Source: a bacterium (GTDB lineage: Bacteria > Acidobacteriota > Blastocatellia > HR10). From it: 53,530 bases of DNA. Within the stretch, counting starts at the first letter, position 1. Every line of letters starts with the position of its first letter. Positions 1 through 53,530 of the stretch are shown in pieces. Below the pieces are notes generated by a model. The model saw nothing but the letters and a program-made list of their open reading frames with translations. It made no database searches and was not told the origin of the DNA. The stretch covers positions 1 through 53,530 of the forward strand of contig JBEPZV010000016.1 in assembly GCA_041640655.1 (NCBI GenBank). Reading direction: 5' to 3'. A program made the translations under genes and the position numbers.

Positions 1-38
1 TGCCTCCTTCCGCAGACGCGCACTCGAGGAGAGAGACG

Positions 39-1058
39 ATGACGGTCATAGGTCTTACAGGACTTGGTCTTTATATCCCGGAACGCACGATGACGGCTGA
101 GGAATTGGCCGCGGCCTCCGGGATCCCGGCCGAGGTGATCCGCACGAAGTTCGGGTTGAATCAGAAGCATCTCGCCGATGTCGCCGGGAAGGGAGAGACC
201 GTCTCCATGATGGCTGCTGAAGCTGGGCGACGCGCTCTTCAGGATGCCGGAGTGGCTCCGGAGGAGGTCAACGCCTTGATCTACTTCGGGAGCATGCACA
301 AGGACTACTATGTGTGGCTGGCTGCGCCGCGCATTCAAGAGCTTTTAGGAGCGCGGCGCGCCTACGCGTTTGAAATCAGCGGAGCATCGGCCGGGCTTCC
401 CTTCGCCTTGAAGGCGGCCCGAAGTATGATGCTCACGGATCCCGCCTTGCGCCATGTGTTGCTGGTGGCGGCTTCGACCGAGTCTATGCTCTTGGACTAC
501 ACGAATCACCGTGCGCGTTTCATGTTCAACTTCGGCGATGGAGCAGCGGCGTGCTTGCTCCGCCGCGATTTCCCCGCCAACATCATCTTAGAATCCGCCT
601 TCCTCACTGACGGCCGCTTCGCCGAATTCGTTCGCGTTCCGGCCGGAGGAGCTGTGCTCCCCCCCAGCCACGAGACCGTCGAGCGCCGTCTGCACGTTCT
701 CGACGTCACTGATCCCGCGCGAATGAAAGAAATGCTCGACCCTATCTCAGTGGACAGCTTCGTGCGTGTCGTGCGAGAGGCCCTGGCCCGCAGCGGGTGC
801 CTCCGCCCTGACTTCCTGATCCCCTTGCACACGAAACGCTCGCTCTTTGAGACGCTGCTATCCGCACTCGGGCTGACGGAATCACAAGCGATCTACCTCT
901 CGGATTACGGCCACCTCTCAGCAGCCGATCCGTTGCTCGGACTCCACCTGGCCCGGCAAGAGGGGCGATTGCGCGACGGGGATGTGGTGGTCCTGCTGAG
1001 CGCGGGGACTGGATACTCCTGGGGAGCAACGGTCATTCGATGGGGGAGGTCCGCATGA
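39..1058 (+). CDS. 3-oxoacyl-ACP synthase III (FabH-like) family protein with atypical active site
   Basis: KAS-III motifs FGDGAAA, YGHLSAAD and SAGTGYSWGA; AFEISGASAG aligns with FabH AFDxxAAC, with Ser in place of Cys; GAGGAG SD upstream. Confidence 0.85.
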   Translation: MTVIGLTGLGLYIPERTMTAEELAAASGIPAEVIRTKFGLNQKHLADVAGKGETVSMMAAEAGRRALQDAGVAPEEVNALIYFGSMHKDYYVWLAAPRIQELLGARRAYAFEISGASAGLPFALKAARSMMLTDPALRHVLLVAASTESMLLDYTNHRARFMFNFGDGAAACLLRRDFPANIILESAFLTDGRFAEFVRVPAGGAVLPPSHETVERRLHVLDVTDPARMKEMLDPISVDSFVRVVREALARSGCLRPDFLIPLHTKRSLFETLLSALGLTESQAIYLSDYGHLSAADPLLGLHLARQEGRLRDGDVVVLLSAGTGYSWGATVIRWGRSA

Positions 1059-1459
1059 GCGACCTACGCATCGGTGCGAGCGCCTCTTGGTCGAAGACGA
1101 TCACCATGGCCGACATTCGGGCTTTCGCCGCCCTCACCGGCGACGAGAACCCACTTCATGTGGACGAGGCTTTCGCTCGAACGACGCGCTTTGGCCGACC
1201 GATCGCTCATGGCATGTTGGTGGCGAGTTTGATCTCGGCGGTGCTGAGCCGATCTCTCCCCGGACCGGGGACGATCTACCTCAGCCAGAGTCTCGAATTC
1301 GTCCGCCCCGTCTATCCGGGCGATACGATCACCGCCCGGGTGGAGGTGACCGAGATTCGGGACGATAAGCCGGTGGTCACGCTGATCACGCGATGCGTGA
1401 ACCAACATGGGGAAGAAGTCGTGCGCGGGAAAGCCATCGTCCTCGCTCCCGGAACTTGA
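1055..1459 (+). CDS. MaoC/PhaJ-like (R)-enoyl-CoA hydratase
   Basis: GDENPLH hydratase motif, AHGML and PGPGTIY; ATG overlaps the upstream TGA (ATGA); GGAGGT SD at 1045-1050. Confidence 0.9.
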   Translation: MSDLRIGASASWSKTITMADIRAFAALTGDENPLHVDEAFARTTRFGRPIAHGMLVASLISAVLSRSLPGPGTIYLSQSLEFVRPVYPGDTITARVEVTEIRDDKPVVTLITRCVNQHGEEVVRGKAIVLAPGT

Positions 1460-1517
1460 CGCGTATGAGGGGGGATCGCGTCGGACTCAGAGCGATGGCG
1501 GTCTTCGGCCGCCCACC

Positions 1518-1545
1518 TTGACATGTTCCCCTCCTCTGCTACGCT
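1518..1545 (+). promoter_or_regulatory. putative sigma70 promoter of the tandem TetR gene
   Basis: TTGACA (1518-1523), 16 bp spacer, TGc-TACGCT (extended -10, 1540-1545). Confidence 0.5.
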
Positions 1546-1554
1546 TTCCCTTCA

Positions 1555-2838
1555 ATGGGCCTGATGACGCGTGCGGCGAAAAAAACGCGAGCGCCCTCGA
1601 CCGCGCGAGGTTTGGCGACGAGGGAACGCCTGCTGGCCGCCGCCCAAGAGGTCTTCGCCGAAGGGAGCTATCATGAGGCGTCCGTCTCCGCCATTTGCCG
1701 CCGCGCGGGTGTCGCTCTCGGGACCTTCTACCAATACTTCGCCGATAAGGAGGCGATCTTCTCCGAATTGGTCGCGCGCGCCAGCATGGCTTTGCAGGTG
1801 GAGCTCACTCGTGCCCTGCACGCCGAGGGTGACCTTCGCGCGCAACTGGATCGCATCCTGACGACGTTCTTCGCCTTCATCCGCCACCATCGAGCCTCTT
1901 ATCGGATCTTTCGAGAAGTGGAATTCATCAACAAGCGCATGCACCATCGGTTCTACGATGGGCTCATCGCGCTCTTACGAGAATTCCTGGCCGAGCGCCG
2001 TCGCCGCGGGCAGGTTCGCGCCCTCGATCCTGAGGTGGCCGCCCTCGCCCTTATCGGCGTGGCGTACTTCCTGACCCTCCGATGGCTCATCCTCGGTCCC
2101 GGCGAGGTCCCCGAATCCGCTCGTCACACAGCCGTCGAGTTCCTCATGTCCGGGATCGACACCGGCCATCCCCTCGCTTCCTCCCCGCAACATCTCGGCA
2201 GCGCTCCCCCCTTCAGCGAAGTCACCCCGCCCTCTCCCGCGACGCGTGGCGCCCTCTCTCGCCAGAGACTGCTGCAAGCCGCCAGAGCATGCTTCAGCCG
2301 CAAAGGCTTCTACGCGACGTCCATCGCTGAGATCACCCGGCGCGCGGGAGTCTCACTCGGAGCCTTCTACCTCTACTTCTCCAGCAAGACCGAGATCCTC
2401 GATGAGCTGGTTCGGGATCTCAACGCACAACTGCGCCGGAATGCCCGCGCGGCGATCGCCGGCCTCACCGACCGCCGCGAGATCGAGCGCGAGGGCTTCC
2501 GCGCCTTCTTCCGCTTCATCCGCCAAAATCGCGAGGCCTATCGCATCGTCCGCGAAGCCGAATTCGTCTCCCCCTCGGTCGCCCGCTGGTACTTCGAGCG
2601 ATTGGCCCACGGATATGTCCGCGGACTCCAAGAAGGAATGCGTCGCGGAGAGATTCGCCCGCTGGATGCGGAGGCCTTGGCGTATTGTCTCATGGGCATC
2701 GGTCACTTCGTGGGCCTGCGCTGGGTCGTCTGGTCCAAGCGCTCCTCGCTGCCCAAACACGTTCTCCAGCATGTGATGGACTTGATCCTTCACGGCTTGA
2801 AAGCCCACTCGCTCCAGGAGGAAGGATCCCCATCCTAG
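1555..2838 (+). CDS. tandem (two-domain) TetR/AcrR family transcriptional regulator
   Basis: Two TetR HTH domains (AGVALGTFYQYFADK; AGVSLGAFYLYFSSK), each followed by a similar C-domain (YRIFREVEF / YRIVREAEF), joined by a Pro/Ser linker. Confidence 0.9.
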   Translation: MGLMTRAAKKTRAPSTARGLATRERLLAAAQEVFAEGSYHEASVSAICRRAGVALGTFYQYFADKEAIFSELVARASMALQVELTRALHAEGDLRAQLDRILTTFFAFIRHHRASYRIFREVEFINKRMHHRFYDGLIALLREFLAERRRRGQVRALDPEVAALALIGVAYFLTLRWLILGPGEVPESARHTAVEFLMSGIDTGHPLASSPQHLGSAPPFSEVTPPSPATRGALSRQRLLQAARACFSRKGFYATSIAEITRRAGVSLGAFYLYFSSKTEILDELVRDLNAQLRRNARAAIAGLTDRREIEREGFRAFFRFIRQNREAYRIVREAEFVSPSVARWYFERLAHGYVRGLQEGMRRGEIRPLDAEALAYCLMGIGHFVGLRWVVWSKRSSLPKHVLQHVMDLILHGLKAHSLQEEGSPS

Positions 2839-2931
2839 GGATGGATAGGTCCCTCGCCGATCTTGAGGACCGGAGCTTGGGTCCTTCAGCGCGAAGCTCG
2901 TTGAGGGTTGCAAAATTGGCAATGTTGTGAT

Positions 2932-2951
2932 ATATGAATCATGCATCATAT
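2932..2951. promoter_or_regulatory. candidate operator palindrome upstream of TBDR
   Basis: ATATGA-atcatgca-TCATAT in an AT-rich patch; TTGCAA at 2908-2913 lies 17 bp before TATATG. Confidence 0.5.
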
Positions 2952-2971
2952 TTTCGATAAGGAGGTGCGAG

Positions 2972-5900
2972 ATGCGCGAGAGAGGGATAGGGCTCATCCT
3001 CGGAGGTCTCCTCCTCGCGGGGTCCGCCATCGGTTCCCATCCCCCCCAAACGGCTTCGACCGGGCAGATTGTCGGGGTCGTGCGAGATCCGCGGGGAGCG
3101 GCCTTGCCCGAAGTCACCGTATGGGCGACAGAGGTGGCGACGGGCCTTCGTCGCGAGACCACGACCGATGAGGCGGGGAAGTACGCCTTCCCCATGCTCC
3201 CCCCTGGCACATACAAGCTCGAATTCCGCCGCATCGGATTCAAGACGCTCGTCCGCGAGAACATCAGCGTCCGTCTGACGCTCACGACGACGGTAGACGT
3301 CACCTTGGATATTGCTCCCCTTGAGCCGGAGACGATCACGGTGATGGAAGAAGCGCCTCTGTTGCAAACCGAGCGGCCGACGACCGGTCGAGTCATCGAA
3401 GAGCGCGCGATTCGGCAACTGCCGCTGGCGACGCGCAATTTCCAACAACTGCTGGCGCTCTCGCCGGGCACGCTCGCCTCGGTCGTGCGCAATACGGATG
3501 TCGGCCGCGGCGATGCCATCATTCAGGTCAACGGCCAGCGCCAGACGCAGAACAACTTGCAGATCAACGGCGTGGATGCGAATTCCATCGCCCTGCACTC
3601 GACCTTCAATCTGCCGGTCCCGGCCACCGAAGCCATCCAAGAGTTCATCGTTCAGACGAGCCTCTACGATGCGTCGCAAGGGCGCAATAGCGGAGGCGTC
3701 ATCGCCGCCGTCACCAAATCCGGGACGAACGAGTTTCACGGCAACGTCTACGAGTTCCTCCGCAATCGCGTGCTCAACGCCAACGATTTCTTCTTGAATG
3801 CCTCCGGCCAGAAACGGCCGATTCTCACGCGCAATCAATTCGGCTTCACGCTAGGCGGCCCCATCGTCAGGGATGAGACGTTCTTCTTCGTCTCCTACCA
3901 GGGCACGCGCGAGCGTAACGGCGCTTCGCTCATCAACAGCGTGACGAGCCTGATCTTGCCCTCGGCCCTGACCGACAACCGCAGCGCCGAGGCGCTGGCG
4001 GCGGTCGGCAACACGCTCCTGCCCGCGGGCGCGACGCCGCTCCGTCCCTCCGACATTCATCCGGTCGCGCTCGCTCTGCTCAACGCGCGCTTTCCCGATG
4101 GGCGTCTGGTCATTCCGAGTCCGCCGCCCAGCCCGGGTCTCTTCACCACGCTCACGCAATCGGGCATTTCGCGCTTTCGTGAGGATCAGTTCAACATCAA
4201 CCTCGACCATCGCTTCACTCCCAACCACACGCTCTCGGGCAAGTTCTTCTTCAACAACGACACGACCGATGCGGCCATCACCTCGTTCGTGATTCGTCCG
4301 GCCAACGCCGCGCTCGGCTGGGGCGGGCCGCTCCAGCGCAATAACCGGGTCTTCTCGCTGCGCGATACGCTCGTCCTCACGCCGACGCTCCTCAATGAGG
4401 CGCGCTTCGGCTACGCGCGCATCTTCCTCGAAGCGGTCCCTCGCGAGCCCTTCACAGCAGCCCAGTTCGGTATCGAGAGCCCGCTTCGGACGCTCTTCCC
4501 CGGCCTGCCGCAGATCAACATCTTCGGCCTGTTCACCCTCGGCCCAGAAGGGCTCTTTGATGCCGAGGTCGTCCAGGAACATTTCACCTACGGGAATACG
4601 CTCACATGGACGAGAGGACGACATACGCTTCGCGCGGGGTTCGAAGGGCGACACTATCCGTTCCTGCTCCGATTCCGACTGTGGAACCGCGGGTTCATCC
4701 AGTTCCTCAGCTTCACGGACTTTCTCCAGGGTGACATGTTCATCTCCTTCATCGGCTCGGGCGATCCCGAGCGCGAGCCCCGCATCCGCGATCTGGCGGC
4801 CTTCGTGCAGGAAGATTTCAAGGTCACGGATCGGCTGACGCTCAATCTCGGCCTTCGATATGAGCTGCTCGGCTACATGAGCGAAGTGCGCGGGCGATTG
4901 GTCGGCTTCTTCCCCGATCAATACCGATCGGGGCCTCCGCCGAACGGCTTCGTGCTCGCGGGGAACGCCACGGTCTCGCTCCCCAACGTGCCGCCAGTCG
5001 AGAAGACCCTCATCCCTCAGGATGAGAACAACTGGGCGCCGCGCTTCGGTATGGCCTGGCGGCTTCATGATCGCCTCGTCCTGCGTGGCGGCTATGGCCT
5101 CTACTTCATCCGCACGTCGGGGCAAATCGGCGGGGGGATTCAACTCTTCAACTATCCGTTCTTCGTCCTGCCGGTCGGGGCCGGATCGCGCCTCCTACAA
5201 TCGCTCGGATTCCCACTGCCGGTGGCGCGCACGCTCGGCTTGCCATTCAACCGTCCCTTCATTCAGGTACCGCCACCGTCGGCCTTCCCCGTGGTTCCGA
5301 CGATCCCGTCACCGTTGCGGGATCAATTCGGCAATCCCATCCCCATCTCGGGCGTCTACCTGGATCGCGGATTCCGCACCCCCTACACCCATCAGTTCGG
5401 GCTGAACCTGCAATGGGAGATGGCCCGCTCGCTGCTTCTCGAAATCGGATACACGGGGACGCGAGGGATCAAGCTCACGCAGCTCTTCAACCTCAATCAG
5501 CCCGTCTTCGACCGAGCGACGGGGCGGTTCATTACTCCCCTGCCGGCGTTCTCCAACAACGGGAACATCGCCGCGGGCTTGCACCTGATCCAGACGACAG
5601 GGCAATCCTACTACCACTCGCTGCAGCTCTCAGCCACGAAGCGCCTGAGTCGCGGATTGTCCTTCCTGGCATCGTACACGCTCAGCAAATCCATAGATAC
5701 GAACTCCGGCCCGCTGGCTGGCGATCTGGCCGCCAATCCCGGCGATCAGCAGAATCATCGGTTGAATCGCGGGCTCTCGGATTGGGATCGGACGCACCGG
5801 CTCGTCTACAGTTTCGTCTACGACCTGCCGAAATTCTACGATGGGGATTCGGGGGTCGGGAGACGGCTGCTCAACGACTGGCAGATCGCGGGCGTCGTCG

Positions 5901-6343
5901 TCTTTCAATCCGGGACGCCCTTCACCGTCTTCGCTACCGGGGGAGGTGGCGGTATGAATCTGACGCGCGCCAATTTCGCGCCGGGATTCCGCGGATCGGC
6001 CGAACTGAGCGGTTCGGTCACGGCTCGGCTCACGCGCTTCTTCAACACGGCCGCGTTCGTCCCCCCGCTTGGCGCGACCTTCGATCCGAATGCTCCCTTC
6101 GGCAACACGGGGAGGAACATCTTGCGCGGACCAGATCAGCGCAACGCGGATTTCTCGGTCATCAAGTTCATCCCCATCACTGAGAGAACGCGCATGGAGT
6201 TCCGCGCCGAGTTTTTCAATCTGACGAACACACCGAGCTTCGCCAATCCCGATTCGAATGTGCTCTCCTCGGCGTTCGGCCGGATCTCGAGCACGAGCAC
6301 GGGCCCGCGCGTGATTCAATTCGCGCTGAAGCTCAATTGGTGA
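2972..6343 (+). CDS. TonB-dependent receptor, Oar-like, with N-terminal carboxypeptidase-regulatory-like domain
   Basis: Signal peptide, TKSGTNEFHG, NQFGFTLGGP, LTLNLGLRYE, C-terminal IQFALKLNW; AAGGAGGT SD before ATG 2972. Confidence 0.92.
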   Translation: MRERGIGLILGGLLLAGSAIGSHPPQTASTGQIVGVVRDPRGAALPEVTVWATEVATGLRRETTTDEAGKYAFPMLPPGTYKLEFRRIGFKTLVRENISVRLTLTTTVDVTLDIAPLEPETITVMEEAPLLQTERPTTGRVIEERAIRQLPLATRNFQQLLALSPGTLASVVRNTDVGRGDAIIQVNGQRQTQNNLQINGVDANSIALHSTFNLPVPATEAIQEFIVQTSLYDASQGRNSGGVIAAVTKSGTNEFHGNVYEFLRNRVLNANDFFLNASGQKRPILTRNQFGFTLGGPIVRDETFFFVSYQGTRERNGASLINSVTSLILPSALTDNRSAEALAAVGNTLLPAGATPLRPSDIHPVALALLNARFPDGRLVIPSPPPSPGLFTTLTQSGISRFREDQFNINLDHRFTPNHTLSGKFFFNNDTTDAAITSFVIRPANAALGWGGPLQRNNRVFSLRDTLVLTPTLLNEARFGYARIFLEAVPREPFTAAQFGIESPLRTLFPGLPQINIFGLFTLGPEGLFDAEVVQEHFTYGNTLTWTRGRHTLRAGFEGRHYPFLLRFRLWNRGFIQFLSFTDFLQGDMFISFIGSGDPEREPRIRDLAAFVQEDFKVTDRLTLNLGLRYELLGYMSEVRGRLVGFFPDQYRSGPPPNGFVLAGNATVSLPNVPPVEKTLIPQDENNWAPRFGMAWRLHDRLVLRGGYGLYFIRTSGQIGGGIQLFNYPFFVLPVGAGSRLLQSLGFPLPVARTLGLPFNRPFIQVPPPSAFPVVPTIPSPLRDQFGNPIPISGVYLDRGFRTPYTHQFGLNLQWEMARSLLLEIGYTGTRGIKLTQLFNLNQPVFDRATGRFITPLPAFSNNGNIAAGLHLIQTTGQSYYHSLQLSATKRLSRGLSFLASYTLSKSIDTNSGPLAGDLAANPGDQQNHRLNRGLSDWDRTHRLVYSFVYDLPKFYDGDSGVGRRLLNDWQIAGVVVFQSGTPFTVFATGGGGGMNLTRANFAPGFRGSAELSGSVTARLTRFFNTAAFVPPLGATFDPNAPFGNTGRNILRGPDQRNADFSVIKFIPITERTRMEFRAEFFNLTNTPSFANPDSNVLSSAFGRISSTSTGPRVIQFALKLNW

Positions 6344-6422
6344 TGGAGCGTGGACTTGTGGTGTGCTCTCCGCATGGGGTAAAAATGGACGGAGTGAATC
6401 ACACCATGGCGGAGGTGCGACT

Positions 6423-7847
6423 ATGGTGAAGGAGTATCCCTTTCTCCTTGGGGGCGAGCCGAGGTATTCGGGGGCGAGGGTGGAGATTCGGGATCCGTAC
6501 GATCGCGCGGTGATTGGCGTGGTCCATTGGGCGTCGGCGGGGGAGGCGGCGGAGGCGGTGGCGGGGGCCGTGCGCGCGTTTGAGGAGACGCGACGGTTGC
6601 CGTCACATGCGCGGGCGGAGGTCCTGCGGCGCGTGGCGGCGGCATTGAGCGAGCGGCGGGAGGAGTTGGCTCAGCTCATCACCCGCGAGGCGGGCAAGCC
6701 GATTCGGGATGCGCGCCTGGAGGTGGCGCGCGCCATTCAGACCTTCACCGTGGCGGCCGAGGAGGCCAAGCGCATAGGCGGGGAGGTGTTGCCCCTGGAT
6801 TGGATGGCGGGGTCGGAGAACCGCTGGGCGCTCATTCGTCGCTTCCCCATCGGGCCCATTCTGGGTATCACGCCGTTCAATTTCCCGCTCAATCTGGTGG
6901 CGCACAAGGTGGCACCGGCGCTGGCCGCGGGCAATCCCATCCTCATCAAGCCGGCGCCGCAGACACCGCTCTCGGCGTTGGCGTTAGGGGAGATGGTGGT
7001 TCGAGCGGGATGGCCGCGCGGGGGGATCAGCGTCCTGCCCTGCGCGAATGAGGTGGTGGGTGAGCTGCTGCGGGATGAGCGGATCCGGATGCTCTCGTTC
7101 ACGGGGAGTGCGGAGGTCGGCTGGAGGCTGAAGGCGCAGGTGCCGAAGAAGCGGGTGACGCTGGAGTTGGGGGGGAATGCCGCCGTCCTCGTGCACGAGG
7201 ATGCCGATCTGGAGTACGCGGCGCGGCGGGCGGTGTATGGGGGCTTCGCCTACGCGGGGCAGACGTGCATCTCGGTGCAGCGGATTCTCGTCCACGAGGC
7301 GGTGAGCGAATCCTTTCTGACTCGGCTCCTGGAAGGGGTGCGGGATCTGGTCGTGGGGGATCCGAAGGAGGAGACGACCGACGTGGGGCCGATGATCAGC
7401 GAGGCGGCTGCCGAGCGGGCCGAGCAGTGGATTCGGGAGGCCGTGGCCGCGGGAGCGCGCGTGTTGGTGGGGGGCGAGCGGCAGGGGGCATTTCTGATGC
7501 CGACGGTGCTCGCTGATGCGCCGCCGGAGACGAAGGTCTGGAGCGAGGAGGTGTTCGCTCCGGTGGTGGTGGTGAACCGATACGCCGATTTCGAGGAGGC
7601 GCTGCGACAGGTCAACGCCTCGCGCTATGGACTTCAGGCCGGCCTCTTCACCCGCGACATGCGGCGCATCTTCCGGGCCTACGAGGTCCTGGAGGTCGGC
7701 GGGCTCATCGTCAACGATGTGCCCACCTATCGCGCCGATCACATGCCCTACGGCGGCGTGAAGGATTCAGGCTTCGGCCGCGAAGGCGTGCGCGCGGCCA
7801 TCGAGGAGATGACCGAAGCTCGCCTCCTCGCCCTGAACCTGAATTGA
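6423..7847 (+). CDS. aldehyde dehydrogenase family protein
   Basis: PFNFP, FTGS, LELGGN (catalytic Glu), GQTCIS (catalytic Cys), EEVFAP; GGAGGT SD. Confidence 0.93.
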   Translation: MVKEYPFLLGGEPRYSGARVEIRDPYDRAVIGVVHWASAGEAAEAVAGAVRAFEETRRLPSHARAEVLRRVAAALSERREELAQLITREAGKPIRDARLEVARAIQTFTVAAEEAKRIGGEVLPLDWMAGSENRWALIRRFPIGPILGITPFNFPLNLVAHKVAPALAAGNPILIKPAPQTPLSALALGEMVVRAGWPRGGISVLPCANEVVGELLRDERIRMLSFTGSAEVGWRLKAQVPKKRVTLELGGNAAVLVHEDADLEYAARRAVYGGFAYAGQTCISVQRILVHEAVSESFLTRLLEGVRDLVVGDPKEETTDVGPMISEAAAERAEQWIREAVAAGARVLVGGERQGAFLMPTVLADAPPETKVWSEEVFAPVVVVNRYADFEEALRQVNASRYGLQAGLFTRDMRRIFRAYEVLEVGGLIVNDVPTYRADHMPYGGVKDSGFGREGVRAAIEEMTEARLLALNLN

Positions 7848-7852
7848 GAGAG

Positions 7853-8659
7853 ATGCCGCGCACGAGGGTCAATGGGATCGAGCTGTATTACGAAGTCCAC
7901 GGCGCCGGGGAGCCGCTACTTCTGATCGCCGGACTCGGATTCGGCGCTTGGAGCTGGTTCCGCCAACTCCCGGATTTCTCGCGAGAGTTCCTGACCATCG
8001 CTTTCGACAATCGGGGGGCGGGTCTCTCGGAGAAGCCCGATTGTGACTACACCATCGAGATGATGGCCGAAGACGCCGCGGGACTCCTTCGCGCACTGAA
8101 CGTGGAGCGAACTCACGTGCTCGGTCACTCGATGGGAGGATACATCGCGCAAGAGCTGGCGCTGCGTCATCCCGATGTCGTCGCCAAACTCGTCCTGGTC
8201 TCGACGAGCTTTGGCGGGGAGAACGCCGTGCTCATGTCTCCCGAAACAGCGGCGCAGATGCGCTCGGAATTGGAGGCCACGGGCGAGGAGAAGGAGAGGG
8301 CCTTGCGTCGCGGCCTCGTGCTGCGCTTCAGCGAGCGCTTCCTCGCCGAGCGTTCGGAGATCGTCGAAGAATTCCTCGCGCGGCGCAAGGCCCATCTCCC
8401 CCCGGCGGATGCGTGGCAGCGGCAATTCGCCGCCTGCCTCCGCTTTGAGACCGAATCGCGTTTGAGCGCGCTCCGCGCTCCGACGCTGATTCTGACCGGC
8501 AGTGACGACCCAATCGTCCCGCCGGAGAACTCCTTTCGACTCGCCCGCGCCATCGCAGGAGCTCAGCTGGTCGTCTTCCCCGGAGCACGCCACCTCGTCT
8601 TCATCGAGCGCGCGGAGGACTTCAATCGCCTCGTCATCGAATTCGTGAAAGGAGCGTGA
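7853..8659 (+). CDS. alpha/beta fold hydrolase
   Basis: GHSMGG nucleophile elbow, DNRGAG, GSDD acid, C-terminal His (GARH). Confidence 0.9.
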   Translation: MPRTRVNGIELYYEVHGAGEPLLLIAGLGFGAWSWFRQLPDFSREFLTIAFDNRGAGLSEKPDCDYTIEMMAEDAAGLLRALNVERTHVLGHSMGGYIAQELALRHPDVVAKLVLVSTSFGGENAVLMSPETAAQMRSELEATGEEKERALRRGLVLRFSERFLAERSEIVEEFLARRKAHLPPADAWQRQFAACLRFETESRLSALRAPTLILTGSDDPIVPPENSFRLARAIAGAQLVVFPGARHLVFIERAEDFNRLVIEFVKGA

Positions 8660-8662
8660 AGG

Positions 8663-9760
8663 ATGAGAACAGCGAAGGCGGCTGTCATGCCGGACTTTCA
8701 CCGTCCCCTGGAGATCCGCGAGTATCCTCTGCCGGAGGCGTTGGACCCCGGCATGGTGCTCGTCCGCGTCGAGATGGCTGGCATCTGTGGGACGGATGTC
8801 CACCTCTGGAAAGGACAGCTTCCGATCCCGCGTCCTCTCATCCTCGGCCACGAGACCGTGGGGACGATCGTGAAACTGGGCGAGGGAGTGACGGCGGATT
8901 GGACCGGAGCCCCCTTGAGCGAAGGCGATCGCGTGACGTGGTACGCCGGGCGCTTGTGCGGCCAATGCTTCTACTGCGTGCGCAAGCGACAACCCACGCG
9001 CTGCCTCAAGCGCCGAGCCTATGGCATCACGTATGCCTGCGACACTCCCCCGCACTTCCTCGGCGGTTACGCGGAATACCACGTGCTGCTCCCAGGATCG
9101 GCGATCTTCAAACTGACCGATCTCTCCACGGAGATGGTCATCGGCGCCGGGTGTGCGCTCAACACGGCCGTTCATGGTATCGAGCGCGTGGGGATCAGTT
9201 GGGGTGACATCGTCGTCATCCAGGGGAGCGGTCCTGTGGGCCTGGCGGCACTCGCCGTGGCCAAGACCGCAGGCGCTCATCTCACGATCGTGATCGGCGG
9301 CCCGGCGCACCGGCTTGAATTGGCCAAACGATTCGGGGCTGATCAGACGATCTCCATCGAGGACGCGCCCGATCCGGGAGAGCGAATCGAGCGCGTGCGA
9401 TCGCTCTCCGGCGGCTACGGGGCCGATGTCGTCATCGAATGCGTGGGGATTCCCAGCGCGGTCGCGGAAGGATGGGAGATGTGTCGTGATGGGGGGAAGT
9501 ATCTGGTGCTCGGCCACTACGGCGATGCGGGTCCGACGGCGCTCAATCCCCACGTGATCACCCGCAAGCAACTGACCGTCTACGGCTCGTGGGCGAGCGA
9601 ACCCCGCCACATGGCTATGGCGTTAGAGTTCTTGAGGCGAGCGGGTGATCGCTTTCCCTTCGATCGTTTGGTCTCTCACCGCTTCCCGCTGGACCGGGCA
9701 GCCGAGGCTCTCGAAGCGACCGCGCGCTGGACATCCATCAAAAGCGTGATCGTCCCCTGA
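8663..9760 (+). CDS. zinc-dependent alcohol dehydrogenase (MDR family)
   Basis: GICGTD, GHE, CGQCFYC...C structural Zn, GSGPVG Rossmann motif. Confidence 0.92.
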   Translation: MRTAKAAVMPDFHRPLEIREYPLPEALDPGMVLVRVEMAGICGTDVHLWKGQLPIPRPLILGHETVGTIVKLGEGVTADWTGAPLSEGDRVTWYAGRLCGQCFYCVRKRQPTRCLKRRAYGITYACDTPPHFLGGYAEYHVLLPGSAIFKLTDLSTEMVIGAGCALNTAVHGIERVGISWGDIVVIQGSGPVGLAALAVAKTAGAHLTIVIGGPAHRLELAKRFGADQTISIEDAPDPGERIERVRSLSGGYGADVVIECVGIPSAVAEGWEMCRDGGKYLVLGHYGDAGPTALNPHVITRKQLTVYGSWASEPRHMAMALEFLRRAGDRFPFDRLVSHRFPLDRAAEALEATARWTSIKSVIVP

Positions 9761-9783
9761 CGCTCGCCCGAACCTTCACGGCT

Positions 9784-12700
9784 TCACGCGAAGACATCCG
9801 AGGGGGATTCCAGCGCGCGCTCACTCATTGAGGCGAACGCGCGCTCGCGAATTGCTGCTTCGATTCGCGCATCCACCCCGAAGGGGAGGACCTTCCAGAA
9901 GAACCCCTTCCACTCCCCCCAGCGTTCGAGCAACTCCTGAGCACGTGGGCTCGAAGTCGCCCGAGCGTGTTCGCGCAGGAGCAGGCACACCAGCTCCTCG
10001 TCCGCATCGCCGAGCGGTACCAGACACACGAGCTCGGGATTGTATCGCCCGGGCAAGCACTCGCGCTCATCGAGGACGAAGGCCAAGCCGCCCGTCATTC
10101 CCGCTGCGAAGTTCCGGCCGACCTCGCCGAGCACGAGGATGACGCCTCCGGTCATGTATTCGCATCCGTGATCGCCGACGCCTTCGACCACGGCAATGGC
10201 TCCACTGTTGCGCACGGCGAATCGCTCGCCCGCTCGTCCGGCGGCGAAGAGCCGTCCTCCGGTCGCCCCGTAGAGGACCGTATTCCCCATGATGACATTC
10301 TCATGCCACGCATAGGATGCGCCTTCGGGCGGACGCACGATGATCTCCCCACCGTGCATCCCCTTACCGACGTAATCATTGGCGTCGCCGAAGAGGATCA
10401 TCCGCATCCCCGGCACGCAGAAGGCGCCGAAGCTCTGCCCGGCCGATCCCACGAAGCGAAGCTCGATCTCCGTCCCCGGCAGGCCCGCATCTCCATACCG
10501 CCGGACGATCTCACCGGCGATGCGGGCCCCCACCGTCCGATCCGTATTCCGAATCGGAAGTGTGAGCCGAACACTCCGCTCTCCCTCAATGGCCGGCTTC
10601 ACCTCGGGCAGGAGGCGCTCATCGAGCGTATCTGAAGATGCTCCACGACGCGCCGAATCATCACGCGCGCGCAGGCGAATGTGTGCTTGCGGCCGTCGGT
10701 CGCGCGCACCTCCCCCATGCGTCTCTTCATTTGGACCTGCATGAAGCAGCTCATTCAAGAAGAGGCGCGCCTCCCGATACGGAAGGAGAAGACCATCGGC
10801 GATGTCCGACTCATCGGCTCCCATCGCTCTCGGAATAAGGAGATCAGTCCGGCCGACGATCTCCGCCAGGTGGCGGGCTCCAAGCTGCGCGAGAATCTCT
10901 CGAACCTCTTCGGCGATGAAGAGGAAGAACCGCTCGACGTGCTCCGGACGTCCGGGGAACCGCGCGCGCAGGTCCTCGCGCTGAGAGGCCACGCCGACCG
11001 GACACGTGTTCAAGTGGCACTGTCGCGCCATCACGCAGCCGATGGCGACGAGCGCTGCTGTGCCGAATCCGAACTCATCCGCTCCCAGCAACGCTGCCAT
11101 CACGACGTCGCGCCCCGTCTTCAATCCCCCGTCCACGCGCACGCGGACGCGCTCGCGAAGGCCATTGGCACAGAGGACGCGGTGCACTTCGCTCAATCCC
11201 AGCTCCCACGGAATCCCCGCGTGTTTGATCGAGCCCAAAGGCGAGGCCCCTGTCCCCCCATCGTGGCCGCTCACGTGAATGACATCAGCCCCAGCCTTCG
11301 CCACGCCCGCTGCGATCGTCCCGATCCCCGCTTCGGCCACGAGCTTCACGGCGATGCGCGCCGAGGGATTGACCTGGCGCAGATCGTAGATGAGCTGCGC
11401 CAGGTCCTCGATCGAATAGATGTCATGATGGGGCGGGGGGGAGATGAGGGTAATGCCAGGGAGAGTGTGACGGATGCGGGCAATTTCTGGGGCGACTTTG
11501 TGCCCGGGGAGTTGTCCCCCCTCGCCCGGTTTGGACCCTTGCGCCATCTTGATCTCCAATTCGACGGCCGAACAGAGATACTCCGGCGTGACACCGAAGC
11601 GCGCCGACGCCACCTGCTTGATGACGCTGTTGGCCCAGGCTCCATCGGGGCGAGGACGATACCGCTCGGGGTCCTCACCCCCCTCGCCACTGTTGGAGCG
11701 CGCGCCGAGCCGATTCATCGCGATGGCGATCACTTCATGGGCCTCACGGCTGAGCGCCCCATGCGACATCGCCGATGTCGAGAACCGCCGCACGATCGCT
11801 TCGACCGGTTCCACCTCCTCCTTCGGAAGCGAATGGGCCGCTCGTCGAAAGTCGAGCAGGTCGCGCAACGCGGTGGGAGGCCGCTGCTCGACGGCGCGCG
11901 CGTACGCGCGAAAGGCCTCCCGATCATCCGCGCGCACCGCGCGCTGCAATGTCCGAATGACCTCGGGATTGAACGCATGGTACTCACCCTGACGACGGAA
12001 GCGATAAAACCCATGATCCTCCAGCCCGCGTGCGCTCGTTCGGAAAGCCGAATCATGAATCCGAAGGACATCCCGGGCCAACCCCTCATAACTCACTCCC
12101 CCGATGCGCGAGGGCGTGCCGGTGAAACACTCTTCCACGACATCGCGCGCTAATCCGATCGCCTCGAAGACCTGCGCGCCCTGATAGCTGAGCAGCACCG
12201 AGATGCCCATCTTCGACATGATCTTCAAAAGCCCTTTCTCCAGGGCACGGACATAGTTCTCCAGCGCCTCGGCCGGCTCCATCCCGCGCTCGCGCGCGAG
12301 GGCGCTCACCGTCTCGAAGGCGAGATGGGGATACACGGCGCTCGCCCCGTAGCCGAGCAAACAGGCGAAATGATGATCCTCGCGCGGCTCTCCGCTCTCG
12401 ACGACCAGACTCGCCCGTAATCGGAGCCCGCATCGAATCAGGTGGTGATGCACGGCTCCGACGGCCAGCAGCATCGGGATGGGCGCGCGCTCGGCATCCA
12501 CGGCGCGGTCGCTGAGCACAAGCACACGGGCGCCTTCGCGCACCGCTCGTTCCGCCTCCTCGCAGAGCCGTCGAACCGCGCGCCGAAGTCCCGCCGGCCC
12601 GTCAGCCACCGGGAAGACCGCCTCCAGACGAGCCCACCGTCCGCGATTTCGATCGAGCACCCAGGTGAGCGCCGCTTCACTGAGGATCGGACTCCGCAGC

Positions 12701-14388
12701 TTGATCAGGCGACAGGCCTCCGGCGCTTCCTCCAGCCAGTGACCGCGAGCGCCGATGAGCGTCGAGAGCGACATCACCAACTGCTCGCGCAGCGGATCAA
12801 TCGGCGGGTTCGTCACCTGAGCGAACCGCTGCTTGAAGTACGTGTAGAGCAGGCGCGGCTTCTGCGAGAGCACCGACAGCGGCGTATCGTCGCCCATGGA
12901 GCCCGTCGGCTCCTTCCCCTCCACGACCATCTGCTTGAAGAGGAAGTCCAGGTCCTCGGTCGTGTATCCGAAAACCCGCTGCTCGCGCACCAATTCATCC
13001 GTTCCTCGCACCGGCCGATCAAAAGAGGCCGCAGTCAGAGAAGATGGCCCCGTGACCAGGTGCTCCCGAACCCATCGAGCATATGGCCGATGTGCGGCCA
13101 CCGAACGCTTGATCTCCTCATTCCGAAGCAATCGTCCCTGCGCGGTATCCACGGCGAGCATCATCCCAGGCCCCAGTCGCCCCTTCTCGACAATTCGCTC
13201 TTCGGCGATCGGAAGAACTCCGACCTCCGAGGCGACGAGAACGATCCCATCCGCCGTCACCACATACCGCGCGGGTCGCAAACCGTTCCGATCCAAAGCG
13301 GCCCCGACGATCCGCCCATCGCTGAAACAGAGCGCCGCCGGCCCATCCCATGGCTCCATCAGACACTCGTGATACTCGTAGAAGGCCCGTACCTCCTCAT
13401 CCAGGTCCGCGATCCCCTCATGGACCTCCGGCACCAGCATCATCATCGCGTGCAAGAGCGAGCGCCCCGAGAGGACCAGCACTTCCAGCACATTGTCCAG
13501 GTTGGCTGAATCGCTCCCCTCCTCCCACAGGATCGGCGCCAGAAGCTCTCCATCTTCCCCCCACACCGACGCTCGAAGGTCAGCCTCTCGGGCCCGCATC
13601 CAATTCCGATTCCCCTGGAGCGTGTTGATCTCCCCATTGTGCGCGAGCATGCGAAAGGGCTGGGCGAGCCGCCAATTCGGAAGCGTATTCGTGCTGTATC
13701 GCTGATGAAAGATCGCGAACGCCGTCTTGAACGACCGATTCCGCAAATCGGGATAAAACCGCCCGAGCTGCGACGAGACCATGAGTCCCTTGTAGACGAT
13801 CGTGCGATGCGAGAGGGAGACAATATAGGTCGAGAGCGCCGCCTCGCGCATCCGCCGCTCGATCAGTTTTCGAAGCAGATACAGCTCGCGCTCGAAGCGC
13901 TCGCCCGAACACGGTGCCTCCCCACTGGAGATCAGAAACTGCTCGATCGCTGGACACTCGGCTGCCGCCTTCTCACCGAGCACATCGAGGACGACCGGCA
14001 CCGAACGCCACCCGATCCACCGCACGCCCAATCGGCCGGGCCGACACGGCCATTCTCGCACCGTCTCCTCGATGATCCGTCGCGCTTCGGCCAACCGCGT
14101 GCCCTCCGCAGGAAGAAACGCCATGCCAACCGCCAGTCTCTCGGTGTGGCAAAGGCGCGCGCCCCGCCGCACCGCCTCGCGCCGGAAAAATCCCTGCGGG
14201 AGCTGAAAGAGCACACCAGCTCCATCTCCCGTCTCCGCATCCGCCGAAACCGCCCCGCGATGCTGCAGCCGCCCAAGCGCCTCAAGAGCCCACGCCAGAA
14301 TCTCAGGCCGGGCCACCCCGCTCACATCGGCGACGAATCCCACGCCACAAGCATCGCGCTCTCTCAACGCCTCCCTCCACCCATCCAT
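9784..14388 (-). CDS. gltB: glutamate synthase large subunit
   Basis: ERDACGVGF (N-terminal nucleophile Cys), HQRYSTNT, MEPWDGPA, KPGEGGQLPG, CVMARQCHLNTC 3Fe-4S motif, GXGXG domain; alternative starts at 14430/14433. Confidence 0.97.
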   Translation of the reverse strand: MDGWREALRERDACGVGFVADVSGVARPEILAWALEALGRLQHRGAVSADAETGDGAGVLFQLPQGFFRREAVRRGARLCHTERLAVGMAFLPAEGTRLAEARRIIEETVREWPCRPGRLGVRWIGWRSVPVVLDVLGEKAAAECPAIEQFLISSGEAPCSGERFERELYLLRKLIERRMREAALSTYIVSLSHRTIVYKGLMVSSQLGRFYPDLRNRSFKTAFAIFHQRYSTNTLPNWRLAQPFRMLAHNGEINTLQGNRNWMRAREADLRASVWGEDGELLAPILWEEGSDSANLDNVLEVLVLSGRSLLHAMMMLVPEVHEGIADLDEEVRAFYEYHECLMEPWDGPAALCFSDGRIVGAALDRNGLRPARYVVTADGIVLVASEVGVLPIAEERIVEKGRLGPGMMLAVDTAQGRLLRNEEIKRSVAAHRPYARWVREHLVTGPSSLTAASFDRPVRGTDELVREQRVFGYTTEDLDFLFKQMVVEGKEPTGSMGDDTPLSVLSQKPRLLYTYFKQRFAQVTNPPIDPLREQLVMSLSTLIGARGHWLEEAPEACRLIKLRSPILSEAALTWVLDRNRGRWARLEAVFPVADGPAGLRRAVRRLCEEAERAVREGARVLVLSDRAVDAERAPIPMLLAVGAVHHHLIRCGLRLRASLVVESGEPREDHHFACLLGYGASAVYPHLAFETVSALARERGMEPAEALENYVRALEKGLLKIMSKMGISVLLSYQGAQVFEAIGLARDVVEECFTGTPSRIGGVSYEGLARDVLRIHDSAFRTSARGLEDHGFYRFRRQGEYHAFNPEVIRTLQRAVRADDREAFRAYARAVEQRPPTALRDLLDFRRAAHSLPKEEVEPVEAIVRRFSTSAMSHGALSREAHEVIAIAMNRLGARSNSGEGGEDPERYRPRPDGAWANSVIKQVASARFGVTPEYLCSAVELEIKMAQGSKPGEGGQLPGHKVAPEIARIRHTLPGITLISPPPHHDIYSIEDLAQLIYDLRQVNPSARIAVKLVAEAGIGTIAAGVAKAGADVIHVSGHDGGTGASPLGSIKHAGIPWELGLSEVHRVLCANGLRERVRVRVDGGLKTGRDVVMAALLGADEFGFGTAALVAIGCVMARQCHLNTCPVGVASQREDLRARFPGRPEHVERFFLFIAEEVREILAQLGARHLAEIVGRTDLLIPRAMGADESDIADGLLLPYREARLFLNELLHAGPNEETHGGGARDRRPQAHIRLRARDDSARRGASSDTLDERLLPEVKPAIEGERSVRLTLPIRNTDRTVGARIAGEIVRRYGDAGLPGTEIELRFVGSAGQSFGAFCVPGMRMILFGDANDYVGKGMHGGEIIVRPPEGASYAWHENVIMGNTVLYGATGGRLFAAGRAGERFAVRNSGAIAVVEGVGDHGCEYMTGGVILVLGEVGRNFAAGMTGGLAFVLDERECLPGRYNPELVCLVPLGDADEELVCLLLREHARATSSPRAQELLERWGEWKGFFWKVLPFGVDARIEAAIRERAFASMSERALESPSDVFA

Positions 14389-14429
14389 GCCCCTTTTGCC
14401 TCCCTCCCAAGCTCGTCGTCCAACCCCCA

Positions 14430-14633
14430 TCACACAATCTTCGCAGTCACGACTCCCCCCTCAGGCTGCGCATAGAGCGATTCAGGCAGAAGCGAAACGA
14501 CGATGTCATACTCCCGCACGTCCTTGATGAACCGCCGAATCTCTCGAAGCAGGAACTGGCGGAACTCCTGCTCCGAACCATAATGCTCACGTTGAGCTAA
14601 GAGAAACTGCATGATCTGCCCATACCTTCCCAT
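14430..14633 (-). CDS. small hypothetical protein (67 aa) directly upstream of gltB
   Basis: GGAGG SD before ATG 14633; amphipathic helical sequence; stop overlaps a possible gltB start (TGATG). Confidence 0.6.
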   Translation of the reverse strand: MGRYGQIMQFLLAQREHYGSEQEFRQFLLREIRRFIKDVREYDIVVSLLPESLYAQPEGGVVTAKIV

Positions 14634-14670
14634 AGCGATGCAACCTCCCCGTGTCTCCATGTTCCGTCTG

Positions 14671-14687
14671 AGCAACTCTTGTGCCAA
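14671..14687 (-). promoter_or_regulatory. sigma54 (-24/-12) promoter for the small ORF and gltB
   Basis: Minus strand TTGGCACAAGAGTTGCT matches TGGCAC-N5-TTGC. Confidence 0.8.
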
Positions 14688-15059
14688 AAAGAGGAGAAGG
14701 CAATCACAGGCTATCGCGCTGAAAACAAGCGACTTACACCTCGATCGCTGGGAAAGCATCCTCTCAGATTTGAACAAAAACGTACCAAATCACAAAGTTG
14801 AGACATAAAAGTAACAGTCTCTTCGTGAATTTCGGACCAGCCGTAACCGAAACCGCAGGGACCCCAAGAAACATAGCCACACTTTCGTCCCAAATTTTCT
14901 CGACTCAGAACAGATTTGATCAATAGCGCGACAATTCGAATGAGATCTTAAGCATCGGCGGCGAAAAGGCATATATGTCCCCAAGTCGCAACAATCGCCA
15001 AGCAGAGATTCTGATTTGTCATTTTCCTCAAATAAGAGAGACGATATTGTCGCGACATT

Positions 15060-15491
15060 TGGCTTCGACACTCGGTGGACGTTGTCGCCGCATATAAACC
15101 GACCCCCACCGTGTCCCTCATAGCGAACTTCGACTATGGGCGGGATACCGTTTCAAATCAACTCGGTGGAGTCCAAAAGGCCCACTGGTATGGGGGCGCT
15201 GGATATGTCCTTTATGATCTCACGACCCGATGGGCGATAGGCCTGCGGGGAGAATTCTTCAACGATCCGCAAAGCTTTCGCCTCGGATGGACCGATGCCC
15301 ATACAGGTCTTCCCACTGGACTCACTCTCCGGGAGGTGACGGGAACGGCCCGTTACAAGATCACCGAGCAACTTCTCGCCAATTTCGAATATCGGCAGGA
15401 TTTCGCCAATCATCCGGTCTTCGGCCAGAGCCCTGGGCGACAGAAGTCTCAGGGCACCATCCTCGTGGAGCTGGTCTATGTGTGGAAGTGA
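15060..15491 (+). pseudogene. C-terminal fragment of an outer-membrane beta-barrel porin (BBP2-like)
   Basis: ANFDYG, WYGGAGY, LRGEFFND, EYRQD and C-terminal VELVYVWK; no signal peptide or SD; in-frame TAA at 15033-15035. Confidence 0.6.
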
Positions 15492-15581
15492 TCCCACTGG
15501 GGACTCTCGGCATGAGAGATCCCATCCAGGATAAGCGTTTGATTTCACGCCATTCGGTCATCGGGTTCGAAACGCGGCGCC

Positions 15582-16217
15582 CTACATCCGAAATTCTCGC
15601 GCACGGCGGCGGAGCCATCCCGTCACGCTGAAGCGTTCCTTTCGGGTCGGCTGCACCTCGTGCTCCACGGTGTCGCTCCGCAGCAGGACGAAGGTCCCGG
15701 CCTGCGGCAGAATGTCGTGAGTTGTCCCGTCAGGATCGTAAATCCTCAACGCGCCCCCATCGCCCTCGCTCCATGTGGGATTCAGATAGAGGATACACGA
15801 GATCATCCGTTCGTCGGCCGTGAGGAACCGATCGCGATGCCGCCGATAAAAGGCTCCCGGAGGGAAGACGGCGTAGTGAACCTCGAACGCGATGAGTCCG
15901 AGGAACAGCGTCTCGTTCAGAGTTTGTCGCAGTCGCTCGATCTCCGCTCGGTAGATGGCTTGAATGGGCGTCGGAGCGTCCTCATCCCACCAGAGGATCC
16001 AATCCCCACGAACCTCCGAGCGAACTCGATAGCCTGCGCCGCGCCCGATACCTGCGGGTCGAAACTTCCCCTCGTGCCAGAGACGTCGCGCTTCCTCGGC
16101 CAACGCGCGAACGACCCACGCCGGGAGAACGTCCATCGCTACAGCCCATCCTCGCTCCACAAGCTGGTGGAGCGCAGCTGAGAACCGCTCTTCGGATCCC
16201 CTCCAGATGCCGTGCAT
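15582..16217 (-). CDS. 2OG-Fe(II) oxygenase (SM-20/EGLN prolyl-hydroxylase-like)
   Basis: VRGD, YRRHRD (HxD), LYLN, GGALR, HEV, RFSVTGW. Confidence 0.88.
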   Translation of the reverse strand: MHGIWRGSEERFSAALHQLVERGWAVAMDVLPAWVVRALAEEARRLWHEGKFRPAGIGRGAGYRVRSEVRGDWILWWDEDAPTPIQAIYRAEIERLRQTLNETLFLGLIAFEVHYAVFPPGAFYRRHRDRFLTADERMISCILYLNPTWSEGDGGALRIYDPDGTTHDILPQAGTFVLLRSDTVEHEVQPTRKERFSVTGWLRRRAREFRM

Positions 16218-16309
16218 ATCGGCGCTCTGGCCTGGGCGCTTTGAACGTTCTCAATTATAACGCGAGATGCGCGGGGTTCAGTTCTGCTCGAATCTGACCT
16301 TCTCCCTCC

Positions 16310-16338
16310 TTGACGCCAATGGCGAAGGTGGATAGGCT
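16310..16338 (+). promoter_or_regulatory. putative sigma70 promoter of the D-aminoacylase gene
   Basis: TTGACG-17 bp-TAGGCT. Confidence 0.5.
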
Positions 16339-16344
16339 CCCCTT

Positions 16345-17928
16345 GTGGGGATGAGGAAGTGGGTCCGCGTCTTAATGCGGTGGATGCTCACATCGCTCCT
16401 GATCGGGAGCGCGATGTGGTCATCTCATCCCTCCTCAGCATCATCCTCCTCGGCATCCGCTTCGTCATCTCCAGCCTCATGGGTGATCGTGGGAGCGACC
16501 ATTGTGGATGGCAGCGGTCGACGGCGTTTCCGCGCCAACGTTCGCATCTCCGGTGACCGCATCGCCCGCGTCGGACGGTTCGCGCCCGGACCCAACGAGC
16601 GGGTGCTGCACGCCTCAGGCCTTGTTCTCGCTCCTGGCTTCATTGACCTTCACAATCATTCTGATCGCGGGCTTGAGGCGGAGCCGACGGCGACCAGCCA
16701 GATCGCTCAAGGGATCACGACGCTCGCGCTTGGCTTGGACGGCAGTTCCCCCTGGCCGATCGCCGATTATCTTCAGAGGCGTCGAGAACGTCCGGCGGCG
16801 GTCAACATCCTACTCTTCGTCGGCCATGCCACAGTGCGCCAACTCGTCATGGGGCGTGAGACGAACCGACCGGCCTCCGAGCGTGAGATCACGGAGATGG
16901 AACGGCTCGTCGAGCAAGGGATGCGGGAAGGTGCCTTCGGACTCTCCACCGGTCTCGAATATGACGTCGGCTACTGGAGCACGACGGAGGAGATCATCGC
17001 CCTGGCGCGCGTCGCCGCGCGTCATGGAGGCCTCTATGTGAGTCACATCCGCGATGAAGGAAATCGCATGCTCGAGGCGCTCGAAGAAGCGCTGCGCATC
17101 GGTCGCGAAGCGAACGTTCCGGTCCACATCTCGCACATCAAGTTGGCGACCGCGAGCGTCTGGGGGAAAGCGCGCGAGGTCGTCGCTCGAATCGAGCGCG
17201 CCCGTCAGGCGGGGATAGATGTCACCGCCGATGCGTACCCTTATGAGGCGTGGGCTTCGACGATCACCGTCCTGGTGCCGAGTCGTCGGCATGATGATCC
17301 CGCGGCCGTCGCGCAGGGCCTCGAGGATGTCGGAAGAGCGGACCGCATTCTCATCACGACTTGTCCCGCGCATCCTGAATATGAGGGGAAGACGCTGCAG
17401 GAGATCGCCCGGGAGCGAGGGATGACGCCGGTTCAAGTCTACATGGAGATCGTTCGCGAGGGCGGAGCTGGCGTCGTCTGCCGCTCCATGCAGGAGGCCG
17501 ATCTGCGCGTCTTTTATCGCCGACCGTGGGTCATGGTCGCCAGCGACGGGGGCATCGGCATGCGCCATCCGCGCGGTGCGGGCGCTTTCCCTCGCGTCCT
17601 CGCCCGCTATGTGCGCGAGCAACGTCTGCTCACCCTTGAAGAGGCGATTCGGAAGATGACGGGGTTGCCCGCCGCTCGTCTCGGACTGAAGGATCGCGGG
17701 CTCATTCGCGAAGGCTTCGCGGCCGACCTCGTCCTCTTCGATCCTCGGCGCGTTCAAGATCGCTCGACCTTTCGCGAGCCGCATCTGCGGCCCGTGGGCA
17801 TCGAGTATGTCTTCGTGAACGGTCGGCTCGTGTGGGAGCGGGGTCGTCCGACAGGCGAGCATCCTGGCCGCGTCCTCACACCGCTTGAGCGACCGACTGG
17901 GGAGAGGGAGAGGCCATCGGAGCGTTGA
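16345..17928 (+). CDS. N-acyl-D-amino-acid deacylase family amidohydrolase, probably secreted
   Basis: PGFIDLHNH, GLSTGLEY, SHIRDE, HISHIK, ASDGG, HPRGAGAFPR; N-terminal signal peptide and Ser-rich linker; start could be 16351. Confidence 0.88.
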   Translation: MGMRKWVRVLMRWMLTSLLIGSAMWSSHPSSASSSSASASSSPASWVIVGATIVDGSGRRRFRANVRISGDRIARVGRFAPGPNERVLHASGLVLAPGFIDLHNHSDRGLEAEPTATSQIAQGITTLALGLDGSSPWPIADYLQRRRERPAAVNILLFVGHATVRQLVMGRETNRPASEREITEMERLVEQGMREGAFGLSTGLEYDVGYWSTTEEIIALARVAARHGGLYVSHIRDEGNRMLEALEEALRIGREANVPVHISHIKLATASVWGKAREVVARIERARQAGIDVTADAYPYEAWASTITVLVPSRRHDDPAAVAQGLEDVGRADRILITTCPAHPEYEGKTLQEIARERGMTPVQVYMEIVREGGAGVVCRSMQEADLRVFYRRPWVMVASDGGIGMRHPRGAGAFPRVLARYVREQRLLTLEEAIRKMTGLPAARLGLKDRGLIREGFAADLVLFDPRRVQDRSTFREPHLRPVGIEYVFVNGRLVWERGRPTGEHPGRVLTPLERPTGERERPSER

Positions 17929-17966
17929 ACCGTTGCCGGTGATCACGGGATCAACGCTGCGCGCAT

Positions 17967-18467
17967 TCAGCCTCCATAGAAGATCTTCGGGCCGAGGTCC
18001 TTCAACCACAAGACGGCCTCATCTGGCCGCCCTTCGGGTTCGCGTCGAACACCGGCCTCGACCACCTCTCCGACGACCACAGCATGATCGCCTCGCTCGA
18101 CGACATCTGTGACGCGACATTCAACGAAGGCTGGCGCGGCCCGCAAAATGGGGCTTCCCGTCGTCCCCGCGTCATACTCATGCCCGCCGATCTGCCGCTC
18201 GTCGCTCTCGACCGGTTTGAAGAACGCGTAGGCGATCTCCCCTTGCTCCTTCCCCAGAAAATTCAACGCGAATGCTCCAGAAGAGCGCAGCACGCCGTAG
18301 ATGCGCGAATCCGTTTTGACGGCGACGACCACAAGGGGAGGCTCGAACGACGCTTGCGTCACCCAATTGACCGTCGCCGCCGCCGCTCCCTCCGATGAAC
18401 GCGATGTCAAGACATAGAGTCCGTAGGGGATCATGCGCAATGCCGTCTTCTTCGCCTTCTCGTCCAT
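17967..18467 (-). CDS. flavin reductase family protein
   Basis: IPYGLYVLT, QASFEPPL, GDHAVVVGEV, C-terminal YGG. Confidence 0.88.
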   Translation of the reverse strand: MDEKAKKTALRMIPYGLYVLTSRSSEGAAAATVNWVTQASFEPPLVVVAVKTDSRIYGVLRSSGAFALNFLGKEQGEIAYAFFKPVESDERQIGGHEYDAGTTGSPILRAAPAFVECRVTDVVERGDHAVVVGEVVEAGVRREPEGRPDEAVLWLKDLGPKIFYGG

Positions 18468-18642
18468 CCTCGCCTCCTCGAAGAGGAATCGCGAAAGGGT
18501 TCAATCTTACCAAAAGCGTTCGCTCCCCGAAAGACCGGGGGAGCGCCTGCGGCGTGTTCGGCTGTGAGACATCAGGCGGTTGACTCTCCCGCCCGAGCTT
18601 GATAATGTGATCCCGCCAAAACGCTCTTCTGGAGGGAAGATC

Positions 18643-21600
18643 ATGCTGAGACGGAAGCGGATGGGGCGCTCACTGGGCGTCGCGCTTTTCCTCCTCGCGA
18701 TCGTCGCCTGCCCTTCTCCTTCGCGTTTGCTCCTCTGGGGCCAAGAGCCGAGGCCGGAATCGAAGCCGGAGGAGAAGAGAGAAGAGCTGCCCATCACACC
18801 GACGGAGACGATCGAGTTCGTGACGGACGAGGGCACGTGGATGTCGCTGGATGTCTCTCCCGATGGCCAGATGATCGTCTTCGATCTTCTGGGGGATCTC
18901 TATGTATTGCCCATCACCGGCGGTGAAGCGAAGCGCATCTTCGGTGGGATGTCCTTCGAGAGCCAGCCGAAGTTCTCGCCCGATGGGAAGAGGGTCGTCT
19001 TCCTCAGTGACCGCAGTGGGGCTGAGAACGTGTGGGTGGCCAATGCCGATGGCTCCGATCCGAGGCCGGTGACGAAAGGGCGCAACCAGATGTTCGCGTC
19101 GCCGACGTGGACGCCGGATGGCCGCTACATCGTCGTCTCCCGCTCGACCGATCCGATCGGGACGTTCTCCCTCTGGATGTATCACCTCGAGGGAGGAACG
19201 GGCGTTCAGATCGGGCCGCCGGATCCCCCGCTTCCCGAACCGGACTCGCAAGAACCGGCCCGGCCTCGCCAGAATAAACTGGGAGCGGTCGTCTCGCCTG
19301 ATGGGCGATATCTCTACTATTCCGTGCGCACGGGAGCGTTCACCTACAACGCGATGTTTCCCCTCTGGCAGATCGTTCGCTTCGACCGCGAGACGGGAGA
19401 GACGACGACCCTCACCAACGCTCAGGGGAGCGCCATGCGGCCTGTTCTCTCGCCCGACGGGAAGATGCTCGTCTATGCGACTCGGTATGAGAATGGAACG
19501 GGCCTGCGCATCCGCGACCTCGAGACGGGCGAGGAGCGCTGGCTGATCTATCCGGTCACGCGCGACGATCAGGAATCGCGCGCGACGCGCGATACGATGC
19601 CCGGATATGCCTTCCTCCCTGATGGGCGGGCGCTCATCGTTCCCATCGAAGGCAAGATCTGGCGCGTGGATGTCGAGACGGGGCACCGCACACTGATCCC
19701 TTTCACGGCCAAAGTCGAAGCTGAGATCGGCCCGCGCGTCTACTTCCAGTATCGAGTGGATGACAGTCCGATGGTGCGCGCGCGTTTGATTCGCTGGCCC
19801 ACCCTCTCTCCGGATGGTCGGCGTTTGGCCTTCACCGCGTTCAACAGGATTTGGATCATGGAGTGGCCTTCGGGGACGCCGCGACGTCTGACGAATGCCT
19901 CCGTCGGAGAATTCATGCCCACGTGGTCTCCCGATGGCCGGTACATCGCCTACGTGACATGGACACCACAGGGCGGTCACATCTTCCGCGCGGCCGCTGA
20001 TGGGAGTTCACCGCCAGAGCCACTGACCCGCCGTCCGGCGTACTACTCCTCTCCCGTCTACTCGCCCGATGGATCCAAGATCATCTTCATCTCCGGTCCG
20101 ACGCGGCAACACCTGTATGCGGAACTCCGAGAGCGCCTTTCCGGACCGCCCTCGGACCTCCTTTCCGAAGGAATCCACGCCACGGAGATCACGGGCATTT
20201 CGCCGAGGGTTGGACTGGACTTGCGGTGGATTCCCGCCGAAGGGGGAGAGTCCCGGCTCATCGGGCCGACGCAAGGAGGGACTTCGCCCCACTTCGCTCG
20301 TGAGCCCGACCGCATCTACATGACGACGTCGCGCGGCTTGGTCTCGCTGCGACTTGATGGATTGGATCGGCGCACCCACTTCCGCGTGCGCGGCTCGGCT
20401 CCCGGTCCTTTCCCGCCCGATGCTGAGGAGATTCGGCTCTCGCCCGATGGCGAGCGCGCTTTCATCAGCTTGCAGAACAAGCTCTACCTGATTCCCGTCC
20501 CAAAGGCCGGACGCGAGACGATCACCATCACGATCACGCCAAATGGACCATCGGCCGTGCCCGTGAAGCGGCTCTCTCTGGAGGGCGGCGATTATCTCAA
20601 CTGGACGGCGGATGGGAAGGCGATCACGTGGTCCTGGGGAGCGAGATTTTACCGGCAAGACCTCTCGGCTGAGAAACCGGACGTGACGGACGTCATCGTT
20701 GAAGTCCCCCGGGCGCGACCGACCGGCACGATTGTCCTGAGCGGTGCCAGACTCATCACGATGAAGGGCGATGAGGTCATCGAGCGGGGCGACATCGTCA
20801 TCACCGGAAATCGCATCGCGGCGATCGGTCCCAAAGGCCGAGTCCCTATTCCCGCCGACGCTCGCATCCTCGACGTGACCGGGAAGACGATCATCCCGGG
20901 CTTTGTGGACGTCCACGCGCACATGTGGCCGCCGCGCGGCATCCATCAGACGCAAGTGTGGCAATATCTGGCCAATCTCGCCTACGGCGTCACGACCACA
21001 CGTGATCCACAGAGTTCGACGACCGACGTCTTCGCGTACGCCGATCTGGTCGAGGCTGGTGAGATCCTCGGACCGCGCATCTTCTCGACCGGCCCCGGAG
21101 TCTTCTCGCGCTCGGGGCTCGATGACCTGGAGGCGACGCGCGCCTTCCTCAAGCGATACAAAGAGGCGTATCAGACGAACACGCTGAAGCAGTACGTGGC
21201 GGGCGATCGAATCGTGCGGCAGTGGGTGGCGATAGCCTGCCGAGAGTTGGGGATCACGCCGACGACCGAAGGGGCGCTCGATATGAAACTCGATCTCACG
21301 CAGATGGCCGACGGCTTCTCCGGACAGGAACACGCGCTCCCGATTCAACCGCTCTACAAGGACGTCATCGAGTTCGTCGCGCGAACGAAGACCTTTTATA
21401 CCCCCACGATCCTGGTGGCTTACGGAGCGCCATTCACGGAGAACTACTACTTCGAATCGGACGACGTGCATGGAAATCAGAAACTGCGCCGCTTCATCCC
21501 TCACGAGATCTTAGACACGATGGTCCGACGTCGGCGCCAGTGGTTCCTGGCTGAGGAATACGGACACACGGGGATCGCTCGCGCCTGTGCGGCCATCGTT

Positions 21601-21987
21601 CGCGCTGGCGGGCGCGTGTGCCTCGGCAGTCACGGACAGCTTCAAGGTCTCGGCGCGCATTGGGAGCTGTGGAGCATCGCTTCGGGTGGGATGTCTCCCC
21701 ATGAGGCGTTGAAGGTCGCGACGATCTTCGGCGCCGAAGCGATCGGCCTGCAGCAAGACCTCGGATCGCTCGAAGTCGGCAAGCTCGCGGATCTCATCGT
21801 GCTCGATCGGAATCCGCTCACGGACATTCGCCACACGACGAGCATCCGCTACGTGATGAAAAGTGGCTTCCTCTTCGACGGCGACACGCTCGATCAGCTC
21901 TGGCCTGTGTCGAAGAAGCTGGAGCGTCAGTACTGGTGGGAGGATGATCCTCCCATCGCCACGATGAACAAAGAGCCGCGCACCTGA
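18643..21987 (+). CDS. secreted amidohydrolase with N-terminal TolB-like/PD40 beta-propellers
   Basis: Signal peptide, EGTWMSLDVSPDG, many SPDG repeats, PGFVDVHAH, GSHGQ, GKLADLIVLDRNP; start uncertain (18643/18661). Confidence 0.87.
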   Translation: MLRRKRMGRSLGVALFLLAIVACPSPSRLLLWGQEPRPESKPEEKREELPITPTETIEFVTDEGTWMSLDVSPDGQMIVFDLLGDLYVLPITGGEAKRIFGGMSFESQPKFSPDGKRVVFLSDRSGAENVWVANADGSDPRPVTKGRNQMFASPTWTPDGRYIVVSRSTDPIGTFSLWMYHLEGGTGVQIGPPDPPLPEPDSQEPARPRQNKLGAVVSPDGRYLYYSVRTGAFTYNAMFPLWQIVRFDRETGETTTLTNAQGSAMRPVLSPDGKMLVYATRYENGTGLRIRDLETGEERWLIYPVTRDDQESRATRDTMPGYAFLPDGRALIVPIEGKIWRVDVETGHRTLIPFTAKVEAEIGPRVYFQYRVDDSPMVRARLIRWPTLSPDGRRLAFTAFNRIWIMEWPSGTPRRLTNASVGEFMPTWSPDGRYIAYVTWTPQGGHIFRAAADGSSPPEPLTRRPAYYSSPVYSPDGSKIIFISGPTRQHLYAELRERLSGPPSDLLSEGIHATEITGISPRVGLDLRWIPAEGGESRLIGPTQGGTSPHFAREPDRIYMTTSRGLVSLRLDGLDRRTHFRVRGSAPGPFPPDAEEIRLSPDGERAFISLQNKLYLIPVPKAGRETITITITPNGPSAVPVKRLSLEGGDYLNWTADGKAITWSWGARFYRQDLSAEKPDVTDVIVEVPRARPTGTIVLSGARLITMKGDEVIERGDIVITGNRIAAIGPKGRVPIPADARILDVTGKTIIPGFVDVHAHMWPPRGIHQTQVWQYLANLAYGVTTTRDPQSSTTDVFAYADLVEAGEILGPRIFSTGPGVFSRSGLDDLEATRAFLKRYKEAYQTNTLKQYVAGDRIVRQWVAIACRELGITPTTEGALDMKLDLTQMADGFSGQEHALPIQPLYKDVIEFVARTKTFYTPTILVAYGAPFTENYYFESDDVHGNQKLRRFIPHEILDTMVRRRRQWFLAEEYGHTGIARACAAIVRAGGRVCLGSHGQLQGLGAHWELWSIASGGMSPHEALKVATIFGAEAIGLQQDLGSLEVGKLADLIVLDRNPLTDIRHTTSIRYVMKSGFLFDGDTLDQLWPVSKKLERQYWWEDDPPIATMNKEPRT

Positions 21988-22056
21988 TCGTCGCCGACGA
22001 TCTGGACGAAGGATTGGGCCCTCACCTCGGGCCCGATCTATCGTCCGGCGCGCGCT

Positions 22057-23403
22057 TCACCCCTCAATCGAGGCCTGGCAGCGCTCGTCCCTCTCCCGTT
22101 CGATCTCCGCGCCGAGGGAGCGAAGCGCGATATCGAGCCGATCATATCCCCGCTCCAAATGCTCGACCCCCTCGATCACGCTCTCCCCATGCGCGGCGAG
22201 CGCTGCCAGAAGGAGCGCCGCCCCGCCCCGAATGTCCGTCACCCGCACCGTCGCCGGGTGAAGCGGCGCCGGACCATGAATGCGCATAGCGTGGAAGAAT
22301 TCGGGGCGATCGTCCTCGAGGTTGAAGTTGTACACGGCGTCCGGATCCTCGACGGGGGGATTGAAGAACTCGATGCGCGCGCCCATCCGCTGCAACTCCC
22401 GCGCGTAGTGAAAGCGGTCTTCGAAGACGGTCTCATGAAGGACGCTCACGCCGTGAGCCCGTGTGAGCACCGGAGCGATGAGCGGCTGCCAATCGGTCAT
22501 GAAGCCCGGATGCGGCGCCGTTCGAATGAACACCGGCCGCAAGGGCTCTTGAGACCAGACGCGCCACGTCGTCCCGACACACGCGAATCCTGCGCCCATC
22601 TCCTCCAACACGGCGAGGAACGCGCGCACATCAGCCGGTCGCACATCTTCGATCTCGATGTCTCCTCCCGTCACCAGCGCCGCGCAGGCGAAGGTGACCG
22701 CTTCGTTGCGATCTGGCAACACGCGATGCCGAGCGCCGCGCAACCGCGAGACGCCCTCGATGCGAATCGTTCGCCGATCCGTGCGACGAATGCGCGCCCC
22801 CATCGCCGTCAGGAAGGCGATGAGATCATCCACCTCGGGCTCTTCGGCAGCGTTCTCCAAGACGGTCTCTCCGCGCGCGCACGCGGCCGCCAGAAGCATG
22901 GCCTCGGTCCCCGTGTGCGTATTCTTGGGGAAGCGATATCGCGCGCCGCGCAACTGTTTGGCGCGAACGCGCAGATACTCGCCACACTCGTCTACGTGCG
23001 CGCCCATAGCCTCGAGTCCGGCGAGGAGGCGATCCAGAGGGCGCCGCCCGATTTGATCTCCTCCGGGCTGAGGGACGCTCGCCTCACCGAAGCGCACAAG
23101 CAGCGGTATCAGCAAAAGCGGCGAAGCCCGGGTTCGGTCCACCGAGCCTGCGCGCACGTGCGCGTCCTGAAGGGAGCGCGGATCAATGATCCACGTCGTT
23201 GGATCGGAGCGCGTCGCTCGCCCTCCTAGACTCTCGATCGCGCGCGCGACGATGCGCACGTCCTCGACATCAGGGACGTTCTCCAAGACGCTCGGGCCGT
23301 CGGCCAAGAGGGCAGCGATCATCGCTTTGAACGCCGTATTCTTGGCCCCGCCGACGCGCACGCGCCCGCTGAGCGGTCGTCCGCCTCGGACTTTCCACCT
23401 CAT
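22057..23403 (-). CDS. murA: UDP-N-acetylglucosamine 1-carboxyvinyltransferase (Asp at the Cys115-equivalent position)
   Basis: GAKN, RAS, PGGDQIGRRP, PGFMTD, FEDRF, DIRGGAA, ERGY; ATG overlaps the murB stop. Confidence 0.93.
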   Translation of the reverse strand: MRWKVRGGRPLSGRVRVGGAKNTAFKAMIAALLADGPSVLENVPDVEDVRIVARAIESLGGRATRSDPTTWIIDPRSLQDAHVRAGSVDRTRASPLLLIPLLVRFGEASVPQPGGDQIGRRPLDRLLAGLEAMGAHVDECGEYLRVRAKQLRGARYRFPKNTHTGTEAMLLAAACARGETVLENAAEEPEVDDLIAFLTAMGARIRRTDRRTIRIEGVSRLRGARHRVLPDRNEAVTFACAALVTGGDIEIEDVRPADVRAFLAVLEEMGAGFACVGTTWRVWSQEPLRPVFIRTAPHPGFMTDWQPLIAPVLTRAHGVSVLHETVFEDRFHYARELQRMGARIEFFNPPVEDPDAVYNFNLEDDRPEFFHAMRIHGPAPLHPATVRVTDIRGGAALLLAALAAHGESVIEGVEHLERGYDRLDIALRSLGAEIERERDERCQASIEG

Positions 23404-24335
23404 GCGTCCCACGCCCCCAGGTATCGAATCTCCTCCTCCAGCAGAATGCCGAACCGATCGCGCACGGCCGCCTTCGCCAGCGCGATCAGCGCCCGAATCT
23501 CCCGCGCCGTCGCTCCGCCGACGTTGAGGATGAAGTTGGCATGCTTCTCGGAGATCTGCGCTCCCCCCAACCGATACCCCTTCAACCCGCAGGCCTCGAT
23601 CAGGCGACCGGCGTAATCCCCCGGAGGATTCTTGAAGACGGAGCCCGTGCTCGGCCCCGAAGGTTGATGCTTCCGCGCTTCGAGCATCCGCTGCATCCTC
23701 GCCTCGATATCGGAGCGCGATGCCCGATACCCCCGCAGCCGGGCCGCGAGCACCACGTCGCTCGTTCGTTGAAATCGGCTCCGCCGGTACCCGAAGTCCA
23801 ACTGCGAGGACGGCCAGACGACCACCTCACCCCGATCATCCACCACCTCTACATCGAGCACGCGCTCGCCGATCCATTCCTCCCGCGTCCCCGCATTTCC
23901 GACGATCGCTCCCCCCAACGTTCCGGGAATTCCAACGAGGAACTCAAACCCTCCGATCCCGGCCTCACACGCGCGGCGCGCCAGGGCCACGAGATTCGTC
24001 CCCGATTCGGCCCGGATCTCCTCCCCACGCACCGCCACGCCTTCGGCGCGATTGAGGATGACGAGCCCTGGGATTCCGGCATCGGAGACGAGGACATTAG
24101 CTCCGTATCCAAGGACCGTCACTGGCAGCCGAGCCTCGCGCGCCACGCGAACGGCAGCCACCAGGTCCGCTCGCGTGCGGGCGATGAAGAACCATTCGGC
24201 CGGTCCTCCCACGCGCCAATTGACATAGGGCGCCAGTCGCTCGCGACGCCGAAGCCGCCCCGGTCCCAACTGCCTTTCGAAGGCGCGCGCGAATTCGACG
24301 GCCGCCACCTCGGCGACTTCGCTCTTCTCGACCAT
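23400..24335 (-). CDS. murB: UDP-N-acetylmuramate dehydrogenase
   Basis: VGGPA, GYGANVL, GIPGTLGGA, FGYRRS, GSVFKNP, SEKHANF. Confidence 0.95.
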   Translation of the reverse strand: MVEKSEVAEVAAVEFARAFERQLGPGRLRRRERLAPYVNWRVGGPAEWFFIARTRADLVAAVRVAREARLPVTVLGYGANVLVSDAGIPGLVILNRAEGVAVRGEEIRAESGTNLVALARRACEAGIGGFEFLVGIPGTLGGAIVGNAGTREEWIGERVLDVEVVDDRGEVVVWPSSQLDFGYRRSRFQRTSDVVLAARLRGYRASRSDIEARMQRMLEARKHQPSGPSTGSVFKNPPGDYAGRLIEACGLKGYRLGGAQISEKHANFILNVGGATAREIRALIALAKAAVRDRFGILLEEEIRYLGAWDA

Positions 24336-24363
24336 CTCGCTCCTTGATGGGCGCCAGCGCAGC

Positions 24364-25212
24364 TCAACTCATGCGGAGAATCTCTTCCAAAGCCGTGCGC
24401 CCGTCGGTCCGCTCATCGCGATATTTCACGATGAGCGGGGTCAGAATCGAGAGCCCGTGGGCGCGCGCGAACTCTCCGGGAGCTGGCCGTGCGCCTGGGA
24501 CGACAACCGCGCCCTCCGGAATCACCAGCGGCTCCTCACGCGTGCCGCGATAGATGCGCTCGTGCACGAGATCATAGACCGGCGTCGAGCCGGTCAGGAT
24601 CACGCCCGCGCCCAACACGGCCCGCCGTTTGACGATCGTCCCTTCGAAGATGCCGCACTGGCTCCCCACGAGCACCTCATCCTCGATGATGACCGGCCAT
24701 GCCCCGGGAGGCTCCAGCACCCCACCGATCTGCGCTCCGGCGCTCAAGTGCACGCGCCTGCCGATCTGCGCGCAGGAGCCGACCAGCACATGGGAATCCA
24801 CCATCGTCCCCTCGTCCACGTATGCCCCCACGTTGATGTATGAAGGGGGCATGACGATGACGCCCGGCGCCAGATACGCCCCATCGCGAATCGTCGTCCC
24901 CCCGGGCACGATGCGAATCCCCAGGCGCATCCCCTCGAGCGCCTTCAAGGGATAGGTGTCCTTGTCGAAGAATCGGAACTGCGCGTTGATCGAATAGTCG
25001 GCGAGCGCGCCGATGCGGAATCCGAGCAAGATGCCCTTCTTCACCCAAGGGTTCACGATCCACTGCCCCCGAACGGGTTCAGCGGCTCGGATCCGCCCTT
25101 CGTTGAGCTGCCGTTTGAACTCCTCGAAGATCGGACGCCCCCTCTGCCGCGCCTCCTCAACGGGCGCGTCAAAGAGCCGTTCGATCTCAGCTCTGAGCCG
25201 CGTGTGCTCCAT
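24364..25212 (-). CDS. dapD: tetrahydrodipicolinate N-succinyltransferase
   Basis: [37 protein letters not shown] hexapeptide repeats. Confidence 0.93.
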
Positions 25213-26116
25213 GTCCTGCTCCCGCCGGAATGAGATTCAGATCGGCGAGGATCTGCCGCAGCCGCTCGCGCGTCTCCGCGCGCGGCGGGACCAGCGGCAG
25301 GCGATAATTTTCCTCGATCAGCCCCATCATGGCCAGGGCAGCTTTGACGGGGATCGGGTTCGTCTCCAGGAAATTCCCGCGCATGAGCGGCAGCAGCCGA
25401 TAATGGAGCGCGCGGGCGCGCGCCCAATCTCCGGCGAGCGCCGCCGCCACCAGCTCCCGCATCTCGGCCGGCGTCTGATTGGCGATGACGGAGATCACCC
25501 CATCCCCTCCGAGCGCGAGAATCGGCAACGTCCACGCGTCGTCTCCGGAGAGGACGAGGAATCCCTGCGGTCGCACGCGCAAAAGCTCCATGATCTGCTC
25601 CAGGTTCCCCGACGCCTCCTTGATGCCGATGATGTTCGGAATCTCCGCCAGACGCAAGACCGTCCTCACGTCCAGATTGCATCCGGTCCGACTCGGCACA
25701 TTGTAGAGGATCACGGGGAGGCGCACCGACTCCGCGATCGCTCGGAAGTGCTCGTAGAGCCCCTCTTGCGTCGGCCGATTGTAGTACGGGGTGACCGAGA
25801 GCACGGCGTCGGCCCCCGCTCGCTCAGCTTGCCGCGCCAGCTCCACGGCTTCCTCGGTCGCGTTCGTCCCAGCTCCCGCGATCACGGGCACACGCCCACG
25901 AACGCGCTCGACGACGCGGCGAATGATCTCACGCTGCTCCTCCGGATGCAGCGTGGCGCTCTCGCCCGTCGTCCCACAGGGGACGAGTCCATCCATTCCC
26001 GCCTCGAGCTGGAAATCCACCAGCGCCTCCAACCGCGCATAATCCACCTGCCCATCGCGCCGAAACGGCGTGACCAAAGCGACAAAGCATCCGCGAAATC
26101 GGCTCGTTCCAGTCAT
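25187..26116 (-). CDS. dapA: 4-hydroxy-tetrahydrodipicolinate synthase
   Basis: [39 protein letters not shown]. Confidence 0.96.
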
Positions 26117-26865
26117 ATGCCTCCTCCTTGAAGACAGTGATCCACGACCTCCTCGAACGAAAAGATGCCTCGACGGTCTTTCACAAACCGGGCAGCGGCG
26201 AGAGCTCCCAGGGCGAAGGCCCGCCGATGGCGGACCGTGTGCGTGATCTCCAGAGTCTCAAACGGAGCGTCGAACCCCACCAGGTGCGTCCCCGGATGCG
26301 CGCCAGCGCGCACCGAAGCGACGCTGATCCCCTCAGACGGGATGCGCCCCTCAAGTCGCGTGACCAGGTGCGTCTTCTGCTCCAGATGCTCGAGCAGAAT
26401 CCGCCCCAAGCGAAGTGCTGTACCGCTCGGATGGTCGGCCTTCCGCCGATGATGCCACTCGACGACGTAGGGATCGAAATCGGAGAGATGCCGAAAGAGA
26501 CGCGCGCCGTACGCCACCAGGCGAAAGAGCACGTGGATGCCCAGGCAGAAATTCGGTCCATAGACGAACCCGATCTCCGCGCGCTCGACTACCGGTCGCA
26601 CGTCATCCCACCGATCGTACCACCCGGTCGTGCCGACGACCATGGGCTTGCGCGCCTCGGCAACCCGCTGAATATTGGTCACGACGGCCTGCGGCGTGGA
26701 GAAATCCACGCAGACATCCACTTCGCGCAGAGCTTCGGCGGTCAGCCCTCGCCCCTCCGGATTCGTGCGCGAGGTGAAGACGGGCCCGACTTGAAAGCCC
26801 GCCTCAAGAGCCGCCCGTTCGACTTCTCGCCCCATTTGCCCGTATCCGATCAACGCGATGCGCAT
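26113..26865 (-). CDS. dapB: 4-hydroxy-tetrahydrodipicolinate reductase
   Basis: GYGQMG, DFS, GTTG, EWHHRRKADHPSGTA; GGAGGT SD before ATG 26865. Confidence 0.93.
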   Translation of the reverse strand: MRIALIGYGQMGREVERAALEAGFQVGPVFTSRTNPEGRGLTAEALREVDVCVDFSTPQAVVTNIQRVAEARKPMVVGTTGWYDRWDDVRPVVERAEIGFVYGPNFCLGIHVLFRLVAYGARLFRHLSDFDPYVVEWHHRRKADHPSGTALRLGRILLEHLEQKTHLVTRLEGRIPSEGISVASVRAGAHPGTHLVGFDAPFETLEITHTVRHRRAFALGALAAARFVKDRRGIFSFEEVVDHCLQGGGI

Positions 26866-26875
26866 CGCGACCTCC

Positions 26876-26914
26876 AAAATAAAAAGCCCCTCGAAACCGA
26901 GGGTTTCGAGGGGC
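26876..26914 (-). terminator. intrinsic terminator within the dapB leader (attenuator)
   Basis: Minus strand GCCCCTCGAAACC-ctc-GGTTTCGAGGGGC-TTTTTATTTT: perfect 13-bp stem with U-tract, immediately before the dapB SD. Confidence 0.9.
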
Positions 26915-26939
26915 CCGATCCACACCGGCCCGGATGGGG

Positions 26940-27104
26940 CTACGTCACCCCCCCAGGCCGAGGAGGACCGAGCCCCGTGCGCTTAACCCGCTTCATCTCC
27001 ACACGTTCGCGCAGGGTATGATCACCTGCTTGAGCGAAGACGCCCGACGCGCTCCCACGCGCTTCACCGACCGCCCAGTTCATCGTTCGCGCTTCCGCGT
27101 TCAT
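26940..27104 (-). CDS. putative leader peptide of the dap operon (54 aa, or 18 aa from ATG 26996)
   Basis: ORF ending MKRVKRTGLGPPRPGGVT*; its only two Lys codons precede an antiterminator-forming segment. Confidence 0.5.
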   Translation of the reverse strand: MNAEARTMNWAVGEARGSASGVFAQAGDHTLRERVEMKRVKRTGLGPPRPGGVT

Positions 27105-27113
27105 CGCGTGATG

Positions 27114-27142
27114 AGGATGCCACATCTCCCTCATGGTGTCAA
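27114..27142 (-). promoter_or_regulatory. putative sigma70 promoter of the dap-mur operon
   Basis: Minus strand TTGACA (27142-27137), 17 bp, CATCCT (27119-27114). Confidence 0.55.
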
Positions 27143-27225
27143 GCCGATCATCGCGCGCCTCTCGCGATATGACGAGCTGGCGCTCACGAAAGCTGAGAAC
27201 GGGCGCCGCCGGGGAAGACCACCCC

Positions 27226-29739
27226 TCAGAACGGCATAGGCTTCACGCCGAACTCGCGAAAGAGCGCGCGTTGGTTATAGAGCTCCGGCCGCACAACCGG
27301 GAGCCATCGGAAGAACCGATTCGGCGGAATGAACGCGCTCTGCCCCGAGGGGAGGCGATTCCATCCGCGCGGCGGATTCGAGAGCTCCACGACCTGCGTG
27401 TACGTCGCCCGATTCGCCTTCGGAACCGGAGGGCCCACGTGAAATCCGAAGAGGTGGCGAAAGCGGATCATCTCGCGCGCGCTCCATGGCATCATCCACA
27501 TCGGCCCATACACGCGCGCGAGGTCCTCCACGGCCTCTTGCGCGCTCCTGGCGATGACCTCGCGCCAGTCCGCGCCGTTGAAATAATCGCGCGCGGGAGG
27601 GACGCCAGACCGCGCGCCCTCAAGGACGTGGAGCACCGTGTTGATGTTCACCTCCGAGAGCCCCTCATCGCCCAACTCATCGACGAAGATGTTCCGGACG
27701 AGGCGCTGCCAGATGGCCTCGAAGACCACATTCGTCGGGTCCACGCCGGGCGCAGCGATGGCATCGGCGTAGAGCGCGCCGTCCCAATTCTGCAGAAGCT
27801 GCGCGACCCCCCCCAAGCGCGGATCAGTGGAACTCGTTTCCTCCAGCGCCCGCGTGAGATATTCCCTCAGGAATTCCATCTTCGGGCCGGCGTCATCGAA
27901 GCGCGCGATGTCTTCCTCCAACGCCAGAAGATCCTCGACCCCTATCCGCGCATCGCGCGCCTCCTCGGAAGCGCGTCGGAGAAGCCGCATGGGCTCGGCC
28001 AAGAGATTCATGATCCGCAACACGCGATGTTGCTTCCCGAAGAGCACGTCGTCCGGATTATCGAAGTCGACCGCCGGCTTGTTGTTCCAATTCGCGAGCC
28101 ACCCCTGTCGCGGATTGCGCACATGAGGCAGGGGGTGCCTCGCGGCACTCCACTCGGCTTCCCCCGTCCCCGGCAGGGGGAGGCGCGGATCGTATTCACT
28201 CGGGCGAACGGGCACCCATCCCACGAGCCAATAGGCGATATTTCCGTCCACGTCCGCGTAGAGAAAGTGGTGCGAGGTCGGGATCCGCTGAACCGCTCGC
28301 TCGAACTCCTCCAGTGTCTGCGCTCGATTGATCTCCAGAAACCCCACCCATGTCTCCGTCTCCTTCATCCAATGAGCCCGCTTGAGCGTGATCGCGATGT
28401 GGTTGGCTTCGTCCACGTAGAGCACAGGACCGTGAACCGTCCGCCTCACCAGGATCGTCTTCGTCTTCGCTGCGCGCAGCGGGAAACCGAGCGGAGACGT
28501 CCGAATGGCGATGACTTCCTCACGCACCTCCATGCGCCGATACGCCCCTTGGTAGAGGTACTCCTCGTGATCGGCGGGATTCAACTGCTCAATGTAGAGG
28601 TCGGCATTATCACCGGGACCGCTGGTCGTCGTCCACGCGATGCGCTCATTGTGCCCGATCAAGACAGCCGGTCCACCGGCAAAGGCCATCCCCGTCACAT
28701 GCCACCCCGGAGCCTTCAGATGCACCTCGTGCACGATGTCTGGATAGAGGAATCCCATCTGCGGCCCACCGAGCAACAGCGGACGTCCCGTTCGCGACCT
28801 CGTCCCGTCAATGACGAATCCGAAGCTCCCGAACGTGACGGGCAATCCCAAGAGTCGAAAGAGCGCTCGACGCCGCTTCTGCCACTGCTCATATGCGGTG
28901 AGGAAGGCGCGAAGATCCGGAAGCCGACGGTAAAACGAGAGCAGAGGATTCCGTCGCCCGGAACGGGTGCGCGCGGCGAGCGCGCGGGCGCTTCGCCCCT
29001 CGCCCCACAGCTCCTCGGGCGGCACGGTCACCGGGGCTTCCGGATCGTTCACCCACCGGAGGTCTTCGAAGATCGCTTCGCCCGCCTCCGGTCCATGCCG
29101 GCTCACGAGCTGCTGGTAGAGGACGAGATTGCGCAACTCCCGCCCGCCGCGCTCGCCGAAGATACGCGTGGCCAATCGGCAGATGGCGATCGAATCCGTG
29201 ACCGTCCACGGTTCTGGGAAGTATCCGAGGATGTGGAATTCCCAGGGCAACTTTCGCATGGGATCCTGGCGCGCCTCAGCCAGGTACCGATTGATCCCAT
29301 CGCGATAGGCGGCGATGGCGCGCCGGGCGAATGCGGGCATCGCTTCGTACATGGCTTGATATTCCGACTCCGTGTACCCGTGCTGACGCTGCTCGACATC
29401 CAGCTCGACAAGCTCCACCGGCCCCCTCACCTCGAGGCTCGTCACCATGTTGCCGAGAACCTCAGCCAAACGCCCGCGCGCGGCCCGCCGAAAGACCTCC
29501 AGCTGCCAGAGCCGATCCTGCGCGACCGCGTACCCATAGGCCTCGAAGAGATCGCGCTCGTTCCCCGCCTCGATGCTCGGCCGACCGTATGCATCCCGGG
29601 AGATTCGAGCTGTCGAGATACTCGTCTCCTTGGCGCGATTGGCCGTGACCGCCGGTATCCCCAAGGCCTCCCAGAGGAAGATCGAGAGACACGTAGTCCC
29701 CACGCTCCATCGGGTGAAACGTCGAAATAGCCCACCCAT
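27226..29739 (-). CDS. penicillin acylase family (Ntn-hydrolase) protein
   Basis: RDAYGRP, GYAVAQDRLWQLE, predicted beta-chain start G|SFGFVIDG, GPQMG, YADVDGNIAY, NWNNKP; N-terminal signal-like segment. Confidence 0.88.
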   Translation of the reverse strand: MGGLFRRFTRWSVGTTCLSIFLWEALGIPAVTANRAKETSISTARISRDAYGRPSIEAGNERDLFEAYGYAVAQDRLWQLEVFRRAARGRLAEVLGNMVTSLEVRGPVELVELDVEQRQHGYTESEYQAMYEAMPAFARRAIAAYRDGINRYLAEARQDPMRKLPWEFHILGYFPEPWTVTDSIAICRLATRIFGERGGRELRNLVLYQQLVSRHGPEAGEAIFEDLRWVNDPEAPVTVPPEELWGEGRSARALAARTRSGRRNPLLSFYRRLPDLRAFLTAYEQWQKRRRALFRLLGLPVTFGSFGFVIDGTRSRTGRPLLLGGPQMGFLYPDIVHEVHLKAPGWHVTGMAFAGGPAVLIGHNERIAWTTTSGPGDNADLYIEQLNPADHEEYLYQGAYRRMEVREEVIAIRTSPLGFPLRAAKTKTILVRRTVHGPVLYVDEANHIAITLKRAHWMKETETWVGFLEINRAQTLEEFERAVQRIPTSHHFLYADVDGNIAYWLVGWVPVRPSEYDPRLPLPGTGEAEWSAARHPLPHVRNPRQGWLANWNNKPAVDFDNPDDVLFGKQHRVLRIMNLLAEPMRLLRRASEEARDARIGVEDLLALEEDIARFDDAGPKMEFLREYLTRALEETSSTDPRLGGVAQLLQNWDGALYADAIAAPGVDPTNVVFEAIWQRLVRNIFVDELGDEGLSEVNINTVLHVLEGARSGVPPARDYFNGADWREVIARSAQEAVEDLARVYGPMWMMPWSAREMIRFRHLFGFHVGPPVPKANRATYTQVVELSNPPRGWNRLPSGQSAFIPPNRFFRWLPVVRPELYNQRALFREFGVKPMPF

Positions 29740-29877
29740 ACTTCACCCCTCCGTGGCGTCCTCGGTGGAGAGGGAGATCACTTCTCTCCTCACGCAGGGG
29801 ATACGCTCAGGAACCCCACGCGAGAAGATTCGCGCTTCTCCACCCTCGCCGTATCTATCCCCGTCCTCCGGCGGGAA

Positions 29878-29906
29878 ATTATAGGGGGAGCTGCGGCGTC
29901 AGACAA
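29878..29906 (-). promoter_or_regulatory. putative sigma70 promoter of the acylase gene
   Basis: Minus strand TTGTCT-17 bp-TATAAT. Confidence 0.6.
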
Positions 29907-29951
29907 GGGGGTTGTGCGAGGGGGTGAACGGCGGATCCTCGCGGCTCGCGT

Positions 29952-31790
29952 TCAAACTTCCGATGCGGGATGATCGGGATTCACCGCCGGGTCAGAGGTC
30001 CGATGCTTCCGCCTCCGATAAAAGATCGAGCGATGCAAGCCCGAACGCCGCGCTGCTTTGGCGACGTTCCCCCCCGCCTCTTCCAGCGCGCGGCGGATCA
30101 AGGCGTCCTCCAACTCGGCGATATACGCGCGCGCGATCCTCAGAATGGCGCGACGACGCCGCTCCAAGTCCGCGCGATCCACCGGTGGCGTGCGCAGATA
30201 GGCGCGAAAGGGATGCTTCTCCGCATCGAGGGCGCGCCACCGGCCGAGAAGCGATTCCGGTAAATCTTGAACGCGAATCTCATCCGATGGGGCCAGCAGG
30301 ACAAGCCGCTGCACGAGGTTCTCCAGCTCCCGAACGTTGCCGGGGAACGAGTACTCCTGGAGCGCGATCAACGCCTCGGGATGAAACCGGAGCGTCGGAC
30401 GTCCGGCGGCCGGAGCATATCTCTTCAGGAAGTGCAGCGCCAGCAGGGGGATATCTTCCGGACGTTCGCGAAGTGGCGGGATGCGCACAGGGATGACATT
30501 CACGCGATGGTAGAGCGCTTCCAGGAACTTCCCCTCGGCGACCATCTGGCGAAGCACGCGACTCGTAGCGGCGACGACGCGAACGTCCACGCGAATCGGC
30601 CGGCTTCCCCCCAGACGCTCGAACTCCTGGAACTGCAGGAAGCGCAGCAGCTTCGCTTGCACGGGGAGAGGGAGCTCGCCGATCTCATCCAGGAAGATCG
30701 TCCCCCGATGGGCCAACTCTACGCGTCCCAGGCGACGCTCGAGCGCACCGGTGAACGCCCCGCGCTCATGTCCGAACAGCTCCGATTCGGCCAGCGTCTC
30801 CGGCACGGCCGCGCAGTTGACGACGACGAACGGTCCCTGGGCTCGCGGGCTCAACGCGTGAAGCGCGCGCGCGAGCATCTCCTTCCCCGTCCCCGATTCT
30901 CCCTCGAGCAAGACGGTCACCGAAGAAGGCGCCACGTGGACGATCGTCTGCACGACCCGCCGCCACTCCGGATTGACCCCCACCAGACCCTGCAAGACCT
31001 CGCCGGGCGGCTCGCGCGAGAACGCGTCGCGAGCGCTCAGCGCCACGCGCAACCGATCGGCGGCTTCCAGATACACGGCGATGATCTGCGCGATCCGGGC
31101 GAGGAAGTCCCGATCCGCCTCCGCATACATCGCGGCGACGGTATTGTTCTCCAGATAGATCGCGCCGAAGCTCACGCCGCCGATGGCCAGCGGGGCCACG
31201 AGGACCGAACGCACGCCGCGCCGCACGACGCTCGTCTCCTGCGCATATGCGGGATCGGAGAGCGCATCCCGAATGAGCAACGTTTCGCCGGAGGCGAGCG
31301 CGCGCCACAACAGCGTCCGACTGAAGGCGTGCTCCTCCGCCGCCAAATCCGCCGAGCGGACATTCCGAGCGCATGCCAGCAGCACGCGCGTCGGATCCAC
31401 GCCGATCTCCCCCCCGATGCGCAGCCCTCCCGGATACAGCACCAGAAGGATGCGCTCCGAGTGCGTCTCGGCGAGCAGGAGATCGGCCGCCCGCTCCAGA
31501 AAGTCTTCCGAAGACGCGCTGTGGAAGTAGAGATCGGCCAACTGTCCGGCGACGCGCCCCAGGCGGCTCTCCTGCACAAGCGGCTGCAGCTCGATGAGCG
31601 CCTGAGTGAGCTTCTCCAGCTCATCGCTGCGAATCTGCCCGAGCGCCCTCGCGAGCGCGCTCAGCAGACGCCGGACCTCGGACTCCGAGAGATCCTCCTG
31701 CTGCGCACAAGTGGCGCGGCGCTCCAATTGCTCGAGCGCCCATCGAACGTCACGGAGAAGATCCGCAGCTCTCTCCCACCACGTGCTCAT
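29952..31790 (-). CDS. sigma54-dependent enhancer-binding protein (helical N-terminus, GAF, AAA+, Fis-HTH)
   Basis: GESGTGKE, ESELFGHERGAFTGA, FLDEIGE, FPGNVREL, GNVAKAARRSG; GAF motif VRSVLVAPL...IYLEN. Confidence 0.92.
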   Translation of the reverse strand: MSTWWERAADLLRDVRWALEQLERRATCAQQEDLSESEVRRLLSALARALGQIRSDELEKLTQALIELQPLVQESRLGRVAGQLADLYFHSASSEDFLERAADLLLAETHSERILLVLYPGGLRIGGEIGVDPTRVLLACARNVRSADLAAEEHAFSRTLLWRALASGETLLIRDALSDPAYAQETSVVRRGVRSVLVAPLAIGGVSFGAIYLENNTVAAMYAEADRDFLARIAQIIAVYLEAADRLRVALSARDAFSREPPGEVLQGLVGVNPEWRRVVQTIVHVAPSSVTVLLEGESGTGKEMLARALHALSPRAQGPFVVVNCAAVPETLAESELFGHERGAFTGALERRLGRVELAHRGTIFLDEIGELPLPVQAKLLRFLQFQEFERLGGSRPIRVDVRVVAATSRVLRQMVAEGKFLEALYHRVNVIPVRIPPLRERPEDIPLLALHFLKRYAPAAGRPTLRFHPEALIALQEYSFPGNVRELENLVQRLVLLAPSDEIRVQDLPESLLGRWRALDAEKHPFRAYLRTPPVDRADLERRRRAILRIARAYIAELEDALIRRALEEAGGNVAKAARRSGLHRSIFYRRRKHRTSDPAVNPDHPASEV

Positions 31791-31805
31791 GCCCCGTGCG
31801 ACACT

Positions 31806-32222
31806 TCATGCCCCCTCGACGCATAACCCGCAGGGCAAGCACATCCCATCGCATTCGCAATAGCCGATGGGGCAGATCCCATCCAGGCCGAGCGCCTCTC
31901 GCGCGAGCGCGCGCACGCGCCGCTCGACGGCGGCCGCTCGTTTCGCCCGCTGTGCCGCCGTCCTGCCGGCCAGGACATAATAGACGGCGAACTGCTCGAA
32001 CGCAGCGAGCACTTCCCGCAACCGCATATAGGAGGCCAGGTCCTCCCCACTCAGCTCGCGCGTCTGGATCTCCCACCGATCCCAGCGATTCTTCGCCGCC
32101 AGCTCCAAGACGGCCGGAGAGATTCCGCGAATCCCTGCTTCGCGCTTCCGCCTCCGTCCGACCTTTCGCACCGGGATGCGAACCTTCAAGGACGTCTCTC
32201 TTCCCACTCGCGTCTTCTTCAT
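31806..32222 (-). CDS. hypothetical protein with basic N-terminus and Cys-rich C-terminus
   Basis: Fills the gap between the kinase and bEBP genes; GAGGGGGA SD; ends CPIGYCECDGMCLPCGLCVEGA. Confidence 0.75.
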   Translation of the reverse strand: MKKTRVGRETSLKVRIPVRKVGRRRKREAGIRGISPAVLELAAKNRWDRWEIQTRELSGEDLASYMRLREVLAAFEQFAVYYVLAGRTAAQRAKRAAAVERRVRALAREALGLDGICPIGYCECDGMCLPCGLCVEGA

Positions 32223-32236
32223 CGAAAGTCCCCCTC

Positions 32237-35203
32237 TCACGGAAAGTTCTCAACCATCTTGATCATGCTCCAGCTCGCCTGCCTCCCGTAGTAAATGCGC
32301 CCATCCGGAGACCATGTGGGTGTGGAGAGGTACACCCGAGGATCCCGGTTCTCCGTCCGCCTCATCGCTCGTCCGCGCTCCAGCGGAAGGACCCAGAGGT
32401 TATCCCGCCCGTCGGCGCGCGAGACGTAAGCGATCGCGCGCCCATCGGGCGAGAGGCTGAGGGTCACCAGAGCGGCCGTTGCGAGCGTCCCCAGCGAGCG
32501 CGTGGCGCCGTCGGGGACAGAGACGCGGAAGAGGCGAATCTCGCGCGCCACATGAGGGGAAAGGCGCGCCCCTTCCCCGACCGCGACAAGGAGGGCTCTC
32601 CCAACACTCAACCACCCCACGAGCCGCATGACCTCTCGACTGCGCATGAGCGGGATCACGCGCTTGCGTTCCACCTCGCTCACCCAAACCATCCACTGCG
32701 CCTCAGGAGCTGCTCTCGACTCCGAGAGGAACGCCAGATACTGCCCGTCCGGAGACCACAAGGGGCAGCAGAACGAGAGCGCGCGATCCGCGTTCCCCGT
32801 CACCGGGATCTCCTCCGAACGATCCAGCTGAGCGATCCAGATGTTCGAGACGCCCGCTCGTATCGCGGCGTAGGCGAGGCGACGGCTATCGGGGGACCAA
32901 CTGAAGTCGCGCGTCTGCAGCCGATTGAAGGGCAGCAGGCCATACCCTCCATGATACACTCCGGCGCGCGTCACCCGTCGCTCCGCCCCTCCGGAAGCCG
33001 GGATGATCCAGATGTCGAGCTGGCCATCCGATCCTCGGCGCAAGAATGCCAGATGCCGCCCATCAGGCGACCATGCGGGATCGAATCCCGCCGTGGTGAA
33101 TCGAATCGCTGGCTCTTCTCCTCCGAGCGTCCTCACGATGATCTGCGAGCGGAAGAGATCCCCACCGGCGCTCGATTCCGACTTCGCTTGAAACGCGATC
33201 GCGCGCCCATCGGGAGAGACGGTCGGCCACAGCTCCAGGCCGATCTCCGTCGTGACCTGAACTTCCTCCCCCGTGCGAGGGTCCACCACCCAGATGTCGG
33301 CGTCGTCCTTCGAGAGCGCATAGAGCACGCGCCGCCCATCGGCGGAGACATCGGAGACGAAGAGGTCCGCATCACTGGCCGTGAGACGCAACGGTGTCCG
33401 CTCGCTCACGTCCACGACGCAGATCTGATACACCTCGCCCCACTTGCAGGAATAGAAGAGGCGCCGCCCATCGGGATGCCAGACGGGGAACCGCTCTTCC
33501 TCGGGGCTTTCGGTGATCCGCATCGGTCTCCCCCCATCGAGGGAGAGCACCCAGATGTCCACCTGCCCTCCTTGGACGTCCACGTAAGCGAGCCGACGCT
33601 CATCCGGTGAGAGGCAGAAATCCAGGGCGCGCGACCTTTGCGGATCGAACGCGGTGAGCGCGGTCACCCGCCGCGAGGCGACGTCAAGCGCGTAGAGGTT
33701 TCGTTGCGCCTCGTAGTAGATCAAGTTCCGCGTCGCCGACCACGCGATCAGATTCACCGGGCTCAAGCGCGCCGACGCCGCTTCAGAGACCACATGAAGG
33801 AGCGTTGGAACGCCCCCGAGCGCGGGGACGACCCAGATGCCCGTCTCTCCTCCCCGATCCGAGAGGAATGCGATCTGCTGCCCATCGGGCGACCAGAGAG
33901 GCGAACGATCCACCCACTCATCGCGTGTGACTGGCACGGCTGTGCCGCCGAGCGTCTGCTGGATCCACAAATCGGGATGTCCGCTTTTTCGCGAAGTGAA
34001 GACGATCATCTTCCCGTCCGGCGAGAAGCGTGCGCGGGGCGGGCTCTCGCCCGGCTCGTTCTTCCAATTCGCCAGCTGCACGTGTCGCAACGCGGCGACC
34101 CATTCCGTGTCCCCATCGGAGCGCAGGAGAGACCAAAGCACGAGCGCCATCACCACGCCAATCGCGAACACGCCCACCACTCGAGTGGAGGGGGCGCGCC
34201 ACGACCACCGCCACCGTTCTCGAACCGTAGGGGTAACAGCGACGATCCGAAGCCCGCTCGTCGCATACCCCTTCTCGCGCGCGAACATCATGAGGTCCGT
34301 CTTCACCTCTGAGATCGTCTGGTACCGATCGGTCGGATTCTTCCGCAACGCCTTCCGAACAATGCGCTCCAACTCGAAATCCACCGGCGACCCCGTCGCG
34401 CTCATCGGCTCCGGCTCATCGTAAAGAATGGCGTGGAGCACTTCGACCGTCGTCGCCCCTTGGAATGGCCGCCGTCCCGTGAGCAGCTCGTAGAGCAACG
34501 TGCCGAAGGCGAAGATGTCGCTCCGCGCATCGAGCGGCTCGCCGCGCACCTGCTCGGGCGACATATAGGGAGTTGTCCCAATGAGCGCCGACGTCGTCGT
34601 GATCTGCGAGAGCGTGAGCACCTCCTCCGGATCTCTCCCCTCCAGGCGCACGCGTTTGGCGAGGCCGAAGTCGAAGACGATCGCGCGATCACGTTCGTCC
34701 ACGATGACGTTCGAGGGCTTAATATCGCGATGGATGATCCCCTGCCGATGAGCTTCCTCTAAGGCATCGGCGATGTCGATCGCATAGCTCAGGGCGCGCT
34801 CAAGGGGCACGGGTCCCTGCTCGAGGATCTCCTTCAGCGTCCTTCCCGCGATGTAGGGCATGGCGATGAAGACGATGCCCTCCGCTTCCCCGACCTCATA
34901 AATGGCGCAGATATTGGGATGTTGAAGGGCGGATGCCGCACGCGCTTCGCGGAAGAAACGGCGCCGCGCTTCCGGATCGGCCATTAACGAAGGAGCGAGG
35001 ACCTTGATGGCCACCGTCCGCCCCAGCTGAAGGTCCACGGCGCGATAGACCTCGGCCATCCCCCCGCGAGCGATCCAGGCCTGGATCTGGTAATGGGAGA
35101 GGACGGTCCCCGGCTGCAGGCATGAGATCTCGGTCCCCCCGCAGCTCTTCGGCGGCGATGACTGCCGGCCTCGGTCTTGCTCTCCGCCGTGCTCGCCATT
35201 CAT
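32237..35203 (-). CDS. Hanks-type Ser/Thr protein kinase with TM helix and extracytoplasmic PD40/TolB-like propeller
   Basis: ARGGMAEVY, VAIK, HRDIKPSN, DFGLAK, YMSPEQ; TM segment VVGVFAIGVVMALVLWSLL; many WSPDG repeats; GAGGTGGAG SD. Confidence 0.92.
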   Translation of the reverse strand: MNGEHGGEQDRGRQSSPPKSCGGTEISCLQPGTVLSHYQIQAWIARGGMAEVYRAVDLQLGRTVAIKVLAPSLMADPEARRRFFREARAASALQHPNICAIYEVGEAEGIVFIAMPYIAGRTLKEILEQGPVPLERALSYAIDIADALEEAHRQGIIHRDIKPSNVIVDERDRAIVFDFGLAKRVRLEGRDPEEVLTLSQITTTSALIGTTPYMSPEQVRGEPLDARSDIFAFGTLLYELLTGRRPFQGATTVEVLHAILYDEPEPMSATGSPVDFELERIVRKALRKNPTDRYQTISEVKTDLMMFAREKGYATSGLRIVAVTPTVRERWRWSWRAPSTRVVGVFAIGVVMALVLWSLLRSDGDTEWVAALRHVQLANWKNEPGESPPRARFSPDGKMIVFTSRKSGHPDLWIQQTLGGTAVPVTRDEWVDRSPLWSPDGQQIAFLSDRGGETGIWVVPALGGVPTLLHVVSEAASARLSPVNLIAWSATRNLIYYEAQRNLYALDVASRRVTALTAFDPQRSRALDFCLSPDERRLAYVDVQGGQVDIWVLSLDGGRPMRITESPEEERFPVWHPDGRRLFYSCKWGEVYQICVVDVSERTPLRLTASDADLFVSDVSADGRRVLYALSKDDADIWVVDPRTGEEVQVTTEIGLELWPTVSPDGRAIAFQAKSESSAGGDLFRSQIIVRTLGGEEPAIRFTTAGFDPAWSPDGRHLAFLRRGSDGQLDIWIIPASGGAERRVTRAGVYHGGYGLLPFNRLQTRDFSWSPDSRRLAYAAIRAGVSNIWIAQLDRSEEIPVTGNADRALSFCCPLWSPDGQYLAFLSESRAAPEAQWMVWVSEVERKRVIPLMRSREVMRLVGWLSVGRALLVAVGEGARLSPHVAREIRLFRVSVPDGATRSLGTLATAALVTLSLSPDGRAIAYVSRADGRDNLWVLPLERGRAMRRTENRDPRVYLSTPTWSPDGRIYYGRQASWSMIKMVENFP

Positions 35204-35247
35204 GTTCTCCACCTCACCCGCTGAGAATCGCGCCGAGCCTCGCCCCA

Positions 35248-35340
35248 ATGATAGACGAAAGGCCCGACGGCGGCAATCGCCTCCTCGAGGAGCACGACCC
35301 GCCCACTCCCCTTGCATCGCCGGAGTCATCCGGGGATAAT
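35248..35340. promoter_or_regulatory. divergent sigma70 promoters (kinase operon and Tat-amidase operon)
   Basis: Minus strand TTGCCG (35276-35271)-17-TATCAT (35253-35248); plus strand TTGCAT (35312-35317)-17-GATAAT (35335-35340). Confidence 0.55.
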
Positions 35341-35371
35341 ACTCCGGCACGCATTCGGGGAGGTCCGAATC

Positions 35372-35710
35372 ATGGGAACGCGAAGGCGAGCGACACGACG
35401 ACACTTTCTCAAGACCATGGCCGCGACGGCTGTCTTCCCTCCCATGCTCTCTCTCCCGAAGACGGCGAAGGGGGAAGCCGCTTCGCGGATGACTCCGCTC
35501 CAACAACCCCAACAGCCGCTCACTCCTTCGGCGGCGGCGGAAGCGTTGGGCGAGCTGGTTCGAGTGCGTTACGGTCAGTTCCTGACGGCCGAACAGCTCG
35601 CCGAAGTCACCCGCCAGATCGAGCGGAACCTTCGTTCGGCAGAACGTCTGCGTAGCGTCACGCTGACGAACGCTGACGAGCCGGATCTCGTCTTCCGCGC
35701 GATGCCGTGA
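35372..35710 (+). CDS. Tat-signal small protein, GatC/AtzG-like amidase partner
   Basis: TRRHFLK twin-arginine motif; C-terminal LTNADEPDLVF; GGAGGT SD; directly upstream of the amidase. Confidence 0.7.
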   Translation: MGTRRRATRRHFLKTMAATAVFPPMLSLPKTAKGEAASRMTPLQQPQQPLTPSAAAEALGELVRVRYGQFLTAEQLAEVTRQIERNLRSAERLRSVTLTNADEPDLVFRAMP

Positions 35711-35747
35711 GCGCGCTTCACTCCTCTCATGACCAGGAGGGTTGACG

Positions 35748-37157
35748 ATGTCCGATCAGGAACTCGCTTTTCTCTCGATCCGCGAACTCGCTCACCTCAT
35801 TCGATCCCGGCGTCTCTCGCCGGTCGAACTCACGAGGATGTATCTGGATCGGCTCGAACGGCTCGGACCGAAACTCGGCGCCGTCGTCACGATCACGCAC
35901 GACGTCGCTCTGGAACAAGCCCGCCGAGCTGAACGCGAGATCATGCGCGGTCGGTATCGCGGTCTGCTGCACGGCATCCCGTACGGAGTGAAGGATCTGT
36001 TGGCGACCAAAGGCATCCCCACCACCTGGGGCGCTGCGCCGTATCGGAACCAGATTTTCGACTACGACGCGACGGTGGTGCGCCGCCTGCAACGCGCCGG
36101 CGCTGTGCTCGTCGCGAAGCTCGCAATGGTGGAGCTGGCCGGGGGCATGGGCTATAACACGGCCGATGCTTCCTTCACGGGACCGGGACGCACGCCATGG
36201 AATCTCGAGTACTGGAGTGGGGGATCCTCCTCGGGGTCCGGAGCGGCCGTCGCCGCTGGGCTCGTCGCCTTCGCCATCGGCTCGGAGACTTCGGGTTCGA
36301 TCCTGACGCCTGCGGCTTTCTGCGGCATCTCGGGTCTGCGCCCGACCTATGGGTTGGTGAGCCGATACGGCGCCATGGCGCTGTGCTGGACGCTCGATAA
36401 ACTCGGCCCCATGTGTCGAACGGCCGACGATTGCGGGATCGTGCTCGCCGCGATCTCCGGCAAAGATCCGAAGGACCCTTCGAGCGTGGCTCGACGATTC
36501 ACCTATTCGACTCTCCTCCTGCCCACGCGACGTCTGCGAGTGGGCATCGTCCGAGGCGCGCTCGAACGCGTGCAACCTGAAGTGCGGAAGAACTTCGAGA
36601 GCGCTGTCGAAGTCCTCAAGAAATACGCCACCGTGGATCCTGACGTCGCGCTGCCGGATCTCCCCTATGGGCAGGTCGTCGGGATCATCGTCAATGCGGA
36701 GGGCGCGAGCGCCTTCCGCGATCTGATCGAGAGCGGGCGTCTGGCGGAATTGCAGAATCCACGTGATCGGATCGGGGGATACGCGGGGATGACCGTTCTG
36801 GCCGTAGATTATCTGCAGGCTCAACGCGTTCGCGTGCGCATTCGTCGCGCGCTCGATGAGGTCCTCTCTCGATACGACGTGTTGATCGCGCCGACGCGGG
36901 CGACTGTCGCCTATCCCATCGGCATGGAATTCGAACGCGCCTACCCGGGCACCGGTGGCGGGCCACCGCTCATCCCGGCCGGCAATGCCGCGGGCGTTCC
37001 AGCGCTCTCCATCCCCAACGGTTTCGGGCAAGCGGGATTACCGACAGCGCTCCAACTGATGGGTCGGGCCTTCAGCGAAGCGACGCTCATCGCGCTGGCC
37101 AACGCGTACCAGCGAGAGACCGATTGGCATCGGAAGCGCCCACCGCTCCAGGCGTGA
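35748..37157 (+). CDS. amidase signature family protein
   Basis: GIPYGVKDL (Lys), GGSSSGSG, IGSETSGSI (Ser-cisSer-Lys triad); AGGAGG SD. Confidence 0.92.
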   Translation: MSDQELAFLSIRELAHLIRSRRLSPVELTRMYLDRLERLGPKLGAVVTITHDVALEQARRAEREIMRGRYRGLLHGIPYGVKDLLATKGIPTTWGAAPYRNQIFDYDATVVRRLQRAGAVLVAKLAMVELAGGMGYNTADASFTGPGRTPWNLEYWSGGSSSGSGAAVAAGLVAFAIGSETSGSILTPAAFCGISGLRPTYGLVSRYGAMALCWTLDKLGPMCRTADDCGIVLAAISGKDPKDPSSVARRFTYSTLLLPTRRLRVGIVRGALERVQPEVRKNFESAVEVLKKYATVDPDVALPDLPYGQVVGIIVNAEGASAFRDLIESGRLAELQNPRDRIGGYAGMTVLAVDYLQAQRVRVRIRRALDEVLSRYDVLIAPTRATVAYPIGMEFERAYPGTGGGPPLIPAGNAAGVPALSIPNGFGQAGLPTALQLMGRAFSEATLIALANAYQRETDWHRKRPPLQA

Positions 37158-37190
37158 ACGCTCGCCAGGGAGAAGCGGGGCGATCCCCCT

Positions 37191-37661
37191 TCACGCCACC
37201 TCAGAGAATGCCGCGACCGTCGGCTCGCTCAACCGCAGGAAATCGGCCATGCGCATCCGAATCGAATCCGTATGCGTCCCCGCATTGAAGACGATCTCCT
37301 CATCCTGCGTCAAGGGCTCGGCCACGTAGACGGGAAGGCCGTAGAGATTGCCGAAAATCGGCATCGCTCCGATCTCGCAGTCCGGGAAGAGGTCCTTGAA
37401 CTCCGCCTCCGTGGCCAAGCGAACGTCAGTGGCGCCGACGACTTCGGCGAATCGCGCCAGATCCACCTTGTGATGCGCGGGCAACACGGCCATCACGAAT
37501 CGGTCATCGGCCTTGAGGATCACCGCCTTCGCCATCTCGCGGCCCCGCACATGGAGCGCGTGGGCGATCTCCTGTGCCGTGAATGCCGGCGAGTGCGCGC
37601 AGGCGACATAGGGGACGCGATGCTCATCGAGATACTGTTTCAATCGGGCGACGATTCCCAT
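37191..37661 (-). CDS. YbaK/aminoacyl-tRNA deacylase family protein
   Basis: HSPAFTAQE, MAKAV, CEIGAMPIFG, FNAGTH. Confidence 0.88.
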   Translation of the reverse strand: MGIVARLKQYLDEHRVPYVACAHSPAFTAQEIAHALHVRGREMAKAVILKADDRFVMAVLPAHHKVDLARFAEVVGATDVRLATEAEFKDLFPDCEIGAMPIFGNLYGLPVYVAEPLTQDEEIVFNAGTHTDSIRMRMADFLRLSEPTVAAFSEVA

Positions 37662-37766
37662 AAGCCTCCTCCTCCACACATCGTGCGCTCATGGGGAGTC
37701 TCGTCGTGACCTTCGAGATCGCGCGAGGCACCCGCGAGGCATTGTCCCACGTGTGGAGGGCGGCGG

Positions 37767-39845
37767 TCAATCCCCGCTCGGAGGCACCTCCCCGCGCGAT
37801 GCCCCCGTCGAAGCATGGCGCTCGAAGAAGCGCTCCACATCCTCAATCCGCGTCGTGATCGGACAGGGTGGGAGGCTCTGCAGGAAGATCGCGCCGTAGC
37901 TCTTGGTGCGAATCCGAGGGTCGAGGATCGAGAGGACGCCCACGTCGCTCCGGCTCCGGATCAACCGGCCCAATCCCTGCTTGAGCATGATGACGGCCTG
38001 GGGGACGGCGTAGTCGTAGAAGGGGTCGCCCCCTCTCTGCTCAATATATCGCTGCCGCGCGGCCACAATGGGATCGGTGGGGACGGCGAAGGGCAATCGG
38101 TCAATGATGACGCAGCTCAAGGCCTCGCCCTGCACGTCCACCCCCTGCCAGAAACTCGCCGTGGCGAAGAGCACCGAGTGCGGCGTCGTGCGAAATCGAG
38201 CGAGCAGCCCTGACTTCGATCCCTGCCCTTGGACGAAACAGGGGAACGGCACGCGACGGCGAACCCGCTCGTACATCTCCGTCATCTGTTGGATCGCCGT
38301 GCAGAGGATGAAGGCGCGGCCTCGCGTCACCTGCAGCAGCTTCACGATCTCCTCGACGGCGGCTTCCGTGAACTGCGGGCTCCGCGGATCCGGCATCTGA
38401 GGCGGGAGATAGAGGATCGCTTGCTCCGCGTAATCGAAATGCGAGGGGACGATCAGCTCTCGCGCCTCGCGAATGCCCAAGCGGGATCGGATGAAGTCGA
38501 ACCGACCGCCGCTGGTCAACGTCGCCGACGTCAGGATAGCCGTGCGCACGCGATCGAAGAGCCGTTCGGCCAGGACCTCGGAGACATCAATGGGCGTCGC
38601 TTGAAGGAAGAGGCCCCGCCCTCGCCGCTCGTACCAGCGGACGAATCGCGGATCCTGCCCCAGAAGGATGAAGTCGAGATCAGCCCTCACCTGCGCCGTT
38701 CGACGCATGAGCGTCTCGATCTCCTGCGGCGGATCCTTCACCATCGCCAGCGTCGTCTCTAAGAGCGAGAGGGCGTTCATCAACGCGAGCAAGCTCTCCC
38801 CAGCGCGTGTCAGCTCCAGCGCCTCTCTCGATCCCCCCTCGACGTCCGGCGCGTCTCGATCCTCGGCGGTCCCTCCCGCCTGCCCCTCCGCGACGGCCGA
38901 ACGGAAGAGAAAATCCGGCTCCAGCGGGTAGCGGCCCTCGGGCCGCCCATCGTTCAGGAAATGCATCCAGAAGCTCTCGGCGCGCTGCTGCACCCGCAGG
39001 CTGACGCGCATCAGCTCGGCTGCCGACGCCGTATCCGTGATCGGGAGATTCTGCACATCGCGCACCAGCTCGGCCACGCGATAATTGCTCACCTGCGCCC
39101 CGAAATATTCGGAGGCGACCTCCTCCAACTCGTGCGCCTCATCGAAGATGACGACGGCATAATCCGGGATCACCGCCCCGTACTCGTTCCCACGCAGCGC
39201 GAGATCGGCGAAGAAGAGATGGTGATTGACGATCACGATATCGGCCTTCAGCGCCCGCTCGCGCATCCTCGTGATGAAACAGGCGTCGTAATCCGGACAC
39301 TTCTGCCCCAGACAGATCTCCGAGCGCGCGTCAATGGAGGACCAGAAGCTCAGGTTCTCCGGCACATCCGCCAGCTCCGCCCGATCTCCGGTCTCCGACT
39401 GAAACGCCCATCGGCGAATCTCGTCGAAATACTTCGCCTCCTCCAGATCGGCGAGGATGGGCTGCGTCTCGGCTCTCTTCAGGCGATAGAGGCAGACGTA
39501 GTTCGATCGGCCCTTCATGTAGGCGACGCGCAGCTTCCGCCCCAGCGCCTTCTCCAAGAAGGGGATGTCTTTGAGCAGGAGCTGCTCCTGAAGGTTCTTC
39601 GTCCCCGTGGAGATGATGATCCGTTCTGAGACCGCGAGCGCCGGGACGAGGTACGCGAGCGTCTTTCCCGTTCCCGTCCCGGCTTCGACCAGAAGATGCC
39701 CCCCTTCGACGAGGGCGCGATAGACGGCCTCGGCCATGCGAATCTGTCCGGGCCGATACTCGTACTGCGGGTGATACCGGCAGAGCAGTCCCCCCTCCCC
39801 GAAGACTTCCTCCATGAGGGCGGCTTCTTCGCTTCGTCGGCTCAT
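37767..39845 (-). CDS. DinG/YoaA-family ATP-dependent DNA helicase
   Basis: EAGTGTGKT, Fe-S cysteines (YVC; CLGQKCPDYDAC), DEAH, SAT, FWQGVDV, QGLGRLIR. Confidence 0.93.
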   Translation of the reverse strand: MSRRSEEAALMEEVFGEGGLLCRYHPQYEYRPGQIRMAEAVYRALVEGGHLLVEAGTGTGKTLAYLVPALAVSERIIISTGTKNLQEQLLLKDIPFLEKALGRKLRVAYMKGRSNYVCLYRLKRAETQPILADLEEAKYFDEIRRWAFQSETGDRAELADVPENLSFWSSIDARSEICLGQKCPDYDACFITRMRERALKADIVIVNHHLFFADLALRGNEYGAVIPDYAVVIFDEAHELEEVASEYFGAQVSNYRVAELVRDVQNLPITDTASAAELMRVSLRVQQRAESFWMHFLNDGRPEGRYPLEPDFLFRSAVAEGQAGGTAEDRDAPDVEGGSREALELTRAGESLLALMNALSLLETTLAMVKDPPQEIETLMRRTAQVRADLDFILLGQDPRFVRWYERRGRGLFLQATPIDVSEVLAERLFDRVRTAILTSATLTSGGRFDFIRSRLGIREARELIVPSHFDYAEQAILYLPPQMPDPRSPQFTEAAVEEIVKLLQVTRGRAFILCTAIQQMTEMYERVRRRVPFPCFVQGQGSKSGLLARFRTTPHSVLFATASFWQGVDVQGEALSCVIIDRLPFAVPTDPIVAARQRYIEQRGGDPFYDYAVPQAVIMLKQGLGRLIRSRSDVGVLSILDPRIRTKSYGAIFLQSLPPCPITTRIEDVERFFERHASTGASRGEVPPSGD

Positions 39846-39899
39846 CGGCAGCTCCTCACCTCGGAGGGGTGCTCACCGCTTCCTGCGCGCGGGAGCGCT

Positions 39900-41177
39900 T
39901 CACACTTCGCGGAGGTTGCGAAGCCGATGGGGATAGAGCGGGAACTGCTCGGTCAACTCCCACACCTGCTGCCGCACCGCACGCTGCACCGACTCGCTCT
40001 CGGGCTGATCCAAGACCTCGGCGATCCACCGCGCGATCTTGCGCATCTCAGGCTCCTTCATCCCTCGCGTCGTGACCGCTGGCGTCCCCAAACGAATGCC
40101 GCTGGCGATCATCGGCGGTTGCGTGTCGAAGGGGATCGTGTTCTTGTTCACGGTGATCCCCGCGCGCTCCAGCGCACTCTCGGCCTGCTTCCCCGTCAAC
40201 CCCCGGGAGAAGACGTCCACGAGGACGAGATGCGTATCCGTCCCCCCGGAGACGATCCGATATCCCGCTCGAGCCAGCTCCTCGGCCAGGACGCGGGCAT
40301 TCCTGATCACCTGCTCCTGATAGGCGCGGAATTCGGGCTGCATGGCCTCCTTGAAGCAAACGGCCTTGGCCGCCATGATGTGGACGTGCGGCCCCCCTTG
40401 CACGCAGGGGAAGACGGCGCGATCAATCTCCCGCGCGTACTTCTCCTTGCACATGATCATGCCGGCGCGCGGGCCACGCAGCGTCTTGTGCGTCGTCGTC
40501 GTCACGAAATCGCAGCACGGGACCGGGCTCGGATGCAACCCGGTCGCCACGAACCCCGCAATGTGCGCGATGTCGGCCATCACGACGGCCCCCACATCGC
40601 GGGCGATCGCCGCGATCCGCTCAAAATCAATGATGCGGGGATAGGCGCTCGCCCCACAGACGATCATCTTCGGCCGATGCTCATGTGCCAGCCGCTCCAG
40701 CTCTTCGTAATCAATCTGCTCCGTCTCACGATGCACGCCGTAGGGGATCACCCGAAAGTACTTCCCCGAGAAGTTCAAGGGATGGCCGTGCGTCAGATGC
40801 CCCCCGTGCGAGAGGTTCATCCCGAGGATCGTGTCCCCGGGTTGCAGCATGGCGATGTAGACGGCCATGTTCGCCTGCGATCCCGAATACGGTTGCACGT
40901 TGACGTGCTCGGCTCCGAAGAGCTGCTTCGCCCGCTGGATGGCCAGCGATTCCACGACGTCCACGAATTCGCATCCCCCATAGTAGCGCCGCCCCGGATA
41001 CCCCTCGGCGTATTTGTTGGTGAAGACCGATCCCATGGCCTCCAGGACCGCCTCGCTGACGAAGTTCTCCGAGGCGATCAATTCCAAGCCTCGCGCTTGC
41101 CGTTCGGTCTCCCGGAGGATGGCCTCGGCGATCTCCGGATCCACCTCGCGCAGCGCGCGCATCTGCCACTCACTCAT
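39900..41177 (-). CDS. glyA: serine hydroxymethyltransferase
   Basis: [41 protein letters not shown]. Confidence 0.97.
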
Positions 41178-41252
41178 CGTCCACGCTCCTTCTGCGCGTG
41201 ATCTCCGCACGCTCGTGCGAGACGGAATCTTACCGCACGGCGGAGGACACCT

Positions 41253-42194
41253 TCAAGCACGCGCGCCAGGAGAGCGCTCCGCACCGACGCGCTTTCGCTC
41301 CCGACCTCTCCCCAAATAGGCCCGGCAGAGATCCAAGAAGGCCAAGAGCGCCTCCGAGGACGCCTCCTCCTTGAGATAAGCCAGGCCCAGCTCCCACCGG
41401 CTCTTCAATCCGCGAATGGGCAGCGCCCGCAACAGTCCCACCTGCACCTCGCGCTGAACGGTGAGCCAGGGGAGGATGCCGACGCCCAGGCCGACCTCCA
41501 CCATCTTCTTGATCGCCTCGTCGCGATTCAACTCCATGACGACGTGCGGACGAACGCCCGCATGTTCGAAGAAGAGATCAATGATCCGCCGCCGATTCCC
41601 CCCGCGCTCTCCGAGAATCAACGGCTCGGAGGCCAGTTGCATGACCGTCACCTCGCGCGCTTGCGCCAGCGGATGGCTCGGCGAGACCACCGCTACGAGC
41701 CGGTCCCCATAGAGCGGTTCCGTGTGGACCAGCGGCGCCTCGACTGGCAGGGAGACGAGCCCGACGTCCAGCCGATGCTCCAGCAGACGACGCACGATGG
41801 CCTCACTCGTGCCCGCGAAGACGACGAGATCCAGAAGCGGAAAGCGCTTCTTCAATTCGCTGAGGATCTCCGGGAGCGGATGAATGGCGATCATCGTCGA
41901 AGCCGTCCCCACGCGCAACGTGCTCCGATGTTCCTGCGCGAGCGCGGCGATCTCCGCGCGCGCCAGATCACACGCGTTCAGAATAGCCTGCGCGTGCCGG
42001 AGCAATGCCCGCCCGGCCGGCGTGAGCGTCGCGCGCTTGCGCACGCGGGCGAAAAGCTTCGTCCCCAACTCCTCCTCCAGGGTCTTGATGTGCAAGCTGA
42101 CGGCCGCTTGCGAGAGGTTCACGCGCCGTCCAGCGAGCGTGAAGCTCCCGGTCTCGGCCACGGCGCGGAAGGTGCGCAGGTGACGCAATTCCAT
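41253..42194 (-). CDS. LysR family transcriptional regulator
   Basis: GSFTLAG...SQAAVSLHIKTLEEELG HTH plus substrate-binding domain. Confidence 0.93.
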   Translation of the reverse strand: MELRHLRTFRAVAETGSFTLAGRRVNLSQAAVSLHIKTLEEELGTKLFARVRKRATLTPAGRALLRHAQAILNACDLARAEIAALAQEHRSTLRVGTASTMIAIHPLPEILSELKKRFPLLDLVVFAGTSEAIVRRLLEHRLDVGLVSLPVEAPLVHTEPLYGDRLVAVVSPSHPLAQAREVTVMQLASEPLILGERGGNRRRIIDLFFEHAGVRPHVVMELNRDEAIKKMVEVGLGVGILPWLTVQREVQVGLLRALPIRGLKSRWELGLAYLKEEASSEALLAFLDLCRAYLGRGRERKRVGAERSPGARA

Positions 42195-42207
42195 GACGCT
42201 TCCCTCG

Positions 42208-42245
42208 CATTAGAAATTCTCATGCATCTCATTAAAACTCTCAGT
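42208..42245. promoter_or_regulatory. candidate LysR binding sites
   Basis: Near-palindrome CATTAGAAATTCTCATG (contains T-N11-A) and a degenerate copy CATTAAAACTCTCAG in the AT-rich divergent intergenic region. Confidence 0.55.
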
Positions 42246-42320
42246 TTCCCCACGCCTTGCCTATTGTACTAAAATTCCCTTGTGAGCGCCGAAGCGCGCC
42301 AACGGTGTGGGTGGATGAGC

Positions 42321-43376
42321 ATGACGGAGGGATCAGAACGAACGGTCACGTATCGGGAGATCTACGGCCAGCCGGGGGCACTGCGAGAGACACTGCGGCG
42401 CGTCTCGGCGCGCCGGGTGGACACGGCGCGAATTGGACCGCTCGCGCGCTTCACGGAGGTGATCTTCACCGGTTGCGGTTCGTCCTATCATATCGCCCTG
42501 TATGCCGCTCACGCGTGGGGGACGCTGTCGGGGCTTTGCGCGCGCGCCCTTCCGGCCTCCGAGATTCTTCATTTCTCGGTGGCGTATCTCCGCTCGGACG
42601 CTCGCCCCCTGGTCATCGCCATCTCACGCAGCGGGGAGACGGATGAGACGGTCCTCGCCGTCGAGCGCGTGCGCGCGCTCCAGGCCGCTACGGTCATCGC
42701 CGTGACGACCGAGCCTGATGGCGCGCTCGGACGCGCGGCCGATGTGTCCCTGGTCTTCTCCGAATGCCCGGAGCAGAGCGTGGTCACCACGGGCTCGCTC
42801 ACGTGCATGATGCTGGGTCTCGTGCTTCTGGCCGATGCTCTGGGCGAGGGGAGGCTCCTGGCGGAAGCCGCGTCGCTCCCTCAAGAGGTCGAACGCAGCT
42901 TACGTGCGAACGAGCGGCTCGTGCGCACGTATGCGGAAGATCCCACGCTCGCCCGCTTCGTCTTCCTCGGCTCTGGCCCTTTCTTCCCGCTGGCGGCCGA
43001 GGCGGCGCTGAAGATGATCGAGATGGCGCTGACGCCGGCTCACGCCTACCCCACGCTGGAATTCCGACATGGGCCGCACCTGTTGCTCTCGCCGGAGACG
43101 CTCGTGGTGATCTTGCTGGCGGAGGCCGAGCGTCCGTATGTGCCGCGCGTGATCGCGGACGTGCAGGAGGCGGGAGCCCGCGTGTGGGTCATCAGCGCTC
43201 AGGCGCTGGAGCGCCCGGTTTCGCAGCTCGTCCTCGGAAGCGACGTGCCGGAATTAGTGCGCCCGATCCTCTGGGCACACCTCGTTCAGCAACTGGCGTT
43301 TTGGAGAGCCATGGCCACGGGCCTGAACCCGGACGCACCGCCGCGCTTGACGCGAACTGTGCGATGGAGCGACTGA
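42321..43376 (+). CDS. SIS domain sugar-phosphate isomerase/deaminase (AgaS/NagB-II/FrlB-like)
   Basis: EIYGQP, TGCGSS, ISRSGET, EAALKMIE, EFRHGP, NPDAPPRL; start may be 42315. Confidence 0.85.
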   Translation: MTEGSERTVTYREIYGQPGALRETLRRVSARRVDTARIGPLARFTEVIFTGCGSSYHIALYAAHAWGTLSGLCARALPASEILHFSVAYLRSDARPLVIAISRSGETDETVLAVERVRALQAATVIAVTTEPDGALGRAADVSLVFSECPEQSVVTTGSLTCMMLGLVLLADALGEGRLLAEAASLPQEVERSLRANERLVRTYAEDPTLARFVFLGSGPFFPLAAEAALKMIEMALTPAHAYPTLEFRHGPHLLLSPETLVVILLAEAERPYVPRVIADVQEAGARVWVISAQALERPVSQLVLGSDVPELVRPILWAHLVQQLAFWRAMATGLNPDAPPRLTRTVRWSD

Positions 43377-43433
43377 GCGGAGATCATCGTGGCCCCTCAA
43401 GAGAGAGGAGCCGCACGCGGTAGAGGAGAGGCG

Positions 43434-44435
43434 ATGATGCGCATCGCGGGTATTGATGGAGGGGGAACGAAGACGATCGCTCTGATCGCCGACGAACGGC
43501 TGCGTGTGCTCGGGGAAGGGCGTGCCGGCCCGTCGAATTTCCTGCGCGTGGGTGTGGATGCGGCCGTGGCGGCGGTTGTGACGGCATTGGAGGACGCCTG
43601 CCGCCAGGCCAGATGCACGCTCTCGGAGTTGGCCGCGCTCGGGATCGGGCTGGCAGGAATCGCGCATCCGGCACATCATCGGCGGATGCGCGAAGCCTTG
43701 CTTCGCGCGCTCACCGAGCGCCGGGCCGGCATGCGCGCGTCTTGGACCGCGGAGGACCTGCTGCTGACCACGGATGCGGAGATCGCGCTCTATGGAGCGA
43801 CCGACGGCCAGCCGGGCGTCGTCATCATCGCCGGGACCGGTTCGATCGCTTACGGGATGAATGCGCACGGACAGAAGGCCCGCTCCGGCGGATGGGGACC
43901 GACCTTCGGTGACGAAGGCAGCGGATACGACATCGCGCGGCGAGCGCTCGTGGCCGTCGCTTCGGCATACGACGGACGGTTGCCGCCCACGTTGCTGACC
44001 GACCGGGTCTGCCAATACTTCGGGATCGAGAGTCCGGCCGATCTGCCCCGCATCATCTACGGGAGCGAGGCGAGCCCCAACATCGCGCCCTTGAGCGAGG
44101 TAGTCATTCAGGCGGCCCGTGAAGGGGATGCGGTGGCCAGGCACATCCTTCGCGAGGCCGGTCTGGAATTGGCGCGCACGGCCATCGCCGTCATCAAACG
44201 GTTGCGCTTGCAGCGGGAGGCATTTCGCGTCTCCTATGTGGGCGGCGTCTTCTCCGCCGGAGAGTTGATCCTGGATCCCCTCCGCGAGAAGATCCAAGAG
44301 GTTGCTCCGAGAGCCGAGCTCGCGCCCCCACTCTTCCCGCCGGCCGTCGGCGCGCTCAAGCTCGTGCTCGCGCGGCTCGACCTCTCGCACCGCGAGGATC
44401 CCACGTGCTCGCTTCACACATTGAGCGCGCGGTGA
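43434..44435 (+). CDS. BadF/BadG/BcrA/BcrD-type N-acetylglucosamine/N-acetylmuramate kinase-like protein
   Basis: GIDGGGTKT, IAGTGS, GGWG, GDEGSGY. Confidence 0.85.
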   Translation: MMRIAGIDGGGTKTIALIADERLRVLGEGRAGPSNFLRVGVDAAVAAVVTALEDACRQARCTLSELAALGIGLAGIAHPAHHRRMREALLRALTERRAGMRASWTAEDLLLTTDAEIALYGATDGQPGVVIIAGTGSIAYGMNAHGQKARSGGWGPTFGDEGSGYDIARRALVAVASAYDGRLPPTLLTDRVCQYFGIESPADLPRIIYGSEASPNIAPLSEVVIQAAREGDAVARHILREAGLELARTAIAVIKRLRLQREAFRVSYVGGVFSAGELILDPLREKIQEVAPRAELAPPLFPPAVGALKLVLARLDLSHREDPTCSLHTLSAR

Positions 44436-44456
44436 GCGCCTTTGAGGAGGAACGCG

Positions 44457-45845
44457 ATGGGCTGGGAGATCGCGGGGTATCGGGAGATCGTTCGCGGCCA
44501 TCTGCATCTGGATGGAGTGAGTGCTCGGCATCTGGCCCAGCAGTACGGGACGCCGCTTTTCGTCTTCTCGGAATCCCGCGTGCGGGCTAATGTCCGAACG
44601 CTGCTGGAGCCCGCTCGCCGCGTCCATCCGCGCGTGAAGATCTGCTATGCGGCGAAAGCGAATTCTCTGTTGGCCATCCTGCGGGCCGTTCGCGAGGCCG
44701 GCGCCGACATCGAGGTCAATAGCGGCGGTGAACTCTACAAAGCGCTGCGCGCCGGGTTCCGTCCCGATCAGATCGTCTTCAACGGTGTGAGCAAGACGGT
44801 CCAGGAGCTGGAGGAGGCGATCCGCGCCGAGATCTATGCGATCAACGTGGACTCGCTCGCGGAGCTGGATCTGATCGCGACCGTCGCTGAACGGCTGGGG
44901 AAGCGCGCGAACGTCGCGCTCCGTCTGGTCCCGGAGATCGAGACGGGATCGCACGCTGGCTTGCAAACGGCGCTTCTCACGTCGAAATTCGGCCTCTCCC
45001 CCTCGGAGATCCGCGAGGGCTTTCGGCGCGCGCTCGCCTATCGCCGCGCGATTCATCTGGTGGGGCTTCACGTCCACGTCGGTTCGCAAACGCCGACGAG
45101 CGCGCCGTACGTTCGAGCTTTCGCCCTGATGTGCCGATACGCCGTCGCCTTGTATCGAGAGACTGGGCATCGTCTTCGCCACGTGAACGTGGGCGGGGGG
45201 ATCCCTGTCGTCTACGCGCACGATGACCGATATGCGGCGGACTTCGGTGAGCGCGAACGCCTCTTCCGCACTGCGTGGGACATCGGGACGCTCCTGCGCT
45301 CGGCCTTGGAAGAGGCCACGAGATCCGTCCAGGAGCACGCCGCGCGCGAGCTGCTCGAGGACCTGGAAGTCGTCTTCGAACCGGGCCGTCGGGTGATCGC
45401 GGATGCGGGGACATTGCTGGTGACCATCCGCAACGTGAAGACGCGATCGGAGACGGGCGATACATGGCTCTTCCTCGACGCGGGCACAGAATTGCTCCCC
45501 TCGATGAGCCAATACAAGTGGTACTACCACGTCATCTCGGCGGATCGAACGGCCGAGCCGCATGAGACGCCGTACAAGCTGGCCGGTCCATTGTGCGATG
45601 GGGGGGACGTGTACTTCGACATCGAGGGCACGGGGCGTTTGCCGCAGTACCGGTTCCTGCCGAAGGGACTGACGATCGGCAATGTGCTCGCGGTCCTGGA
45701 TGTCGGCGCGTACACGGTCGCGCAGATGTCCACCTATAACGGGCGACCGCTGCCGGCCATCGTCTTGATCCGTTCGTCCGAAGACGTGCGTCTCATTCGT
45801 CCGCGCCAGACTTACGAAGACCTGGTGCGAGATGAAGCCCTGTGA
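44457..45845 (+). CDS. fold-type III PLP decarboxylase (LysA/ODC family), substrate uncertain
   Basis: YAAKANS (PLP Lys), SKFG, HVGSQ, GGG, EPGR, GPLCDGGD, GAY. Confidence 0.85.
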   Translation: MGWEIAGYREIVRGHLHLDGVSARHLAQQYGTPLFVFSESRVRANVRTLLEPARRVHPRVKICYAAKANSLLAILRAVREAGADIEVNSGGELYKALRAGFRPDQIVFNGVSKTVQELEEAIRAEIYAINVDSLAELDLIATVAERLGKRANVALRLVPEIETGSHAGLQTALLTSKFGLSPSEIREGFRRALAYRRAIHLVGLHVHVGSQTPTSAPYVRAFALMCRYAVALYRETGHRLRHVNVGGGIPVVYAHDDRYAADFGERERLFRTAWDIGTLLRSALEEATRSVQEHAARELLEDLEVVFEPGRRVIADAGTLLVTIRNVKTRSETGDTWLFLDAGTELLPSMSQYKWYYHVISADRTAEPHETPYKLAGPLCDGGDVYFDIEGTGRLPQYRFLPKGLTIGNVLAVLDVGAYTVAQMSTYNGRPLPAIVLIRSSEDVRLIRPRQTYEDLVRDEAL

Positions 45846-45860
45846 AGGCTCCGCGCCACG

Positions 45861-47354
45861 ATGCGACTTCATACGCTCGACGTTGTGATCATCGCCGCTT
45901 ATCTGGTGGGGACGACGCTCTTCGGCCTCTGGCTCGGGCGCGGACAGCGCACCACGAACGAGTATTTCGTCAGCGGGCGAAACCTCCCGTGGTGGGCCAT
46001 CGCGCTCTCGATCGTAGCGACCGAGACGAGCACGGTCACCTTCATCAGCGTGCCCGGATATGCGTACATGAGAGGGGCCAATGGCGAGGGGGGAGATCTG
46101 ACGTTCCTGCAACTCGTGTGCGGATACCTGGTCGGTCGGCTCATCATCAGCGTCCTCTTCATCCCCCTCTATTTTCGCGGCGAACTTCTAACGGCGTATC
46201 AAGTTCTGGCGTACCGATTCGGCGAGCGGGCGCGTCGTGCGGCTTCCGGACTCTTCCTCATCACGCGCAGCCTGGCCGACGGCTTTCGCCTGTTCGCTAC
46301 GGCCATCGTGCTCGCGGCCGTGACCGGATGGAGCGATTCGGCCTCGATCCTGCTGATCGGGGCGGTGACGATCCTCTACACGTACGTGGGCGGCCAGCGG
46401 GCTGTCATCTGGACGGACGTCGTTCAATTCAGCGTGTATCTGATCGGCGCGCTCGTGGCGCTGGAGGTGCTCCTGGCGCGCCTCCCCGGAGGGTGGGCGA
46501 CGGCGTGGGCTGTCGCCGAAGCGCACGGGAAATGGCGCGTCTTCGACTTCACGTGGGATGTGACGCGCAGCTACACCTTCTGGTCCGGGATCATCGGCGG
46601 CGCTTTTCTGACCACCGCCACGCACGGGACGGATCAGCTCATCGTGCAACGCTACTTGGCGAGTCGGACGGCGCGTCAGGCGATGACCGCGCTCCTGGCG
46701 AGTGGCGTCGTCGTCTTCTTCCAGTTCCTGCTTTTTCTCCTGATTGGCGTCATGCTCTTCGCCTTCTACGCGCACTTCCCCCCTCCGGCGCCGTTCACGC
46801 AGAGCGACCGGGTCTTCCCCCACTTCATCGTGCGCGAGCTGCCGATCGGACTCGTCGGCGTGATCGTGGCGGCCATCCTCGCGGCGGCTATGTCCACGCT
46901 CTCCAGCTCCTTGAATTCTTGCTCGGCAGCGACGGTGACGGACTTCTACCGCCCCCTTCGAGGAGAGCGCCTCTCGGAGGCGCACTATCTGCGCGTCGCC
47001 CGGGGGCTGACGCTCGGATGGGGGATCGCTCAAATTCTGGTGGCGCTCGCCGCCCGCGCCCTCTCGCAACGCGTGGTGGACGAAGTCCTCGCCATCGCCG
47101 CCTTCACCAATGGAGCGATCCTCGGCGTCTTCTTCCTCGGCACGCTCACCCGACGCGTGGGCGAACGCGCCGCGCTTATCGGCATGGTCAGCGGTCTCCT
47201 GGTCATGCTCTCGGTCAAGCTCTTCACCGCGATCGCCTGGCCGTGGTTCACCGTGATCGGATCCGCGACCACAGGGATCGTGGGATGGGCGAGCCACGTC
47301 CTCGGCGAGCGTCTCGCCAGCAGGAGCGAACCGATGCGCGTCGAACGCTCGTGA
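45861..47354 (+). CDS. sodium:solute symporter
   Basis: [38 protein letters not shown]; many TM helices. Confidence 0.92.
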
Positions 47355-47367
47355 GAGCGGAGGGCTC

Positions 47368-49131
47368 ATGCGGCTGACGCTGAGGGATTGGCTGATCCTC
47401 GTCGCGTACTTCATTCTCTCGCTGGGGATCGGCTTGGCCTACACGCGTCGGGCGAGCCGCAGCGTGGTGGAATACTTCCTCTCGGGTCGGCATCTGCCGT
47501 GGTGGCTCGCCGGAACCTCGATGGTCGCGACGACGTTCGCCGCCGATACCCCCTTGGCCGTCACCGAGATGGTCGCGCGACATGGCGTGGCTGGGAATTG
47601 GCTCTGGTGGAACTTCGTCATGAGCGGCATGCTCACGGTCTTCCTGTACGCTCGACTTTGGCGACGCGCGCAGGTGATGACTGATGTCGAATTCATCGAG
47701 CTGCGCTATGCCGGACGCGCGGCCGCGTTCTTGCGGGGATTTCGCGCGATCTACCTGGGATTGCTCGTCAACAGTCTCATCATGGGATGGGTGACCCTGG
47801 GCATGGCCACCGTCATCGGTCTCTCGCTCGGCGTCGGGAAGCTGGAAGCCGCCTTCCTCTGCCTGGGGATCACGGCCTTTTATGCCCTTCTCTCCGGACT
47901 CTGGGGCGTCGTGGTCACCGATGCCGTTCAGTTCGTGATCGCCATGGCGGGCTCGATCGCGCTCGCCGTCTTCGCCCTCCAGGTCGTGGGGGGGATCCCC
48001 GGGCTCCTGGCACGATTGCCGGAGCACTTCGGCAGCGCCGAGGCTGCGATCGCCATCTGGCCGGGCTGGGACTCGCCGTGGTTACCACTAGAGACGCTGC
48101 TCATCTACATCGGAGTCCAATGGTGGGCCTCGTGGTATCCGGGAGCGGAGCCCGGAGGCGGCGGCTATATCGCCCAGCGCATCTTCTCGACCAAGGATGA
48201 ACGACACGGCGTCTGGGCGACGCTCTGGTTCAACGTCGCGCATTATGCTTTACGTCCGTGGCCGTGGATCTTGGTCGCGCTCTCGGCCGTCGTCCTCTAT
48301 CCTCAGTTGCGCGTCAGCGATCCGACGGCTCTCTACGTGCGCGTGATGGTGGATCATCTGCCCCCCATCTGGCGTGGCTTGCTCCTGGCCTCCTTCGCCG
48401 CCGCCTATATGTCCACGATCGCGACGCACTTGAATTGGGGCACGTCGTATCTGGTCAACGACTTTTACCGTCGATTCGTCCGCCCGTCCGCCGATGAGCG
48501 CCATTATGTTCTCGTCTCGCGCACGGCGACGGGACTGCTGGCCCTGATCTCAATCCTCGTGACGCTGAACCTGCGGCGGATCACCGGGGCGTGGGAGCTG
48601 CTGCTCAGCCTTGGAGCGGGGACGGGACTCGTATATCTCCTGCGCTGGTTCTGGTGGCGTATCAACGCCTGGTCGGAGATCGCCGCCATGACGACAGCTC
48701 TCCTGGTCACACTTGGATTGAAACTCGCTCGCCCCTTCTCTGACGATGACCCGCTGCTTTACGCCAAGTCCATGCTCGTGACCGTCGCGGTGACGACGGC
48801 GGTATGGATGCTGGTGACCTGGCTCACGCCAGCCGAGCCCCAAGCGAAGTTGATCGCGTTTTACGAGCGTGTTCGCCCTGGCGGCCCCGGCTGGGCATCC
48901 TTTGCGCGACAGCTCAATGCCCCAGCCCCTGACCCGCTTGCTCCCAGTCTGGCCTGTTGGGCCCTCGGATGCGCGCTCATCTACGGCTTCCTTTTCGGAA
49001 TCGGATCCGCGATCTTCGGCCAATGGCCCAAAGCCGTTCTCTTCCTGGGCACCGGTTTCCTCGCCGGTGCGGGGATCTTCCGACTCTTATCTCGCCACCG
49101 GGAGCGCGAGGGGATCCTATGTTCAAGATGA
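47368..49131 (+). CDS. sodium:solute symporter (second subfamily)
   Basis: GTSMVATTFAADTP, EPGGGGYIAQR, AAYMST, RWFWWRINAWSE. Confidence 0.92.
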   Translation: MRLTLRDWLILVAYFILSLGIGLAYTRRASRSVVEYFLSGRHLPWWLAGTSMVATTFAADTPLAVTEMVARHGVAGNWLWWNFVMSGMLTVFLYARLWRRAQVMTDVEFIELRYAGRAAAFLRGFRAIYLGLLVNSLIMGWVTLGMATVIGLSLGVGKLEAAFLCLGITAFYALLSGLWGVVVTDAVQFVIAMAGSIALAVFALQVVGGIPGLLARLPEHFGSAEAAIAIWPGWDSPWLPLETLLIYIGVQWWASWYPGAEPGGGGYIAQRIFSTKDERHGVWATLWFNVAHYALRPWPWILVALSAVVLYPQLRVSDPTALYVRVMVDHLPPIWRGLLLASFAAAYMSTIATHLNWGTSYLVNDFYRRFVRPSADERHYVLVSRTATGLLALISILVTLNLRRITGAWELLLSLGAGTGLVYLLRWFWWRINAWSEIAAMTTALLVTLGLKLARPFSDDDPLLYAKSMLVTVAVTTAVWMLVTWLTPAEPQAKLIAFYERVRPGGPGWASFARQLNAPAPDPLAPSLACWALGCALIYGFLFGIGSAIFGQWPKAVLFLGTGFLAGAGIFRLLSRHREREGILCSR

Positions 49132-49271
49132 ACTGGCTTCCGAAAATTTGGAAATTTCATCCACGTTTTCGGAAGGAAACGGTCTTGGCGAGAGACAAGC
49201 GGATGAAACGGGATGGCGTTATCCCCGTCTTCCGAAATGGGTTAGGACCGAACGGGCGAGTCGTCCGAGAT

Positions 49272-49288
49272 TGGGAACGCAATTTGCT
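49272..49288 (+). promoter_or_regulatory. candidate sigma54 promoter of the downstream TBDR
   Basis: TGGGAACGCAATTTGCT: GG (49274-49275)-N10-GC (49286-49287), ending in TTGC. Confidence 0.55.
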
Positions 49289-49438
49289 AAGAATCTCGTT
49301 GCGGGCAGTGATCCGCACAGGGCCTCTTGTCGAGAGGGCCTGTGTCGGAAGCCGCTCCGAACTTCTCACTCGCCCTTCCGAGGCCGACGCGGCGCTGCGA
49401 GGTCTTCGGAAGGTAGCATCCTCAAGGAGGGGAGGATT

Positions 49439-52400
49439 ATGAGACGGTTCAGCCTGATGCTTGCTGGATTTTTTCTAGGACTCACGCTGACCTTCGGCCA
49501 AGGGACGACCTCGCGAATCATGGGCGTGGTGACCGATCCGACCGGGGCTGTCGTCCCTGACGCCGTGGTCACCATCACGAACGAAGCGACGCGCGTCGCC
49601 TACACGACGCGCACGACTTCGGCTGGAACATACGTTTTCGATTCCATTCCCATCGGCACCTACACGGTGACGGTGGAGAAGGAGGGGTTCAAAAAATTCG
49701 TCTCCACGGGGAATGTCCTGACGATCGGACAGCCGATGACCGTTAACGTGAGATTGGAGGTTGGGCAGATCGCCGAAGCCGTCGAAGTGACGGGGGTGGC
49801 GGAGCTGGTCCAGACGAGCACATCGGGGAACTTCGGGAATCTCGTGCATCAACAGGCTATCTTGAACCTCCCGATCGTCGGCGTCCGTGGACGGAATCCC
49901 TTGAACTTCGTGCTCTTCCAACCTGGAGTTGTCTCAGGGGCGAACACCGGTGGGGGCGTTCACGTGCATGGGTCGCGCGATCGAGCGTGGAACTTCACGC
50001 TCGATGGCATTGACATCAACGAGACGAGTGCCGGTGGGTCGAACTTCTCCCCGCTGCGCACGAATCCCGATACGCTGGCCGAGTTCCGCGTCCTGACGAG
50101 CAACTTCACAGCGGAATTCGGGCGCAGCAGCGGCGGACAAGTGACGATGGTGACGCGCTCGGGCACGAACGAATTCCACGGCACGCTCTTCTGGTTCTAT
50201 CAAACGCCGCGACTGCACGCGAATGAGTACGAGAACAACGTCAATGACCAGCCGAAGCGCCAGTTCGTGCAACATATTCCGGGATTCAGCCTCGGCGGGC
50301 CGATCATTCGGAACAAGACCTTCTTCTTCACAAACCTGCAGGTCCTGCGCACGCGGGAGACGCGCATAGTGACGAGCGCCGTGTATACGGCGGAAGCTCG
50401 ACGCGGTCTGTTCCGGTATGTTCGAGGCGGGCGGAATATGCCGGCAGGTGTTGCGGGTGCCTCAGTGGATTCCAACGGGAATCCGCTGCCCGGCCTCAAT
50501 ATCGGCGTCTACGACATTGTGGCGAACGATCCGGCTGGCTATGGGCTCGATCCCACGATCAAACGCCTGATTGACCTTATGCCCTTGCCGAATGACTTCA
50601 AGTTCAAGGCGGGCGATGGCCTGAACGTCGCCGGATTCACCTGGTCGCCGATCCAACGGGAGGAGCAAGAGGACTTCGTCCTGCGGATTGATCATGTCTT
50701 CAACGAGCGGCACACCCTTTTCGGCCGATGGGCGCACGGACGCCAGGACACGCTCGGCGACTTCGCCAACAGCGGGTGGGCGCGCTTCCCGAACACACCG
50801 CGTTTTGTGGATACGACGCGCGATCCCCGGAATCTGGCGATCAACTGGCGGTGGACGCCCACGGCTCGCATGACGAACGAATTCGTCATCGGGATGAACC
50901 GGTTCACCTTCAGCTTCAACAACCCCGATCCGAACCCGCAGACGCCTCCCGTCGTCTTGAACAATGTGACGACGCCGCTGCCCGGGACGGATCCCTTCTT
51001 CTATAACGCGCGCGCGTTGACGACCTATCAGCTCGTGGACAATTTCACGTACGTTCGCGGAGCGCACACGTTCAAGACGGGCATCAACTTCCGCTATCAG
51101 CGCCACATTGATCGGCGGACATCCGTGGCTGGCCTGAACACGCGCCTCTCGGTCAATCTCAGTACGGCGGTGAACACGGTGGATCCGGTCGCTTTCCGGC
51201 TTCCGACGGACATCAACACGACGTTCGATCGCCCGCGGCTGCAAGCGGCGATCAACGACCTGCTCGGACGCGTGGGGACGATCAGTCGCGCGTTCGTCGC
51301 CATCAGCGATGATCAATATGGGCCGCCGGGGACGACCTTCAGCTTCGACGCTCGTTATCCCGAGTACGACTTCTACTGGCAGGACACCTGGAAGATTCGC
51401 CCCAACCTGACGCTCGACCTCGGCTTGCGATGGGAGATCAAGCTCTCCCCGAGCGATCCCCGCAATCGGATCCTTCGACCGGAGCGTCCCATTGTCTTGG
51501 GTGCCCCGGCCAGCAATACGATCCGTTGGGTGAAGGGGGAACTCTACGATGACGATTGGAATAACCTCGGCCCGACGATCGGCTTCGCGTGGGATCCGTT
51601 CGGCACGGGGAAGACTTCGATTCGGGCGAACTATCGTCTGGCGTATGATCGTGTGCCCACGTTCCTCTTCTCGTCGTTCATCTTCCCCACGATGCCAGGG
51701 ATCGTCTTGCCGGTGATCAACCAGGAGTTCGGGCAGCGCGGCGGGCGACTTCGCGATGGACTCCCGACGCTCGCGCCGCCAGCCGACCTGACTCCCGCGC
51801 AGCTCCGACAGCCGGCTCCTTTCTCGACAGCAAGTCTCCACGTCGTGGACCCGAGCCTGCGTTCCCCGAAGACCAATATGTGGGGGTTGAGCATCCAGCG
51901 AGAGCTGGCGTGGAAGACGGTGTTGGAGCTGAACTACATCGGTCGCCGCGGAGTCGGTCTGTTCGGTGCGTATGACATCAACCAGGCCGAGATCTTCCAA
52001 AATGGGTTCCTCGAGGCCTTTCGTATCGTACAGGCGGGCGGGGAGAGTGATCTCATCAACCGACTGTTGGAAAAAGACTCGCGGCGGCGAGCGGGGGAGA
52101 CTGGTTCGCAGATGCTCCGACGGCTCTTCGCCTCGACGCTGAATCTGAATTCGGTGGCGGCCCTGGCCGCATCACTCGCGACGCGCACAGAAGGGGGGCA
52201 GCCCCTTGTCGTCGCCAGTGGCTTCAGCCCCTTCTTCTTCTTCCCCTTCCCGCAGTTCTCCGGTGGTCTGGTGGTGCTCGATAGCAACGACTTCTCGACC
52301 TACCACGCCTTCGAAGCGCAGATCTCGCGACAACTCAGCCGAGGCCTGAGCTTTCAGTTCAGCTACACCTTCGCGAAGTCGCTCGACACCCGCTCCTTCG

Positions 52401-53071
52401 ACCCCACTTTCACGACGGCAGCGACAGGAACAGCCCAATCGGCTTCGAGCACTCCCTTCGATCTCCGGAACCGGCGATTGAACTACGCGCGCTCGGACTT
52501 CGACCGCCGCCACTCGTTCCAGGGCTATTGGACGTGGGACCTCCCCTTCGGCTTGGGGCAGCGTTGGGGATCAGGATGGGACCCCGTGTTGAACCAGATC
52601 GCCGGAGGCTGGCAGATCGCGGGCATCGTGCGGTGGCATTCGGGCCGTCCCTTCACGGTCTATTCTGGAGCGAACACGGTGAGTAACGTCGTCTCCTCAC
52701 CGGCCGATTGCAACGGCTGCTCGCCCGATATGGGTCGGCTGTTCCTGGATCCCGCCGCGGGCACGCTCTTCTACTTCGATGCCCAACAGCGCGGACTCTT
52801 CTCGATCCCGGCCCCCGGACGGTTGGGGAACACGGGTCGGAACTTCTTCACCGGTCCACGGTTCTTCAGCCTCGATCTCACCATCGGGAAGCAGTTCCGC
52901 ATCACTGAGCGACATAATCTCCAATTCCGGTTGGAGATGCAGAACGCGACGAATACCCCCTCGTTCGGATTCCCGACGGCCGTCGTCACGAGCGCCGTCT
53001 TCGGCATGGTGAGAGACAGCGTCGTGAGCAGCTCGCGGAAGATGCAAGTGGTGCTGAGGTATAACTTCTGA
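49439..53071 (+). CDS. TonB-dependent receptor, Oar-like
   Basis: Signal peptide MRRFSLMLAG..., TRSGTNEFHG, LTLDLGLRWE, C-terminal MQVVLRYNF; GGAGG SD before ATG 49439. Confidence 0.92.
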   Translation: MRRFSLMLAGFFLGLTLTFGQGTTSRIMGVVTDPTGAVVPDAVVTITNEATRVAYTTRTTSAGTYVFDSIPIGTYTVTVEKEGFKKFVSTGNVLTIGQPMTVNVRLEVGQIAEAVEVTGVAELVQTSTSGNFGNLVHQQAILNLPIVGVRGRNPLNFVLFQPGVVSGANTGGGVHVHGSRDRAWNFTLDGIDINETSAGGSNFSPLRTNPDTLAEFRVLTSNFTAEFGRSSGGQVTMVTRSGTNEFHGTLFWFYQTPRLHANEYENNVNDQPKRQFVQHIPGFSLGGPIIRNKTFFFTNLQVLRTRETRIVTSAVYTAEARRGLFRYVRGGRNMPAGVAGASVDSNGNPLPGLNIGVYDIVANDPAGYGLDPTIKRLIDLMPLPNDFKFKAGDGLNVAGFTWSPIQREEQEDFVLRIDHVFNERHTLFGRWAHGRQDTLGDFANSGWARFPNTPRFVDTTRDPRNLAINWRWTPTARMTNEFVIGMNRFTFSFNNPDPNPQTPPVVLNNVTTPLPGTDPFFYNARALTTYQLVDNFTYVRGAHTFKTGINFRYQRHIDRRTSVAGLNTRLSVNLSTAVNTVDPVAFRLPTDINTTFDRPRLQAAINDLLGRVGTISRAFVAISDDQYGPPGTTFSFDARYPEYDFYWQDTWKIRPNLTLDLGLRWEIKLSPSDPRNRILRPERPIVLGAPASNTIRWVKGELYDDDWNNLGPTIGFAWDPFGTGKTSIRANYRLAYDRVPTFLFSSFIFPTMPGIVLPVINQEFGQRGGRLRDGLPTLAPPADLTPAQLRQPAPFSTASLHVVDPSLRSPKTNMWGLSIQRELAWKTVLELNYIGRRGVGLFGAYDINQAEIFQNGFLEAFRIVQAGGESDLINRLLEKDSRRRAGETGSQMLRRLFASTLNLNSVAALAASLATRTEGGQPLVVASGFSPFFFFPFPQFSGGLVVLDSNDFSTYHAFEAQISRQLSRGLSFQFSYTFAKSLDTRSFDPTFTTAATGTAQSASSTPFDLRNRRLNYARSDFDRRHSFQGYWTWDLPFGLGQRWGSGWDPVLNQIAGGWQIAGIVRWHSGRPFTVYSGANTVSNVVSSPADCNGCSPDMGRLFLDPAAGTLFYFDAQQRGLFSIPAPGRLGNTGRNFFTGPRFFSLDLTIGKQFRITERHNLQFRLEMQNATNTPSFGFPTAVVTSAVFGMVRDSVVSSSRKMQVVLRYNF

Positions 53072-53080
53072 TCGGCTCTC

Positions 53081-53118
53081 GGGCGCGGGGGACGCCCCTC
53101 CCGCGCCCTTCCTCTTGC
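53081..53118 (+). terminator. putative terminator hairpin after TBDR
   Basis: GGGCGCGGG-N10-CCCGCGCCC followed by a pyrimidine-rich tract. Confidence 0.5.
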
Positions 53119-53237
53119 ATCTTCCTGGCGCGGCGGACGCCGGAACCTTCTGGCCCCGCGTTCTTTCCCTGATGACCACGCGACTTCGAAGGCCGCGAAC
53201 ACCCGTGTGCTATAATGAGGGGTGCGAGGTCAGAGCT

Positions 53238-53530
53238 ATGAAGCACGCAAGGGACGTGCTGGTTCGTGCGACAGCGTGCGACGGGATGGTGCGATGCGTC
53301 GCGGCGATCACTACCCGTCTCGTGGATGAAGCGAGCCGGCGACATCGAACGTCGCCCACTGTCTCAGCTGCCTTGGGACGTACGCTGACGGCCGGCGCGC
53401 TGTTGGGCAGCATGCTGAAAGATACGGAGAAGGTGACGATCCTGCTGCAGTGCACCGGACCGATTGGCGGCATCACGGTCGAAGCCGATGCGCGCGGGAA
53501 CGTTCGCGGATATGCGAAGAATCCCCAGGT
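53238..53530 (+). CDS. hslO: Hsp33 redox-regulated chaperone (5' partial)
   Basis: AALGRTLTAGALLGSMLK...GPIGGITVEADARGNVRGYAKNP; extended -10 TGcTATAAT at 53208-53216; runs off the window end. Confidence 0.9.
   Translation, partial: MKHARDVLVRATACDGMVRCVAAITTRLVDEASRRHRTSPTVSAALGRTLTAGALLGSMLKDTEKVTILLQCTGPIGGITVEADARGNVRGYAKNPQ

What the first reader, a model, noticed from the sequence alone, without database searches (positions are those of the whole stretch)
26866..27142. Candidate lysine-sensing leader-peptide attenuator for the dap operon
Seen on the minus strand, in order: promoter TTGACA-17-CATCCT; an ORF ending MKRVKRTGLGPPRPGGVT* whose only Lys codons (AAG at 26993-26991 and 26984-26982) lie just 5' of GGGGCTCGGTCC (26976-26965); and a 13-bp terminator with U-tract (26914-26876) directly before the dapB SD. 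The 26976-26965 segment can form a 12-bp helix (two GU pairs) with GGATCGGGCCCC (26921-26910), which overlaps the 5' arm of the terminator. An inner stem, CGGCCTGG/CCGGGCCG, extends this hairpin around the stop codon. These are mutually exclusive antiterminator and terminator folds with classic geometry: a ribosome stalled at Lys leaves the antiterminator free. Known: dap/lys genes are often controlled by L-box riboswitches, and leader-peptide attenuation is described for the Thermus lysine (AAA pathway) cluster. I do not know of it for a dapBAD operon.
Basis: partly seen in the sequence, partly recalled or inferred. Interest (0 to 1): 0.75.

Follow-up and report, generated by a model that had tools for sequence, protein, structure and literature searches.

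The report
Translated leader switch before dapB operon
In front of the genes for diaminopimelate/lysine and early cell-wall synthesis, one uncultured bacterial genus keeps a small translated reading frame that ends inside an RNA hairpin competing with a transcription stop signal, so the ribosome probably decides whether these genes are switched on.

Summary
The leader is conserved upstream of dapB in all 7 species genomes of the genus and in all 13 close metagenome loci. Rfam gives no L-box, T-box or other known RNA family.

The short ATG-started peptide is only the tail of a longer frame of 45-56 codons. This frame starts at an ATG/GTG 9-15 nt after a conserved extended -10 promoter element, so it is probably leaderless. 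It is open in all 13 distinct sequences, and all six of its lengths are multiples of three. Its N-terminal two thirds are not conserved as protein.

The frame ends at an invariant TAG at the apex of a covarying hairpin. The 3' strand of that hairpin shares 5 nt with a strong terminator that abuts the dapB ribosome-binding site. The two folds are nearly isoenergetic. Modelling gives read-through when a ribosome waits at the first conserved Lys codon, and termination once it enters the hairpin.

I read it as a ribosome-controlled attenuator (about 0.65). Lysine sensing through the invariant K-R-x-K-R codons is the likeliest signal (about 0.4) but is unproven. It is a genus-restricted new variant of a known mechanism.

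The parts
27137..27142 (-). -35-like hexamer TTGACA
   Evidence: Sequence. TTGAC[A/G] is conserved in 13 of 13 distinct relatives. No TSS data.
27114..27122 (-). Extended -10-like element TGG-CATCCT
   Evidence: TGn plus a [C/T]A-hexamer lies 17 nt after the -35 in 13 of 13. The consensus scan did not call it.
26940..27104 (-). Leader ORF of 54 codons plus TAG (MNAEART...KRVKRTGLGPPRPGGVT*). Its start lies 9 nt after the -10 hexamer, so it is probably leaderless.
   Evidence: In 12 sequences this frame has 0 in-frame stops, against 37, 27, 3, 8 and 18 in the other five frames. The six distinct lengths are all multiples of 3. Translation itself is not shown.
26991..26993 (-). First conserved Lys codon AAG (K1). 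Helix A starts at +21 from the P-site when K1 is in the A site.
   Evidence: Invariant in 12 of 12 rows of A2 and in 13 of 13. Modelling.
26982..26984 (-). Second conserved Lys codon AAG (K2). Helix A starts at +12 from the P-site when K2 is in the A site.
   Evidence: Invariant. Borderline geometry.
26965..26976 (-). Helix A, the 5' strand of the antiterminator (GGGGCTCGGTCC). It also encodes G-L-G/D-P.
   Evidence: It forms 12 pairs with 26910-26921. Pair types UG/UA/CG and GU/AU vary while staying paired.
26926..26960 (-). Inner hairpin with the stop codon TAG (26942-26940) at its apex
   Evidence: Helices 2 and 3 are 100% and 95.8% paired, and 4 pairs changed on both sides. TAGC is invariant while the rest of the loop varies.
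26910..26921 (-). Strand B, the 3' strand of the antiterminator (GGATCGGGCCCC). Its last 5 nt, GCCCC, are also the first 5 nt of the terminator stem.
26876..26916 (-). Intrinsic terminator: stem 26916-26884 (15 pairs including G-U) and U-tract 26883-26876
   Evidence: Terminator scan. Nearly invariant in 12 sequences.
22057..26875 (-). Controlled operon: SD GGAGG (26875-26871), dapB (26113-26865), dapA (25187-26116), dapD (24364-25212), murB (23400-24335), murA (22057-23412)
   Evidence: Pfam. ORF coordinates. The genes overlap or lie at most 28 nt apart.

Best explanation
The element is a ribosome-controlled transcription attenuator for the dapB-dapA-dapD-murB-murA operon.

Shown:
- a conserved promoter-like element;
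- a 45-56 codon frame kept open from an AUG/GUG next to the predicted transcript start;
- that frame ending at a TAG in the apical loop of a covarying hairpin;
- the outer 3' strand of the hairpin sharing GCCCC with the 5' strand of a strong intrinsic terminator;
- the terminator touching the dapB Shine-Dalgarno sequence, so the operon can be transcribed only by read-through.

Inferred:
- A ribosome that has entered the hairpin, or sits at the stop codon, keeps helix A away from strand B. The full terminator then forms and transcription stops.
- A ribosome held back at or before the first of the two invariant Lys codons (K-R-x-K-R, directly 5' of helix A) leaves helix A free. The A:B antiterminator takes GCCCC, the terminator loses the pairs next to its U-tract, and RNA polymerase reads into dapB.
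- Shortage of charged lysyl-tRNA is the most likely physiological signal.
For: (1) Context. Pfam names dapB, dapA, dapD, murB and murA downstream. The terminator lies 0-25 nt from the dapB SD in all relatives.

(2) Conservation.
- Present in 6 of 6 other genomes of the genus by blastn.
- Present in 7 of 7 genus genomes, G000 included, by covariance model, one copy each.
- Present in all 13 metagenome loci whose dapB is at least 84% identical.

(3) Coding signal.
- In 12 distinct sequences the frame has 0 stops. The other frames have 37, 27, 3, 8 and 18, and 1.67 per sequence are expected from base composition.
- The start codon lies 9, 10 or 15 nt after the -10 hexamer in 13 of 13.
- ORF lengths are 138, 153, 156, 159, 165 and 168 nt, all multiples of 3.
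- Upstream of KRVKR, non-synonymous differences outnumber synonymous ones (41:9, 179:43, 10:3) and there is no third-position excess. The frame is under selection but the peptide is not, which is what a regulatory ORF would show.

(4) Lys codons. Both AAG codons are invariant. Between them, Arg (CGG/CGT/CGA) and Val (GTT/GTC) show synonymous changes.

(5) Switch.
- The hairpin shows covariation.
- From helix A to the U-tract, the full antiterminator is the MFE in 11 of 12 sequences, by 1.0-4.3 kcal/mol.
- With K1 in the A site, P(antiterminator) is 0.79-0.99 in 11 of 12.
- With the stop codon in the A site, P(terminator) is about 1.0 in 12 of 12. The pattern is the same at 65 C.

(6) No known riboswitch is present.
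Against: - No transcript start, 3' end, ribosome or lysine-response data exist. One RNA run was found and nothing from it laid on the region.
- There are only two Lys codons. They are not tandem and not enriched (2 of 54 codons in the window; 2-4 in relatives).
- With K2 in the A site, the prediction turns to terminator once the ribosome covers +13 or more.
- No conserved anti-antiterminator (a 1:2-type helix) was found upstream. An untranslated leader is predicted to be mixed or mostly antiterminated (AT 0.10-1.00). A stall anywhere in the first ~40 codons would therefore also give read-through, which argues against lysine specificity.
- One of 12 sequences (G003) favours the terminator in every state.
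- The overlap is only 5 nt, so any effect depends on kinetics.
- lysA in the same window has no such leader, and no second copy exists in the genome.
- The operon also carries murB and murA, so the relevant signal need not be lysine.
Confidence: 0.4

Rival explanations
1. A ribosome-controlled attenuator, but not a lysyl-tRNA sensor. There are two versions. In the first, read-through reflects how closely ribosomes follow RNA polymerase in general. In the second, the conserved C-terminal peptide K-R-V-K-R-x-G-L-D/G-P-P-x-P-E acts as a nascent arrest or pause sequence (polyproline, possibly EF-P- or metabolite-dependent). It would hold the ribosome inside the hairpin and so favour the terminator.
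For: - Only the last ~17 residues are conserved, while the N-terminal ~38 evolve freely. This is the pattern expected for a peptide acting inside the exit tunnel.
- Arg, Val and the second Pro keep their amino acid through synonymous changes (CGG/CGT/CGA, GTT/GTC, CCT/CCG/CCC). A pure Lys-starvation sensor would not need this.
- D-P-P-W and D-P-P-R are strong polyproline pause contexts (recalled knowledge, not from a call).
- A ribosome at the Pro codons or at the stop codon is predicted to give the terminator.
- No upstream element gives specificity.
Against: - Most of G-L-D-P and P-E is also explained by helix A and the inner stem, which constrain the same nucleotides.
- The 3-4 residues before the stop codon vary freely.
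- General coupling would not explain why AAG-CGN-NNN-AAG-CGC is nearly invariant.
- There are no experimental data.
Confidence: 0.27
2. An ordinary small-protein gene with its own promoter and terminator. The dap operon would be expressed by constitutive leak through the terminator or from an unseen promoter, with no regulatory switch.
For: - The frame is conserved and open.
- Gene callers have annotated it as a hypothetical protein in a few assemblies.
- The C-terminus is conserved.
Against: - The N-terminal two thirds show no purifying selection on amino acids.
- There is no Pfam match.
- There are only 6 true homologues among 1.84 billion representatives, all of this leader type.
- The 0-25 nt between the U-tract and the dapB SD leave no room for a separate dapB promoter.
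- A stop codon fixed at the apex of a covarying hairpin that overlaps the terminator is unexplained by a plain gene.
Confidence: 0.12
3. An RNA-only attenuator. A protein or small ligand would bind the leader, for example at the direct repeat AAGCG-N4-AAGCG or at the hairpin, and set the terminator/antiterminator balance. The open frame would be incidental.
For: - AAGCG occurs twice, 9 nt apart, and is invariant even at the third codon positions.
- The hairpin covaries.
- U42-C43-C44 in the internal loop are invariant.
Against: - The frame is open in all sequences, against 1.67 stops expected per sequence.
- All six ORF lengths preserve the frame.
- TAG is invariant in an otherwise free loop.
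- The 5' 120 nt has no conserved structure that could form an aptamer.
- No Rfam family matches.
Confidence: 0.08

Closest known systems
Classical leader-peptide transcription attenuators of amino-acid operons (E. coli/Salmonella trpL, hisL, leuL, thrL, pheL, ilvL). Named from established knowledge; hisL is described in passages read from PMC12360218.
   Same: - A translated leader frame.
- An intrinsic terminator directly before the first biosynthetic gene.
- An alternative hairpin that takes part of the terminator's 5' strand.
- Conserved codons of the pathway's end product just 5' of the antiterminator.
- With K1 in the A site, helix A begins at +21, as region 2 does in trp (the trp figure is recalled).
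   Different: - The frame is 45-56 codons, not 14-32.
- There are two separated Lys codons, not a run.
- No conserved 1:2 pause/anti-antiterminator helix exists.
- The overlap is only 5 nt and the folds are isoenergetic.
- The stop codon sits at the apex of the antiterminator.
- The start is probably leaderless, with no SD.
- There is no sequence homology to these attenuators.
Leaderless polycysteine short ORFs of mycobacteria (Canestrari et al., bioRxiv 10.1101/834739; abstract and outline read)
   Same: - A short ORF at the 5' end of a leaderless polycistronic mRNA, where ribosome stalling at cognate codons remodels downstream RNA structure.
- Control at the level of the operon.
   Different: [quoted passage not shown] Here the competing structure is an intrinsic terminator.
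- There, the codons are runs of Cys. Here there are two spaced Lys codons.
- Leaderless status is inferred here only from promoter spacing.
Leader-peptide attenuation of the Thermus thermophilus lysine (alpha-aminoadipate) gene cluster.
   Same: Lysine codons in a leader peptide controlling a lysine-biosynthesis cluster.
   Different: - A different pathway (AAA rather than DAP).
- A short peptide with adjacent Lys codons (recalled).
- An unrelated sequence and lineage.
- I could not check the details.
Lysine riboswitch (L-box, Rfam RF00168)
   Same: A leader with a terminator in front of lysine/DAP genes.
   Different: There is no match in the region at E<=1 or in the whole genome. The same search rings in 4 control genomes.
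Metabolite-sensing arrest peptides TnaC and SpeFL (passages read in PMC12360218)
   Same: A uORF whose conserved C-terminal part could act within the ribosome, with the ribosome's position near the stop codon deciding termination.
   Different: - Those systems control Rho-dependent termination by masking a rut site, and they stall at the stop codon.
- Here the terminator is intrinsic and the residues next to the stop codon are variable.
- No ligand is known.

Membership tests
Ribosome-mediated (leader-peptide) transcription attenuator | A reading frame in the leader that is translated | tested here: inconclusive
   Comparative evidence is strong. In 12 sequences the frame has 0 stops, against 37, 27, 3, 8 and 18 in the other frames. 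The start codon is conserved, and all six ORF lengths are multiples of 3. Translation itself is not observable: no RNA or ribosome data exist.
Ribosome-mediated (leader-peptide) transcription attenuator | Intrinsic terminator between the leader frame and the first structural gene | tested here: met
   A stem of 15 pairs plus a U-tract at 26916-26876, conserved in 12 of 12.
Ribosome-mediated (leader-peptide) transcription attenuator | An alternative (antiterminator) helix that excludes the terminator | tested here: met
   The A:B helix (12 pairs) shares GCCCC with the terminator. The hairpin covaries. The full A:B fold is the MFE in 11 of 12 sequences by 1.0-4.3 kcal/mol. The overlap is short (5 nt).
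Ribosome-mediated (leader-peptide) transcription attenuator | Codons of the regulating amino acid, clustered or enriched, placed so that a stalled ribosome frees the antiterminator | tested here: inconclusive
   Two AAG codons are invariant in 13 of 13 sequences. They are spaced by two codons and are not enriched. The position works for K1 (AT 0.79-0.99 in 11 of 12) and is borderline for K2.
Ribosome-mediated (leader-peptide) transcription attenuator | Read-through responds to supply of the amino acid | not testable with these tools
   Needs experiments.
Lysine riboswitch (RF00168) | Match to the covariance model at or above the gathering score | tested here: not met
   No hit at E<=1 in 26500-27600. 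There are 0 matches in G000, while the control rings in 4 known genomes.
T-box leader (Rfam) | Match to the covariance model | tested here: not met
   All 4227 Rfam families were scanned at E<=1. The only hit was anti-hemB at 19.2 bits, E 0.098, far below its 49.5-bit gathering score.
Leaderless sensory short ORFs (mycobacterial Cys type) | Transcript begins at the AUG/GUG of the short ORF | tested here: inconclusive
   The start lies 9-10 nt (10 of 13) or 15 nt (3 of 13) after the -10 hexamer, with no SD. No TSS data exist. A genome-wide look at promoter-to-start spacing gave only a weak bump at 8-10 nt (18 of 170).
Leaderless sensory short ORFs (mycobacterial Cys type) | A run of consecutive cognate codons, with control by unmasking the next gene's RBS | tested here: not met
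   The Lys codons are not consecutive. The competing structure is a terminator. The dapB SD is not predicted to pair with the leader's CCUCC.
Nascent-peptide arrest sensors (TnaC/SpeFL type) | A conserved C-terminal peptide that stalls the ribosome | tested here: inconclusive
   K38, K41, R42, G44, P47, P48 and P50 are invariant, but most of these codons are also constrained by RNA helices. Stalling is not testable here.

The most novel reading that the evidence does not exclude
The conserved C-terminal peptide K-R-V-K-R-x-G-L-D-P-P-x-P-E is a regulatory arrest peptide. It would pause the ribosome inside the antiterminator hairpin, at the polyproline stretch, in response to a cellular signal such as lysine, diaminopimelate or EF-P state. 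That would make this a nascent-peptide sensor that drives an intrinsic terminator for a cell-wall and lysine operon, read from a leaderless mRNA.
Probability: 0.12. Interest if true: 0.8.

Novelty: new variant of a known kind. Interest (0 to 1): 0.5.

Why it matters
DAP/lysine genes are usually described as controlled by L-box riboswitches or by protein regulators. In my searches of the held library I found no paper describing a leader-peptide attenuator for a dapB operon.

This case shows an unusual design. A long frame, probably leaderless, is kept open by selection while most of its peptide drifts. Its stop codon is fixed at the tip of an antiterminator that is poised within about 1-4 kcal/mol of the terminator.

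If it is confirmed, three things follow:
- The known repertoire of ribosome-sensed amino acids would extend to lysine and the DAP pathway.
- Murein precursor genes (murA, murB) would be tied to the same switch.
- It would be a clean natural example of an ORF selected for being translated rather than for its product.

Its reach is narrow: one genus, one copy per genome.

Tried and rejected
- **Known RNA families.** Rfam at E<=1 over 26500-27600 gave only a sub-threshold anti-hemB hit caused by the terminator. RF00168 is absent from the genome.
- **Expression data.** One metatranscriptome run held 0.04 of the sampled words, and none of its contigs laid on the stretch. Nothing can be said about expression.
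- **A conserved upstream anti-antiterminator (1:2 helix).** RNAalifold on a codon-aware alignment of 12 full leaders found no consensus structure 5' of the Lys codons. Single-sequence folds differ from one another. A possible CYCG/CGRG pairing seen by eye in three sequences was not recovered.
- **Second copies before other lysine genes.** The covariance model R1 found one copy per genome in the genus. In the 144 other genomes of the class it gave only weak hits (E>=0.004, at most 20.9 bits) in 7 of them.
  - lysA (window 44442-45845) directly follows another gene.
  - No aspartokinase scored above the cut-off in this 89.8%-complete genome.
- **Wider distribution.**
  - The five other genomes of the order have no such leader before dapB.
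  - A crude look for T-runs and Lys-containing small ORFs covered 28 of the 30 dapB loci fetched from a phylum sample. I left out the window's own locus and one locus from a genome flagged unpublished. Nothing similar turned up.
- **Peptide homologues.**
  - The word-index search gave 2 hits.
  - The profile search of 1.84 billion representatives gave 8 hits. Six are this same leader frame. Two are long proteins of 1004 and 1294 aa at E 1.6e-7 and 8.9e-5, which I did not inspect.
  - Pfam gave nothing.
  - The genome-contig scan gave 2 true loci and one 14-residue chance match inside overlapping frames of a Methylobacteriaceae MAG.
- **Leader CCUCC pairing with the dapB SD.** Not predicted in any of 12 sequences.
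- **Genome-wide evidence for leaderless genes.** Only a weak excess of starts 8-10 nt after promoter-like sites (18 of 170). I do not count this as support.
- **Metagenome loci L041-L055** (partial, or at most 48% identical dapB) were not examined.

Full report
**What is there.** The window's minus strand carries a penicillin-amidase-family gene (27226-29739), a 360-nt gap, and then five tightly packed genes:
- dapB, 26113-26865
- dapA, 25187-26116
- dapD, 24364-25212
- murB, 23400-24335
- murA, 22057-23412

That covers TTGACA-17-CATCCT, the two AAG codons, GGGGCTCGGTCC, GGATCGGGCCCC, the inner stem, the TAG and the terminator. The dapB Shine-Dalgarno sequence GGAGG follows the terminator directly. 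The terminator scan reports the stem-loop plus U-tract. The promoter scan does not call the promoter, because CATCCT is a poor -10.

**Not a known RNA.** A scan of all 4227 Rfam families at E<=1 over 26500-27600 gave only a sub-threshold anti-hemB hit lying on the terminator. The lysine riboswitch model finds nothing anywhere in the genome, while it rings in 4 control genomes.

**Conservation.**
- blastn finds the leader in all 6 other species genomes of the genus. In the four more distant ones, only the part from the Lys codons to dapB is alignable as DNA.
- A covariance model built on 12 sequences finds exactly one strong copy (E<=1.8e-41) in each of the 7 genus genomes. In 144 other genomes of the class it gives only weak hits, E>=0.004, in 7 of them.
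- In the five other genomes of the order, dapB has a different upstream region.
- A metagenome scan with DapB gave 28 loci. All 13 whose dapB is at least 84% identical carry the leader. I did not examine the remaining 15.
- Together this gives 13 distinct leader sequences.
- Named records holding the leader are titled Bacterium HR08 and Bacterium HR10. NCBI lists HR08 under unclassified Bacteria.

GGAG abuts it with no spacer.

The same frame is open much further upstream in every sequence. An ATG (GTG in one lineage) lies 9 or 10 nt after the -10 hexamer in 10 of 13 sequences and 15 nt after it in 3 of 13. No purine-rich SD precedes it. In the window this is ATG 27104, which gives a 54-codon frame ending at TAG 26940.

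Evidence that the frame is kept open:
- Over 12 distinct sequences this frame has 0 internal stops. The other five frames have 37, 27, 3, 8 and 18, and base composition predicts 1.67 per sequence.
- The ORF has six different lengths (138, 153, 156, 159, 165, 168 nt), all multiples of three.
- One metagenome variant (L029) has a 1-nt deletion in the G-run near the end and stops at a TGA two codons earlier, still within the loop.
- The single-base gap between the -10 and the ATG in alignment A1 is not a multiple of three. This places the start of the coding constraint at that ATG.
- The antisense frame that is open in the window (26934-27239, + strand) has stops in 3 of 12 relatives, so it is spurious.

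**What is conserved in the peptide.** Upstream of K-R-V-K-R, pairwise differences within the three subgroups show no third-position excess. Non-synonymous changes outnumber synonymous ones: 41:9, 179:43 and 10:3. The frame is selected but the N-terminal sequence is not.

The C-terminal part is conserved. K38, K41, R42, G44, P47, P48 and P50 are invariant, and R39, L45 and E51 nearly so. Some of this is RNA constraint, because G-L-D-P and P-E lie in helices. Three positions keep their residue through synonymous changes:
- the first Arg: CGG/CGT/CGA
- Val: GTT/GTC
- the second Pro: CCT/CCG/CCC, in an internal loop

The peptide has no Pfam match. Among 1.84 billion representatives it has only 6 true relatives, all of them this same leader frame called with various starts.

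**The RNA switch.**
- The hairpin runs from 26976 to 26910. It has an outer 12-bp helix A:B, an inner 7-bp helix and an apical 4-5-bp helix.
- It is 99.2% paired across 12 sequences. Four pairs changed on both sides. At one A:B position the pair types are UG, UA and CG. None of 500 shuffles reached the observed covariation score.
- TAGC at the apex is invariant while the other loop bases vary.
- Strand B shares GCCCC with the terminator's 5' strand.
- Folded from helix A to the U-tract, the full antiterminator is the minimum-energy state in 11 of 12 sequences. It beats the full terminator by only 1.0-4.3 kcal/mol. One sequence (G003) favours the terminator by 4.2 kcal/mol.
- In the antiterminated state a 6-bp residual hairpin remains, 2 nt from the U-tract.

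**Ribosome positions.** These are equilibrium models and therefore inference. I folded only the RNA 3' of a ribosome:
- First Lys codon in the A site: antiterminator probability 0.79-0.99 in 11 of 12 sequences.
- Stop codon in the A site: terminator about 1.0 in 12 of 12.
- Second Lys codon in the A site: helix A begins at +12 from the P site. The outcome flips from antiterminator to terminator as the assumed ribosome edge moves from +12 to +16.
- No ribosome: mixed, with antiterminator 0.10-1.00.
- At 65 C the pattern is the same.
- No conserved upstream helix that would trap helix A was found.

**Reading.** The dap-mur operon can be transcribed only through this terminator. The leader holds a frame selected for being read, and that frame delivers ribosomes into the 5' half of an antiterminator poised against the terminator. 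The best-supported mechanism is therefore ribosome-controlled attenuation: translation through the hairpin gives termination, and a ribosome that lags behind gives read-through.

The invariant AAG codons just 5' of helix A, together with the pathway controlled, make lysyl-tRNA supply the likeliest signal. The case for lysine is weaker than the case for ribosome control, for these reasons:
- the two Lys codons are not tandem;
- the second one is badly placed;
- nothing gives specificity against stalls elsewhere in the frame;
- lysA is not under this leader;
- murA and murB are co-regulated with the dap genes.

The conserved basic-plus-polyproline C-terminus keeps a nascent-peptide pause model open.

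**Comparison with what is known.** The logic is that of classical leader-peptide attenuators. This element differs in frame length, codon arrangement, the missing 1:2 helix, the short overlap and the probable leaderless start.

Leaderless sensory short ORFs are described for cysteine in mycobacteria (10.1101/834739, abstract read), but those act on translation. The Thermus lysine leader is recalled only; it was not in the library. Four library searches found no report of a leader peptide before dapB.

Earlier unchecked notes of this scan describe Lys-codon leader ORFs before dapB operons in Chloroflexota, CPR bacteria and one Vicinamibacteria genome. I did not test them. They suggest that the design recurs, and that this case is a divergent form (K-R-x-K-R in a long frame) rather than a unique one.

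**Verdict.**
- Observation: confirmed.
- Novelty: a genus-restricted new variant of a known mechanism.
- Status: computationally well supported as a translated attenuator; lysine sensing is plausible but unproven.

Noticed in passing
window 44442-45845 (+): lysA (TIGR01048, over the cut-off) lies in the same window. It starts right after another gene (43389-44435), with no leader, terminator or small Lys ORF, so it is not under the dapB-type control.
   Followed up: partly
G000 whole genome: No aspartokinase reached the TIGR00657 cut-off (best 40 bits) in this 89.8%-complete genome. In two other families of the order, dapB directly follows a gene whose end looks like a regulatory-domain protein.
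   Followed up: no
L029:963-1189: A metagenome variant whose dapB is 99% identical has G6 instead of G7 in the run before the stop. This shifts the leader frame onto a TGA two codons earlier, still within the apical loop. It could be a real variant or a homopolymer assembly error.
   Followed up: partly
window 26981-26993 (-): K-R-V-K-R contains an Arg/Lys-X-Arg/Lys (+X+) motif. One paper's abstract (PMC12583479, search listing only) names this as the context of macrolide-dependent ribosome arrest. It is probably a coincidence here.
   Followed up: no
window 26957-26968 (-): The first and third Pro codons of the leader are CCT in 12 of 12 and 11 of 12 sequences. In a crude codon count of long ORFs in this genome, CCT is only about 9% of Pro codons. 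RNA pairing may be the reason.
   Followed up: partly
L007:1502-1632 (G003): This species has a mismatch in helix A:B and a U-U mismatch in the terminator stem. It is the only sequence in which the terminator is favoured in every modelled state.
   Followed up: partly
window 26934-27239 (+) and 27133-29730 (+): Long antisense ORFs overlap the leader and the amidase gene. The one over the leader has stops in 3 of 12 relatives, so it is a GC-rich artefact.
   Followed up: yes
window 29952-31790 (-): A sigma-54-dependent activator with a GAF sensor domain lies two genes upstream of the leader. No link to the dap operon was examined.
   Followed up: no
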